Shown here piece after piece: positions 1-64,000 of a stretch of DNA of 64,000 nucleotides (position 1 is the stretch's first letter; each line of letters starts with the position of its first letter). Location: contig NC_043011.1 of NCBI RefSeq assembly GCF_006345805.1, forward strand, positions 21,774,464 to 21,838,463, given 5' to 3'. Under the pieces are notes generated by a model. It saw only the letters and a list, made by a program, of their open reading frames with translations. It searched no databases and had not been told where the DNA came from. The position numbers were made by a program, and so were the translations under genes. The DNA comes from Octopus sinensis (lineage: Eukaryota).

Positions 1-395
1 TGCTTCATGTGATGTCAAGACCAGATATCAAGACACATATATAAATACAAAAGGCTTCTCTCAGATTCTGTCTACCAAATCTACTCACAGGGCTTTGGTT
101 AGCCAAGGGCTATAAGTAGAAAACACTTTTTCAAGATGTCATGCAGCAGAACTGAACCCAAGACCACATAGTTGGAAAGCAAGTTTCTTAACAACACAGC
201 CACCCCTGTATCTATATACATGTATAAATATACTATCATCAGCATTTTACATATCTTACATGTTGGTTTGGTTTTTATGACTGGATATTCTTTCTTTCAC
301 ATTTTGTCATGACAGAAGCAATAGTAAGTTCATCTGTGACAGGACAAAACAGTCCTCCCTACACTGCGTGACTTGCATTTATTCAGTTACTAAAA

Positions 396-765
396 AAAAA
401 AAAGGTTGTAGTAAGAAGCTTGTTTTCCAACCACATGGTTCCAGGTTCAGTCCCACTGCATGACACTTTGGGTAAGTGTCTTCTACTATAGCCTTGAGCT
501 GGCCAAAGCCTTGTAAGTGGATTTGGTAGAAGGAAACTGAAAGAAGCCTGTCGTGTGTGTATGTCTTTATGTTGGTGTTTGTCCCCACCACCACTTGACA
601 GCTGGTGTTGGTGTGTTTACATCCCCATAACTTAGCAGTTCAGTAAGAGACCAATAGAATAAATACCAGGCTTTAAAAAATAAGTACTGGCAGTCAATTA
701 ATTTGACTAAAACTTCAAGTTGGTGTCTCAGCATGGATGTAGTCTAGTGACTGGAAGGAGTAAAA
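396..765 (+). mobile_element. SINE family 1 copy (diverged)
   Basis: Similar to 11498-11913. Another diverged copy lies at 5486-5836. Confidence 0.8.
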
Positions 766-796
766 AAGAAGTTTTTTTTTTAAAGTTTTAACTTAC

Positions 797-863
797 ATAT
801 TTGGAAAAATCCAGATCAGAGCCAACAGCAAACTTGAACATACTAAGGCGTTTTTTACGATCC
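797..863 (-). CDS. GTF2F1: TFIIF alpha, coding exon 3 (DRKKRLSMFKFAVGSDLDFSKY); gene continues beyond the window start
   Basis: Acceptor ttattttttcag and donor gtaagt. The phase-2 start matches exon 2. The peptide aligns by eye to RAP74 KKYNIMAFNAADKVNFATW. Confidence 0.85.
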
Positions 864-1876
864 CTGAAAAAATAAACAAACACAAGTTCTGTAAAATATT
901 TGTTTTCTAAAGATTAGCATTTAGAAAAAAACCTTGTTTCACTGTGCCATTAACATTGTTAATAGGAGAGCAGCATCTGGTTGAATTATTATTATCACGC
1001 TGTTAGTATGGCGACAAAGTGTTTAGCATACCTTATCCCATTACTAATGTTGCGTCCATGCTGAAAAACTTAACACTCAACAATAGAGTCCACAAGAATA
1101 AAGCAGGACCAACAGAGCTGAGTTCAAATCCTCCTATAGAAAGAAATGCTGCAATGGGATAACATTTCCTATACAAGGAAGGAAAAAAACTCTCCAGCAT
1201 GTTCATGACGTGAAACTGTAAAACGACACATCTCTTAGAGGTAGACAACACAAATGTGATGAAAAGCTCTAGTTAACAGAGGAATCAACTAAGAATCTGC
1301 TATGCACAACTCCAGATACATTATCAACAATAGCTGTTGATTGTATGTATTGATTAAACTATAAAAATGGCAAGAAATTAATGAATTCTTAGATTACGAT
1401 GTCAAGAAATGAAACAGATTAGATTAAACATCAGTAGTTCTGTTGATTATAATTACTAAATAGAACAATGAAGTGAAAAGTGGTTTGTTTCATGAAAAAG
1501 ATGCAGCCCTTTTTAATATCAGCCAGTCAATCATCAAAGATTATAGGTTGTAGGAGTAACCTTCAAATCACAGTTTATAGTTTTAGAAAAAGAAAGAACA
1601 TATTAATTAATATAGTTCTAGATAGACTATGTCTGAAAAAAAATTCAGATGCAATAGTTATCTTTAATCATAGAAGTGCCTGATAAATGGCAGGTCTAGG
1701 TTTAAACTAGTACTACATTAGTCTAATGCTTTAACAACTCAAACCTTTGATGTATTAAGCTACTACAAATAGCTTCTTACACGGGAACAATTGAACCCTG
1801 AGTTAATTGCTTTTTCAAGAAAAAAAAAACGAGAAAGTAAAAAAGATGCTGTTAGAAAAGAAAGTAAAATACTTAC

Positions 1877-1926
1877 TTTGGAAGTCTGACTGTATACTCT
1901 TGTGTAGTAGAGCTACCAGCAGTCAC
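1877..1926 (-). CDS. GTF2F1: TFIIF alpha, coding exon 2 (VTAGSSTTQEYTVRLPK)
   Basis: Acceptor tttgtcttttag and donor gtaagt. The peptide QEYTVRLPK resembles the RAP74 N-terminal motif (human TEYVVRVPK). The exon ends in phase 2. Confidence 0.85.
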
Positions 1927-2167
1927 CTAAAAGACAAAAAAACATAAAAATGTAATCATGAAAAAATTAGATTAATAAGAATATATATATATATTTTGTG
2001 AAATAGAAAGATGAATAATCTTGTTGCAGATTAATCAAAAGTTTAACCGATACCTTGGTAGCAAAAATCACAGCAGAAGACAGCACGGTTAGAGGTACAA
2101 CCATATGGTGTTGCAACCGTGCGTTGGTGCGGATAGTTGAATTTTAATATTATTACTAATTCACTAA

Positions 2168-2212
<45 letters not shown>

Positions 2213-2475
2213 ACAAAATAATAAATAAAACATATACACATACATATATGTACGTACCTACATCTATATGTATATATACATGCATATATGGGTACAGGAC
2301 ACCAAAAAGACGTCGAACACATTGAGAAACGAAAACATAAAACCAAAACCAAGGAAACACATTTTTTTAAACAACGAAAAAATAGAGTAAAAGACATACA
2401 ACACAAGAAACATTCCCCTTCTTCAGCTGCCTCTGATTCAATATATATATATATACATACATAATTATATATATA

Positions 2476-2859
2476 CTAGCAGTATCGCCCGGCGTTGCTC
2501 AGGTTTGTAAGGGAAATAACTATAAAGCATTTTTAGAGAGTTATAGCCAAAAAATAGCAGAAAAAATGGAAAAAAAATGATGGTAAATTTTTTTGAGAGT
2601 TAAAAAAGGTGGAGTTGCGTCCCCTAGACGGTCTGTGGTTTGGGTTTCTGATTCTCGACCCCATGTCGAATTTATCGATTTTTTTCAGAACCGGGGGAAC
2701 TTTTCAAAATTTTCGCTGCGTTAGTTTTGAATTATGACATTGGGCTATGTGTGTGTCAAGTTTCATCAGAATCAGTTGAAAGCCGTGGTCAGAGTGAGGG
2801 TACGAGAAAACAGACACACAGAAAACGCACAGACAAACTGCCGTTTATATATAGAGAGA
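2476..2859 (-). mobile_element. Non-autonomous Helitron-like element
   Basis: The minus strand starts A|TC and ends with a GC-rich hairpin-like segment plus CTAG|T. There is no TSD. Its 3' end is shared with 13272-13648. Confidence 0.7.
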
Positions 2860-2899
2860 TATACATACATAAATATATATATACATACATAAATATATA

Positions 2900-2942
<43 letters not shown>

Positions 2943-3011
2943 CATAAATATATATATATATACATAAATATATATATATATACATACATAAATAAATATA
3001 TATATATATAT

Positions 3012-4352
3012 AAGATGCACCAAGTGTAAGCTATGGACACATAAGAGGTGCAGCAATGTCAAAGGAAGGCTAACTAGGAAGATGGTTTTTGTATGTGGCA
3101 GATGCTCGGGAGCATTAACCTCTGAAAATCTGCAGAAAACAACTTCCGTCACTTTCCAGGGGAAAAAACTAGAAGTAGTTGATAGCTTCTGTTATCTTGG
3201 TAACCAAGTCAGTTGTGGGGGTGGGTGCGCTGAAAGTGTAACTGCTAGAATAAGAATAGCCTGGGCAAAGTTTAGAGAGCTCTTACCTCTGCTGGTGACT
3301 AAAGGCCTCTCGCTCAGAGTAAAAGGCAGACTGTATGATGCATGTGTACGAACAGCCATGCTACATGGCAGTGAAACATGGGCCGTGACTGCTGAGGACA
3401 TGCGTAAGCTCGCGAGAAATGAAGCCAGTATGCTCTGATGGATGTGTAATGTCAGTGTGCATGCTCGACAGAGCGTTAGTACCCTGAGAGAAATGTTGGA
3501 CCTAAGGAGCATCAGTTGTGGTGTGCAAGAGAGACGACTGCGCTGGTATAGTCATGTGGCGAGAATGGTTGAAGATAGGTGTGTGAAAAAGTGCCAATCC
3601 CTAGCAGTGGAGGGAACCCGTGGAAGAGGTAGACCCAGGAAAACTTGGGATGAGGTGGTGAAGCACGACCTTTGAACTTTAGGTCTCACTGAGGAAATGA
3701 CCAGTGACCTTTGGAAATATGCTGTGCATGAAAAGACCAGGCAGGACAAGTGAGTCCAGCCCACTTATGCATGCCTTTCCTCCCTTGGACACACAAAGAC
3801 CTGTTGGGGCAAGCGAAGTTGATATCGAACCTCATCCGACGACAGGCACCTATGCCAACCCCACTTTGCTTGCGAAGACCTATTGGGGCAAGTGAAATCG
3901 AAATCGGAATCGAAATTGAACCAATCCTATGACTGGCACCCGGCAGATGCCAGGACCCCTGGACTGGAGAAACGTAAAAAGGCACTATCCGAATCGTGGC
4001 CGATGCCAGCGCCGCCTCGACTGGCTTCCGTGTCCGTGGCACGTAAAAAGCACCATCCGAATTGTGGCCGAAGCCAGTGCCGCCTCGACTGGCTTCCGTG
4101 CAGGTGGCACGTAAAATGCACCAATCCGACCGTGGCCGATGCCAGCCTCGCCTGGCACCAGTGCAGGTGGCACGTAAAAACCACCCACTACACTCACAGA
4201 GTGGTTGGCGTTAGGAAGGGCATCCAGCTGTAGAAACATTGCCAGATAAGACCGGAGCCTGGTGCAGCCTTCTGGCTTCCCAGATCGCCGGTCGAACCGT
4301 CCAACCCATGTTAGCATGGAGAACGGACGTTAAACAATGATGATGATGATGA
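3012..4352 (+). mobile_element. RTE LINE 3' fragment (same family)
   Basis: Highly similar to 41483-42731. Has in-frame stops and a (GAT)n tail, and is inserted in a TA/TACA microsatellite within GTF2F1 intron 1. Confidence 0.93.
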
Positions 4353-5977
4353 TATACATACATAAATATATATATATACATAACTATATATACATACATA
4401 AATATATATATATATATATACATACATAAATATATATATATATATACATACATAAATATATATACATACATAAATAAATAAATATATATATACATACATA
4501 AATATATATATATACATACATACATAAATATATATATATACATAAATATATATATACACACACATATATATATACATACACACACACATATATATATATA
4601 AACTAAAATGATTTATATTTAGGGTTTTAAGTAAAGAATGGATTTTTTTCTAAATGTTGCTGTTGTTCTTAGAGTATACTAATGCCACTGATAAACATTT
4701 TATATCCCACAAACACACACACAAAAAAAAAAAGCATACCACATTTGATATGCTAAGCTTGTGGATTCTTTACTAAAAAATTCTGCAGCTGCATGAATAT
4801 TGGCTTCAAGTTTTGGCAGAAGGCCAGCAAGTGTGAGGGATGGGTTTGTCAATTACATTGACCCCAGTATTCAACTGGTACTTACTTTATCAACCCTGAA
4901 AGGATGAAAGGCAAAGTCGACCTCAGTGGTATTTCAACACAGAATGTTAAGACGGATAAAATGCTGAAAGCATTTTGCCCAGTATGCTATCGATTCTGCC
5001 AGCTCACCACGCTTTTTGACAAGGGCTACTAAGTAACAACTCCACTAACGATGATTTTTTCTTTTTTTATACAAAACCTAGATTTTTAGGAAATAAGAAA
5101 AGGAAATTTGTAAAGCTTATGTTTTTTTCCATGGATATTAGATAGTTTCAATTGGGAACTGAAAGCAGTATGCAATTCCAACTTCACCAGAATTATAAAA
5201 CCTTCATTTCTGAAGCAAACAACGATCTTTACTTTGCTTAACTTCAGTGACCAAATTGAGACACTGTACCCAAAAGTTTGAGGGCCAGCAAGGGAAAAAA
5301 ATAAAAGATTATGAGAAACCTAATGCAGGGGATGGGGTAAAATGAGTTTTAGATGCACATTCAGTTGTAATGGCATTGTATGAAAAAACTGAGAGTTAGT
5401 TATCCGCATAAGTGAGACATTAAAGAATTCTCCATAACTCGGAAAATACTAGTGTTCACGTCTTTTTCACTAATGTTTTTTTGCTTGTGCGGTAAGAAGC
5501 TTACTTCACAACCAACATGGTTCAGTCCCACTGCATGGTAACTTGGACAATTTCTTCTATAGCCTCAGGCCAATCAAAGTCTTGTGAGTGGATATGCTAG
5601 AAAGTAACTTGTCATATATACATGTGTTTTTGTGTCTGTATTTGTCCACCACCACCACAATAGGTGCTGGTGTATTTGCATCCTCGTTATCTAGCGGTTC
5701 GGCAAAAGAGATCAATAGAATAAATTCTAAGCTTAAAAAGATAAATATTGGGGTCGATTCATTCAACTAAAAAATTCTCCAAGGCAGTGTCCCAACACAG
5801 CTGCAATCTACTGACAGAAACAAGTAAAAGAAAAGATGCAATGGGGTGTGAAATGTTGGGACTTTATGAACTTTCAGAGATGGTAAACATTCTCTCCAGA
5901 GGGAACTTTATCATCAGCTTCATGCCAACAAAAACTCAAATAAGAACTGCAACAAGGACATTTATTGTGTAACTTAA

Positions 5978-6199
5978 CCCTTTAGCATTTAAACCGGCCA
6001 TATCCGGCCAAAAGTATTCTACCTGTTTTATGTTAAAACTGGCCAGATCTGGTCTCTCACACCAACCCTACAATGTCGTTTTAAAAATTAACAGCTACCT
6101 CATCAAAATCTCATAGCTACAAGATAATGCCTGATTAGTTCAAAACAATGTGGATGAAAAAAGCATTAATTATGGTAGAATAATGCAAACACTAAAGGG
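5978..6199. mobile_element. piggyBac-type MITE (TTAA TSD)
   Basis: TTAA-ccctttag ... ctaaaggg-TTAA. Related copies lie near 15356-15565, 23822-24436 (split by a SINE) and 34972-35160. Confidence 0.85.
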
Positions 6200-7673
6200 T
6201 TAAGCAGCAACCATCGAGAATAAGAAGGAACTAAGTCGTGGACTCAGATCGTTGAGAACTTTGCGGTGTTCTGCCAATCAGAACAAAAAAAAGGCTATGT
6301 ATAGTTGACTGATCCGATACCAGTGCATTACTAGAGAATTTAATTTTTCTGTTTGGGAAGTTATGAAAAACACTTTAAAAATGTATGGAGGTATGGAAAA
6401 CACTGAAACCGAAATTAAAACAAAAAACATAAATAACAGATTTCCTTTTCATAACCTTAAATATTTATTTTGGAAAGACTTCCTCCCTTCCCCCCCACCC
6501 ATTTTCTCGCTAATTACTGGGTTGTTTTGTTGTTTTTTTAATTTTTGGCCCAAATCCCACGTTTTTGGATACGGGAGATTTAGGAAAATTGCAAAAAATA
6601 GGAATTTTGAATTTTTGCCCCACCACCCTCAAATTTCTCCATTTTTCACTTTTTTCTGTAACCCTAACCCTAAGTAGAAAAATTTTTGGAAATTTGTTTC
6701 AGAATCATAATCGTATTTTTCCGTATATTTTGACAAAAAAAAAGTGAAAAAAAAATTACAAAAATTTTTGGAAATTTTTTCAGAATCATAATCTCCGTGT
6801 CTTTCTGCATATTTTGAGGAAACGAAAAAATTCTGAAAAAAGTAAAAAATGAAAAATTTAGGGGCAGGAGTAACTTCAGAGTGCCGATGTTTTCTAATTT
6901 TTTTGCAGATTCGTATTCTCCGTAGCCGAAAACGGGTTTGTGTAGAAAAAAAAATTAAATAAAAAAAAAGTGGTGTTTTTGGGAGGGTACAAAAGGAAGT
7001 CTTGCCTTTATTTTTCATTATATATATACATTTATATATTAATAAAAGAAGTAGTATTCACAATGCACAATAAAAAATAGTTTCTTTCTTCTTTAATTCA
7101 AAATGGAAGTACGTTTGGTCCGCAAGTTAAAAGTTTTCACAGCGAGAGAATGGTAAGATCTTGTAAAACAAGTCCCGATTCATAATTCATGGATATTTAT
7201 GGCCGTGGGAGATTTTGAGTCTCATAACACATGATTGTTTACCGCTCCGTTATTATGTATCCATTTTCTTGAGTACCATCCCAGAAAACAAATAAGCAAA
7301 GATAATCTAAAGATTTGCGATTTGGAACGGAATCAGATAATAGTAACTCTTTCTAATTTTGGCACAAGGCCAGCAATATCGAACCAAGTACTGGGATGGT
7401 TCTTTTATTTTTATCGAACCGGAAACGATGAAGGGCAAAATCTGCCATAGCGGAATAAAAACAAACAAAAATGATAACATATTTTAAATTTCGTACATAG
7501 TGTAGCAATAACCTATAATTCCAATGTAATGTAAAAGAACAATAGCGTTAACAAAATTACAATGTAAATCAGATGTGAAAATTATATAAATATATGCACA
7601 TAATGCATTAAATAGGAGCTTTGCACAAATTAAAGAATAAGTGAAATATATAACAGATATCTTAATCTCTTAC

Positions 7674-7688
7674 CGGATTACTTGCCAT
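7674..7688 (-). CDS. GTF2F1: General transcription factor IIF subunit 1 (RAP74), coding exon 1 (MASNP)
   Basis: Minus strand reads aaaATG GCA AGT AAT CCG|gtaaga. The phase-0 donor joins in frame to the exon at 1877-1926. A CpG-containing promoter-like region lies just upstream. The exon is very short, so it is less certain than exons 2-3. Confidence 0.65.
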
Positions 7689-7771
7689 TTTCAAAACTTC
7701 AACAAACACACAGAAAAGATTAAAATTGAAGAAGTTGTTCAGCCAAACGAACATCAACAAAACGACCCGCG

Positions 7772-7780
7772 CGCCATCTT
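7772..7780. promoter_or_regulatory. YY1-like motif (CGCCATCTT) in the putative GTF2F1 promoter/5' UTR
   Basis: Matches the GCCATNTT consensus within a CGCGCG-containing stretch about 90 bp upstream of the GTF2F1 ATG. Confidence 0.4.
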
Positions 7781-8312
7781 TGTTGATAATGTAAATATAA
7801 TTGCTTTCGTATTTGATTTTCAGTAAATTTAGTTCCGTCTTACAAACTAATATTCAATGAATATTTCTAGTTAAAATATTTATTTCTTTACTTGGCAATT
7901 ATTTTTTTAACTATATTTTTGTAAATATGTTAAGATGCTATATGATTGGTGGTTTGATATTTAGATGGTGTCTCCGTGCTATTCATGTAAAATTTCAGCA
8001 GATGGCTAACTAAAATGTGTTTCTATTCATTGTTTTACCTATATTTCTTTTTCTTTTTGAAACAGCTAAGCCATTTTAGTTCTGTTTATGTTAAAGAGAA
8101 GTGAAAGAATAAAAAAGCAAAACTGTAACCCAGATCTACAATACACTAATAGGTGCAGGTATGGAGGGTTGCTTCCCAACCACATGGTTTCAGGTTCTGT
8201 CCCACTGCATAGCAGGTTGGGCAAGTGTTTTCTACTATAGCCTCGGGCCGATCAAAGCATTGTGAGTGGAGTTAGCAAACGGAAACTGGAAGAAGCCCGT
8301 CATATATATATA

Positions 8313-9227
8313 TGTTGGACCTAAGAAGCATCAGCTGTGGTGTGCAAGAGAGACGATTGCGCTGGTATGGTCATGTGGCGAGAATGGATGAAGATAGGTG
8401 TGTGAAAAAGTGCCAATCCCTAGCAGTTGAGGGAACCCGTGGAAGAGCTAGACCCAGGAAAACCTGGGACGAGGTGGTGAAGCACAACCTTCGAACTTTA
8501 GGCCTCACCAAGGCAATGACTAGCGACCGAGACCTTTGGAAATATGCTGTGCGTGAGAAGACCCAGCAGGACAAGTGAGTCCATCCCAGCCAGCCCACTT
8601 ATGCATGCCTTTCCTCCCTTGGACACACGAAGACCTGTTGAGGCAAGCGAAGTCGAAATCGAACCTCATCCGACAACAGGCACCCATGCCAACCTCCCTT
8701 CATTGGACACTAAACTCTGCTTGCGAAGACCTGTTGGGGCAAATGAAATTGGAATCGAAATTGAACCAATCCTATGACTGGCACCTGGCAGTTGCCAGGG
8801 CCGCTGGACTGACTCCTGTACAGGTGGCAAGTAAAGAAACACTGTTTCGACCCTGAGCTTGAGGAGATCCCTTGAGTCAAGTACACCAACATCAAAAATC
8901 AATGGAAACTGCAGTCGTGATCCCTGTGCCGGTGGCACATAAAAAGCACCATCCGAACGTGGCCGATGCCAGCGCCACCTTGTCTGGCTTCCATGCTGGT
9001 GGCACGTAAAAAGCACCAATCCGATTGTGGCTGTTGCCAGCCTCGCCTGGCATGTAAAAAGCACCCACTACACTCACAGAGTGGTTGGCATTAGGAAGGG
9101 CATCCAGCTGTAGAAACACTGCCAGATCAGAATGGAGCCTGGTGCAGCCCTCTGGCTTCCCAGATCCCCGGTCGAACCGTCCAACCCATGTTAGCATGGA
9201 GAACGGACGTTAAACGATGATGATGAT
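8313..9227 (+). mobile_element. RTE LINE 3' fragment
   Basis: LDLRSISCGVQERRLRWYGHVARM...RPRKTWDEVVK plus 3' UTR and (GAT)n tail. It follows a truncated SINE (8152-8312). Confidence 0.92.
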
Positions 9228-9406
9228 AAAACACCAAGTAAGTTAGGGGTTGTGGATCCAACCCTCTAAGGGATAATACTTATCCAATATACTGTTGGTA
9301 TACTACCCAAATTATTAATACACAAGTGTTTTTAATTGCAATGCAAAAACTCACTTATTGTATTAAATGGGTGAAGGTAAAGAAATATTTTACCATTGAT
9401 TTATAT

Positions 9407-9527
9407 TACAAATAAGAAAATGGAGAAACACATTAGTTGGTTTATCAGCTTTAGGATATTAGAATGTTGCCTTAATATCCTAAAGCTGATAAACCAACTA
9501 ATGTGTTTCTCCATTTTCTTATTTGTA
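9407..9527. repeat. Perfect 55-bp inverted repeat with an 11-nt loop
   Basis: 9407-9461 is the exact reverse complement of 9473-9527. Confidence 0.95.
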
Positions 9528-10019
9528 TATATATATAGTGTGTTGTGAATTTATGGAAAAGAATCCCATAAAACTCTCAACAAATTTATTAAAAATGGAG
9601 ATGTTAAAATGTAAGAGAATTTTAATTCATGCAGACGATCATTTCAAATGGTGATAAAAACTGATACTTCCTTTTTCCAAGCTGAGATTCGAAACCAAAT
9701 CTAAGGATTCTCACTTGTCTGATCCACCACTCGCCAAGCAGCTGCAAAAGAAATTTCTTTGTCCTGTCAAAAAGTGGTGGATAGATTTTCCTTTTTAGCA
9801 TAAATCTTGACCTCATCCACAAAGAAATTATAGGTTACATTAATATCTCTTGCAGTTGCAGACCCTAGCATGTTCTTTTTTGTAGCAGGAATGATAATGG
9901 GTTCAAAGCCAAAATGGGCAGCAGTACAAGGAGACTATCTCCAAGGAATATTCCCTTTGAAATATTTATAGCATTGGTGAGGATCATTCCACTCTCTGTT
10001 GTAAGTGTGAGGATTATAG

Positions 10020-10644
10020 TGTAGACTCAGGTGAAATTCCTCTCCCCCACTTATTATGTATACGTCGATTCAAACGTAGCAGGGAACAGCTAGCCTTTGG
10101 CTGCTATTTGGATCCCATTGTATTCACTACTCTGATTGGTTAGTATTGGGGCAATTTGTCTCTTACTCTGTTACACCAACTTGCCTGGGATCATGCAACA
10201 CAGTCTGTTTACAACCCTGTTTTTAGCCTACAGCTCCTTATAAAAACTCAGCTTTTCCTCATTCTGAGGTCTTTGGTTCCAGACCTTTTAAGGTATAGCC
10301 ACTGACCACAAAGACACAGCCAGTTCCAGCAACAACACCAGACACCTCTACTACAGCAGCCACGTTGAGACTCACCAACTTTGTCCAACAGCATTATGGC
10401 AACTGCCTCCTTCTTTGCCACCACCATGCTCTGGCACTTGTTTCTACTTTTCAATTTCTCTTTATTGTATCGGCCATGTGATGTGGTACTAAAGTGCCAT
10501 TCTCATCACCTCATCATCTCGCACAGTCATTACAGAATTGTAGCCGAGGTCTTTGTGAGCCTCTCAATGGCTGCAGTTAAGGTAGCAGGCACTTTTGCCA
10601 AACGAAGACACTTCAGCAGCCATGACTGTTGTAAGATACCTACA
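10020..10644 (+). mobile_element. Solo-LTR-like repeat 1
   Basis: Begins TGTAG and ends CTACA, contains CCAAT-type (attgg) and TATAAAA motifs, is homologous to 10993-11495 and interrupts the LINE RT. Confidence 0.55.
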
Positions 10645-10992
10645 ATTTATTTTCTAACCTTAGACTCTACAGCTTTGTTTATCAGTTGTTCAGCACATTC
10701 CCACATGCCTTTCTTTTCACCTACCTGCTCATTAATCACTATGTTGTTGGATTTACAGTAATCTGAGAAGGATTGGTTGAGACAGCTTGTATACAGTTTG
10801 TACATAATATTTAGGCAAGTAATGGGCCTATAGTTTTCAAACAACTCAGTGGTTTCATTCTTGGCCACGAGATTCGACAGTGCTATAGCAAACCAATTTG
10901 GTCCGGCTGACCTTCCATAGTACTGTTGAATATACTTATTAGTGGTTTCTTGTAAAATGTTAGCCTCTTTTACCAATATACAACTATTAGGA

Positions 10993-11495
10993 TGTAGCGA
11001 ACTCTAGTGAACTTCCTTTCTCTATTATATCTACATACGAACGTAGCAGGTAACAGATAACCTTTGGGCGCTGTTTTGGACCCCATTGTGTCTACCACTC
11101 TGATTGGTTGGTATTGGTGCAATTTGTCACTTACTCTATCGTGCACCAATATGCAACCTAACCAATCGCAGCCTCCAAATAAATCACATTAGACACTCTG
11201 TTCAAAACTCCATTTGAGCCTACCATTAGCTATATAAACTCACCTCCTCCTACTCTTGGGGCCTGTTAATTTCAGACCGTCTAAGGTTTAACCACTGGCC
11301 ACATTTACAGCGACCTCCATCTTCATCGCCACCAACATGTCTCTCACCAACGTCGTCAACAACATCTCTACACAGCACCAACAACACTGCACTGGTTCTA
11401 ACATATCGCTGTTTGTGAGCTACCTCACCATAGTTAATAGCAAACATACAACCCACGCAGATGCATGTAGAGATATGAATAAATGTTCATCAACA
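10993..11495 (+). mobile_element. Solo-LTR-like repeat 2
   Basis: Begins TGTAG, has AATAAA near the end and ends CA, with a possible TAGG duplication. It is a diverged homologue of 10020-10644. Confidence 0.55.
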
Positions 11496-11497
11496 TA

Positions 11498-11913
11498 GGC
11501 ACAGGAGTGGCTGTGTGGTAAGTAGCTTGCTAACCAACCACATGGTTCCGGGTTCAGTCCCACTGCGTGGCATCTTGGGCAAGTGTCTCCTGCTATAGCC
11601 CTGGGCCGACCAATGCCTTGTGAGTGGATTTGGTAGACGGAAACTGAAAGAAGCCTGTCTTATATATGTATATATATATATATGTATGTGTGTGTATGTT
11701 TTTGTGTGTCTGTGTTTGTCTCCCTAGCATTGCTTGACAACCGATGCTGGTGTGTTTACGTCCCCGTCACCTAGCAGTTCGGCAAAAGAGACCGATAGAA
11801 TAAGTACTGGGCTTACAAAGAATAAGTCCCGGGGTCGATTTGCTCGACTAAAGGCGGTGCTCCAGCATGGCCGCAGTCAAATGACTGAAACAAGTAGAAG
11901 AGTAGAAGAGAAG
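11498..11913 (+). mobile_element. tRNA-derived SINE family 1 (CORE-like middle, internal TA/TG microsatellite)
   Basis: A-box tggctgtgtggt and B-box ggttcagtcc, then cttgggcaagt and the tail gactgaaacaagtaaaaga. Many copies occur in the window. Confidence 0.9.
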
Positions 11914-12403
11914 AGTAACCATTTCCATTTATTATTCAGCTTGTATAAATACATGTGGCTGGCATTAAAGACATTTAAGGTTACCACCTTGTTCCTTGCA
12001 TTTCTTTATACTATGTTCCTGTCAAATGATATTACATCCTTCTGAGTAGAGTCACATTAGATGGAACACAACCATCCTTCTATAGGTCCCTTACAGGTGC
12101 CTTCCCATTATGCAGTTTGCCTGCAGTTATGGTGAAAATTTCAGAGTCAATTGCATGTATTTTACTGTTCATGCCGGTACAGTATTCTCTCTTTACTGCA
12201 TTTAGCCATGATGCATTGAGGTTGAGATTCCTCTTTCAATTCCAGATTTTCCACCGAAATGATTCAAGATCTCGCAAGGAGGCTTTTTTAACGATATTTT
12301 TTTCCTTGTGTGTGTGTTGTGCGTATGTATTTGTGTTTGTCCCCCACTACTGCTTGATAATTTTTATCTATGTACCTGTAGCTTACTATCAATACATGTA
12401 GGG

Positions 12404-12583
12404 CAGTGGTTTTCAATCAGGGTTCCGCAAGAAGTTACCAAAACTGCTACAATCGGCAGTAATTTTTAAGTCTCCTGTGCAGATACGTGTGCATAAGACT
12501 ATTAAATTATTGCACAGGGGTTCCTCGAGCCAGTGGAACGTTTCCTTGGGGTTCCGCTCCGGCAAAAGGGTTGAAAAGCACTG
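12404..12583. mobile_element. hAT (Charlie-like) MITE with an 8-bp TSD
   Basis: TIRs cagtggttttcaa / ttgaaaagcactg. The TSD atgtaggg lies at 12396-12403 and 12584-12591. Confidence 0.9.
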
Positions 12584-12706
12584 ATGTAGGGCTTCATTGT
12601 ATTATTTTGTCCTTGGGCTTGTAAAGTTGTTAACACGGCCCTGTACTCTTATGAGCAGGTTCAATGGAAGGGACATAACTGTGTTGAAGACGGTTTTGTT
12701 TTCAGC

Positions 12707-12761
12707 ATGGCGAATAATTTGTTCGCTCGATCAATTTTGGAAAAATATGGTTGGAAAACGG
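12707..12761 (+). CDS. GPATCH4: G-patch domain-containing protein 4, coding exon 1 (MANNLFARSILEKYGWKTG)
   Basis: The G-patch start FA..IL.KYGW..G is followed by the donor G|gtaatt (phase 1). Confidence 0.9.
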
Positions 12762-13271
12762 GTAATTATTCAGATTTTCTCTTTCGTTTCGGCATTATTT
12801 TTCAGTTGTATTATCTGGAAGTGAACTTTGATGTAGGTAGTTGGGTTCATGTAGTTATTTCATACGTGGAACCATGTGTAAATACTTCCCTGAAATTGTA
12901 CGAAACTTCATTAATCCTTATCGTTGTGAAATTTTTGTTATAGTCATGACTTATTCCAAACAACGAATTTGAAGTCAACTGTATAAAATGACAGAAACAA
13001 TACTGAATTAAATGTTTTTCACTTTATAATTTTGTTCAAAGACCAGAGTCGATAAAATTAGAACTAAGTTGTGTACCAGGCAGCATATACATTGAGCTAT
13101 TATTTAAACGTGAGTCGTGCACTTCAGTCCAGAAAAGTTTAAGGGCTGTAGCGAAAGCAAAAGACGGTCATTCTGTTTTGCAAATTTATGTAAAATATTG
13201 TCAATAAATATAACAATCAACCTGTAAACTTCCATTAGCCAAAGCCTTAGACTGTTTATTTTATGATAAAA

Positions 13272-13648
13272 CTAGCAGTATCGCCCGGCGTTGCTCGGGT
13301 TTGTAAGGGAAATAACTATATAAGCATTTTTAGAGAGTTATAGCAAAAAAATGCAAAAGAAATGATGGTAAATTTTTTTTTAAATCGTTGACTCATCGTA
13401 GACATTTTTTAGAGAGTTACTTCCCTTATATAATAGCGAAAAAATGCATTAAAATGGAAAAAAATGATGGTAAATTTTTTTTTAAATCGTAGACTCATCG
13501 TAGACGCGCGCTAATACCCAGAAAGGCTCGATATGAATCACGACTATAAGATACCCGGTTTTGGTTAAACTGCACCGCAAAATGTGGGAGTAGTTAGGAA
13601 TCTAAATAGTAGGAGACAGACACACAACTTGACTTTTATGTATAAAGA
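13272..13648 (-). mobile_element. Non-autonomous Helitron-like element
   Basis: A|TC...cccgagcaacgccggg-cgatactg-CTAG|T on the minus strand, within GPATCH4 intron 1. Confidence 0.72.
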
Positions 13649-14420
13649 TGAATATTGGGTGTATATTGCTGCACTCTGTAATTAGTGATGTTCGTTTGAT
13701 TCACCACAATATCTCTTTCGCACAACTTTTTGGTCTTCAGTTGCAAGATATCGGGTACCATTCTTATATAGTAATTAAAAAGTACTAGCACTGATTAAAA
13801 AGATAAAGCAAAATAAAAACTACTCGTCATAAGAATCAGAAGCCCTAACAATTCAAACAATGAGCAATTGTCTACACAGCCAGTTTACTCGACTTGTTAA
13901 AAATAATCTTTGATTATAGGTTTGCTTAATAGGTTGATCTGAGTTTAAAGAACAATAACTCAAATGTAAATTGGTTTTTCTTAAACAGTTTGGAAAGGAA
14001 AAATCAAAACTAATATTTGAGGGTCCGTTTTTTTTTTTTACTTATTTATTTTGCATGTATTCGTAAACTATAGAGTTTCCATATTGCCATAAGTTATACT
14101 CATGAATTTTATATTTAAATAATATAATTCATAAATTGTATTAAATTTTATTGAAAATTACGTGGTATTCTCCTCTTAATGGCGTTTAAGAGCAACTATT
14201 TATAGGTTCTCTCAGAACTTTTGTTCTTGTTTAGCCCCAAATCAGCCATGATTGAGCATACTTATAATCAAAGACATTCCAGCCATGACCATAAATCTTT
14301 TTAACTGTATATAGTACAACGCCTACCCAGTTGAGGAAGATGTGAACTGATATTTCAAGCAGGACAATTGACTAAATAGAGGTTTTCCCATTGGTACATC
14401 CTTCAAAGCTGTTATACCTA

Positions 14421-14650
14421 TTTCTTTACTACCCACAAGGGGCTAAACAGAGAGAGGACAAACAAGAACAGACAAACGGGTTAAGTCGATTATATCGACC
14501 CCAGTGTGTAACTGGTACTTAATTTATCGACCCCGAGAGGATGAAAGGCAAAGTCGACCTCGACGGAATTTGAACTCAGAAAGTAGCAGCAGACGAAATA
14601 CGGCTATGCATTTCGCCCTGCGTGCTAACGTTTCTGCCAGCTTGCCGCCT
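14421..14650 (-). mobile_element. tRNA-derived SINE family 2 (Meta-domain-like middle)
   Basis: The minus strand reads gctggcagaa..ttagc...gagttcaaattcc..gaggtcgactttgcctttcatcct..ggggtcgataaa.taagtaccag. Other copies lie near 4797-5012, 20615-20826, 21072-21520, 30615-30825, 44126-44343, 48410-48610, 48995-49220, 52270-52465, 53372-53575 and 59713-59943. Confidence 0.85.
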
Positions 14651-14750
14651 TATACCAGCTTCAGTATATCTTTGCAGACATGTTTTTCCTGATTGTTTCG
14701 CTTGTAATCATTGCCTTTAAGAAATCTTTAAAATACTTTGTTTTCAACAG

Positions 14751-14824
14751 GTGCTGGCCTGGGAAAGGAGGAGCATGGAATTCAAGAACCTATCAAAGTT
14801 TCCTTAAAAAACAGCAAAAGTGGT
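14751..14824 (+). CDS. GPATCH4: GPATCH4 exon 2 (AGLGKEEHGIQEPIKVSLKNSKSG)
   Basis: Acceptor ttttcaacag and donor gtgagt. Contains the G-patch core GLGK..GI..PI. Phases are consistent. Confidence 0.93.
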
Positions 14825-17331
14825 GTGAGTGATTTTCTAACCAATTCTTTAAATTGAGTTTCTTACCCTTCAAATTACTGCAATATACAAGAAGACATAC
14901 AACTTGTATCATGGCATCTGAGATCATGATTGAAAGTATTAGATGGACTCTGTAGGGTCTTGCTGATCAGATGAGGTTATTGTGTGGAAGGGTAGTATAA
15001 AATAGGTGTGCGGCTATTTTGAAAATACTTCATAGAGTGACAACTGTCCCTGCAGCATGGCAGATTGTGAAGAGGTATAGGAAGAACTCACAATCAGTGG
15101 GGCATTCTAATTATTTGTTTCCAGCCTTTGTAAACCCTCCATATTTGTCAAGGCCCATGTCTCACTACTATTCAGCACTATGTTCTTGTAAACAAACATT
15201 ATACAATCTTTTATCTTTTACTTGTTTCAGTCATTAAGCTGAGGCCATGCTGGGGCACTGCCTTTAAGAATCTTTTAGTCAAATGAACCAACCCCAATTT
15301 CTTTGTTTTTTTTTTTAAACTGGGACTTATTCTATTGGTCTCTTTTTTGTGTTTAAACCAGCAATATCCAGCCAAAATATTCCACTCATTTTATATTGAA
15401 ACAGGCGATATCCAGCCTCTTGCACTTACCCTTCAATGTCAGTGTATAAGAATAACAGTCACATCACCAAAATTTCAAAGCTATGAGATAATGAGATAAT
15501 TAGTTCAGAACAATGTGAGTAAATAAGCATTACATTTGACAGTAATCTGAATAATAAAGGTCTAAAGACTTTTTGATAATATAGCTCTTCTTTATTTTAA
15601 CTTTGTTAAAACATATCTATTTTGAAGCAGACATGGCCATGGTTTTAAGAAGAGTACTTCAAAATTATATGGTTTTGGCTGTTTTAGCTAACTTAGATTC
15701 CACTGTGTGGTACCATGAACTGGTATCTTCTTGCAAAACCCTTCTGAGTGAACTTTGGTTGACAGGAGCTGTGTGGAAGGCTATTGGAGGAACCGTTCTT
15801 GCTCTTGGGTGGGAGACTTGATCTGTTTACCTTGTTTTACACCACCACCTGGCCCTTGGATACTTTTTGTAGGCATTTGAACCAAGTCTCCAGTCTGAGA
15901 GTAATTTGCTTCCTTCTTTCTACCAGTCTTGGAGTCACTGAAAAATGTCATAGTCACTATCCTTTCTCCTGTAACAAGTCGTAAAAACAAAACAAGAAAA
16001 CAGATAACAGTTATCATCATATTGATTAGAAATCTTGTTGGAGTTTACACTCTGAGTTTTGACATAACTTAAAAAACTGCTCATCTTATCTCGAGTATCT
16101 CAATATTTTTTAAACAACAATTTCTCTATTCCATTTGAATTAAGCTAATAGGGAACTTTTAAAAAACAGTGTAATGAAACCATGAAGGCTTCCGGTATCA
16201 TATTCTTTACAATCTGTTAAACTTTATATTCTCTGCATACATATACCATGGTGTATTAAAAAATTTATCCCCTTGAGCATAACATGGGTGAGAAGGCACC
16301 ATCTAGTTAGGGTCAGAGCACCCTATGTCCCCAGCTGCTTGCTATTTTTTGTGTTACAACCTTTATTGCATTTCCTGTATTGATTGGGACAAATAGCATC
16401 CCATGTCCTTTGGGCATTTTCAGGTGTGATTTTGTCAATAGTCTGTTGATTAATTGGTATTGATTTTTACCAATAGTTTATCATCTGAGTAAACAAGAAG
16501 AATTATGCCAGGAAAAAAGGATCTCAAATCAGTAAGTGTAGTGGGGGAGCATCATAACCATGTGTGGAGAGGGTTTGTGGGGTTTGAATAAATGTAACAA
16601 AAATAAAGTCTGAAGGAAATATTAATCATTTTTCATACTTTCTAGGGGTAAGCAAATAGGAAATATCAGTTGCTACCCAAGGACAAAAATTGAATTACAC
16701 AGTGTAACTCAACTTTGCTCACAATACAAGTGAAAGAATTGCTGGTGGACCATTTTCTCTTTCTCAAAACAACGCTTCCACTCATTAAGATAGGTTTGTT
16801 TTTATTTGACAATATGTGTTGTCAATATCATTATTCAAATTGTTCTAATTGACATTGTTAAACATTTGAATACCATTTTTCATGTGTACATTGTAGGCAC
16901 CTTACTATGATCTTTTTTCATTTTCTTTTGAGAAGGCATTTCTTGAGCAAGAAGCCACACTGAATTGAATGTAAACAGAAAGAGAAAAATAGAATCATGT
17001 CCAAAAATGACAGCCCTTGTGTCTTCTCTGGTGCGGGATAGCTGTCTACAGTATTCCAGGAGGTTACCTGTTGAAAATTATCCCAAAAAGAATATTTTTC
17101 TTCCAGTTATACTTGGTAAGAAGTTCAAAATTCTCAGAGCAAAAGCAAAGGCACATCTGTTCACAATGATGTACAATAATAATAATTTTTTACATGGGTG
17201 TGAAGCCTTACGTTACAGCAAGAGGGAAAAGTCAATTACGTTAACCCCAGTACTTTACTGGCACTGTGTTTTATTGAACACAAAAAAGATTAAAGGCAAA
17301 GTTGACCACAGTAAGATTTGCACACAACATA

Positions 17332-17718
17332 TGGGATGGAAGCGCTCCATCAGTTACGATGACGAGGATTCCGGTTGATCTGATTAACGGAACAGCCTGC
17401 TCGTGAAATTAATGTGTAAGTGGCTGAGCACTCCACAGACACGTGTACCCTTAACGTAGTTCTCGGGGATATTCAGTGTGACACAGAGAGTGACAAGGCC
17501 GGCCCTTTGAAATACAGGTACAACAGAAACAGGAAGTAAGAGTGAGAGAAAGTTGTGGTGAAAGAGTACAGCAGGGATCACCACCATCCCTGCAGGAGCC
17601 TCGTGGAGCTTTAGGTGTTTTCGCTCAATAAACACTCACAACGCCCGGTCTGGGAATCGAAACCGTGATCCTACGACTGCGAGACCGCTGCCCTAACCAC
17701 TGGGCCATTGCGCCTCCA
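17332..17718 (-). mobile_element. SINE family 3 copy with a 13-bp TSD, nested in a family-2 SINE
   Basis: Reverse homologue of 35183-35552. The TSD tgcacacaacata lies at 17319-17331 and 17719-17731. Confidence 0.9.
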
Positions 17719-18003
17719 TGCACACAACATAAAGAGCTAGAACAAATGAGGCAAGGTATTTTTTCCAAAGCATTAGTGATTCTGCTTATCCAGTACCCTT
17801 TTAATAATTGTTTCTAATATAGGCACTTTTCCATCCTCCCCATCATCAGCTTCCACACATATCTTGTGTATACAGTTAGATTCCTATGATCTATTGTAGT
17901 TGAGCATCCAGTGGCACTTGGAACATCCACTTCAGAGGATGCTAATAGCTTCAATGGTGAAATGTACACAGGAATAAATGACATAAAACTTGTATTTATC
18001 ATA

Positions 18004-18090
<87 letters not shown>

Positions 18091-18665
18091 CCTGTCTACC
18101 ACTGCAGAATTGATGGCGGTGCTGGAGTCACATAAAAAGCATCCTGTACACGCTGTAGAGTGGTTGGTGTTAGAAAAGGCATCCAGCCACAGAAACCATA
18201 CCAGAACAGACAATGGAGCCTGGTGCATCCCCCTGGCTTTACCAGCTCCAGTCAAACCATCCAACCCATGCCGGCATGGAAAATGGATGTTAAGTGATGA
18301 TGATGATGACATAGAGCAAATGAAGTTTATTGAGACAGATTTTCTATGGCTAGATGCCCCCCTGTCACCAGTCCTCACCTGTTTCCAAGTAAGGTTGTAT
18401 TTCTGCACGGCCAGGTGTTTATGCAGAATATTGGAAATGAATGCTACTGCTTGTATGACAGTGATATTCATTTACAACCGTCACGTTATGTCAAGACAAG
18501 GTAAGACACTCACATACACACACACATATATATATATATAAACATATACATATATATATATATATACATACTTATATATATATAAAAAACAATCTAATTT
18601 TTATATATATATAAACGGCGGTGCATCAGCATGGCCGCAGCTCTGAGCTGAAACTAGAAAAAAAA

Positions 18666-18707
<42 letters not shown>

Positions 18708-18991
18708 CGCTCAGAGAGTTAATATATGTATTAAGGGTATTACTATACATAATGCCTCACTCTAGGAGGGACTCTAACAGTCAAAACTACATAATAAATA
18801 AACATTCTACTGAACTCAAGGGAATGCAACTCTCGAAGCAAGCATTTTAAAAACAGAATTCAGCTGCATATCATATGATTTCATAATTAGTGCACAAAAT
18901 GCACTTTTCAATCGTCAGTGCAAGCATAATTCAAGATACATATGTATCTTGAATTATATATATATATTTTTTTTTTTCTTATTTTCTGTAG

Positions 18992-19072
18992 CTTGGACAT
19001 ATTCCGGGAAGCGATCTTACAAGAAACTGGTGGGATCAAATGTATAATGATGCTGCTAAGAAGATTTCTGTG
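18992..19072 (+). CDS. GPATCH4: GPATCH4 exon 3 (LGHIPGSDLTRNWWDQMYNDAAKKISV)
   Basis: Acceptor ttctgtag and donor gtaaga. Similar to human [24 protein letters not shown]. Confidence 0.92.
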
Positions 19073-22000
19073 GTAAGACACAAGTTGCTTACTTTTTAAT
19101 GATCACTAAAATCCTTTTTCTTTTATAGTACTTTTCAATGAAAAGGTCTTCAGATTCAGTCCCACTGCACAGCACCTCTAGTGTATATCTTCTACTATAG
19201 CCCAAGGCTGACCAATGCCTTGTGGGTGAATTTTGTGGAGAGAAACAGTGTGAAAGCCCATTGTGTGTGTGTGTGTGTGTGTGTATCTGTAATACATTAA
19301 AAGTCAGTTTGAATCTTGCTTGCTTGCTTGCAATGTTACCCAGCCAAATTGTCACATAATGGGAAAATACTATGAATTAAGTTTACCCTGAAATGTTAAT
19401 ATGAACGGAATAAAACAAATTTTGTGTGAATCAGACAAGTAGTTTTAAAGATGTTAGAGGTTTTTGGGTATAGATACCCAAAATGGTGCATAATGGGAAA
19501 ATATTCCGAAAATAATCTTCGTCCTGAAAGGGAAGAGACTCTTATCTTTCTATTAGACAGTGACTTGAGAAAGAAAAAATATGAGTATTTTACTGTAAAT
19601 GTTTCTATTTTCACATTTGTTAAACAATATTTTAATTATTTAGAAATATTTTTAAGTGAATGTGAATTCAAAAATATAAGTTGCTTGTACAGTAAGTATT
19701 TATATTTTAGCTTTCTTTAAACCAAAAATTTTAATGTATTTTAAAATTATCAAGTGAATACCATTACAAAAATTTTTGTTTGGCATATTTAAAAAAATAT
19801 TTTTAAGTGAAAATGACTTTAAAAATACAGTAAATATTTCATAAAAGATCCATTTTTAACCTTGGTGTGAAATAGTTTTTTTCCATAGGTTTTTTCGAGT
19901 GCATTCAACAAATCTCGCCGCCAAAGATTTGGCTGCTTTTTCTAGCATGCCATGCTACCTTGTAACAGCTATTTGCGATAAAGGACCCAAAATACCTGTT
20001 ACATGGTAGCAGAGTGTGCAAGAAATAGCAGCCAAATCTTTCCTTTTCTGGGGAAAGGAGCCGTTTACACATGATTTTTATGTCACGATCATTGAAAGCA
20101 TGCAAAATATCCTGGAAAAGAAAAAAAAACCTACAAAACAAAACTCCATTGCTGGGAAACTCTGAGTTTCCTGGTGACCCCCACAGGTAGTCTAATATAT
20201 ATCTGTGTGTCTTTGTGTCTCTTCCACCACCACCATCACTGCTTCACAACTAGTGTTAGTTTATATCCTCTTAACATAGCAGTTCAGCATATGAGAATAA
20301 GTACCAGACTTTAAAAAAATAAGTACTGAGGGTCAATTTGTTTGACTCAAAAGCCTACAAAGTAGTACCCTAGCATGGCCATCATCCAGTGACTGAAACA
20401 AGTAAAAGATAAATGAGTGGTTGCTTGATCTGCTAAAAAAAACAGTAGGCAAATATCTCTTGTCATACCCTTCCACATTAAAAAAGGTAAGAATATCTCA
20501 ACAGTGCAGGCCTAGTTAAAACTGTTTTCAAGAAAGAGACAAGAAATTATACCTCCACCATCTCAGACAAGGAGGGCACATAAGATAATGTGGTCCTGAT
20601 TTCCTTATACATGTTGGTTTCAAATTTTGGCACAAGGCCAGCATTTCAGGGAATTGGATAAGCTGATTATATCAACCTTGGTGTTCAACTGGTACTTATT
20701 TTATCAACCCTGAAAAGATGAGAGGCAAAGTCAACCTTGGCAACATTTGAACTCAGAACATATAGTCGAACGAAATACCACAAAGCATTTTGATGGTGTG
20801 CTAACGATTCTGCCAGCTCACTACCTTAAATCTATACATATTAAAAAGATGGATAAGTCACAACTGGAATGTGTTTGATTATAGGTTTGCTTGATCAGGG
20901 CTGACCTAGGGTTAAGCAGTAACAATAGCAACAGTCTTTATCAATATTCTTAGATTTGTTTTCATCCTTTCAGGGTTGATAAAATAAGTACCAGTTGATA
21001 TAACTGACTTGCATCCTCCAAAGTTGCTGGTCTTGTACCAAAATTTGAAACCATTGTTTTTAGATTTGTACAGGCAGCAAGCTGGCAGAATCAGCAGGCT
21101 GGGTAAAATGCCTAGTGGTGTGGCATTTCATCTGTATTGACATTCTGAGTTCAAATACCTCTGAGGCTGAGTTCACCTTTCATTCTTTCGGAGTTGATAA
21201 AATAAGTACCAGTTGACCACTGGAATCAATCTAATTGACTTGCCCAGCCCCCAAAATTGCTGGCCTTGTGCCAAAATTTGAAACTAGTATTTTTAAGTTT
21301 GTAAGGTGGTGGGCTGGTAGAATCATTACTGTACTGGGGAAAATGCTTAGCAGCATTTCTTCCATCTTTATATTCTGAGTTCAAATGCTGCCGAGGTCAA
21401 CTTAGCCTTTCGTCCTTTTGGAGTCAATAAAATAAGTACCAGTTGAGTGCTGGGATCAATGTAATTGATTTAACCCCTTCCCCAGAGTTGCTGGCCTTGT
21501 GTTAAAATTTGAAATCAATATTTCCAGATTTGGAAATGCCAAGAAAGCAAAATTTCACAAGAGCACTTTAGAAATGTTAAGTCCTAACATATTGATGTTT
21601 AGTCCTAGAACTCTGATCAAACAGCCCTATAGTCAAAGGATCAAAGACGTTCCAACTTTGACTATTTTGCTTTTATGTTTATGATTACATGGCTCGTTGT
21701 GTCTTTCATCTTTCACTTGTTTCTGCTTTTGAAATGAGCTCATGCTGGGGTACTCCCTTAAAGGGTTTAGTCAAACAAATTGATCCCAGTACATTTTTTT
21801 TAAAGTCTGATATTTATTTTATCAGTCGCGTTTGCCAAACCACTAAATGCCCGGGATATTAACAAAAGAATACAAGTTGTCAAACAGTGTGTTGGGGACA
21901 AACACAAATACAAAGACCCACACATATAATATATATGATAAGTTTCCACATAGTTCCTGTTTGCCAAATTTACTCGCAAGGCATTGGTTGGCCTGGAGTT

Positions 22001-23069
22001 ATAATAAAAGAGTCTTGCCCAAGGTGCCATTCAGTGAAATTGAACCTGAATCCACATGGTTGCAAAACAAGATTCCTAACCACACAGCCATACTGAGTGT
22101 TTTTTTTCTCTCTTAATGGTAATTTCAGGAAGATTTAACTGCTATTTCTACCAAGTTTAGCAAGCAAATAGAGCCTCCTTCATTGGCTTGATGTTTATGT
22201 GAACACCAGTGTAACTGGCTGGTGTAAAACAGTAACATTAACACTGAAACTGAGTGATTCATGAAGATGTAGTACTAACACAACAACAACAACAAGCATT
22301 TCAAAGCCATTTTCCTTGGTAAAGCGGGTTTTAACATTATGGAAACTTTTATATCAAATTCCACTCCGTTTGTAGCATTTGGACCTGTCTCCAGTTTGAA
22401 ATAACCCAAGAGCAGTGGTTGATTCCTTCCATCCTTCTCCTCACCAGTCTTAGGAATCCTGCAATAAAATCATGGGTACTGCTTTCCTCTAAGCCACTAG
22501 AAAAAGAAATAATAGATCAACTCTGCTCAAGCAAGCCGTATGATCAAAGGTGTTTCGGCCATGATCTTCCTATCCTTTTGTAACATCAGAAACTTCATTG
22601 TCTTCTTTATCCGTCTTTAAGATAATAGTGTGTCATTTTGGGAAGCTTTCATTGCTGTTTCTAACAGCTTGATCAATCACATAGAGGGCTGCTTTGTTGG
22701 CTCTTATCAATACAGTCTTTTCATAAGGAGTTGTTATGATAGACATTTTGCAGTGTACTTTACTGATAAGTCACTCCCTGTAATGTATCTATATGTTTAT
22801 TCTTATATAAGTTACTTAACACCTTAATTATTATCTTAATTATAGTATGTTTGGACACATTTTGTTTGAGAGTCAACCAGCAGTGCTATATGTCCAAGAT
22901 GCTGGGCCTCTTTACTGCTGGTATCAAGTACTGCTGAGGGACACACATCATGAGTACAAGTCATAAGATCACACTATATCAGTCAAATGCCTCAAAAGCT
23001 GCAATGCTCTCTCCCTCCCTCCCTCCCTCTCTCTGTATCTATCTCTATCTCTCTCTTTTTTCTATATAA

Positions 23070-23412
23070 GTGCCAGCGCCGCCCCGACTGGCCTCCGTGC
23101 CCGTGGCACATAAAAAGCACCATCCATTCATGGCCGTTGCCAGCCTCGCCTGGCCTCCGTGTTTGTGGCACATAAAAAGCACCATCCGTCCGTGGCCGTT
23201 TGCCAGCCCCGTCTGGCACCTGTGCCGGTGGCACGTAAAAAGCACCCACTACACTCACGGAGTGGTTGGCATTAGGAAGGGCATCCAGCCGTAGAAACAC
23301 TGCCAGATCAGACTGGGCCTGATGCAGCCTTCTGGCTTCCCAGACCCCAGTTGAACCGTCCAACCCATGCTAGCATGGAAAGCGGACACTAAATGATGAT
23401 GATGATGATGAT
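23070..23412 (+). mobile_element. RTE LINE 3' UTR fragment
   Basis: Shares the 3' end gtggttggc.ttaggaagggcatccagc...ccaacccatgctagcatgg...(GAT)n. Shorter or older copies lie near 18120-18309, 26363-26548 (-), 28228-28745, 54235-54396 and 57961-58130. Confidence 0.88.
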
Positions 23413-23582
23413 CCATCCCCAATTCAATCAACCTTACATCTTTCATCACCTGGAGTAATTAACCCTTCTTATGCAAAAATATATCTTGCTATTATCTATT
23501 TACAGTGTTCTTCGTAACAAAAACTTTTTATAAAAGTATTTCTTCAACATTTATTCAATTTACTCCACCCATTTCTTTGCAG

Positions 23583-23669
23583 AACACTGATAATAATGAA
23601 AAACCGAAGCAGGAAAAGATAAGAGAAGAAAGTTCTCCAAAGAATTTATTGTATGGTAATTTCCTCCAG
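23583..23669 (+). CDS. GPATCH4: GPATCH4 exon 4 (NTDNNEKPKQEKIREESSPKNLLYGNFLQ)
   Basis: Acceptor tttctttgcag and donor gtaaca. NLLYGNF resembles the conserved NLLYQKFVK motif. Phase 0-0. Confidence 0.85.
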
Positions 23670-23968
23670 GTAACATCTTCCTACCATTTGCTTAAGAAAT
23701 GTTTGATTTTGATTCAAATAATTTGGATTATCGATCATGTGTTTCAGTGGAGTTTCTAAATAGTCACTCAATTTGTTAGAAATTAACAGCTAAATTACCT
23801 TCAAATTGCAAACTCTTATCTTTAACCTTTTAGTATTCACATTATTTTGTAGCTTTGAGAATTTGAAAAGGTAACTGTTGGTTTTAGAATGATGTAGGAG
23901 GGTTGGTGTGAGTAGCCAGATCTGGCCAGTTTCAAACATGAAACAAGTAGATTATTTGGGCTGGATAT

Positions 23969-24178
23969 ACTCTTTTACTTGTTTCAGTCATGTGACTGTG
24001 GCCATGCTGGAGCACCGCCTTCAGTCGATCAAATCGACCCCAGGACTTATTCTTTGTAAGCCTAGTATTTATTTTATCGGTCTCTTTTTTGCCGAACTGC
24101 TAAGTTACGGGAACATAAACACACCAGCATCGGTTGTCAAGCGATGTTGGGAGGACAAATACAGACACACAAACACGC

Positions 24179-24243
<65 letters not shown>

Positions 24244-24410
24244 TACGACAAGCTTCTTTCAGTTTCCGTCTACCAAATCCACTCACAAGGCTTTGGTCGG
24301 CCCGAGGCTATAGTAGAAGACACTTACCCAAGGTGCTACGCAGTGGGACTTAACCCGGAACCATGTGGTTCATAAGCAAGCTACTTACCACACAGCCACT
24401 CCTACGCCTA
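23969..24410 (-). mobile_element. SINE family 1 copy, inserted in a piggyBac-type MITE
   Basis: Full-length reverse copy. MITE sequence resumes on both sides. Confidence 0.88.
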
Positions 24411-24796
24411 TGGTCAGTTTAAATGCTTAACGGTTAAATGCTAAAAGAAATGACAGATGTTTCACAACTTGGTCATATTTTAAATCCAGTGGGAATCCAG
24501 TTAGTCTGTGTCACTGTATGATGGCATATCCAAAGGGAAAACAATAAAGTAACAAAGGTACATCATTGTTATCATCATACGTTTTAACATCCATTTTACT
24601 CATGCTTGCATTGAGGCAGATTTTCTTTGATCAGATGCCCATCCTGTTGTTTTATCCCTCACTTGTTTCTAATCAAGGTAATATTTTCTCATGGCCAGAC
24701 ATAATTTGCACAATATTGGAATTGAATGACATTACTTCCAAGATGAGGACACTCATTTACAGCTATGTCAAGACAAAGAGACACACACATACAGTG

Positions 24797-24949
<153 letters not shown>

Positions 24950-24967
24950 TATATACATATATATATA

Positions 24968-25166
24968 TTCAAAATGTGACCGCGTGTGTACCGTTGGCGA
25001 TTTTTTTTCCTCTGTCCTCCCTTCTCTGGATCTTTCCTTCTCCTATGTTTCCGACGAAGAGCTCCGCTCGAAACGTTAAACCCTCCTTCTTTCCTGAGCA
25101 TCCAATAATACTATATTTGTTCCACGTCCTCGCGTTGTGTTTTTTTGTGCTTTCTTGTTTGGATTA

Positions 25167-25172
<6 letters not shown>
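24968..25172 (+). mobile_element. (TA)n-embedded pLTR-like element with a hammerhead-like motif at 25047-25081
   Basis: gttt-CCGACGA-a-gagc tcc gctc-GAAA-cg-TT-aaac. A second copy lies at 52958-53152 (-). Confidence 0.55.
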
Positions 25173-25216
<44 letters not shown>

Positions 25217-25659
25217 GGTGAGAAATTTGATATCAATTTAATTAACATAAATTTCACACCAGTGGTCTAGCATATAAAAATCTGAAGGTTCAGTAAAATT
25301 GCATTATATACATACGAGAGGGATGACCACTATGTGGACAACCCTTATGCTAGAAGTAGATCCGCTATGGTTTTTACCACTAAGAAATGTTCTCAAGAAA
25401 AATTTAGCAAACACCAGAACGTAATTGAGCAAGACAAAAGCAAAGCAACAAAAATATGGATTATTCACATACATGTTTCACTATTAACATATTACGTAAT
25501 TTTACTTACGCAATTTGTCTGTAGATCTTTGGTGTGACCATCCGAACAAATATAACTTTGTGCAGACGTCCTAGTATATAATTCTGCAAATTATATACAA
25601 GTCCGACTTTGTGCAGACATCCTAGTATATAGTTCTGCCGTAATCCTTGCCTTTAGTTC

Positions 25660-26263
25660 ATCTTTGCATTACAAGGAGTTTTGTTGGTTTCTCTCTCAAC
25701 TGTGTCCTACACATAATAATCGAGATGGGGTGCAGTCTGGAGAGTTAGGTGGCCAGATGTAAGGGTGATGTAGTCGCAGAAATTATCTGCAGCTACAACT
25801 GGGTTCTTGTGTGGCATGGTGCAGAGTCCTGTTGCCAGACGTAGGGTCTTCCAGTAACCATCCTCTTGACTCAGGGCAGCACTACCTCCTCCAGGCACTT
25901 GATGTAGACTTCTGTGAGAAGTCTGAGGCTGTGTGGGAAGATGAATGGAGGCATAATATCGTCATCACTAGTGATCACTCCAAACACCATGATGTTGACT
26001 GGATGTTTGATTGAGATTGCACTGTCCTCAGACTGACAGCCAGATACTCTGAAATGTTCATATTGGAGCTTCCAGCATGAATGCCAAGCAGTACAGCATG
26101 TCATTTCCAAATTTCTGGTAGAGTGAATTGCATTATGGTGCTGCTTTTCTCACAGACAGTGCCCAACTGACCCTACTATACTGTGTAGTTGACAATATCA
26201 AAAACAATGTACATATGCAAAATTAAAAAATATAAAATGGCGACATACCCATTGCACCCTGTA
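25660..26263 (-). mobile_element. Mariner-like remnant, same family as 50843-51704
   Basis: Contains KHPVNIMVFGVITSDDDIMPPFIFPHSLRL and ends in caccctgta. Confidence 0.78.
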
Positions 26264-26330
26264 TATATATATTTATATATATATATATATATAATTGCAG
26301 CGTGGAAGGTGTTTATAAGCCATTTAACAA

Positions 26331-26364
<34 letters not shown>

Positions 26365-26553
26365 CATCATCATCATCATCGTTTAGCGTCCGCTTTCCAT
26401 GCTAGCATGGGTTGGACGGTTCAACTGGAGTCTGGGAAGCCAGAAGGCTGCACCAGGCCCAGTCTGATCTGGCAATGTTTCTATGGTTGGATGCCCTTCC
26501 TAACGCCAACCACTCCGTGAATGGGTGCTTTTTACGTGCCACCGGCACGTACG

Positions 26554-26618
<65 letters not shown>

Positions 26619-27829
26619 CGTTATTATACAAAAACATTGTAAGTCAGAAACGTTGCTCTTTCAGAGATTGAAAAAGTAGTTTCACCATTCCATTTCTTTT
26701 TACATTGGCAACAGTTTCAGCTTAACAATAATTCTTTGTCGGGTGCATAAAATCGTAACTCCATGCATGTATGATATTTTCTGTCATAAATATTTTGGAA
26801 AAGCCATCGTATGTGGGACTGACTACACTTTTGAAAAATGCTAAACCATTGTACTACACTTTGACAATTTTCATATCTTAACATCTGAAGCAGCTGGAGA
26901 TACAATAGTGTGACCAAACGAACTGGCCTTTGCAAGCAAAATTAAATATTAAAAATAAACACATTTGGCCAAATTTGGACATACAACAGTTTAACATAAT
27001 AGTAACAATGTATGTGTGTGTGTACCTTGTTTCAATCATCGGATTATGCCCATCCTGAGGCACCATATTGAAGAGCTTTAGTCAAACAAATCAACTCCAG
27101 TACTTATTTCAAAGCTTAGTATTTATTCTATCAGTCTTTTTTCACAGAACCACTATTACAGGGATATAAACAAACCAAGTGATAGTGGTGGACAAGTACA
27201 CACACATACGCACACATGTAATTTTGGATTCTTTTAGTTTTCTGTCTACCAAATCCACTTACAAGGCTTTGGTCAACCTGAGGCTATAGTAGAAGACACT
27301 TGCCCAAAGTGCCATGATGTGGAACTGAACCTGAAACAATGTGTTTGGGAAGCAAACTTTTAACCCATACAGCTATGCCTGTGTCTTAGCCAGTAGTCTT
27401 CTATAACATAATTTATAAGATAAGATCAACAGACATATATTAATTTGACATTAGTATCCTTAAATCAACATTAAAGAAAATGTATTAAGTAAAACTGCAA
27501 ATAATGGTAAATTTTTCAACCTGAAAACAATTTCCCTGCTGGCCTCCTCAGATTGTCTTCTGGAATGTAGAAATTTTCTCTCTGAGGGAAATTTTCCCCG
27601 GGTAAAGAATTGCAGATCCAGATGGAGAATAGCTTCCACATTTTCATAAAATAATGCATGATAATATGTTATGTCCTGCAACACATAGCTTAGTACTAGC
27701 CATTTGAGGACAATATATAGTTATCTAATGAATTGCTTGTTTCTTGCTTAGCACAAAAGATATTCTTTTCTTTCTTCTGTCTTTTTTATATTTTCTTGTT
27801 CTTTACCTTTTACTATTTACTTAATCTAG

Positions 27830-27918
27830 GGATCAACTCAGTATTCAAATCACACAGGAATAGTTGAAGAAGCTGTTAGTGAATCACAGCCTGAAGTTTC
27901 CCAGAACTGCCCTCCCAG
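27830..27918 (+). CDS. GPATCH4: GPATCH4 exon 5 (GSTQYSNHTGIVEEAVSESQPEVSQNCPP-R)
   Basis: Long pyrimidine tract plus ctag acceptor, donor gtaagt. Phase 0-2 exactly bridges exons 4 and 6. Poorly conserved acidic linker. Confidence 0.75.
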
Positions 27919-27954
27919 GTAAGTTAATGTTTACTTCACATATTCTGTTTCTGT

Positions 27955-28070
<116 letters not shown>

Positions 28071-28511
28071 CCTCCCCTCTCCTGCCCAGGGCTGGGTAAC
28101 CTTATACCTCCTCTACAGCAAGACACCTGTTTCTGTCTCACTATTACCTTTCATCATCTGACACAAGATCACCTCCTCCAATGCCCCCTCCACTCTCAAA
28201 AGATTTTTGCCTTGCAAGGTACATGGTGACCCTGTCAGTGCAGGTGCTACTTAAAAAGCATCCAGGTCACACTGTAAAGTGGTTAGCATTTGGAAGGGCA
28301 TCCAGCTGTAAAAACCTTGCCAAAACTGACCTCGCCTGTGCTTGTACCACGTAAAAAGCATTAAGTCCACTCTGCTGGGTAGTTGGTGTTAGGAAGGGCA
28401 TCCAGCTGTAAAAATCCTGCCAAAACAATCACAGAAGTCTGGTGCAGGCTTCTGCCTAGCCAGCTCCTGTCAAACTGTCCCACCCATGCCAGCATGGAAG
28501 GCAGACATTAA

Positions 28512-28730
28512 CCCTTTAGTATTTAAACCGGCCATATCCGGCCAAAATAGCTAATCTGTTTTATGTTCAAACTGACCAGATCCAGGCCCTCACACCTACC
28601 CTACAATGTTATTCTACATTAAGTAATTACACCATCAAGATCTTGAAGATATGAGATAATGCATGATTAATTCAAATCAATGTGAATCAATAAGCATTAT
28701 GTTTGATAGAATAATCTGAAAACTAAAGGG
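28512..28730. mobile_element. piggyBac-type MITE inserted in an RTE 3' tail
   Basis: TTAA TSDs at 28508-28511 and 28731-28734. Removing the element restores gcagaca-ttaa-atgatgatga. Confidence 0.88.
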
Positions 28731-31486
28731 TTAAATGATGATGATTCTGAAAGGTATCAGAATAAGTCAATATGCTTCTGTTGGTTTCATATATTTTCAG
28801 CCAGTCTCAAATTTAGTGTTTAACCACCAAGTCACACATTTTACATGTGCTGCATTTCTTTAACCCTTTTACTGTAGAAATCAGATATATCCACTCAAAA
28901 TTTCATTACCCTTAACTGTGGAAAGCAGTTTTATTTACCAATCTACCATTTGTTAAGGAATGTCATGCTTGATAAAATATGTCAAGTTTATTGAGGCCAT
29001 TTGGTTTGCAGAAGTACCAATTCTATTTTTTGGTAGATATTTAACATCATTACTAAAATAAACATGAAATTTAATTTTGCAATTAAAGAAGTAATGTCTC
29101 ATCAGCTAAAGCAAGTCACTTTTACAAATCAAGCAATTGATCTTTGTAGCTAATTTTACTAATTACTGTATATAATGTATCACAAATATAATACTTAACC
29201 AAGTAGGCTGTGTGTCATTATTCTTGCTGTGCTTGCTAATACTCATTTATTCATTTATTTCCATTATAACCACAATTATTACCTAGAAGTAAGTCAGTTG
29301 TTGCAGGTATTCCAGTTTTGTAGTCACTTCTCTAATGATTTGTGTCTTGAGATTTGATCTTCTTAAATTTTCCTCTTCTACAAACAGCATGTTATTTCTT
29401 TATCAAGACAGTACCATATACAAAAAATCTCAGTTTGTAAATGTTAATGCCACTAAAGAGGTAATTGTTATTCTGATGTGGAAAAATTATTGATGTTGGG
29501 TCCAGTTTCCAAAGCACAAATACCATCCACATCCAACTTAGATTTCCACAGCTTCCATGAATACAGACTTTGAAAACATCATTTAGTATGGGGGACAACT
29601 TTACAGCCTAGTCTCTTTTAACAGCTTCAAGATATAATTATCACATGTTTCAATCAAAGATACAAGTCTTGCATTACACCTTTTCTCTGTATAAGCAACA
29701 CACAACTAAAGCCCACAAAGTCACTTCAAATCTTTGTTGTTCTCTCGTGGCTACTTCTCATTCCTAATATATGTATCAAAAATTAAGCATCCACTTCAGA
29801 GTCAAAATATATTTCAACTCTGATCATTTGCCGACCCCTTACATAACTTTAGGGTAACCCACATTAGAGATATCCCACATATCTGATATTGGGCTGTTGT
29901 TATACAAATGCAAACATTTTAGATCAGATTTTTTTTAAATCTATCTACTGATTGACAAAAATTCACTTAATAGTATGCTTTAACCACTGGCCCTAAAGTA
30001 GATTCTTTACCTTCTACAGCAAGCTTACTCTCTTCCTTTCATCTCTATCATGCCTGTCTGTCTCCTATTCTGCATTAAACTAATCCTCTCCAGAACCGCA
30101 ATAGTTTTTCTTTGAGACATGAACCTGTAGAAAAGAAACTGAACACTAACCACATCAGTCTCATCAAGCTGGAAGATCCCATTATAAAATCATAGATAAT
30201 GCATCCTTCATTAACCTTTTGATACCAACCTACCTGAGACCACCCCAAGGTCTATAACATAAACTTACTGTCTTAAAATGGTTTAAATTATAATCTTCCA
30301 TCAAAACTTTATGTTAAATTATTCCAGGCTCCAGCTCAATGAGAAAGTTATTTTACTAAGTTCTCCATTATTTTAGAAATTAATTGAAACAAAGGCATCA
30401 TATGTTAACAGAAATATGGTAACAAATGGGTTAAGTCGGAGAGGATGATAAGAATCACATGTTACTAATCATTAGAGGATTTCTCTGGCTACTGGAAAAA
30501 TAATTGAATTAGCTCTTACTAACCTTTCATATCATTGTATATTTTGTTCTTTGACAGGGTACAGTACAGATACAGGGGTATGATATGAGGTGACAATATT
30601 ATAGATATTCTTAAGGTGGTGAGCTGGCAAGATTGTTAGCACACCAGGCAAAATGCTTAGCAGCACTTCATCCATTTGTACATTCTAAATTCAAATTCTG
30701 CTGAGGTTGACTTAACATTTCATCCTTTCAGGGTCAAATTAGTATCAGTTGATCACTGGGATTGATACTATCAACTTACCCCCCCACCTCATGAAATCAC
30801 TGGCCTTGTGCGAAAAAGTGAAACCATCATCATCATCATCATCATCATCGTTTAACATCTGCTTTCCATGCTAGCATGGGTTGGACATATTACAGATTTT
30901 CATTTTAGAAAAGAGAACAAGAAAAATAATATTCTTTCATTAGACAATGATCCAAAAGAAACAGTACTCTTTCATTTCATAGGAACTTCATAACTGCTAT
31001 TATTCTCATCATCATCATCATCATCTAATGTTATACTTATTTTTCCATGTTAGCATGGCTTGAATATGTTGGCAATATAATATCTTTTTGTAACAACATG
31101 CTTCATTCTTTTCTAGCATGTTTTATGTTGTTGGCTCATTTTTATACATTTCTGTGTTTCTAGCTTATAGCTTTGAGTTTTTAGTTGGAACTGCTTCAAC
31201 TGGATATTCTTCCAATTGTCCACCTTTTGACAACAATGTATAGGCCAAGTGTAACACAGTTATCATTGAGACACTTGACACTAATGTTAAAATTCTCACG
31301 TGACTCAGATTTTCCACCTCCTCTTAGCCAAAATGCAGCAATCAAGATAGGTAGGTAGGTAGGTACTACATAGAAAAATGCAATAGAAGCAATATTTTCA
31401 CCATTATTCAGGAGACATTTAAGGTAATGTACTTGCAAAGTGGTATAGTAGTTAAGAAAATTGTAATCATCTTCTTTCTTCTGTAG

Positions 31487-31537
31487 GTTAACCGATGAAC
31501 AGCTTTTTGAAATATGTGGACGTCGTACAGCACACAA
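31487..31537 (+). CDS. GPATCH4: GPATCH4 exon 6 (LTDEQLFEICGRRTAHK)
   Basis: Acceptor ctttcttctgtag and donor gtaagt. Matches the GPATCH4 motif LTDE.L...C.GRTAHK. Confidence 0.92.
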
Positions 31538-32491
31538 GTAAGTTTGCTTTGAAATATAGGAAGGAGGCTCTTTATTTCCCTAATGAATTTAATTTGAAAG
31601 TAATAAGTCATTCTTGAAGTCATAAGTTTATATATAAAATTGACAGATTTAGACTGGGATTTTGGGGGAGAGAGTGGTTCATTAAGTCAGAACCAAGAAT
31701 ATTCAACAATTTTATCATGTATGTAATAAATCTCACTAGCCATTGGATCGATATCCATTTTACCTTGCTGACCTTTTCTGTGATAGCCAACTTTCAAAAG
31801 TTTAATTTCAGTACCTTATACTAAATTTTACTAGTAAACTTCTCGTAGTTATGATGACAAGTAAAATAAGTGTTATAATTAATAACTGATAAGGTTAGAA
31901 TTGCGCTGACCAGTCCTGAAATACAAAGCATAGCTTCATGGTCAAGAATTTTGCTTCCCAACCACATGGTTTCAAGTTCAGTCACACTACACAGCATCAT
32001 GGTCACTTACTATATCCCTGGGACCAACAAAGGCCTTGTGAATGGATTTGGTAGATGGAAATTGAAAGAAGCCCATTGTATACATACATAATACATACAT
32101 ACATATGTACCTAGATATATATATATATGTGTGTGTATGCATGTGTATGTTTGCTTTATCTTGTCTTGACATCACATGATTGTTGGAAATGAATGTTGTT
32201 CATTTCCAGTACCCTGTGAAAATATGTCTGACCACTGGGGAAATACTACCTTGCATGGAAACAGGCAAGTGTTGCTGAAAGGAAGAGCATCTGAGTAGAA
32301 AATCTGCCTTGATAAACTCTGTCCATACCATGCAAATATGGGAAAGTGGCCATTAAAATGATGATGTATTTTGGTAAATAGTTGAGTTTGTGAGTTTGAA
32401 CGATATACTTGTAATGGTAAGATAGTTGTTGAAAGAAATATGATTGAGAAATTTGATTGTAAATGTTCTTAAAAGAAACTGTTTTGTAATA

Positions 32492-33458
32492 TAGGATGAC
32501 CCAAAAAAATGGGAACTTTTGAAAAAAACCCAACAAAAATAGGAAAAATCCAAATCCAACAAAAAAGATTTATTGACAGAAATTAAACAAATTGCCTTTT
32601 AAGAATCAGTAATCCAAATTATTAATGTCTGAAAATTATGTCCTGTAGACAGCAATCCTAAGGAACTTCATGAATACCCTTTACACAGCAGCAAAGTGAT
32701 GGTATGGTGTGCAGTTTTATCACATGGGATCATCGGACCTTTTTCGAAAATGAAGAGGGTATCACAACGGCTGTCACTTCAGATCATTATGTTGAGATGC
32801 TGCAATCATTTGTTGCACCTGCATTGAACAATTTTCTGCAACTTCACGACAGTGCAACATCACACACTACAATAAGATTGACATACCATTCATTTGTTTT
32901 ACATTTGACAGAGCAATCTGAATGCTAAAAGGTTAAAACAGAAGGTTTGTGTCATACAAGGGGTGATCTCACTTGGGTTGGTAGATAAAGGGTTAAGTCA
33001 AAAGGTAATCGCTGGCAGCTGTGCAAGATTTTTTCGGTAATCATGTCATCTCAAGATTTGGTGATCTTCACTGCCCCCTCCACCTCACCCCACCTAAATC
33101 TCCAGATTTGTCAGTTTGTGATTTTTGCTTATGGGGCTACCTTTAGAGTTGGGTCTACACAGCTCGGCCAAGGACACTGGATAAATTGAAACAAAGAATT
33201 CAAGACGAAATTCTTGATATACTAATTGAGATGTTGCACCAAGCAATGAGGAACCTCAATGGCTGATTGGCAGAATGCACACCTAGAGGAGGACATCATC
33301 TACAGGACATAATTTTCAGGTATTAATTTGGATTACTGCTTCCTTAAAGGTAATTTGTTTAATTTCTATCAATTAAATTTTTTTTTTTTGTTGGATTTGG
33401 GTTTTTCCTATTTTTGTAGGGGCTTTCAAGAGTTCTTATTTTTCTGTGTCACCCTGTA
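32492..33458 (+). mobile_element. Tc1/mariner-superfamily element, internally deleted, with ~160-bp TIRs
   Basis: 32492-32650 is inverted relative to 33300-33458, with TA flanks. Transposase remnants include PLHSSKVMVWCAV..GIIGP, HDSATSHT and SPDLSVCDFCLWGYL. Confidence 0.85.
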
Positions 33459-34494
33459 TTTAAATATTGGTTTTGTTCAAGTTGGTTTGAAGCATATTAG
33501 CAGGAGGCAAGAAGTAGTCTGTGACTGACTGTTGACATAGGATTTTATTCAGCTAGAAGAAAATGTATAAATGTGTATCACTTGTTTATGCTTGTGTATT
33601 TGTATTTGTGAGTGTGTATCATATATTTTTAGAATTTGAAATGTATATTTTTTTTTCTATAGAATAACAGGAAGTTAATTGATTGTATTACCACATACTT
33701 GTAGTACTTTAAAAGGCTCTGCCAGTATCTGAAGACTAGTCTTTATTGATAAAAGTTGTTAGTCACTTCACTTGATTTAAACAGTTTGGATTTTAGGCAA
33801 ATGAAAACAATGGATTTTGTTTCACAATTGTACAATATCGAATTTTAAAAATGCTGGCTTTGATAAGTGTAGTAAAAAAAGATGAATCGTCACTATCATG
33901 ATTCATTTAATGTCCACTTTTCCATGCTCACATGGGTCAGACACAGTTCATAGAAGTAGATTTTTTACAGCTGGATGCCCTTCCTGTCACCAACACTCAC
34001 TTATTTCCAAGTAAGGTAATATTTCCCCATGACCAGGCATCCTTTTTAAGGAAGATTGGAAACAAAGGACATCAATTGTATGACTGACTATAGCATGATG
34101 TCATCGCAAGGGGACACAAAACACACACACATGTTCAACAGGCTTTTTTCAGTGTCTGTCTACTACCAGATTCATTCAGAAAGCTTTTTGTCAGCCCAAG
34201 ACACCAGTAGAAAACACTTGCCCAAAGTGCCATATGGTGAGATTGAACCCAGAACCATGTGGTTGGGAAGCAAACTTCTTACCACATAGCCATATCTGTA
34301 TCTATAAATTTCACAAATGAAGTAAAAAGGAAAAATCTATATGAACAACATTAACAGCTAATGAGTAAAGTTGGCATTTAACACCTTTGTTATATATATT
34401 TCTATTGACATATTATGCTTTTGTTTTAATTAATTTTTAAAATAATGAAAAATTTAGTAAAATAACTGTTATATTAAGCTGTTGTTATATTAGG

Positions 34495-34656
34495 CGTAGG
34501 AGTGGCTGTGTGGTAAGTAGCTTGCTAACCAACCACATGGTCCCGGGTTCAGTCCCACTGCATGGCACCTTGGGCAAGTGTCTTCTACTATAGCTCCGGG
34601 CCGACCAATGCCTTGTGAGTGGATTTGGTGGACGGAAACTGAAAGAAGCTTGTCGT

Positions 34657-34700
<44 letters not shown>

Positions 34701-34912
34701 TTGTGTGTCTGCTGTGTTTGTCCCCCTAGCATTGCTTGACAACCGATGCTGGTGTGTTTACGTCCCCGTCACTTAGCGGTTCGGCAAAAGAGACCGATAG
34801 AATAAGTACTGGGCTTACAAAGAATAAGTCCCAGGGTCGATTTGCTCGACTAAAGGCGGTGCTCCAGCATGGCCGCAGTCAAAATGACTGAAACAAGTAA
34901 AAGAGTAAGAGT
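34495..34912 (+). mobile_element. SINE family 1 copy
   Basis: Near-identical to 11498-11913. Confidence 0.9.
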
Positions 34913-35182
34913 AACGTTTAGATAGTAAGTTAACGTGAAATTTTGAGGGAAGTTTTAAAATCTACATTGCTTTAGCCCTTTGGCATTTAAACTGACCATA
35001 TCTGGCCCAAATATTCGACTTTTTTTATGTTCAGGCCAGATAGATATGGCTTCTCACATTTTTGAAATTTCAAAGCCACGAGATAATGCATGATTAATTC
35101 AAAACAATGTGAATAAATAAGCATTACGTTTGACAGAGTAAACTGTATGCTAAAGAATTGAAACAGAAGGTTTGTGTCATAC

Positions 35183-35552
35183 TGGGAGGCGCAATGGCCC
35201 AGTGGTTAGGGTAGCGGACTTGCGGTCATAGGATCGCGGTTTCGATTCCCAGACCGGGCGTTGTGAGTGTTTATTGCGAAAACACCTAAAGCTCCACAAG
35301 GCTCCGGCAGGGGATGGTGGTGATCCCTGCTGTACTCTTTCACCACAACTTTCTCTCACTCTTACTTCCTGTTTCTGTTGTACCTGTATTTCAAGGGGCC
35401 GGCCTTGTCACGCTGAATATCCCCGAGAACTACGTTAAGGGTACACGTGTCTGTGGAGTGCTCAGCCACTTACACGTTAATTTCACGAGCAGGCTGTTCC
35501 GTTGATTCAGATCAACCGGAAACCTCGTCGTCGTAACCGACGGAGCGCTTCT
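35183..35552 (+). mobile_element. tRNA-derived SINE family 3 with a 12-bp TSD
   Basis: Head tggcccagtggttagg...ggtttcgattccc. The TSD tttgtgtcatac lies at 35171-35182 and 35553-35564. Confidence 0.9.
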
Positions 35553-35691
35553 TTTGTGTCATACAAGGGGTGATCACATGTGGGTTGGTAGCTAAAGGAT
35601 TAAGTCAAAAGAAATTATTTTGTATAATGTGAAACATTAATTGTATTCTTATTCATATTTACATTAACCAATTTTCAAACCATTTTTACAG

Positions 35692-36160
35692 AGCAGCACG
35701 ACATGGATTACGACTAAATGGCAAGTTGCAACGCATCAAAGAACAAGAACAACGCTTCTTGGAATCTCTTGAGAGTGCCAAAAATCATAAAAATCAAATC
35801 TCAAATACCAAAATTTCTAGCATTTCTGGAAATCATACAAAGGTTGAGGCTGAGAAGCAGCAAAATAATTTAGATGACGATGGTTATATTGAAGAAGAAA
35901 CATTGATTAAAAAGAGGAAAAAGAAGAAGAAAAAGAACAAAAATGATTTGGTTGAAGTGGGTTTAGAAGAAACAGTTGATTGTAGACAGGATTCAGAAAA
36001 TCAAGTCTTTCAGGAAAACAAATTACTTGTTAGTGAAAATCTAACAGACTCTGATAAAGAAATAGTTTGGTTGCCTAAGCAAGATGATGTTTCAACCAAA
36101 GATGGATTTAAATTAAAATACAAGGTTAAAAAGCACAAAAAGAGAAAACATAATCTATAA
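35692..36160 (+). CDS. GPATCH4: GPATCH4 terminal exon 7 (AARHGLRLNGKLQRIKEQEQRFL...lysine-rich tail, stop TAA)
   Basis: Acceptor tttttacag. Continues the motif AAR.G....KL.R...QEQ.FL and has KKRKKKKKK basic tracts. The spliced CDS totals 906 nt (301 aa). Confidence 0.92.
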
Positions 36161-36189
36161 TTTGAATACAAAATAATTTAAAATTCAAA

Positions 36190-36240
<51 letters not shown>

Positions 36241-36323
36241 CATTACCATTATCATTATTATAATATATATTATATATATATATATATTATCATTACCATT
36301 ATCATTATTATAATATATATATA

Positions 36324-36987
36324 TAAACACATAAATGTAAAACAAGGTGGAAAAAAGAGTACTCAAATACCAGAGGTAGAGTAATATGCTTTATTTAAAA
36401 GCAGCAGAAATTCAACAAAACCTGTTACTCGGAGTTTCACGTTCCCGTTCGTCAAGATGACAATTCTATCAAGACTAGTATAAACGTTACACCTTTAAAA
36501 ATGGACTTGTTTGATTGGTCCTTTCAAATAACGGTCATATTCGAGCGATAAACGAAAATGAGCTTAATATAAAATATTTAAAAAAAATATATAAAATTAT
36601 AAAAGTCGAGGAAAAAACCTTACATCGAATCTTTGGTTAAAATACATATTGTCATTAATAAAGAAAATATACATAGAAATTAAAATTAAAATATTAAAAA
36701 ATTAAAATTGAAATTAAAAATTTAAAAAGTCGAGGTTTTTTCCTCGATTTTTATAATTTTATATATTTTTTTTTAATATTTTATATTGAGCTCATTTTTG
36801 TTTATTGCTCGAATATGAGCGTTATTTGAAAGGACCAATCAAACAAGTCCATTTTTAAAGGTGTAACGTTTATACCAGTCTTGATATAATTGTCATATCG
36901 GTTCTATTTTAACAAAAGTGTCCAACGAACGGGAACGTGAAACTCCGAGTAACAGGTTTTGTTGAATTTCTGCTACTTTTAAATAAA

Positions 36988-36992
<5 letters not shown>
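36324..36992 (-). mobile_element. Short Penelope-like foldback (element A), related to element B
   Basis: Inverted arms at about 36385-36620 and 36733-36992 are homologous to the pLTR of element B. It is flanked by (TA)n and has no ORF. Confidence 0.8.
36914..36960 (+). ncRNA. Degenerate hammerhead motif in element A (a partial mirror copy lies at about 36417-36455 on the minus strand)
   Basis: tgt-CCAACGA-acg ggaa cgt-GAAA-ctc c gag-TA-aca. The core is mutated but the stems are retained. Confidence 0.5.
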
Positions 36993-37025
<33 letters not shown>

Positions 37026-37053
37026 CTTTATTTTAAGCAGCAGAAAATTCAAC

Positions 37054-37099
37054 AAAATCTGTTACTCTGTTTCTCGTTGCCGTTCATCAGACAGTTTTT
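37054..37099 (-). ncRNA. Hammerhead motif, mirror copy with a 4-nt deletion in stem III
   Basis: The reverse complement reads ctgt-CTGATGA-acggcaacga-GAAA-cagag-TA-acag. Confidence 0.55.
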
Positions 37100-38119
37100 G
37101 CTAGAATGGAACTTATATATTAATTCAATCTATACTCTTACAAACGCTACACCTTTAAAAAGAAATGGACTTGTTTGATTGGCCCTTTAGAAAAAAACGG
37201 TCAATCTTCGAGCGATAAACAAAAAGGTCAAAAATATATGTATATATATATAAAAAAACTTATAAAAATTATAAAATCCGAGGAAAAAACGAGGAAAAAC
37301 CTATTGCCGTTAATGAAGAAAGTACAAATTAATGCATAGAAATTAAACCTGTTATAAATACTGCAATACATATTTATATTAAAATCTACATATATATATC
37401 AACATACACAAAAGGATGCGCGTAAACGCCATACATACATATACAGACGTATGAATATGAATCTAAATTATACACATAAAAGCATGTGTACATATATTCA
37501 CGCAAACCGTCTCGCACGCAAGCTAAAATTCATCTATGTAGCAATTCTCATATACTGAGCAAGGAGGGGGAACGAAAGAAAGGGAAAGAGAGAAAAAGGA
37601 ACGAAGGAGGGGTGGGGAAAAAACTTGTAGCGATGTTATTGGCATCTATAGAGGCCAGTATACATACACAAGTTTGAATTGATACATATACATACCGTCG
37701 TGTGTATGCGTGCTTAAGCACAAGCATACTTTCACTTACACATACACAGATACGTATGCTTACATATACATATGCTTTGCTATACACAAACTTATATAAA
37801 CATTCTAAATTTGACAACATTGCTTTTTTTTTAAAAAAAACATTGCTTTTAAAAAATGGGTGCATTAATAAAAATATATACGAAAGACATATAAAATAAA
37901 ATATAACATCTTATTTTGGGTCATTTATAAATAATCAAGGTAATATAAATAATCAAGGTAATCCTATGCAATACAATAACATGAAAACAAAGTTTGTAGG
38001 TTTTTCCTAATATATATGTAGAAACAAAAGACTTTGCTATAAATCCGTCGTAGCGCTCAAGAGTCAAAATCAAAATCAAAAATCAAAATACAAAATATAT
38101 ACTCTATCCATATGGTATT

Positions 38120-38950
38120 TTATATCGACATTTTAAATTTAGCCGCGTGCCTACATAAGTTCATTAACTCACTTCTTTGATTCAAAGAATTATTGTCTTT
38201 GAATAATATGTGCATTTTCTCTAATAAGCAAAGCCTGCACTTGAAATTATATTTGTAAGCTCCATGCCTGTATGGTGCCGCCCTGTCCAGAATGCTCCAT
38301 GTCACGTTGAAAGGTGGGGCTTCCTTTTCTTTTAGTTCCCAGACATATTTTGCTAGGCTGGGTTTCTTCCTATTCTCTGGGTATTAAAAGAATTCTTATG
38401 AGAATAAAATCTTGTTTTAAATGAATTTTCTGAAGCCCCTGTGTATGTCTTGTATTCCGATGAGCCTTCCACTTGCACCTTGGCTCTATAAACTACTCCT
38501 TTCACTAGACATTTCCTTCTAACGGACAGGAGCTTTCGTTTTTGCAATTACATTTCTTAATGGGCTCGGCACCATGTCTAATCTCAATTAGCTTCCTATT
38601 ATGTTGGCTAATGTAAGAGGCGAAATTTCTGCAACAAGAATAGCTAACCTTCAGGGTTCTTCTATTAAATATTCTGTAGAATTTATGACCCTGCTTAAAA
38701 CTTAGAGACTAATCTCAAAAATTCTTACCTATATTAGTCTTTACGGCCAAATTGAAAGCCGGGTTGAACCACAAAACTTTCCTGGTCCTAGTTCTTCGTG
38801 CAGCATTATTATTAGCATTAAGCTGGTTGAACTGGATCTTCTCCGAGAATCCACTATTCTTTAATGCGTTATCGTAATAAGGTGCAGCATTATGGAATGC
38901 TGCCTCGTCCGAAGAAATTGAAGATATTCTTCTACGTACATTGCTGACTA
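38120..38950 (-). pseudogene. Frameshifted C-terminal part of the Penelope-like ORF (linker with CxC...CPL..C plus GIY-YIG endonuclease)
   Basis: Joined frames read KVLWFNPAF..KTNIGKNF..IFNRRTLKVSYSC..KKCNCKNESSCPLEG-CLVKGVVYRAKV..KTYTGASENSFKTRFYSHKNSF..KYVWELK..CRLCLLEK..LNQRSELMNLCRH. VVY-YTG is the GIY-YIG signature, followed by the conserved R, H, E and N. Confidence 0.88.
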
Positions 38951-39736
38951 AATGTCTTTCGTATATATTTTTATTAATGCACCCATTTTTTAAAAGCAAT
39001 GTTTTTTTTAAAAAAAAGCAATGTTGTCAAATTTAGAATGTTATATAAGTTGTGTATAGCAAAGCATATGTATTTGTAAGCATGCGTATCTGTGTATGTG
39101 TAAGTGAAAGTATGCTTGTGCTTAAGCACGCATACACACGACGGTATGTATATGTATCAATTCAAACTTGTGTATGTATACTGCCTCTATAGATGCCAAA
39201 ATAACATCGCTACAAGTTTTTTCCCCACCCCTCCTTCGTTCCTTTTTTCTCTCTTTCCTTCTTTCGTTCCCCTCCTTGCTCAGTATATGAAAATTGCTAC
39301 ATAGATGAATTTTAGCTTGCGTGCGAGACGGTTTGCGTGAATATATATGTACAATGCTTTTATGTGTATAATTTAGATTCATATTCATACGTCTGTACAT
39401 GTATGTATGGCGTTTACGCGCATCCTTTTGTGTATGTTGATATATATATGTAGATTTTAATATAAATATGTATTGCAGTATTTATAACAGGTTTAATTTC
39501 TATGCATTAATTTGTACTGTCTTCATAACGGCAATAGGTTTTTCCTGGTTTTTTCCTCGGATTTTATAATTTTTATAAGTTTTTTTATATATATAACATA
39601 TATTTTTGACCTTTTTGTTTATCGCTCGAAGATTGACCGTTTTTTTCTAAAGGGCCAATCAAATAAGTCCATTTCTTTTTAAAGGTGTAGCGTTTGTAAG
39701 AGTATAGATTGAATTATATATAAGTTCCATTCTAGC

Positions 39737-39786
39737 AAAAACTGTCTGATGAACGGCAACGAGAAACTCAGAGAGTAACAGATTTT
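39737..39786 (+). ncRNA. Minimal type I hammerhead ribozyme motif
   Basis: aaaaactgt-CTGATGA-a cg gcaa cg a-GAAA-ctc aga gag-TA-acag a tttt. The core is intact, stem I is ctgt/acag, stem II is short and GNRA-capped, stem III is ctc/gag and the cleavage triplet is GUA. Confidence 0.75.
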
Positions 39787-39896
39787 GTTGAATTTTCTGC
39801 TGCTTAAAATAAAGCATATTACTCTACCACTGGTATTTGAGTACTCTTTTTTTCCACCTTGTTTCACATTTTGTGTTTACTCCGGTATATATATAT

Positions 39897-39931
<35 letters not shown>

Positions 39932-42731
39932 GGACTAGGAGGACAACCAGAAGACGACAAATATGGAGAAGAAGGATCTGGAAGCTTAAAGATCCTGCAA
40001 ATGGACAGAGATTTAGGGACATATTACTTGAAGCCTCTGACGAAGTAGAAGGGGATAGAGCATCACAGGGGGTAGAAGACAGCTGGACGTTTCTAAGGGA
40101 CAACCTGCTGAGAGCCACTGACCAGATCTGTGGCTGGTGCAAAGTCTCCTCTCGACCTAGAATAACGGTGGTGGTGGAACAATATTGTAGACAGGGCTAT
40201 TAGAGAAAAGAGACAGGCTTGGAAGGTCTGGAAAAATGGGGGTAGCAGGGGATTGTATCAGACTGCCAAAAGAGAAGCTAGGAGACAGGTTTATTTAGCC
40301 AGAGGGGAAGCAGATAAGAAAAAATTTGCCAATGTTCTGCGCCGTGAGGACCAAAGACTGGAGGTGTTTCGTGTTGCAAGACAGTGTGTGAGAGAGAATC
40401 GTGATGTGGTAGGAGAGAAGTGTGTTCGCATGGAAGATGGTTCACTTGCGCTAAATGAGGATGCAAAGAGAGAGGTTTGGAGATGCCACTATGAAAGGTT
40501 GCTGAATGAAGAAAATGAATGGGATAAAGAGAGTCTGCCGAATGTTGACCCAACAGAGGGACCAGCTATCCGAGTTGATAGTTCCGTGGTAGCTAAGGCA
40601 ATTAGAAGCATGAAGACAGGGAAAGCCCCAGGCCCATCAGGAATCACTGCAGAGATGCTCAAAATGTCTGGTAGTGTCGGCTATAGCCTAGTCACCCGTA
40701 TAGTTAATCAGGTGATACACAAAGGGGTCATACCCAATGACGGTGTGTAGCAGTATAATAGTCAACTGCTACAAAGGTAAAGGTGTTGCCCTAGATACAA
40801 ATAACTACAGAGGTATCAAGCTGTTGGACCAGGTGTGATGAAGGTTACGGAGAGGGTCATAGCCCAACTATTAGAGAGAGAGTTAGTTTAGATGAGATGC
40901 AGTTTGGGTTTGTGCCAGGGAAAAGTACTACTGATGCTATATTCCTGGTAAGGCAGCTGCAGGAGAAATACCTAGCCAAAGATAAGCCCCTGTACCTGGC
41001 TTTTGTTGACATGGAGAAAGCCTTCGACAGGGTCCCCCGATCCCTTATCTGGTGGGCAATGAGGAAACTAGGGATAGATGAATGGTTAGTGAGAGCTGTG
41101 CGGGCCATGTACAGGGACGCCGCTAGTAGGGTGAGGGTTGGAAATGTGTACAGTGAAGAATTCCGGGTAGAGGTAGGAGTCCACCAAGGCTCAGTACTCT
41201 GCCCCCTCCTATTTATCATAGTCCTCCAGGCAATAACGGAGGAATTCAAGACAGGATGCCCTTGGGAGCTCCTCTATGCTGATGACCTTGCTCTAATTGC
41301 TGAGTCGCTATCAGAACTGGAGGAGAAGTTTCAGGTGTGGAAACAAGGATTAGAATCGAAGGGCCTCAGAGTCAATCTAGCTAAAACCAAAGTCGTAATC
41401 AGTAGGAAGGTAGACAAATCACAAACACCTTCAGGTAGATGGCCCTGCTCGATCTGTAGAAAAGGTGTAGGTAGAAACTCTATAAGATGCACCAAGTGTA
41501 AGCTATGGACACATAAGAGATGCAGCAATGTCAAAGGAAGGCTAACTAGGAAGATGGTTTTTGTATGTGGCAGATGCTCAGGAACAATAAACACTGAAAA
41601 TGCTCTGAGACCAACTTCCGTCACTTTCCAGGGAGAAAAACTAGAAATAGTTGATAGTTTCCGTTACCTAGGTGACCAAGTCAGCAGCGGGGGGGCGGGT
41701 GTGCTGAAAGTGTAACTGCTAGAGTAAGAATAGCTTGGGCAAAGTTCAGAGAGCTCTTACCTCTGCTGGTGACAAAAGGCCTCTCGCACAGAGTGAAAGG
41801 CAGACTGTATGATGCGTGTGTACGAACAGCCATGCTACATGGCAGTGTGAAACATGGGCCGTGACTGCTGAGGATATGCGTAAGCTCGCTAGAAATGAAG
41901 CCAGTATGCTCCGATGGATGTGTAATGCCGGTACTCACACTCGGCAGAGTGTAAGTACCTTGAGAGAAAAGCTGGACCTAAGAAGCATCAGTTGTGGTGT
42001 GCAAGAGAGACGTTTGCGCTGGTATGGTCATGTGGCGAGAATGGATGAAGATAGTTGTGTGAAAAAGTGCCACACCCTAGTGGTTGAGGGAACCTGTGGA
42101 AGAGGCAGACCCAGGAAAACCTGGGACGAGGTGGTGAAGCACGACCTTTGAACTTTAGGTCTCACTGAGGAAATGACTAGAGACCGAGACCTCTGGAAGT
42201 GTGCTGTGCGCGAGAAGACCCGGCAGGACAAGTAAGTCCATAACCCGTGGCCTTCTACATGGGATGGAGCCAGCCTACGTATGCATACCTTCCCTTCTTG
42301 GGACACAAAACTCTACTTGTGAAGACGTGATGAGGCAAGTGAGGATCAGAATCGAAATCGATCAATGGAAATTGCGGATGTGCTACCAGTGCCGGTGGCA
42401 TGTAAGAGAACTTTCCGTTTCGCGACCGTTGCCAGCACCGCCCCGTTTCGTGTCCATTGCCAGCCTCGCCTGGCCCTCGTGCCGGTGGCACAAGCACCAT
42501 CCGTTCGTGGCCGTTTGCCAGCTCTGTCTGGCACCAGTGCGGGTGGCACGTAAAAAGCACCCACTACACTCACGGAGTGGTTGGCGTTAGGAAGGGCATC
42601 CAGCCGTAGAAACACTGCCAGATTTGACTGGGCCTGATGAAGCCTTCTGGCTTCACAGACCCCAGTAGAACCGTCCAACCCATGCTAGCATGGAAAACGG
42701 ACGCTAAACGATGATGATGATGATGATGATG
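39932..42731 (+). mobile_element. RTE-clade LINE, 5'-truncated, RT with embedded PHD finger, several frameshifts
   Basis: Motifs KAPGPSGIT, QFGFVPGKSTTDAIF, AFVDMEKAFDRV, GVHQGSVL, YADD, FRYLG and RLRWYGHVARM..GRGRPRKTW. The 3' UTR has repeats and a (GAT)n tail. Confidence 0.95.
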
Positions 42732-43789
42732 ATATAGGCACAGGCATGGCTGTGTGGTAAGAAGCTTGCTTCCCAACCACATGGTTCTGTGTTCAATCCC
42801 ACTGCATGGCACCTTGGGCAAGTGTCTTCTACTATAGCTCCGGGCTAACCAAAGCCTTGTGAGTGGATTTGGTAGATGGAAACTGAAAGAAGCCTGTTGT
42901 ATATATATGTGTGTATATATTTATGTGTGTGTGTCTGTTTGTTTGTTTCCCCCCTCCCTGCCATCGCTTAACAACAGTCTGGAAACTTATTGATCAGGCC
43001 TCATATATATATATATATAGATATAGGGAGAGAGAGAGAGTGAGAGATACATAGACACATGCATAGAGAGACAAGCATGGTTGTATGCTTTAATACTATC
43101 ATGCCCATGTGATTTCAGGTTCAATCCCATTGCATGGTATGGTACCTTGAGCAAGTGTCTTCCATTATAGCCTCACATCAACCAGTGCCTTGCAAGTGAA
43201 GTATAACAGATGGAAATTCTCCAGAAGTTCCTTGTATGTGTATATGTTTGTTTCCACATGTCTTTATATGACATAGACTACCAGTGAGGTTTGTTTCATC
43301 TTGCAAAAAAGACTTGTTTTAGCACCTTATCATAGCTTCTTCATAGCTTCTTCATCATCCTTAAATGTCTGCTTCTGTGCTTGCACGGGTCAGATTAAAT
43401 TTTCCTGTTTCCAAGGAAGGTAGGATTTCCCCACAACCAGACATGTTTTTATATGGAAGCCTGGAAATGAACAACCCTGCTTTTAAAACAGTGATGCTCA
43501 TTTACAGTCATCACATGATGTCAAGACAAGGTTAAACACATACATGTATACATGCAAATGTACACACATGCGCACATATACACAATGGGCTTCATTTACC
43601 AAGTCCACTCAAAAGGCTTTGGTCAGTCAAGGCTATAATAGAAGACACTTGTACAAGTGACCATGCAGTGAGTCTGAATCCAAGACCACATGGTTATGAA
43701 GCAAGCTTCTCAACTACACAGCCACACCTGTGCATTGTATAATATGATAATATATATTTCATTTGTTTGTTTAAGTTACTACAGTAGTA

Positions 43790-44053
43790 AAATAAATAAA
43801 TAAATGCACCCTTTTAAAGCCTAGCCAGGCTCATGGCCCTGGTTTCCCGGTTTCAATGGCATATGTGATCCCCAGCTGGATAGGATGCCAGTCCATTGCA
43901 GCGTTACTCATTTTTGCCAGCTGAGTGGACTGGAGCAATGTGAAAGGAAGTGTTTTGCTCAAGAACACAACACGTTGCCCGATCCAGGAATCGAAACCAC
44001 AATCTTACGATCATGATGCTGACATCCTAACCGTTAAGTCATGCGCCTCCACC
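43790..44053 (-). mobile_element. tRNA-derived SINE family 4
   Basis: tRNA-like head (ggtttcgattcctgg), (TTTA)n tail and an imperfect TSD (actac.agtagta). Confidence 0.7.
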
Positions 44054-44424
44054 ACTACAGTAGTAGTGAAGCTCAGTGGAAAACTCAGCAAATGCTTCAT
44101 CAACACCACTAGATGTTGTATTCATATTGGTTTCAAATCTTAACACAAGGCCCACAAGTTTGGAGGATGAGGTAAGTCAATTAGATCAACTGCAGTGCTC
44201 AACTGGTACTTATTTTATTGAGCCTGAAAGGATGAAAGGCAAAGTTGGTCTCGGTGGAATTTGAACTCAGAACATAAGGACAAACAAAATGCCACTAAGC
44301 ATTTTGCCCAGCATGCTAACAATTCTGCCAGCTCACTGCCTTAGATGTATTCATATTAATATCTGACTCAACTGCAAGTTTATGAAGCACTTTTCAGTTA
44401 CACATCATTCCTATTGATTACATT

Positions 44425-44631
44425 CATCATCATCATTGTTCAACCGTGGTCGAGATAATGGAATTTACCATGCTACGCCAGACTTCACGGTCCATCATAG
44501 CATTACGGAGGTCCTGTTGCTGGATGCCTGTATCCCTGGAGATTACATCGGGGTAGGAGAGTGTGTGCCCTCTGGTATTGCGAGTAGATGGCTTCCAGAG
44601 GAGAAGAGTAGAAATTGCCTCGTTTTCAGCT
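44425..44631 (-). mobile_element. 3' fragment of a second RTE-group LINE with an 11-bp TSD
   Basis: The minus frame reads AENEAISTLLLWKPSTRNTRGHTLSYPDVISRDTGIQQQDLRNAMMDREVWRSMV followed by (TGA)n. The TSD ttgattacatt lies at 44414-44424 and 44632-44642. Confidence 0.8.
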
Positions 44632-45384
44632 TTGATTACATTACTGAACTGAAAATAATAACTGAAAGTGAAGTGACAAATTGCATAGTATCTGTTGGTT
44701 ATTTTATATATGTAGTGAAAATGTAGTAGTTAGGGTATTCAGCTCACAATCCTAAGGTCTTGAGTTCAATTCTCAGCAATGTGTTGTGTCCTTGAGCAAG
44801 ACACTTTACTTCACATTTCCCCATTCCACTGAGCTGGTAAAAATAACTTATACATGTAATTCAAAGGGCCAACCTTGTTACATTCAGGGTTATACTGAAT
44901 CTCCCTGAGAACTACATTAAGGGTACAAGTCTGTGGCATGTTAATTTCATGGGCAGGCTGTTTGGTTGATCAATTCAACTGGATCACTTATCATAACTGA
45001 CAGAGAGCCAGGCCATATATATATGTGTGTGTAGATGTATGTATATATATACATATATGTGTATGTATGTATATATACATATATTTGTGTAAAGAATAAA
45101 AATTTTTGAATGGTACAACAATGCACTATAATACAGACAATGGGCTATATACTTGTAATTTAGTCATCAATAGTCTGATATGTTATTTCGGAATGATATT
45201 CCTTCAGATATTCTTAGATGGAGTCGCTGCTATATCATTGTCTATATTATAGTGCATTGCTGTACCATTCAGAACTTTTTATTCTTTACAAACAATGCTT
45301 CAAGCAAACTACAATACTCTCATATACATGTGTATATATATATATGTGCGTATATATGTATATATATTTGTGTGTTTATATGTA

Positions 45385-45427
<43 letters not shown>

Positions 45428-46994
45428 GTGTGTGTATTTGTATGTATATATGTTGTACATATATATGTGTTTATTTGTCTCTGCATGTGTTTATATGATT
45501 TAGAGCACCAGTGAGGTTTGTTTAAGCCTGCAGTTCAGCAGTTTTAACATAAAGGCCCATAGACTAAAGTACCTCATCTGAAAACTAGTAATGGTTGACA
45601 TAGGAGGCATTAGTCATAGAACATTATCTAAAGAAGTCTCAGACAAACTAAGCAGCTTGGATAAAAGAAAAAAGTGGTCATTAAAATGAAGATATATTTG
45701 ATTACTGGTAAATTTTCCATGGGGAAAGTTTGCTGCTATCAATTCACTGTGAGGAAAGTTTACCAAGGAAATATATCCATAGTATCTCACCATTAATAGT
45801 TAAAAACTATCTTATTGACAAAAAATGGTAAATAGAGGATGATGAATTTTCCTGCAGTGAATTGATGATGGTGAACTTACTGGACATGAATAGTCAATGA
45901 CTGGCATCCGTGCTAGTGGAGCGCTAAGAGCACCATCCAAGCATGATTGTTGCCAGAGCAGCTAACTGGCTTCCACGACGGTGGCACGTTTAAAAGCACC
46001 ATTCGATCATGATTGTTACCAGCGTCACTTTACTGGCACTTGAAAAAAACATTCAAGCTAGGTCGTTACCAGTGCCGCTGGACTGGCACCAGTGCAGGTG
46101 GCACATAAAAAACACCATTTGAGCGTAGCCGTTGCCAGTCAGGTGGTACTGGCAACAGCCATGCTCAGATGGTGCTTTTTATGTGCCACCTGCACAGGAG
46201 CCAGTCCAGCAGCACTGGCAACGACCTCGCTCGAATGTTTTTTCACATGCCACCAGCACAAGTGCCAGTAAGGTGACGCAGGTAATGATCACACTCAAAG
46301 TGGTCTGCTAAATGACTTCTGACCTAAGAAATGAGAATATAATGATTTACCACCTCTGAAAGGATTTACAATATAAGTATGATGAAAAGCAGTCAAATAA
46401 TGGTCGTCTTGTTTTTGGAAGGATGTCTAAGACTAATAATCAACTGTCTCTGTTTCTCTTTAAGACTGTGAGACGAGATGAGAGTAGCTTTGGTTGCTGT
46501 TTGTAGCAAATTGAATGATCACATAGATGATTCCTTGTTGGTGCATTTTTTCGAATGCTGCTGTTATTGTTAGTTAACTCTAGATCAGTTCTGACTGAGT
46601 AGTTCTATAATCAAAAAGCTTTCTAGCTGTGTTCGTCCTGTCATCATTATCATCGTCATTTAAACGCCTGCTTTTCCATGCTGGTATGGATCAAGAAGAA
46701 TTTGTTGAAGCAGATGTTCTACTGTCAGATGCTCTTCCTGTTACTAACCCTCATATCGACATCACATGAGCATTAGTGACACTTGTCTTTGTCACGCATG
46801 TGCAGTATGACTCATACTCAAGTGGTTTGACATGTAAAGACTACTTAAGAATAAAAGGCGTGATTTTGAAGAGTAAACAAGTATTGACACCAAGAAGTGT
46901 TTTTGGCTATATGATACTGCCTGAAGAAATTTCATCCAAGTCATGCCAGCATAGAAGGAGCAGACATAATGATGATGATGAAGAAGAGAAAGAA

Positions 46995-47410
46995 GGCACA
47001 GGAGTGGCTGTGTGGTAAGTAGCTTGCTTACCAACCACATGGTTCCGGGTTCAGTCCCACTGCGTGGCATCTTGGGCAAGTGTCTTCTACTATAGCCTTG
47101 GGCCAACCAAAGCCTTGTGAGTGGATTTGGTAGACGGAAACTGAAAGAAGCCAGTCGTATATATGTATGTATATATATATATATGTGTGTGTGTATGTTT
47201 GTGTGTCTGTGTTTGTCCCCCTAGGATTGCTTGACAACCGATGCTGGTGTGTTTACGTCCCCATCACTTAGTGGTTCGGCAAAAGGGACCGATAGAATAA
47301 GTACTGGGCTTACAAAGAATAAGTCCTGGGGTCGATTTGCTCGACTAAATGCGGTGCTCCAGCATGGCCGCAGTCAAATGACTGAAACAAGTAAAAGAGT
47401 AAAAAGAGAG
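46995..47410 (+). mobile_element. SINE family 1 copy
   Basis: Near-identical to the other copies. Confidence 0.9.
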
Positions 47411-47644
47411 AAGGTGATTTTGATGACAATAATAATGAGGATAGATTATTGACAATAAGAAAGTTGTGAGTTAAGTTGCTTTGATTAAATAATGACCAGA
47501 TAATGTGATGAGAGGAAGACAGTGTTTGTTAGCTAAAAGCATTAATTCTTGTTTAGCCCTTGGTCATGCAGACCTTTGATGGTATTCTAGGAAAGGCCAT
47601 CCTATCTTTATAGTGACTGTCTATTTCAGAATTCAGTATGTGTT

Positions 47645-48171
47645 ATTTGATTAGAGATTTGGTTGCTATTTCTAGCAGTTCAAGCAACCATATGGAGTCT
47701 ACCACATTGGCTTGTGTGAGTGACAAGAATGTGTGATTTGATAAAGATTTGGTTGCTATTTTTAGCAGTTCAAGCAACCATATGGAGTCTGCCACATTGG
47801 CTTGTGTGAGTGACAAAAATTTGGGATTTCATAGAGATTTGGTTGCTATTTCTAGCAGTTCAAGCAACCATATAGAGTCTGCCACATTGGCTTGTGTGAG
47901 TGACAAGAAAGTGAGATTTGATAGAAATTTGGTTGCTATTTCTAGCAGTTCAAGCAACCATATGGAGTCTGCCACATTGGCTTGTGTAAGTGACAAAAAT
48001 GTGTGATTTCATCAAGATTTGGTCGCTATTTCTAGCAGTTCAAGCAACCATATAGAGTCTTCCACAATGGCTTGTGTGAGTGACAAGAATGTGTGATTTG
48101 ATAAAGAGTTGGTTGCTATTTCTAGCAGTTCAAGCAACCATGTGAAGTCTGCCACATTGGCTTGTGTGAGT
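47645..48171. repeat. 90-bp minisatellite, about 6 copies
   Basis: ttggttgctatttctagcagttcaagcaacca recurs at 47659, 47749, 47839, 47929, 48019 and 48109. Confidence 0.95.
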
Positions 48172-49277
48172 AAATGTATTTGGAGGTGAAAGAAACCATG
48201 AGTGGGGAATCACTGTATTGGTATCCAGCTAATAATTAACCGTTTAGCTTCTCTACTAAGAATGTTGATGTGAATCTTGTTAAATTTCTTCTCACTGCTT
48301 GAAGTTTTTCAAATTTTCACTAGATTACTTTCAAAAAAATGTAGTTCTAATATAGTTTTGCTTTTAATGATTAAAATTGCATTCATTTTTTTTTTTCGAG
48401 AAATTAATAATGGTTTCAAATTTCGGCACAAAGCCAGCAATTTTGGGGGAGGGTATAAGTCAACTGCTTAACTGGTACTTATTTTATCAACCCTGGAAAG
48501 ATGAACAGTAAAGTCACCTTTGGAAGATTTTGTACTCAGAACATAAGGATGGACGAAATGTCGCTAAGCATTTTGCCTGGCATGCTAACGATTCTAGCAG
48601 CTCACTGCCTTTTTCTAGAAATTGATAATAATGAAGTTACAAGCATGTAATTTTAGCCAATAGAAATCCTTCATTGGTTGAAAATTGTCTGTGTTAAGCT
48701 CTATTGCCATGGAGCACGCACAGATCTTTATGTGTTTTCTCAACCTGCTAGAAATAACTGCCAAATATTCCTCAAACTGCCTTCCACAATGTTAAAAAAA
48801 CAAAAAGGAAGAAACATTGTGCCATAGCATTGTTTATTTTCTTGCTTGAGACAGGTCCAAGTGCTTTCTACTTATTGAGCATTGCTAATAACATTTAAAT
48901 TAAAGTCAATCTCCATAGATAAAAATAATGAACTTATTGTATGCAGTACCCAAGTGCACTACAGCTTATTAGAAAGAGTAACCAAGGCAGTGATATGGTA
49001 GAAATGTTAGCACGCCGGGCGAAATGCTTATCATTATTTTGTCTGCTGTTACGTTCTGAGTTCAAATTCTGCTGAAGTTGACTTTGCCTTTCATCCGTTT
49101 GGGGGTCAATAAATTAAGTACCAGTTATGCACTGGGGTCAATGTAATCGACTTAATCCCTTTGTCTCTCTTGTTTGTTCCCTCTATGTTTAGCCCCTTGT
49201 GGGCAATAAAGAAATAAGAAAGAGTAACCAAAACTGCATGAATAGTATATAAAATATGCACAGGAAGTAAACAGTTA

Positions 49278-49684
49278 GGCGTAGGAGTGGCTGTGTGGTA
49301 AGTAGCTTGCTTACGAACCACATGGTTCCGGGTTCAGTCCCACTGCATGGCGCCTTGGGTAAGTGTCTTCTACTATAGCCTCGGCCCAACCAAAGCCTTG
49401 TGAGTGGATTTGGTAGACGGAAACTGAAAGAAGCCCGTCGTATATATGTATATATATGTGTATGTGTGTGCATGTTTGTGTCTGTATTTGTCCCCCCAAC
49501 ATCGCCTGACAACCGATGCTGGTGTGTTTACATCCCCGTAACTTAGCGGTTCGGCAAAAAGGAGACCGATAAAATAGGTACTAGGCTTACAAAGAATAAG
49601 TCCTGGGGTCGATTTGATCAACTAAAGGCGGTGCCCCAGCATGGCCACAGTCACATGACTGAAACAAGTAAAAGAGTAAAGAGT
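49278..49684 (+). mobile_element. SINE family 1 copy
   Basis: Near-identical to the other copies. Confidence 0.9.
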
Positions 49685-50842
49685 TAATGAACTGTTTAAA
49701 TCAAAAAGAAAAAAGGAGGGGGGAATCAGGTGTACAGTTGGCAGCTTTCAGGAAGCATGGAAGTTTTGAAGGTTGTAGTGTCCTGATAGCTAACAACTGA
49801 TGCGGGTAGTTTATTCCATCCTTCAATTTTGCATGTGGTAATATGCTTCTGAAAGTCATGGGTACTGTGTTGTTTTTATATTTTGTAAACATGTCCATGA
49901 GTGATAGACATATAGAATTCCGAAAGGTATCCAAGGTTGCTGTTGGAAAGATGGTGGATAATCTTGTGTGTCTACCCAGTCAATTGCCAAACATCAGAGC
50001 TTTAATGTATCCATGCCTGGGAAAGCAAAACAATGTGATCCTTTATAAAACTCATGACCCTTGAAAATTGTAAATAAAATTTAAACACCAATCTGTTTAG
50101 AAATTTATTATAAGAAAAGAGAAAGTACATGTAATATCAATCTATGACGCTCAGTAAGAGTTTCAATGTTCATGAGTTTGATCAAAAATTACATTCAGTT
50201 GGTGAGACTAACTTTAATCTTAAAACGTTAACAGCTAAAAAACAAAATGAATAAAACTGTGTGCCTTGAAGTCACTAAGGATGACAATGACAGAGCCTCT
50301 ATTTGGTCACTCAATCTGTTAGAAACAGCAACTAAATTCCAGTTATCCCCTTAAATTTGAAGAATATAATGGATAATTATATACAAAAATATTGTTATAT
50401 TTTGGGATGGTCATTTTTTATTTTTTGCCAAATAAATGCATGCACAATATATTCATTCTTCACTTCACATTTATTTTTGTTCTTATTTTATGTCTTTTGT
50501 CTGAACATTTTTCAACACACATCCTGTGATCTCTTCAGTGACTCTCCATCCCATGTGTCTCCTCCTTGGCAAAAAAAAAAAATACCATCCTAAAATTTGA
50601 CAATATCTGTTTCAACACACAATTTCATATCAGGAATCTTGCAAAACAAATACATAAACATATATACAAAAATTATATACAAAAAAGACTGCATGTACAT
50701 AACTAGAATACTTTCTGATCAAAGGTCTGCTTGATCAGAGCTTTCTTAGAGCTAAATTACCAAGAGAGTAATTGAAAATCTTTATTGTTAAAATCACCTG
50801 CATAAATTACACAGGTGCGTAATTTACGTGGGTTTTTATGGT

Positions 50843-51704
50843 ATACAGGGCACAGGCAATATATTGTCTAAATTACGCAAAAATGAAAATAACACTGACA
50901 TATCATTTTAATAGATATAGTTACCAAAATTATATAAAAATATCTTGAAATACTAAAGAGTAAATTTATTCAATAAAATTGCCATTGACCACAGCTGCCA
51001 CATGACTTCAGAATCTCTCGCAACTCTTCTGGACAGTCTCCTTGTTTCAGTTGGTGAATGCTGCCATAATCCTTGCCTTCAGTTCATCTTTGGTGTTACA
51101 AGGTGTTTTGTTGGTCTCTCACTCAACTGCACCCCACACATAGTAATCAAGGGGATTGCAGTCTGGGAAGTTAGGTGGCCAAATGTTAGGTGTAATATGC
51201 TCGCAGAAATTGCCGGACAGCTATGACTGGGCTCTCCTGCTTGTATGGTATGGTGCAGAGTCCTGTTGCCAGACATAGGGTCTTCCAGTAGCAACCCTCT
51301 TCACCCAGGGCAGCACTACCTACTTTAGGCACTAGATGTCGGCCTCATGCTTAGTCTGAGGCCGTGTGGGAAAATGAATGGAGGCGTAACATCACCATCA
51401 CTAGTGATCACACCAAACCCCATGATGTTGACTGGATGTTTGGTTTTTATCACTCTTGGTATATGTTTTGGGGATTCGGCAAGCCAATGGTTCTGTGTGT
51501 TCACCATCTGTTTGTATTGGAGCTTCCAGCATGAATGCCAAACATTACAGCATGTCGTTTCCAAATTTCTGGCAGAGCGAATTGCATCATGGTGCTGTTT
51601 TTCTCACAGATGGTGCCCAACTATACTGTGTACTCAACAAAATCAAGATCAAACAATGCACATGTGCAAAATTAAAACTATAAAATGGCAACAATTTACC
51701 CATC
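50843..51704 (-). mobile_element. Mariner-like transposon remnant
   Basis: The minus strand carries KHPVNIMGFGVITSDGDVTPPFIFPHGLRL, RPYVWQQDSAP and WPPN.PDCNPLDYYVWG. Termini are tacagggc...ccttgta. Confidence 0.8.
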
Positions 51705-52874
51705 ACACCTTGTATATGTGTTTGTGTGTGTGTACAATGGACTTTCACACAGTTACCAACAGCCAAAATTCACTCACAAGGTATTGATTGGTGCGTTGTG
51801 CTATATAAGAAGACACTTGTCCAAGGTGATGTACAGTGGGACTGAACCCAAAACCACATGTTTGCAAAGCAAGTGTTTCTTAGCCACACAGCTATGTCTG
51901 CATCTATAATACTTGTTTGAATATTTGTCCTGACTCTTTAGATTTCAAGCTCAAATCCTACTGAAGTCAACTTTGCCCTTAATCTTTCTGGGGAGTCAAT
52001 AGAATAAGTACCAATGCAGAATAATGGATTAGCAGAATTGTTTGAGCTTTAAACAAAATGCTTTGCAGTAATTTATTCTAATTGTTTATGTTCTGATTGC
52101 TGAGTGCCAATTTTAGAAATGCCTTTAGATAATTTATGCTAAAAATACTTGTTTTTTGCAGTTCAGTAAACATCAGTTATTATTATTATATTTACATTTG
52201 ATGAATTGAAATAAATGTGTCACGCAGATAACCCATTATCAGCATTATCATCATCATCATTGTTATTAAGGCAGCAAGCTGGCAGAAGCATTGGCATGCC
52301 ATGTAAAATGCATGACAGTATTTCATTTGTCTTCGTGTTCTGTGTACAAATGCTACAAGGTTCAACATTGCCTATCATCCTTTCAGGGTCGATAGATTAA
52401 GTACCAGTGAAGCACTGGGGGTCGATGTAATCGACTAATCCCTTCCCCCACAAATTTGAGGCCTTCCTCCCCTTAGACAACATATGTGAAACATATTGTA
52501 CAGCTTCCATGCAACTCTATCTAATTAATTCCAGGTTGATCAAGCTGTATGCATACCAGCAAATTTACTGATTACTGTTCTTGTATATCAAAACTATCAT
52601 TCTTACAGGGCTATAATGATGAATTTTGGTATTTGTAGCTGAGATGTAATATTGTAGAAACACATGTGTCCTACAATCCAATTACATCATTCATAGCACA
52701 TGTTTTCTAGAAGGAGAAAATTTTCCTGAGGCTATTTCCACAGCAAAAAGTCTTCCCACATTCAAATATTCATGAACAAGTTAAATATCACTGTATAACA
52801 TGCATATCTGTTCGTCTGTCTGTCTGCCTGACTATCTATCTATCTGTCTGTCTGTCTGTCTGTCTGTCTTTCTG

Positions 52875-52935
<61 letters not shown>

Positions 52936-52957
52936 ATATATATATATATATATATAT

Positions 52958-53150
52958 AAAGTTAATCCAAACAAGAATGCACAAAAAAACACAACAACGT
53001 GAGGACATAGAACAAATATAGTATTATTGGATGCTCAGGAAAGAAGGAGGGTTTAACGTTTCAAGCAGAGCTCTTCGTCGGAAACATAGGAGAAGGAAGA
53101 TCCAGAGAAGGGAAGACAGAGAGAAAAAAATCGCCAACAGTACACACGAG

Positions 53151-53152
<2 letters not shown>
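52958..53152 (-). mobile_element. Second copy of the (TA)n-embedded pLTR-like element (hammerhead-like motif at 53051-53085)
   Basis: Reverse complement of 24968-25172 with few substitutions, flanked by TA/TATC microsatellites. Confidence 0.55.
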
Positions 53153-53216
<64 letters not shown>

Positions 53217-54509
53217 AGAAAGAAATAGACTATCAGTGAATTTAGCAGTTTTTGTGATTTTTTTCATGGCTAAAATAAAAATTCCACCTTGTAATTTCAT
53301 TGGTAATTAACTCAGCTTAATATACCATTCTTACATTAATCATGAATTCAACTTAGTATTGTTTCCTCCAGGTAGAATCATTGGCTTTGTTGAACAAAAT
53401 GCTTAGCAACATTTCTTCCGGCTCTTTGCATTCTGGGTTCAAATTTCACTGAGGTCGACTTTGCCTTTCATCCTTGTGGGGCCGACAAAATAAGTACTGG
53501 TCAAGTACTGGAATTGATGTAATTGACTAGCCCCCTCTCCTGAAAATTGGTGCCTTGCACCAGAATTAGAAAGAATTATCTCTAATGTTAACCATTCTAT
53601 CATTTAATCAGTCAGGAGACTAGAATCTTGTTAAGTGACACAAGTTAGGTAAAGCAGTCTAGCAATACCTGTTACAGAGTTCAAACTTAGTACACTTGGT
53701 GGGATTACAAATTATATACCATAACCACTTAGCCAGCTTTTATCTGAAATTCATGTGTTTCTGTTTGTTTGTCTGCTTGTGTGTATGTGTGTGTGTATGT
53801 GTGTGTGTGTGCGTGCATGCATGAAATAATTACTTGTAAAATAAAGATTACTTCAGGTAGCTAAAATCTTGACCTTTAGAACTGATTATTCTTCTTGTGT
53901 ATAGGAGACAAAGGTGAATTATTTAATAATAAATTAAAACTGTTATCATGAAAAATTACCGTCCTTCAAAGTGAATGCAGTATATTGCAACCTTCAACTT
54001 TTAGAATCTATCCACTTCACAATTTACTGCTGAATATCAAGCTAACCCTTGATAGAAAGTAATAATGACTTCCTTCACGTAAAATCTTGCATATGCCATT
54101 TAACTGAAATTTAGTATTCGCTGATATTTAAAAATTTATTTAATTATTTGCTTTTGTTTTTCTCATTTATTTTATATCGCAGTTTGTAAGTCAGAATACC
54201 ATTGGTTAAAAATTTCCAACGGGTCACATAAAAATCTCCCAATACATACTGTAAAGTGGTTGGGTGTTAGGAAGGACATCCAGTTGCAGAAACCGAGCCA
54301 AAACAGACTGGAATCTGGTATGGTCCCTGGTCTTGCCAGTTTCTGTCAAGCCATCCTGCACGAAAAACAGCCATTAAATGTTGATGATGATGATGATACA
54401 CAGACACACACACACACACTCACACACACATTATTGGCAGGCTTCTGTACGGTTATTGTCTATCAAAATTTAATCCTAAAGTATTGGTCAGCCTAAAGCT
54501 ATGTCTTTA

Positions 54510-55400
54510 ACTCTCTTCTTTCTATACATCAATAACATGCCTACTTGCTACCACCACATCCAACAACACCCATTCTTATGTAGACGACACTCTCCATTCC
54601 TTCCTTACTTTCTCTGACCATGCATCACCCGCATGCAGCCTAGACACCTCATATCAAACTAATATTGATTCCATAAACGGAGTCCTCCAGACCATCCCGT
54701 AACAGGGTCATGCTAACCTTGTCTCTTTTAAAAACAAAAATGCTCAAACATTAACTCATATCAATAAAACTCCATTGCACCACACCCCCACTAAACATGA
54801 GCAACACTCAGCTAGAGCCCTTACAGTCACTTCAAATTATGAGTCTCACTATTACTGAGGGTCTGTCCTGGTGAAAGCACATCCTTGGCATAACTAGGTC
54901 TGCATTCCAAACACTGGCCCTTCTCTTCGGGACTAGAAATTATTTCAGCGTACAACAACTACTGACACTCTACCAGGCTCAAGAGATGCCCACAATGGAA
55001 TATTGCTCTTACGTCTGGGACAATGCTGCTGCTATGCACATAGACATCCAAGGCTGCATCCAGAGAAGGGCTGCTTGACTAACAGGAAATCAATCATTAA
55101 TGAACATGCTCCAGCTTCTGACCCACATGCATGTTGTCTCTTCTTTCTCTCTTTTCTATCACTACTATAATAGCCTCTGCTTCTCAGAGTGGCCTGGTCT
55201 TATACCTCCACTATACAGGGAGCCCAGACCCACTCATCTTTCCATCTCTTTTCATTCTTGGTGCATCCTCATACAAGCACTATTCCAAGTCCTTTCTCCT
55301 TAGAATCTTCTCTCTGCCTGTGTCTCTACTACAAATGTTGACTTGCAACAGTTTAAATGGAACATTAATAACATCAAGTTCACCAGTCTTGGAGGGTCAG
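54510..55400 (+). mobile_element. Decayed CR1/L2-group LINE 3' part
   Basis: Fragments HSYVDDT and LLTLYQAQEMPTMEYCSYVWD..IQRRAA. A similar 3'-end remnant lies on the minus strand near 1080-1330. Confidence 0.7.
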
Positions 55401-56717
55401 CAAAGGCTATGGACATTGCTCCATCTTCTTGATTCAACCAGTAAAAATAATTTTTTACAGAATTATGTAGTTAAATTTACATTGCTTCGGTGCTTTCATA
55501 ATTAGATCAAACTCTTCCATCTAAGTTATCTGCCACAGACAAACTTCCTATCCAAGATAAGATATGACTCATGTCTAATTCATGCTAAAGAAGGCAGGGT
55601 TAAGGAGTGGTTCTATAGAACCTTGTAGAAAAAGAGCATTGACAATATTGTCATCATTATCATCATTGTAACATTTAACATCTATTTTCCATGCTGGCAT
55701 GGGTTGGACAGTTTGAAAGGGTCTGGCAAGCTGCAGAGCTATGTCAAGTTCCAATGTTAGCTTTGGTATGATTTGCACAGCTGGATGCCCTTCCTACTAC
55801 TTTTCAATGTGTACTGGGTGCTTTTTTCATGCCACTGGCACATTGAGACCGCCATGCAACTTGCAAGACAGAAAAAGACAGGTAAACAAGCTCACTTGAC
55901 TAAGTGGAGGAAGTAACAGAGAGGGGTATGTAGCTTTATGCCAGGTGTTGAGAGGCTAAAGTATGATAGAGAGGGACATACAGGTGTCTTGTTATAGACA
56001 AGATACATGACTACACCACATTATATAAAGGTGGGTGTGAGCTGCTGAGAAGATAAAGATATGTGAGCAGCAATAAAGATTTTAATGAAATTTATTTATA
56101 TAGAAATGATACTCAGTTAAGTAGTTAGCAAATAAGAGACAATGCAGAGTTGAGAGAATATTTTAGTCTGTCTGAAGACATGATCACCTCTCTAGTGCTG
56201 GTGCTATGATAAAATACATCCAATACACTCTGTACAGTGGTGGGTGTTAGGAAAGACACGCAGCTTTTGTAACTATGTCAAAAAAGGGAAAGTTTTTTTT
56301 TAAGTGAGACACAGGCATCTGACCTGCTTAGAATAGCAGTAAGTCTGAATAAGAATTGACTTGGATCATGATGACCTCAACCTTTAAGCATGAAAAGCAG
56401 ATAAAAGATGTGGTGTTGGTGGTTATGATGATGATGAAATTGAGGATTTGAAAATGAATGGCATAAAAGATGAGGTTACATCAAATATAAAAATCAGTTT
56501 TATGCACACTAGTCTGTAACTTGGTTTAAATTACAGTATTATTTTTTTAATGTTTAAGTGGAGATGAGTAATGTCTAAGCATGTGCACACTTTCCCAGGC
56601 TGGTGTGGCTGAAGCAATTGAAACTCAAGTTTCAATTTCAATTTCAGCAGGGAAAAAGGAGTCCCCTACACAATCATTTGATTTGCTAGAAATAGCAACC
56701 AAGTCTCTCTAAAATTG

Positions 56718-57128
56718 TACAGGAGTGGCTGTGTGGTAAGTAGCTTGCTAACCAACCACATGGTTCCGGGATCAGTCCCACTGCGTGGCACCTTGGGCAA
56801 GTGTCTTCTACTATAGCCTCCGGCCGACCAATGCCTTGTGAGTGGATTTGGTAGACGGAAACTGAAAGAAGCCTGTCATATATATATGTATATATATATA
56901 TGTATGTGTGTGTGTGTTTGTGTGTCTATGTTTGTCTCCCTAGCATTGCTTGACAACCGATGCTGGTGTGTTTACGGCCCCGTCACTTAGTGGTTCGGCA
57001 AAAGAGACCGATAGAATAAGTACTGGGCTTACAAAGAATAAGTCCCGGGGTCGATTTGCTCGACTAAAGGCGGTGCTCCAGCATGGCCGCAGTCAAATGA
57101 CTGAAACAAGTAAAAGAGTAAAAGAGTA
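56718..57128 (+). mobile_element. SINE family 1 copy
   Basis: Near-identical to the other copies. Further diverged copies lie near 21700-22092 (-), 27030-27385 (-), 42737-42980 and 59336-59708 (-). Confidence 0.9.
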
Positions 57129-58184
57129 ACCATCTGAAGAAGAAAAAGGACACTTTGAATAATATAGTCCCACATTCTTTATGTCTGAATAATAAGAAGG
57201 GACCTCTATACAGTCATTTGATCAGCTAGAAATAGTAACCAAGTTTCTTGTAGCTATACATACTCTCTGTCTGAATAAGAGATGCCATTGGACACAACTG
57301 AAATACTTTAAAACATAGGTCTGTTTGATCAGGGCCAATCTGAGTCTGATTATTTGAATGTTTTCTCTCTGGTGTTTTAAAAAATTTTGAAGTTAAATTT
57401 TTTATTCACTGGCTCAAACATGCCACTCATTTTAACACCATCACTCAGTCCTCTTAAGTCTTTAGTAGAGCTTGCTCTATTGTAAGCATATAAACCAACC
57501 TCCTAGTCAGTGTTACCAGATCAATTTCATAAAAAGTTGCACAAAATATTTTGGCAGGCATTGCTATGTGATTAAGAAGTTTGCTTTGTACCTACATGGT
57601 TTGGGGTTCAGTCCCATTGAACAGTACCTTGGAAAAATGCCTTCTATTATAGCCCTAGGCCAATCAATGTCTTGTGAATGAATTTGGTAGATGGAAACTG
57701 TATGGAAGCCTGTTGTGTATGTGTGTGTTTGTGTTTGTCCTCCCACTTCTTGGCAATCAGTATTGCTTTGTTTTCATTCCTAGATAGTGTGTTTTTACAC
57801 CTTTTACCATAAAGAATTTTTCTCCGTGGTAACTGCAGTGAATTTGCCTTTAGAAGTTGAAATATGTCACAAACATATTTTAACTGCTCTAAAGTTCATT
57901 TATGCCAAAACACTGCTTGGTGCTGATATTACTGAAAACACAGACGTACACACACACACCCAAAAAGCACCCACTACACTCATGGAGTGGTTGGCGTTAG
58001 GAAGGGCATCCAGCCGTAGAAACATTGCCAGATCAAACTGGGCCTGGTGCAGCCTTCTGGCTTCCCAGACCCCAGTTGAACCGTCCAACCCATGCTAGCA
58101 TGGAAAGCGAACGCTAAACGATGATGATGATATATATATATATATATATATATACATACATACATAAATAAGTATATATATATT

Positions 58185-58218
<34 letters not shown>

Positions 58219-58818
58219 TTGAAATGTACAGTTCTATATATCCATTACAGCTGATCTTACCAACTGGTTTCACACTAGAGGTTCAACACTCTGATTTTGT
58301 AACCCTGTGCTCATCAACAGATTCACACACACACACACATACACACATGCCAGCTTTAATTAATTCCTCCTTAGTCGAAAGACACCTGTTGTTATGTCCT
58401 GTTATTTGTATTTGTGTAACATTCCCCATTTTTTTCAGTCCTTGTTTTCGTATACATTCGCTGCTTTCTTCCAAGGAATCTAATGCTCTTAAATTAGGTT
58501 TTCCTTGGGGCTGGCCAGATTAGAGCAATCTTGAGTATAACCAACCGAAATTGCGAAGATAATCTAGAACTCGACTGAGGAAAGAAAACTCCGAATGACC
58601 CATCCTTGTTTTCTTTGTATCGTCTATCTGGATGTTTTGTTGTCCCCTTTTTTTGTATCACCTAACTGTTTGGATGTTTTGCATTCTTGTCACATTTTGT
58701 ATTATATATATATATATGTATACATATATATACATATAAAATTTCAGGATTCAAGTGAATCAAGTACTTAAATAGTAAAGCACCAAGGTCAGGTTGGTGA
58801 TATTGCTACTGTGTAAAA

Positions 58819-59093
58819 CAGTGGTTCCCAAAGGGGGTGGTATTACCTTCCTGGGGGCAGTGGAAAGTTTCAAGGGGGCATTGAAGAAAAGTGGGGTGAT
58901 AACAGGGTAGTAATTCATGTAAAAACAACAAAATAATGGGTTCATTAGGTTAAGTTTTATTTGTGAAATACAGTTGCTTTGAATTTGCTTCAGAAAGAGG
59001 TCTCTGTTTGTGATGTTTAGTTGGGGTGGGGGCACTAGGAATGTGATCTGGGTGTCAAGGGAGTGGCAGCCCGAAAAAATTTGAGAACCACTG
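58819..59093. mobile_element. hAT MITE with an 8-bp TSD
   Basis: TIRs cagtggttcccaaa / tttgagaaccactg, with the TSD gtgtaaaa on both sides. Confidence 0.9.
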
Positions 59094-59963
59094 GTGTAAA
59101 ACAATATTTGAAGACAAATACGCACTTATCGAAGTAAACACGTATTTATACTCCAGTTGTGTGTATTATCACAAATGGCCAAAACTGAATATACAATGAA
59201 TCCTCAAGGACCCGTTGCCTGATGTAACACTTCTATTCATGAATAAAAAACGCATCAGAAACAACTGTAGTGAACCACAATCGATTTGTTGTTACCTAGT
59301 TTATCCTGTTCCACTCATTGTTTTCACTCATTGTATCTTGTTTTACTTATTAGACTGCAGCCATGCTGAGGCACCGGCTTGAATTTTTAGTCAAATGAAT
59401 TGACTCCAGTACTTATTTTTTAATCCCGGTACTTATCCTATTGGTCTCTTTAGCTGAACTGCTAAGTTATGGGGACATAAACACACCAACACCAGTTGTC
59501 AAGCAGTGATGGGGGGACAAACACAGACACAAAGACACACACATGTAGATATATATATACATATATATACAACGGGCTTCTGTCAGTTTGTGTCTATCAA
59601 ATCCAATGAGAAGGCTTCGGTCAGCCCAAGGCTATAGTAAAAGACACTTGCCTGAGATGCCACACAGTGGAACTGAACCTGGAACCATGTGGTTGAGAAA
59701 CAAGCTTATTTTATTTTTTACTGCCCACAACGGGCTACACACAGAGGGGACAAACAAGGACAGTCAAACGAATTAAGTTGATTATATCGACACCAGTGCA
59801 TAACTGGTACTTATTTAATTGAACCTGAAAGAATGAAATGCAAAGTTGACCTCAGTGGAATCTAAACTCAGAACGTTGTGGCAGACGAAATACAGCTAAG
59901 CATTTTGCTCGGCGTGCTAACATTTCTGCCAACTCGCCACCTTACCATACAGCCACTCCTGCA

Positions 59964-60000
<37 letters not shown>

Positions 60001-60023
<23 letters not shown>

Positions 60024-60462
60024 TATTTACATAGACATACACAACATACCAACATACACTCTCTTTCTCACACAACACACACACACACATTATGTCAGTA
60101 AGGGTTTGTGGATGTTGATATTCTGTATTTGATGCTGCTTGAGTGAAAAGAGGATGTTGTCATTCCCTGTTGACATTATGAATGGCTGTTCTTTGAATCC
60201 AAAGACCTCTGGAATAAAAAGAATGTCCCTTACTAAAAAAACAGGTGCGGGTTGGCAACATGAAGAGCATCAAGCCATAAAATCTTGCCTTGCATAACTC
60301 CACATCTAACCCATGCTAGCATGGAAAAAACATGTTAAATGAACATATGAAGACATACATATACACACACACGTGCACATATAGGCATACACACACATAC
60401 ATACATACAGACTCACATTCGCATACATACATTCATACATATATACAGACATACATACACAC

Positions 60463-60518
<56 letters not shown>

Positions 60519-60967
60519 CACACACACACACATATTTACATAGACATACACAACATACCAACATACACTCTCTTTCTCACACACACACACACACACATTA
60601 TGTCAGTAAGGGTTTGTGGATGTTGATATTCTGTATTTGATGCTGCTTGAGTGAAAAGAGGATGTTGTCATTCCCTGTTGACATTATGAATGGCTGTTCT
60701 TTGAATCCAAAGACCTCTGGAATAAAAAGAATGTCCCTTACTAAAAAAACAGGTGCGGGTTGGCAACATGAAGAGCATCAAGCCATAAAATCTTGCCTTG
60801 CATAACTCCACATCTAACCCATGCTAGCATGGAAAAAACATGTTAAATGAACATATGAAGACATACATATACACACACACGTGCACATATAGGCATACAC
60901 ACACATACATACATACAGACTCACATTCGCATACATACATTCATACATATATACAGACATACATACA

Positions 60968-61010
<43 letters not shown>

Positions 61011-61047
61011 CACACACACACACCACACACACACAACACACACACAC
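60001..61047. repeat. ~508-bp tandem duplication bounded by (CA)n
   Basis: tatgtcagtaagggtttgtgg occurs at 60091 and 60599. The non-microsatellite parts appear identical. Confidence 0.93.
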
Positions 61048-61599
61048 AAATTGGAACTAGCCTCCAAGCAATCCTAAAATTGCTCGGAAAGTCATTCTGA
61101 GTTACGTAATCCAAAGCTTCTTAAACTTCAAAATTGCAAAGCAGAAAGTAGCCTTATTTAAAATTAAAATGGAAAAAAAAAATAGTATGCTGTTGTAAAA
61201 GAGTAGCATAATTTACTACCTGTAGCCCAATATTTCACATGAGAGCCTGCTAGATCATATACACTGGATCACCTCCCTTGACAGTCACTGGATTAAAATT
61301 TGTCTCTTCATCTTGATGTTTATAGCAAGTTATTTGAGATATCATTGTTGTGGTTTTGATGTCTACCTTTTCCATATTGGCATGAGTTAGACAGAAAAAA
61401 AAATGAATCAAGAAAGCAGGAAATTTTATTAAATTATTAAATACATACATAGGAAGGCGCACTTCATCACAAAGTGATTCCACAAAGAATTTCTAGTTAT
61501 GAAATTCAATTTCAAAATGCGAAAATATCCTCTGCAGATTGACATCCTGGAAGGCTTCAAGCATTGCAGTCCTAGAAAAGCTGAAAGTCGAAAGACACC

Positions 61600-61800
61600 T
61601 GTTGTTGAGAATTGAGTTCACAAAGCTATCATATTTTGGACATACAAAGTCAGAGACATTTATGGACTGACAGCATCAAGGAATGGATAAGAAAGCAGAG
61701 CCTGGTTGAATGTATGTATACAGCACAACATAGAGGCAACTGGAGAGTCTTGGCAAGCCAGTCCCTAGACACAGGGAGGACACCTGGTTGTTGACTGATG
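61600..61800 (+). mobile_element. Old RTE-like LINE C-terminal remnant
   Basis: RHLWTDSIKEWI..CMYTAQHRGNWR resembles the RTE terminal W.D.IK.W...A.DR..WR motif. Confidence 0.55.
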
Positions 61801-62820
61801 CCGGAGGTACTGTAAAAAAAAAAAAAAGAATACTCTAATAACTTTCAAGATTTTTTGCTTAAAGACCTAAAGTATTCCTGAAGTTGTAGCAAATTGTATG
61901 TTCTATCTGATATGACAAAAAGCATTTACAATGTTAACATTAGAAAAATATATCATTACCCTCTTATGTCTAATTTTCTATGCTGGCATGGGTTTAAACA
62001 GGTCCAGTTTTGGGGCAGCATTTTATAGCTGGATGCCTTTCCTATTGCCAATCCTTTGGATTGTCTCTAATGATACACAGTGATACTGTGCACCGATTCT
62101 CAAAATCTCATATGGACAGTGGCTAGAATATACAAACAACTAAAATATATACCCCTACTGTATTTAGCATGTCATATAATTGACAAGCTATAAATTGTTT
62201 GGAAAACCAAATCAGTTATGCAAAACAGACAAAAACAAGAAAAAAAATGTAATATTCACACTGATAGGTAAATATCAAAACAATTTCATTCAGATATTTG
62301 TGGCTATTTTAGTTAATACACTACTGACATGTTTAGAGAACTACTTCCTTTATTTTCATTTAGGTTTATGATTTAATACTAGGTCAAATATTTCTGTCAA
62401 TTGTATAAAGGAATGAGAGAAGGATACACAATAAACCTAGATTGACTTATTTTAAAATTTAGTCTAAAAAAGAAGGTAGTAGTCACAACTCTTGTCCTCT
62501 TGTCTAGTGAGGTCAATGCAGCAGAGTTTTATATACACACACACACATACACAGATATATAATGGAGAAATTGTGCAAAATGTATAAATGGATGATGAGT
62601 AAAACACTACCTGTTGTTATCTGTAGATTTACTGCAGGAACTTTGTTGTGGCGGTTGGGGTAACAGTATTAGTAAAATAAGAGATGGTATGTGTAATAGA
62701 CATTATTGGGTACAACACATGATATATATATATATATATATATTATCAGTAAATCATAAATCCAATAGAGAAGTACATTCTAAGTAACCCCATAGACCAG
62801 TTATAACTATCTTTATCTAA

Positions 62821-63002
62821 TACATACATACATACATACATACATACATACATACATACATACATACATACATACATACATACATACATACATACATACA
62901 TACATACATACATACATACATACATACATACATACATACATACATACATACATACATACATACATACATACATACATACATACATACATACATACATACA
63001 TA
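62821..63002. repeat. (TACA)n microsatellite, representative of many TA, CA, TC, TATC and ATT tracts
   Basis: Direct reading. Other examples are (TC)n at 27962-28066, (ATT)n at 36192-36240 and (TA)n at 24807-24966. Confidence 0.98.
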
Positions 63003-63528
63003 GTGGCTGCCCCCTCGTTATCAAGTATGGCCATTGCACGAAGCTTAATCAATGTTGTTATCGTGCAATGCCTGTGCAAGAAGATTTTTTTTAAAGTGAG
63101 GAAAGGCTGTGCACTGAGTCAATCCCACTCACTAAGCAACAGCAACCATAATCTGAAAAGAAGAACAAGTCGCAGGTTTTATGTCGGAGTTATCCCAGTT
63201 ACCTGAGTTACCTTCTAGAAGGATGCCCTAACAAAGGCTAGGAGTCCTTCACTCCCAATGGTTTAACCGTGTGATCGGGTATTCAGTCCGATTATTTCTA
63301 TGTCCCTGCGCATGATACATCCTTAAGACATTTATTGGATGGCCATTGACTCTCAAGAGTTCCTCCGCCCTTTGACGGGTTTTGTTTTTCATCCCGCAGG
63401 GTGTCCAATAAACACCCTCCTCACCAAGCAAGCTTGGTGGGGTTGCCGGTTTAGTCGCTGACGACCGGACCATGCAACAGGTTGTACTGGGTTACATGTT
63501 ACCAGTAGCACTCGAAAGTGACATACAT

Positions 63529-63562
<34 letters not shown>

Positions 63563-63608
63563 CACACACACACATATACATACATACATACATACATACA
63601 TACATACA

Positions 63609-63640
<32 letters not shown>

Positions 63641-64000
63641 AAAGATGGAACTTTTTCAAATTTATGTTTGGAAAGAAAAGATTGAAAGTAACGGAGTTGA
63701 GAGGGTTGTAGTTTAGGGAGGATGTGATTAGCAAAATATTTGGTATGAGCTGCAGGGAGTGAGACATGGTAGGTGTGGCCTGAGAAGATGTGATTACATC
63801 ACATCATTTGTTTGATCAGAGTTGATCTGAGATCAGCTCTAATCTAAGCAGATTTATGATTGGAGCAGTCCAAACATGATCTATGATCATGTCTTATTTT
63901 CAGAACTACTGTATACAATATGTTCTATTTTTTAAGATGTTAAGGTGTGGTTTTGAGTGAAGAAGTTTGGCTGCAATTTCTAGCAGGTCAGGCATCCACA

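What the first reader, a model, noticed from the sequence alone, without database searches (positions are those of the whole stretch)
36324..39885. Double-foldback Penelope-like retroelement complex carrying four hammerhead ribozyme motifs
Seen in the sequence: two adjacent related elements separated by (TA)n, each an inverted repeat. A has ~240-bp arms and B has ~870-bp near-identical arms around a GIY-YIG remnant. The outermost ends (36324-36420 and about 39790-39879) are also inverted copies, and each arm has a hammerhead-like motif. Established: Penelope-like elements form inverted pseudo-LTRs at 5' truncations, favour microsatellites and carry minimal hammerheads. Inference: the C-terminal endonuclease with a CxC-x5-CPL-x2-3-C linker suggests a little-studied lineage, possibly the Hydra clade, and high arm identity suggests recent activity.
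Basis: partly seen in the sequence, partly recalled or inferred. Interest (0 to 1): 0.75.

Follow-up and report, generated by a model that had tools for sequence, protein, structure and literature searches.

The report
Two stacked Hydra-Penelope foldback insertions
This stretch of octopus DNA holds two cut-short, mirror-image insertions of related Penelope-like jumping genes that likely landed one after the other in the same TA repeat, an ordinary layout, although their family's copies follow a strict end rule that likely shows how these elements are copied into DNA.

Summary
The repeats are real, but they are not one special complex. They are two 5'-truncated head-to-head insertions of related Hydra-clade Penelope-like subfamilies: older A (arms 4.6% apart) and younger B (1.0%). 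About 30 end-to-end junctions of the same kind exist elsewhere, in random orientation. B's family has natural intact 711-residue ORFs (TERT-like RT, GIY-YIG fold, Hydra motifs). Only one of the four hammerheads (B2) keeps its core and stems. The matching outer ends are the conserved 70-nt tail.

The family is more informative than this copy. In 84 of 84 classifiable inverted insertions one arm has the tail and the other does not (two exceptions in other samples). 5' ends pile up at a hard edge just upstream of the hammerhead (109 vs 9). Arm lengths are concordant, and paired arms share private variants. This fits both cut DNA strands priming at two fixed sites on one RNA (inferred).

Earlier scan notes report the same reading on other DNA; five literature searches did not find it in print. 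Unexplained: an otherwise invariant linker cysteine is Phe in 215 of 290 copies. Raw reads did not confirm this locus's junction.

The parts
36192..36323 (.). Host (TTA)n/(TA)n microsatellite, left target flank
36324..36708 (-). A1: 5'-truncated 3' end of the older subfamily A; tailed (long) end, tail 36324-36388
   Evidence: 83-86% identity to A-family copies over this span; tail 97% to the family tail
36360..36383 (-). Bulged hairpin in the tail of A1, 5 nt behind the short-end site
   Evidence: coordinates; fold of the family form
36413..36456 (-). A1 hammerhead remnant; 24-nt deletion removes the 5' strand of stem I and the start of the core
36709..36733 (.). A1/A2 junction filler containing a short snap-back copy of A2's first bases (inferred repair product)
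   Evidence: sequence
36734..36988 (+). A2: 5'-truncated 3' end of subfamily A; untailed (short) end
   Evidence: 88-95% identity to other A copies; end type
36911..36964 (+). A2 hammerhead motif, core CCAACGA (family CCGACGA), stem I damaged
36989..37025 (.). (TA)17 between the two insertions; likely the target of B
37026..38951 (-). B1: 5'-truncated copy of the young subfamily B (unit positions 1420-3353), untailed end
   Evidence: 97.8% to natural copy L033
37050..37102 (-). B1 hammerhead motif lacking 2 nt of stem III
38120..38951 (-). ORF remnant: RT thumb region, CxCx5Cx5C linker and GIY-YIG nuclease; frame broken in several places
   Evidence: fold of an intact family copy
38949..39885 (+). 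B2: 5'-truncated copy of subfamily B (unit positions 2486-3423), tailed end, tail 39815-39885
   Evidence: 95.9% to L033
39734..39790 (+). B2 type I hammerhead motif, core and stems kept, 2-nt insertion in loop III; predicted cut after GTA
   Evidence: same layout as Hydra-2_aMil in File S2 of PMC8557442
39820..39843 (+). Bulged hairpin in the tail of B2, 5 nt behind the short-end site
39886..39931 (.). Host (TA)n, right target flank

Best explanation
The feature is two truncated, head-to-head insertions of related Hydra-clade Penelope-like retrotransposon subfamilies, likely made one after the other in the same TA repeat, each likely copied from a single RNA by two primers that start at two fixed sites 70 bases apart. 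Shown: the unit is about 3.35 kb, with an RT plus GIY-YIG ORF and a 1.1-kb 3' region ending in a hammerhead. Copies end at one of two points; the 70-nt tail between them is the start of the next unit. Inverted insertions pair one end of each type. Inferred mechanism: the nuclease cuts both strands of (TA)n; each 3'-OH primes reverse transcription at one of the two start sites, each 5-7 nt before a bulged hairpin; both cDNAs run towards the RNA 5' end and are joined head to head by short microhomology. Priming at the site pair near the RNA's 5' end gives the common ~230-bp mini-foldbacks that stop at the likely transcription start. Priming at the downstream pair of a read-through RNA gives long arms such as A and B here. 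B later used the (TA)n beside A. This copy cannot move by itself (no RT core, broken frame).
For: Identity: intact ORFs in natural copies; Hydra motifs conserved across 117 homologues; full model matches TERT best (Foldseek E 1.5e-9); C-terminal domain matches I-TevI (Z 9.5, rmsd 2.3 over 89 residues). Tail = sequence after the pLTR in tandem junctions (54 exact read-through junctions). Two events: A and B 77% identical; arm divergence 11/241 vs 9/860, p=0.001; short|short, tail|short and tail|tail junctions number 6, 17 and 7, fitting 1:2:1 (p=0.74); L084 is a miniature of the same layout. End rule: 84 of 84 classifiable inverted partners among 140 anchored loci are of the opposite end type, and 6 more show stubs of the opposite type. 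One template: arm lengths concordant (both long 10, mixed 2, both mini 69 of 81; 19 mixed expected); in 30 of 30 comparisons paired arms are closer than the median distance to other copies; 16 of 20 pairs share a private variant. 5' edge: 109 ends at unit 3270-3289 vs 9 at 3250-3269; 15 vs 0 among insertions without a BLAST-detectable inverted partner. Joining: 57 of 87 junctions overlap by 1-16 nt; 108 loci share one CTAG-palindrome junction. Agrees with in vitro work on Poseidon_Ac: two start sites bound the tail, both strands are cut and extended, and the hammerhead is dispensable (PMC11167929).
Against: Exceptions to the end rule: L045 has two tails (1 of 19 readable inverted insertions among the ORF-selected loci); L247 shows short+short beside tail+tail (an inversion of the middle would explain it, not shown). 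53 of 140 anchored loci have no BLAST-detectable inverted partner, so inversion is not obligatory. The window's B arms share no private variant and differ at one site that segregates in the family. Two insertions carry different linker codons in their two arms. Arm likeness could also come from later gene conversion. The transcription start is inferred from insertion ends and an initiator-like CCATTCT (motif recalled), not from RNA. All anchored loci come from contig C1 and were chosen by exact end motifs, which favours young copies.
Confidence: 0.75

Rival explanations
1. Same two insertions, but each inverted arm was made by self-priming or fold-back on an antisense RNA or cDNA followed by a template jump (the model of Arkhipova et al. 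2013), or the two arms came from two RNAs held by an asymmetric dimer.
For: Palindromic junctions are common (108 exact CTAG junctions), and the A junction has a snap-back filler. PMC3846280 Discussion proposes antisense self-priming. Two insertions have arms that differ at the linker codon.
Against: A fold-back copy should end where its template ends, so it does not by itself give one tailed and one untailed end in 84 of 84. Two free RNAs predict about 19 long+mini pairs, and 2 were seen. The outer ends of inverted pairs abut (TA)n at the two fixed sites in nearly all cases.
Confidence: 0.15
2. The whole 3.56-kb stretch is one compound element or one event whose outer tails act as terminal inverted repeats.
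For: The outermost ends are inverted copies, and all four arms are homologous.
Against: The tail is 93-97% identical between subfamilies while the adjacent pLTR is 70-75% (4 A copies), so matching tails need no joint origin. A and B differ in age. The tails-outside orientation is not enriched (6 of 30). No second copy of the A+B compound appeared among the loci fetched; no dedicated search for one was run.
Confidence: 0.04
3. The long B arms are an assembly palindrome artefact.
For: Arms are 99% identical apart from indels, and many differences lie in homopolymer runs, as long-read errors would.
Against: The arms differ by 9 substitutions and by the tail. The same layout, with 61 distinct junction types among 81 pairs, occurs across the genome. 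Both outer ends fall on the family's two fixed sites.
Confidence: 0.04
4. The 5' pile-up marks an RT stall or hammerhead cleavage rather than the RNA start.
For: 9 of 224 5' ends lie at unit 3315-3319, around the predicted cut.
Against: The main edge (3270-3274, 64 ends) lies 45 nt upstream of the cut, past the whole ribozyme. Three of the 9 ends near the cut are joined through stem I complementarity (overlap 16 nt), and only 1 of 51 ends without a detected inverted partner lies there.
Confidence: 0.1

Closest known systems
Hydra clade of EN+ Penelope-like elements (Craig et al. 2021, PMC8557442), incl. Hydra-1_Obim, Hydra-2_Amil and Penelope-13_HM
   Same: RWK, DKT, CxCx5C linker, no CCHH, CxxC and CxH around E and N, C-terminal GIY-YIG, (TA)n target. 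[quoted passage not shown] Penelope-13_HM carries an inverted 5'-truncated copy.
   Different: A different family from Hydra-1_Obim (about 22 of the first 44 residues identical, compared by eye; different hammerhead). Unit 3.35 kb, against generally under 3 kb. Most B copies have Phe at the second linker Cys. The A family's usual hammerhead core is CCGACGA.
Poseidon_Ac (PAc) in vitro mechanism (Frangieh et al. 2024, PMC11167929)
   Same: Two RT start sites bound the tail; AT-rich target; both strands cut and extended; uncleaved hammerhead RNA used as template.
   Different: Different clade; the tail here is 70 nt and lies in the 5' UTR. The parts read (1-2 of 4) do not report pairing of the two sites within one insertion or run-off to an RNA start.
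Inverted pLTR with one-sided tail in Adineta vaga Penelope (Arkhipova et al. 2013, PMC3846280)
   Same: Head-to-head inverted pLTR, tail at one end, palindromes at the junction.
   Different: There the tail is called optional and antisense self-priming is proposed. Here the pairing is strict in a large sample and fits two primers on a sense RNA.
Animal non-LTR retrozymes (bioRxiv 10.64898/2026.07.22.740005, part 1 of 5 read)
   Same: Type I hammerhead related to PLE pLTRs.
   Different: Retrozymes are non-coding tandem arrays; these arms are truncated ends of a coding element.

Membership tests
Penelope-like elements, EN+ | Single ORF with telomerase-related RT | tested here: met
   711-aa ORF in natural copies; model pLDDT 93.8, best PDB match TERT 3du5, E 1.5e-9. 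Pfam gave no RT hit. The window copy itself lacks the RT core.
Penelope-like elements, EN+ | GIY-YIG endonuclease | tested here: met
   I-TevI Z 9.5, rmsd 2.3, 89 aligned; the next two rows are also GIY-YIG. Foldseek alone was weak (E 0.62).
Penelope-like elements, EN+ | pLTR/partial tandem, inverted 5'-truncated copy, one-sided tail | tested here: met
Penelope-like elements, EN+ | Hammerhead motif in the pLTR | tested here: met
   87 of 95 motifs in short-anchored loci share one type I form, laid out like File S2 rows. Rfam is negative; cleavage untested.
Hydra clade | RWK motif | tested here: met
   RLRWKAF; W in 116 of 117 homologues
Hydra clade | DKG changed to DKT | tested here: met
   SDKTRN in most copies (L033 has SEKTRN); D115, K117, T110 of 117
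Hydra clade | CxCx5C linker | tested here: met
   Window copy CNCKNESSC; Cys in 117 of 117 homologues; but Phe in 215 vs Cys in 75 family copies
Hydra clade | No CCHH; CxxC and CxH either side of conserved E and N | tested here: met
   No Cys between the VY and YTG boxes; CxxC..EK and N..CxH invariant in 117 homologues
Hydra clade | C-terminal EN, (TA)n target | tested here: met
Hydra clade | Generally under 3 kb (typical, not diagnostic) | tested here: not met
   Unit 3353 nt, owing to a 1.1-kb 3' region
Hydra clade | No IFD; RT phylogeny grouping with Hydra references | not tested
   Reference sequences were seen only as supplement text and were not available as inputs; compared by eye only
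Naiad/Chlamys | N-terminal EN | tested here: not met
   EN is C-terminal
Neptune/Nematis/Penelope-Poseidon | CCHH motif in EN | tested here: not met

The most novel reading that the evidence does not exclude
Penelope-like elements integrate by obligate twin priming. One RNP cuts both strands of (TA)n and starts two cDNAs on the same RNA, at two hairpin-marked sites 70 nt apart, so every two-armed insertion has exactly one tail and most run off at the RNA's 5' end as ~230-bp hammerhead foldbacks. This would replace antisense self-priming as the origin of PLE inverted repeats. In addition, a lineage lacking an otherwise invariant linker cysteine may still proliferate.
Probability: 0.6. Interest if true: 0.62.

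Novelty: new member of a known kind. Interest (0 to 1): 0.36.

Why it matters
The locus itself is a dead, ordinary pair of insertions. The family matters because the steps after priming in PLE retrotransposition are stated to be unvalidated (PMC11167929), and the published account of the inverted repeats is tentative (PMC3846280). A strict one-tail rule, concordant arm lengths and a sharp 5' edge in a family with thousands of ends turn that question into direct tests: where the RNA starts, and whether both arms come from one molecule. Practically, thousands of ~230-bp foldbacks of this kind could be mislabelled as MITEs or ribozyme genes.

Tried and rejected
Rfam scans of the window and of an intact pLTR: no hammerhead family. 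Pfam on the remnant frames and on an intact ORF: no RT or GIY-YIG hit. PDB sequence search: nothing meaningful. Foldseek on the EN model was weak, so VIA-align was used.

Laying four runs' contigs on 37900-39200: none of the 32 pieces listed (2874 not shown) bridges the B1/B2 junction. This is inconclusive, so the junction is not confirmed by independent reads, and the A|B junction was not examined with reads.

Cap-derived extra G at the 5' edge (lead from earlier notes): the two informative cases lack it and the others are ambiguous; not supported here. A footprint of hammerhead cleavage: confounded by stem I complementarity; rejected as unshown.

Counting all 17 tail|short junctions as separate events: 6 are tandem duplicates. 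One short|short match is chance and one tail|tail match is a mirror duplicate. The cleaned counts 5:11:6 still fit 1:2:1.

The tree of the linker codon was poorly resolved (5 of 47 branches well supported) and gives no order of events. Minimum-energy folds do not give the active hammerhead shape for any motif, so the motif calls rest on pattern, not on folding energy. A search of earlier findings by sequence returned nothing.

Full report
OBSERVATION. Self-comparison shows two adjacent inverted repeats. B: 37023-37893 against 38949-39817, with 9 mismatches and 14 gap openings in 880 columns. A: 36384-36620 against 36733-36993, with 11 mismatches and a 24-nt deletion. (TA)17 separates them, and microsatellites flank both sides. 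The outermost ends are inverted copies of each other. Minus-strand frames between the B arms give a broken C-terminal protein. The window is G000:C15:21774464-21838463 in a 2.72-Gb genome. An exon ending at 36160 is 99% identical to a protein labelled G patch domain-containing protein 4-like of Octopus sinensis, so the host is an octopus.

WHAT IT IS. A 103-aa piece of the remnant gave 6417 candidates, of which 150 were scored. Twenty loci picked for long frames include natural uninterrupted ORFs of about 710 aa. Natural copy L033 was used as coordinate reference: unit 3353 nt, short end U3353, tail U3354-3423, hammerhead core U3287, predicted cut U3316. The protein has 1076 homologues at E<=1e-10 among 7995 scored. 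An alignment of 117 of them conserves RWK, DKT, YRDD, CxCx5Cx5C, CxxC-E and N-CxH, and there is no Cys between the GIY and YIG boxes. These are the Hydra-clade features listed by Craig et al. 2021 (PMC8557442; passages, sections 11-12, supplement part 2 and supplement search hits read). The predicted fold matches TERT best, and the C-terminal domain matches I-TevI. B1 is U1420-3353 with an untailed end; B2 is U2486-3423 with the tail. A belongs to an older subfamily: 2467 candidates, 40 scored, 88-95% identity among other copies. It is 77% identical to B in the pLTR and 84-89% in the best nuclease alignments. A1 is tailed and A2 is not. The tail is the sequence that follows the pLTR at tandem junctions (54 exact junctions). 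It is 93-97% identical between subfamilies, against 70-75% for the upstream pLTR (4 A copies), which explains the matching outer ends.

HAMMERHEADS. The B family form is CTGT-CTGATGA-ACG GCAA CGA-GAAA-CTC A GAGT-A-ACAG in 87 of 95 motifs; the A family mostly has a CCGACGA core. The layout matches Hydra-2_aMil in File S2 and the small palindromic helix III described by Cervera and de la Pena 2014 (PMC4209133, passages). In the window only B2 keeps core and stems; B1, A1 and A2 are damaged as described above. That such core changes abolish cleavage rests on recalled knowledge, and no activity was tested. Rfam detects none of them.

ONE COMPLEX OR TWO EVENTS. A's arms differ at 11 of 241 sites and B's at 9 of 860 (p=0.001). 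Exact patterns found 6 short|short, 17 tail|short and 7 tail|tail junctions across short TA tracts (lower bounds; the window's own junction has an extra base and is not counted). Removing one chance match, six tandem duplicates and one mirror duplicate leaves 5:11:6. Both sets fit random orientation. L084 is a miniature with the same tails-outside layout. One of 140 anchored loci has another end within 300 nt outward. Stacking in one microsatellite is therefore uncommon but recurrent.

INSERTION RULES. The genome has 1175 exact B short ends and 3449 exact tailed ends. I fetched 80 and 60 of these in list order on contig C1, skipping hits already held, adjacent duplicates and partners of fetched loci. 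Result: 48 short+tail, 36 tail+short, 0 of like type, 3 eroded, and 53 without a BLAST-detectable partner; 6 of those 53 show stubs of the opposite type. Among the ORF-selected loci, 18 of 19 readable inverted insertions obey the rule and L045 does not. L247 is a second exception. Of 224 5' ends, 109 fall at U3270-3289 and 9 at U3250-3269; among insertions without a detected partner, 15 and 0. 72 of 87 inverted insertions have both arms starting at U3200 or later, and 108 loci share one CTAG junction. Arm lengths are concordant. Paired arms are closer to each other than the median distance to other copies in 30 of 30 comparisons in 26 loci. 16 of 20 pairs share a private variant, but the window's B pair does not. 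A bulged hairpin with a UUU bulge lies 5 nt behind the short site and 7 nt behind the long site (z -2.9 and -1.7 against mononucleotide shuffles). I tested the hairpins after seeing earlier notes.

MECHANISM. Frangieh et al. 2024 (PMC11167929, parts 1-2 of 4 read) showed in vitro that a PLE cuts and extends both strands, starts at two internal sites that bound the tail, and does not need hammerhead cleavage. The genomic pattern is what would follow if the two DNA ends use the two sites on one RNA and the cDNAs are then joined by microhomology (57 of 87 junctions overlap). Priming near the RNA's 5' end gives mini-foldbacks; priming on read-through RNA gives long arms. These steps are inferred. 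The published alternative is antisense self-priming (PMC3846280, passages and Discussion); it does not predict the end rule. Against my reading: two exceptions, two insertions whose arms differ at the linker codon, possible gene conversion, no RNA data, and no read confirmation of this locus.

NOVELTY. The clade, an octopus member, the inverted layout, the tail and the hammerhead are all published. Families A and B appear to be further members. The strict pairing and 5' edge were not found in five full-text searches, which miss most subscription papers; I read only part of the Craig supplement and none of the others. The scan's earlier notes report the same reading on other DNA, in this and other genomes; these are unchecked notes, not support. 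My note predates reading them.

UNEXPLAINED. The second linker Cys is invariant in 117 homologues but is Phe in 215 family copies against 75 with Cys. Contigs of all four runs laid also carry the Phe allele as the majority (position 38545), so it is not an assembly error. The two states are scattered on a weak tree.

VERDICT. Real, ordinary at the locus level, a new member of a known kind. Interest 0.36, carried by the family-level rule.

Noticed in passing
window 35690-36160 (+): C-terminal coding exon of a GPATCH4-like gene (99% to a named protein). The stop lies about 165 nt before A1, and A2's end supplies an AATAAA on the same strand, so foldback A could lie in the 3' UTR as double-stranded RNA; untested.
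   Followed up: partly
family B ORF aa 564; window 38544-38546: Second linker Cys is Phe in 215 vs Cys in 75 copies, although invariant in 117 homologues; the window copy has Cys. Arms of two insertions (L049; G000:C3 near 61.47 Mb) differ at it.
   Followed up: partly
window 39932-42240 (+): A frameshifted LINE-like element with RVT_1 and a PHD-like finger begins right after the right (TA)n; part of it is repeated at 3009-3758.
   Followed up: no
A-family loci L052-L080: The usual hammerhead core is CCGACGA (C at position 4) in most of 23 motifs, and CCGATGA occurs in intermediate subfamilies: a recurring natural core variant, activity unknown.
   Followed up: partly
L247 (G000:C2:147128104): Short+short foldback beside a tail+tail foldback; fits inversion of the segment between two normal foldbacks.
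   Followed up: partly
L252, L254, L255, L257, L260, L262, L182, L267: Whole mini-foldbacks duplicated in tandem, or as a mirror, within TA tracts; slippage or assembly not distinguished.
   Followed up: no
L044:1-1191 and L039:8452-9690: Other PLE-like families next to B copies: one resembling Hydra-1_Obim by eye, and one with Cys between the nuclease boxes (weak Pfam GIY-YIG hits).
   Followed up: no
window 46010-46291, 9399-9536 and 60001-61040: Two further small self-inverted stretches and a 99%-identical ~530-bp tandem duplication, not matching families A or B.
   Followed up: no
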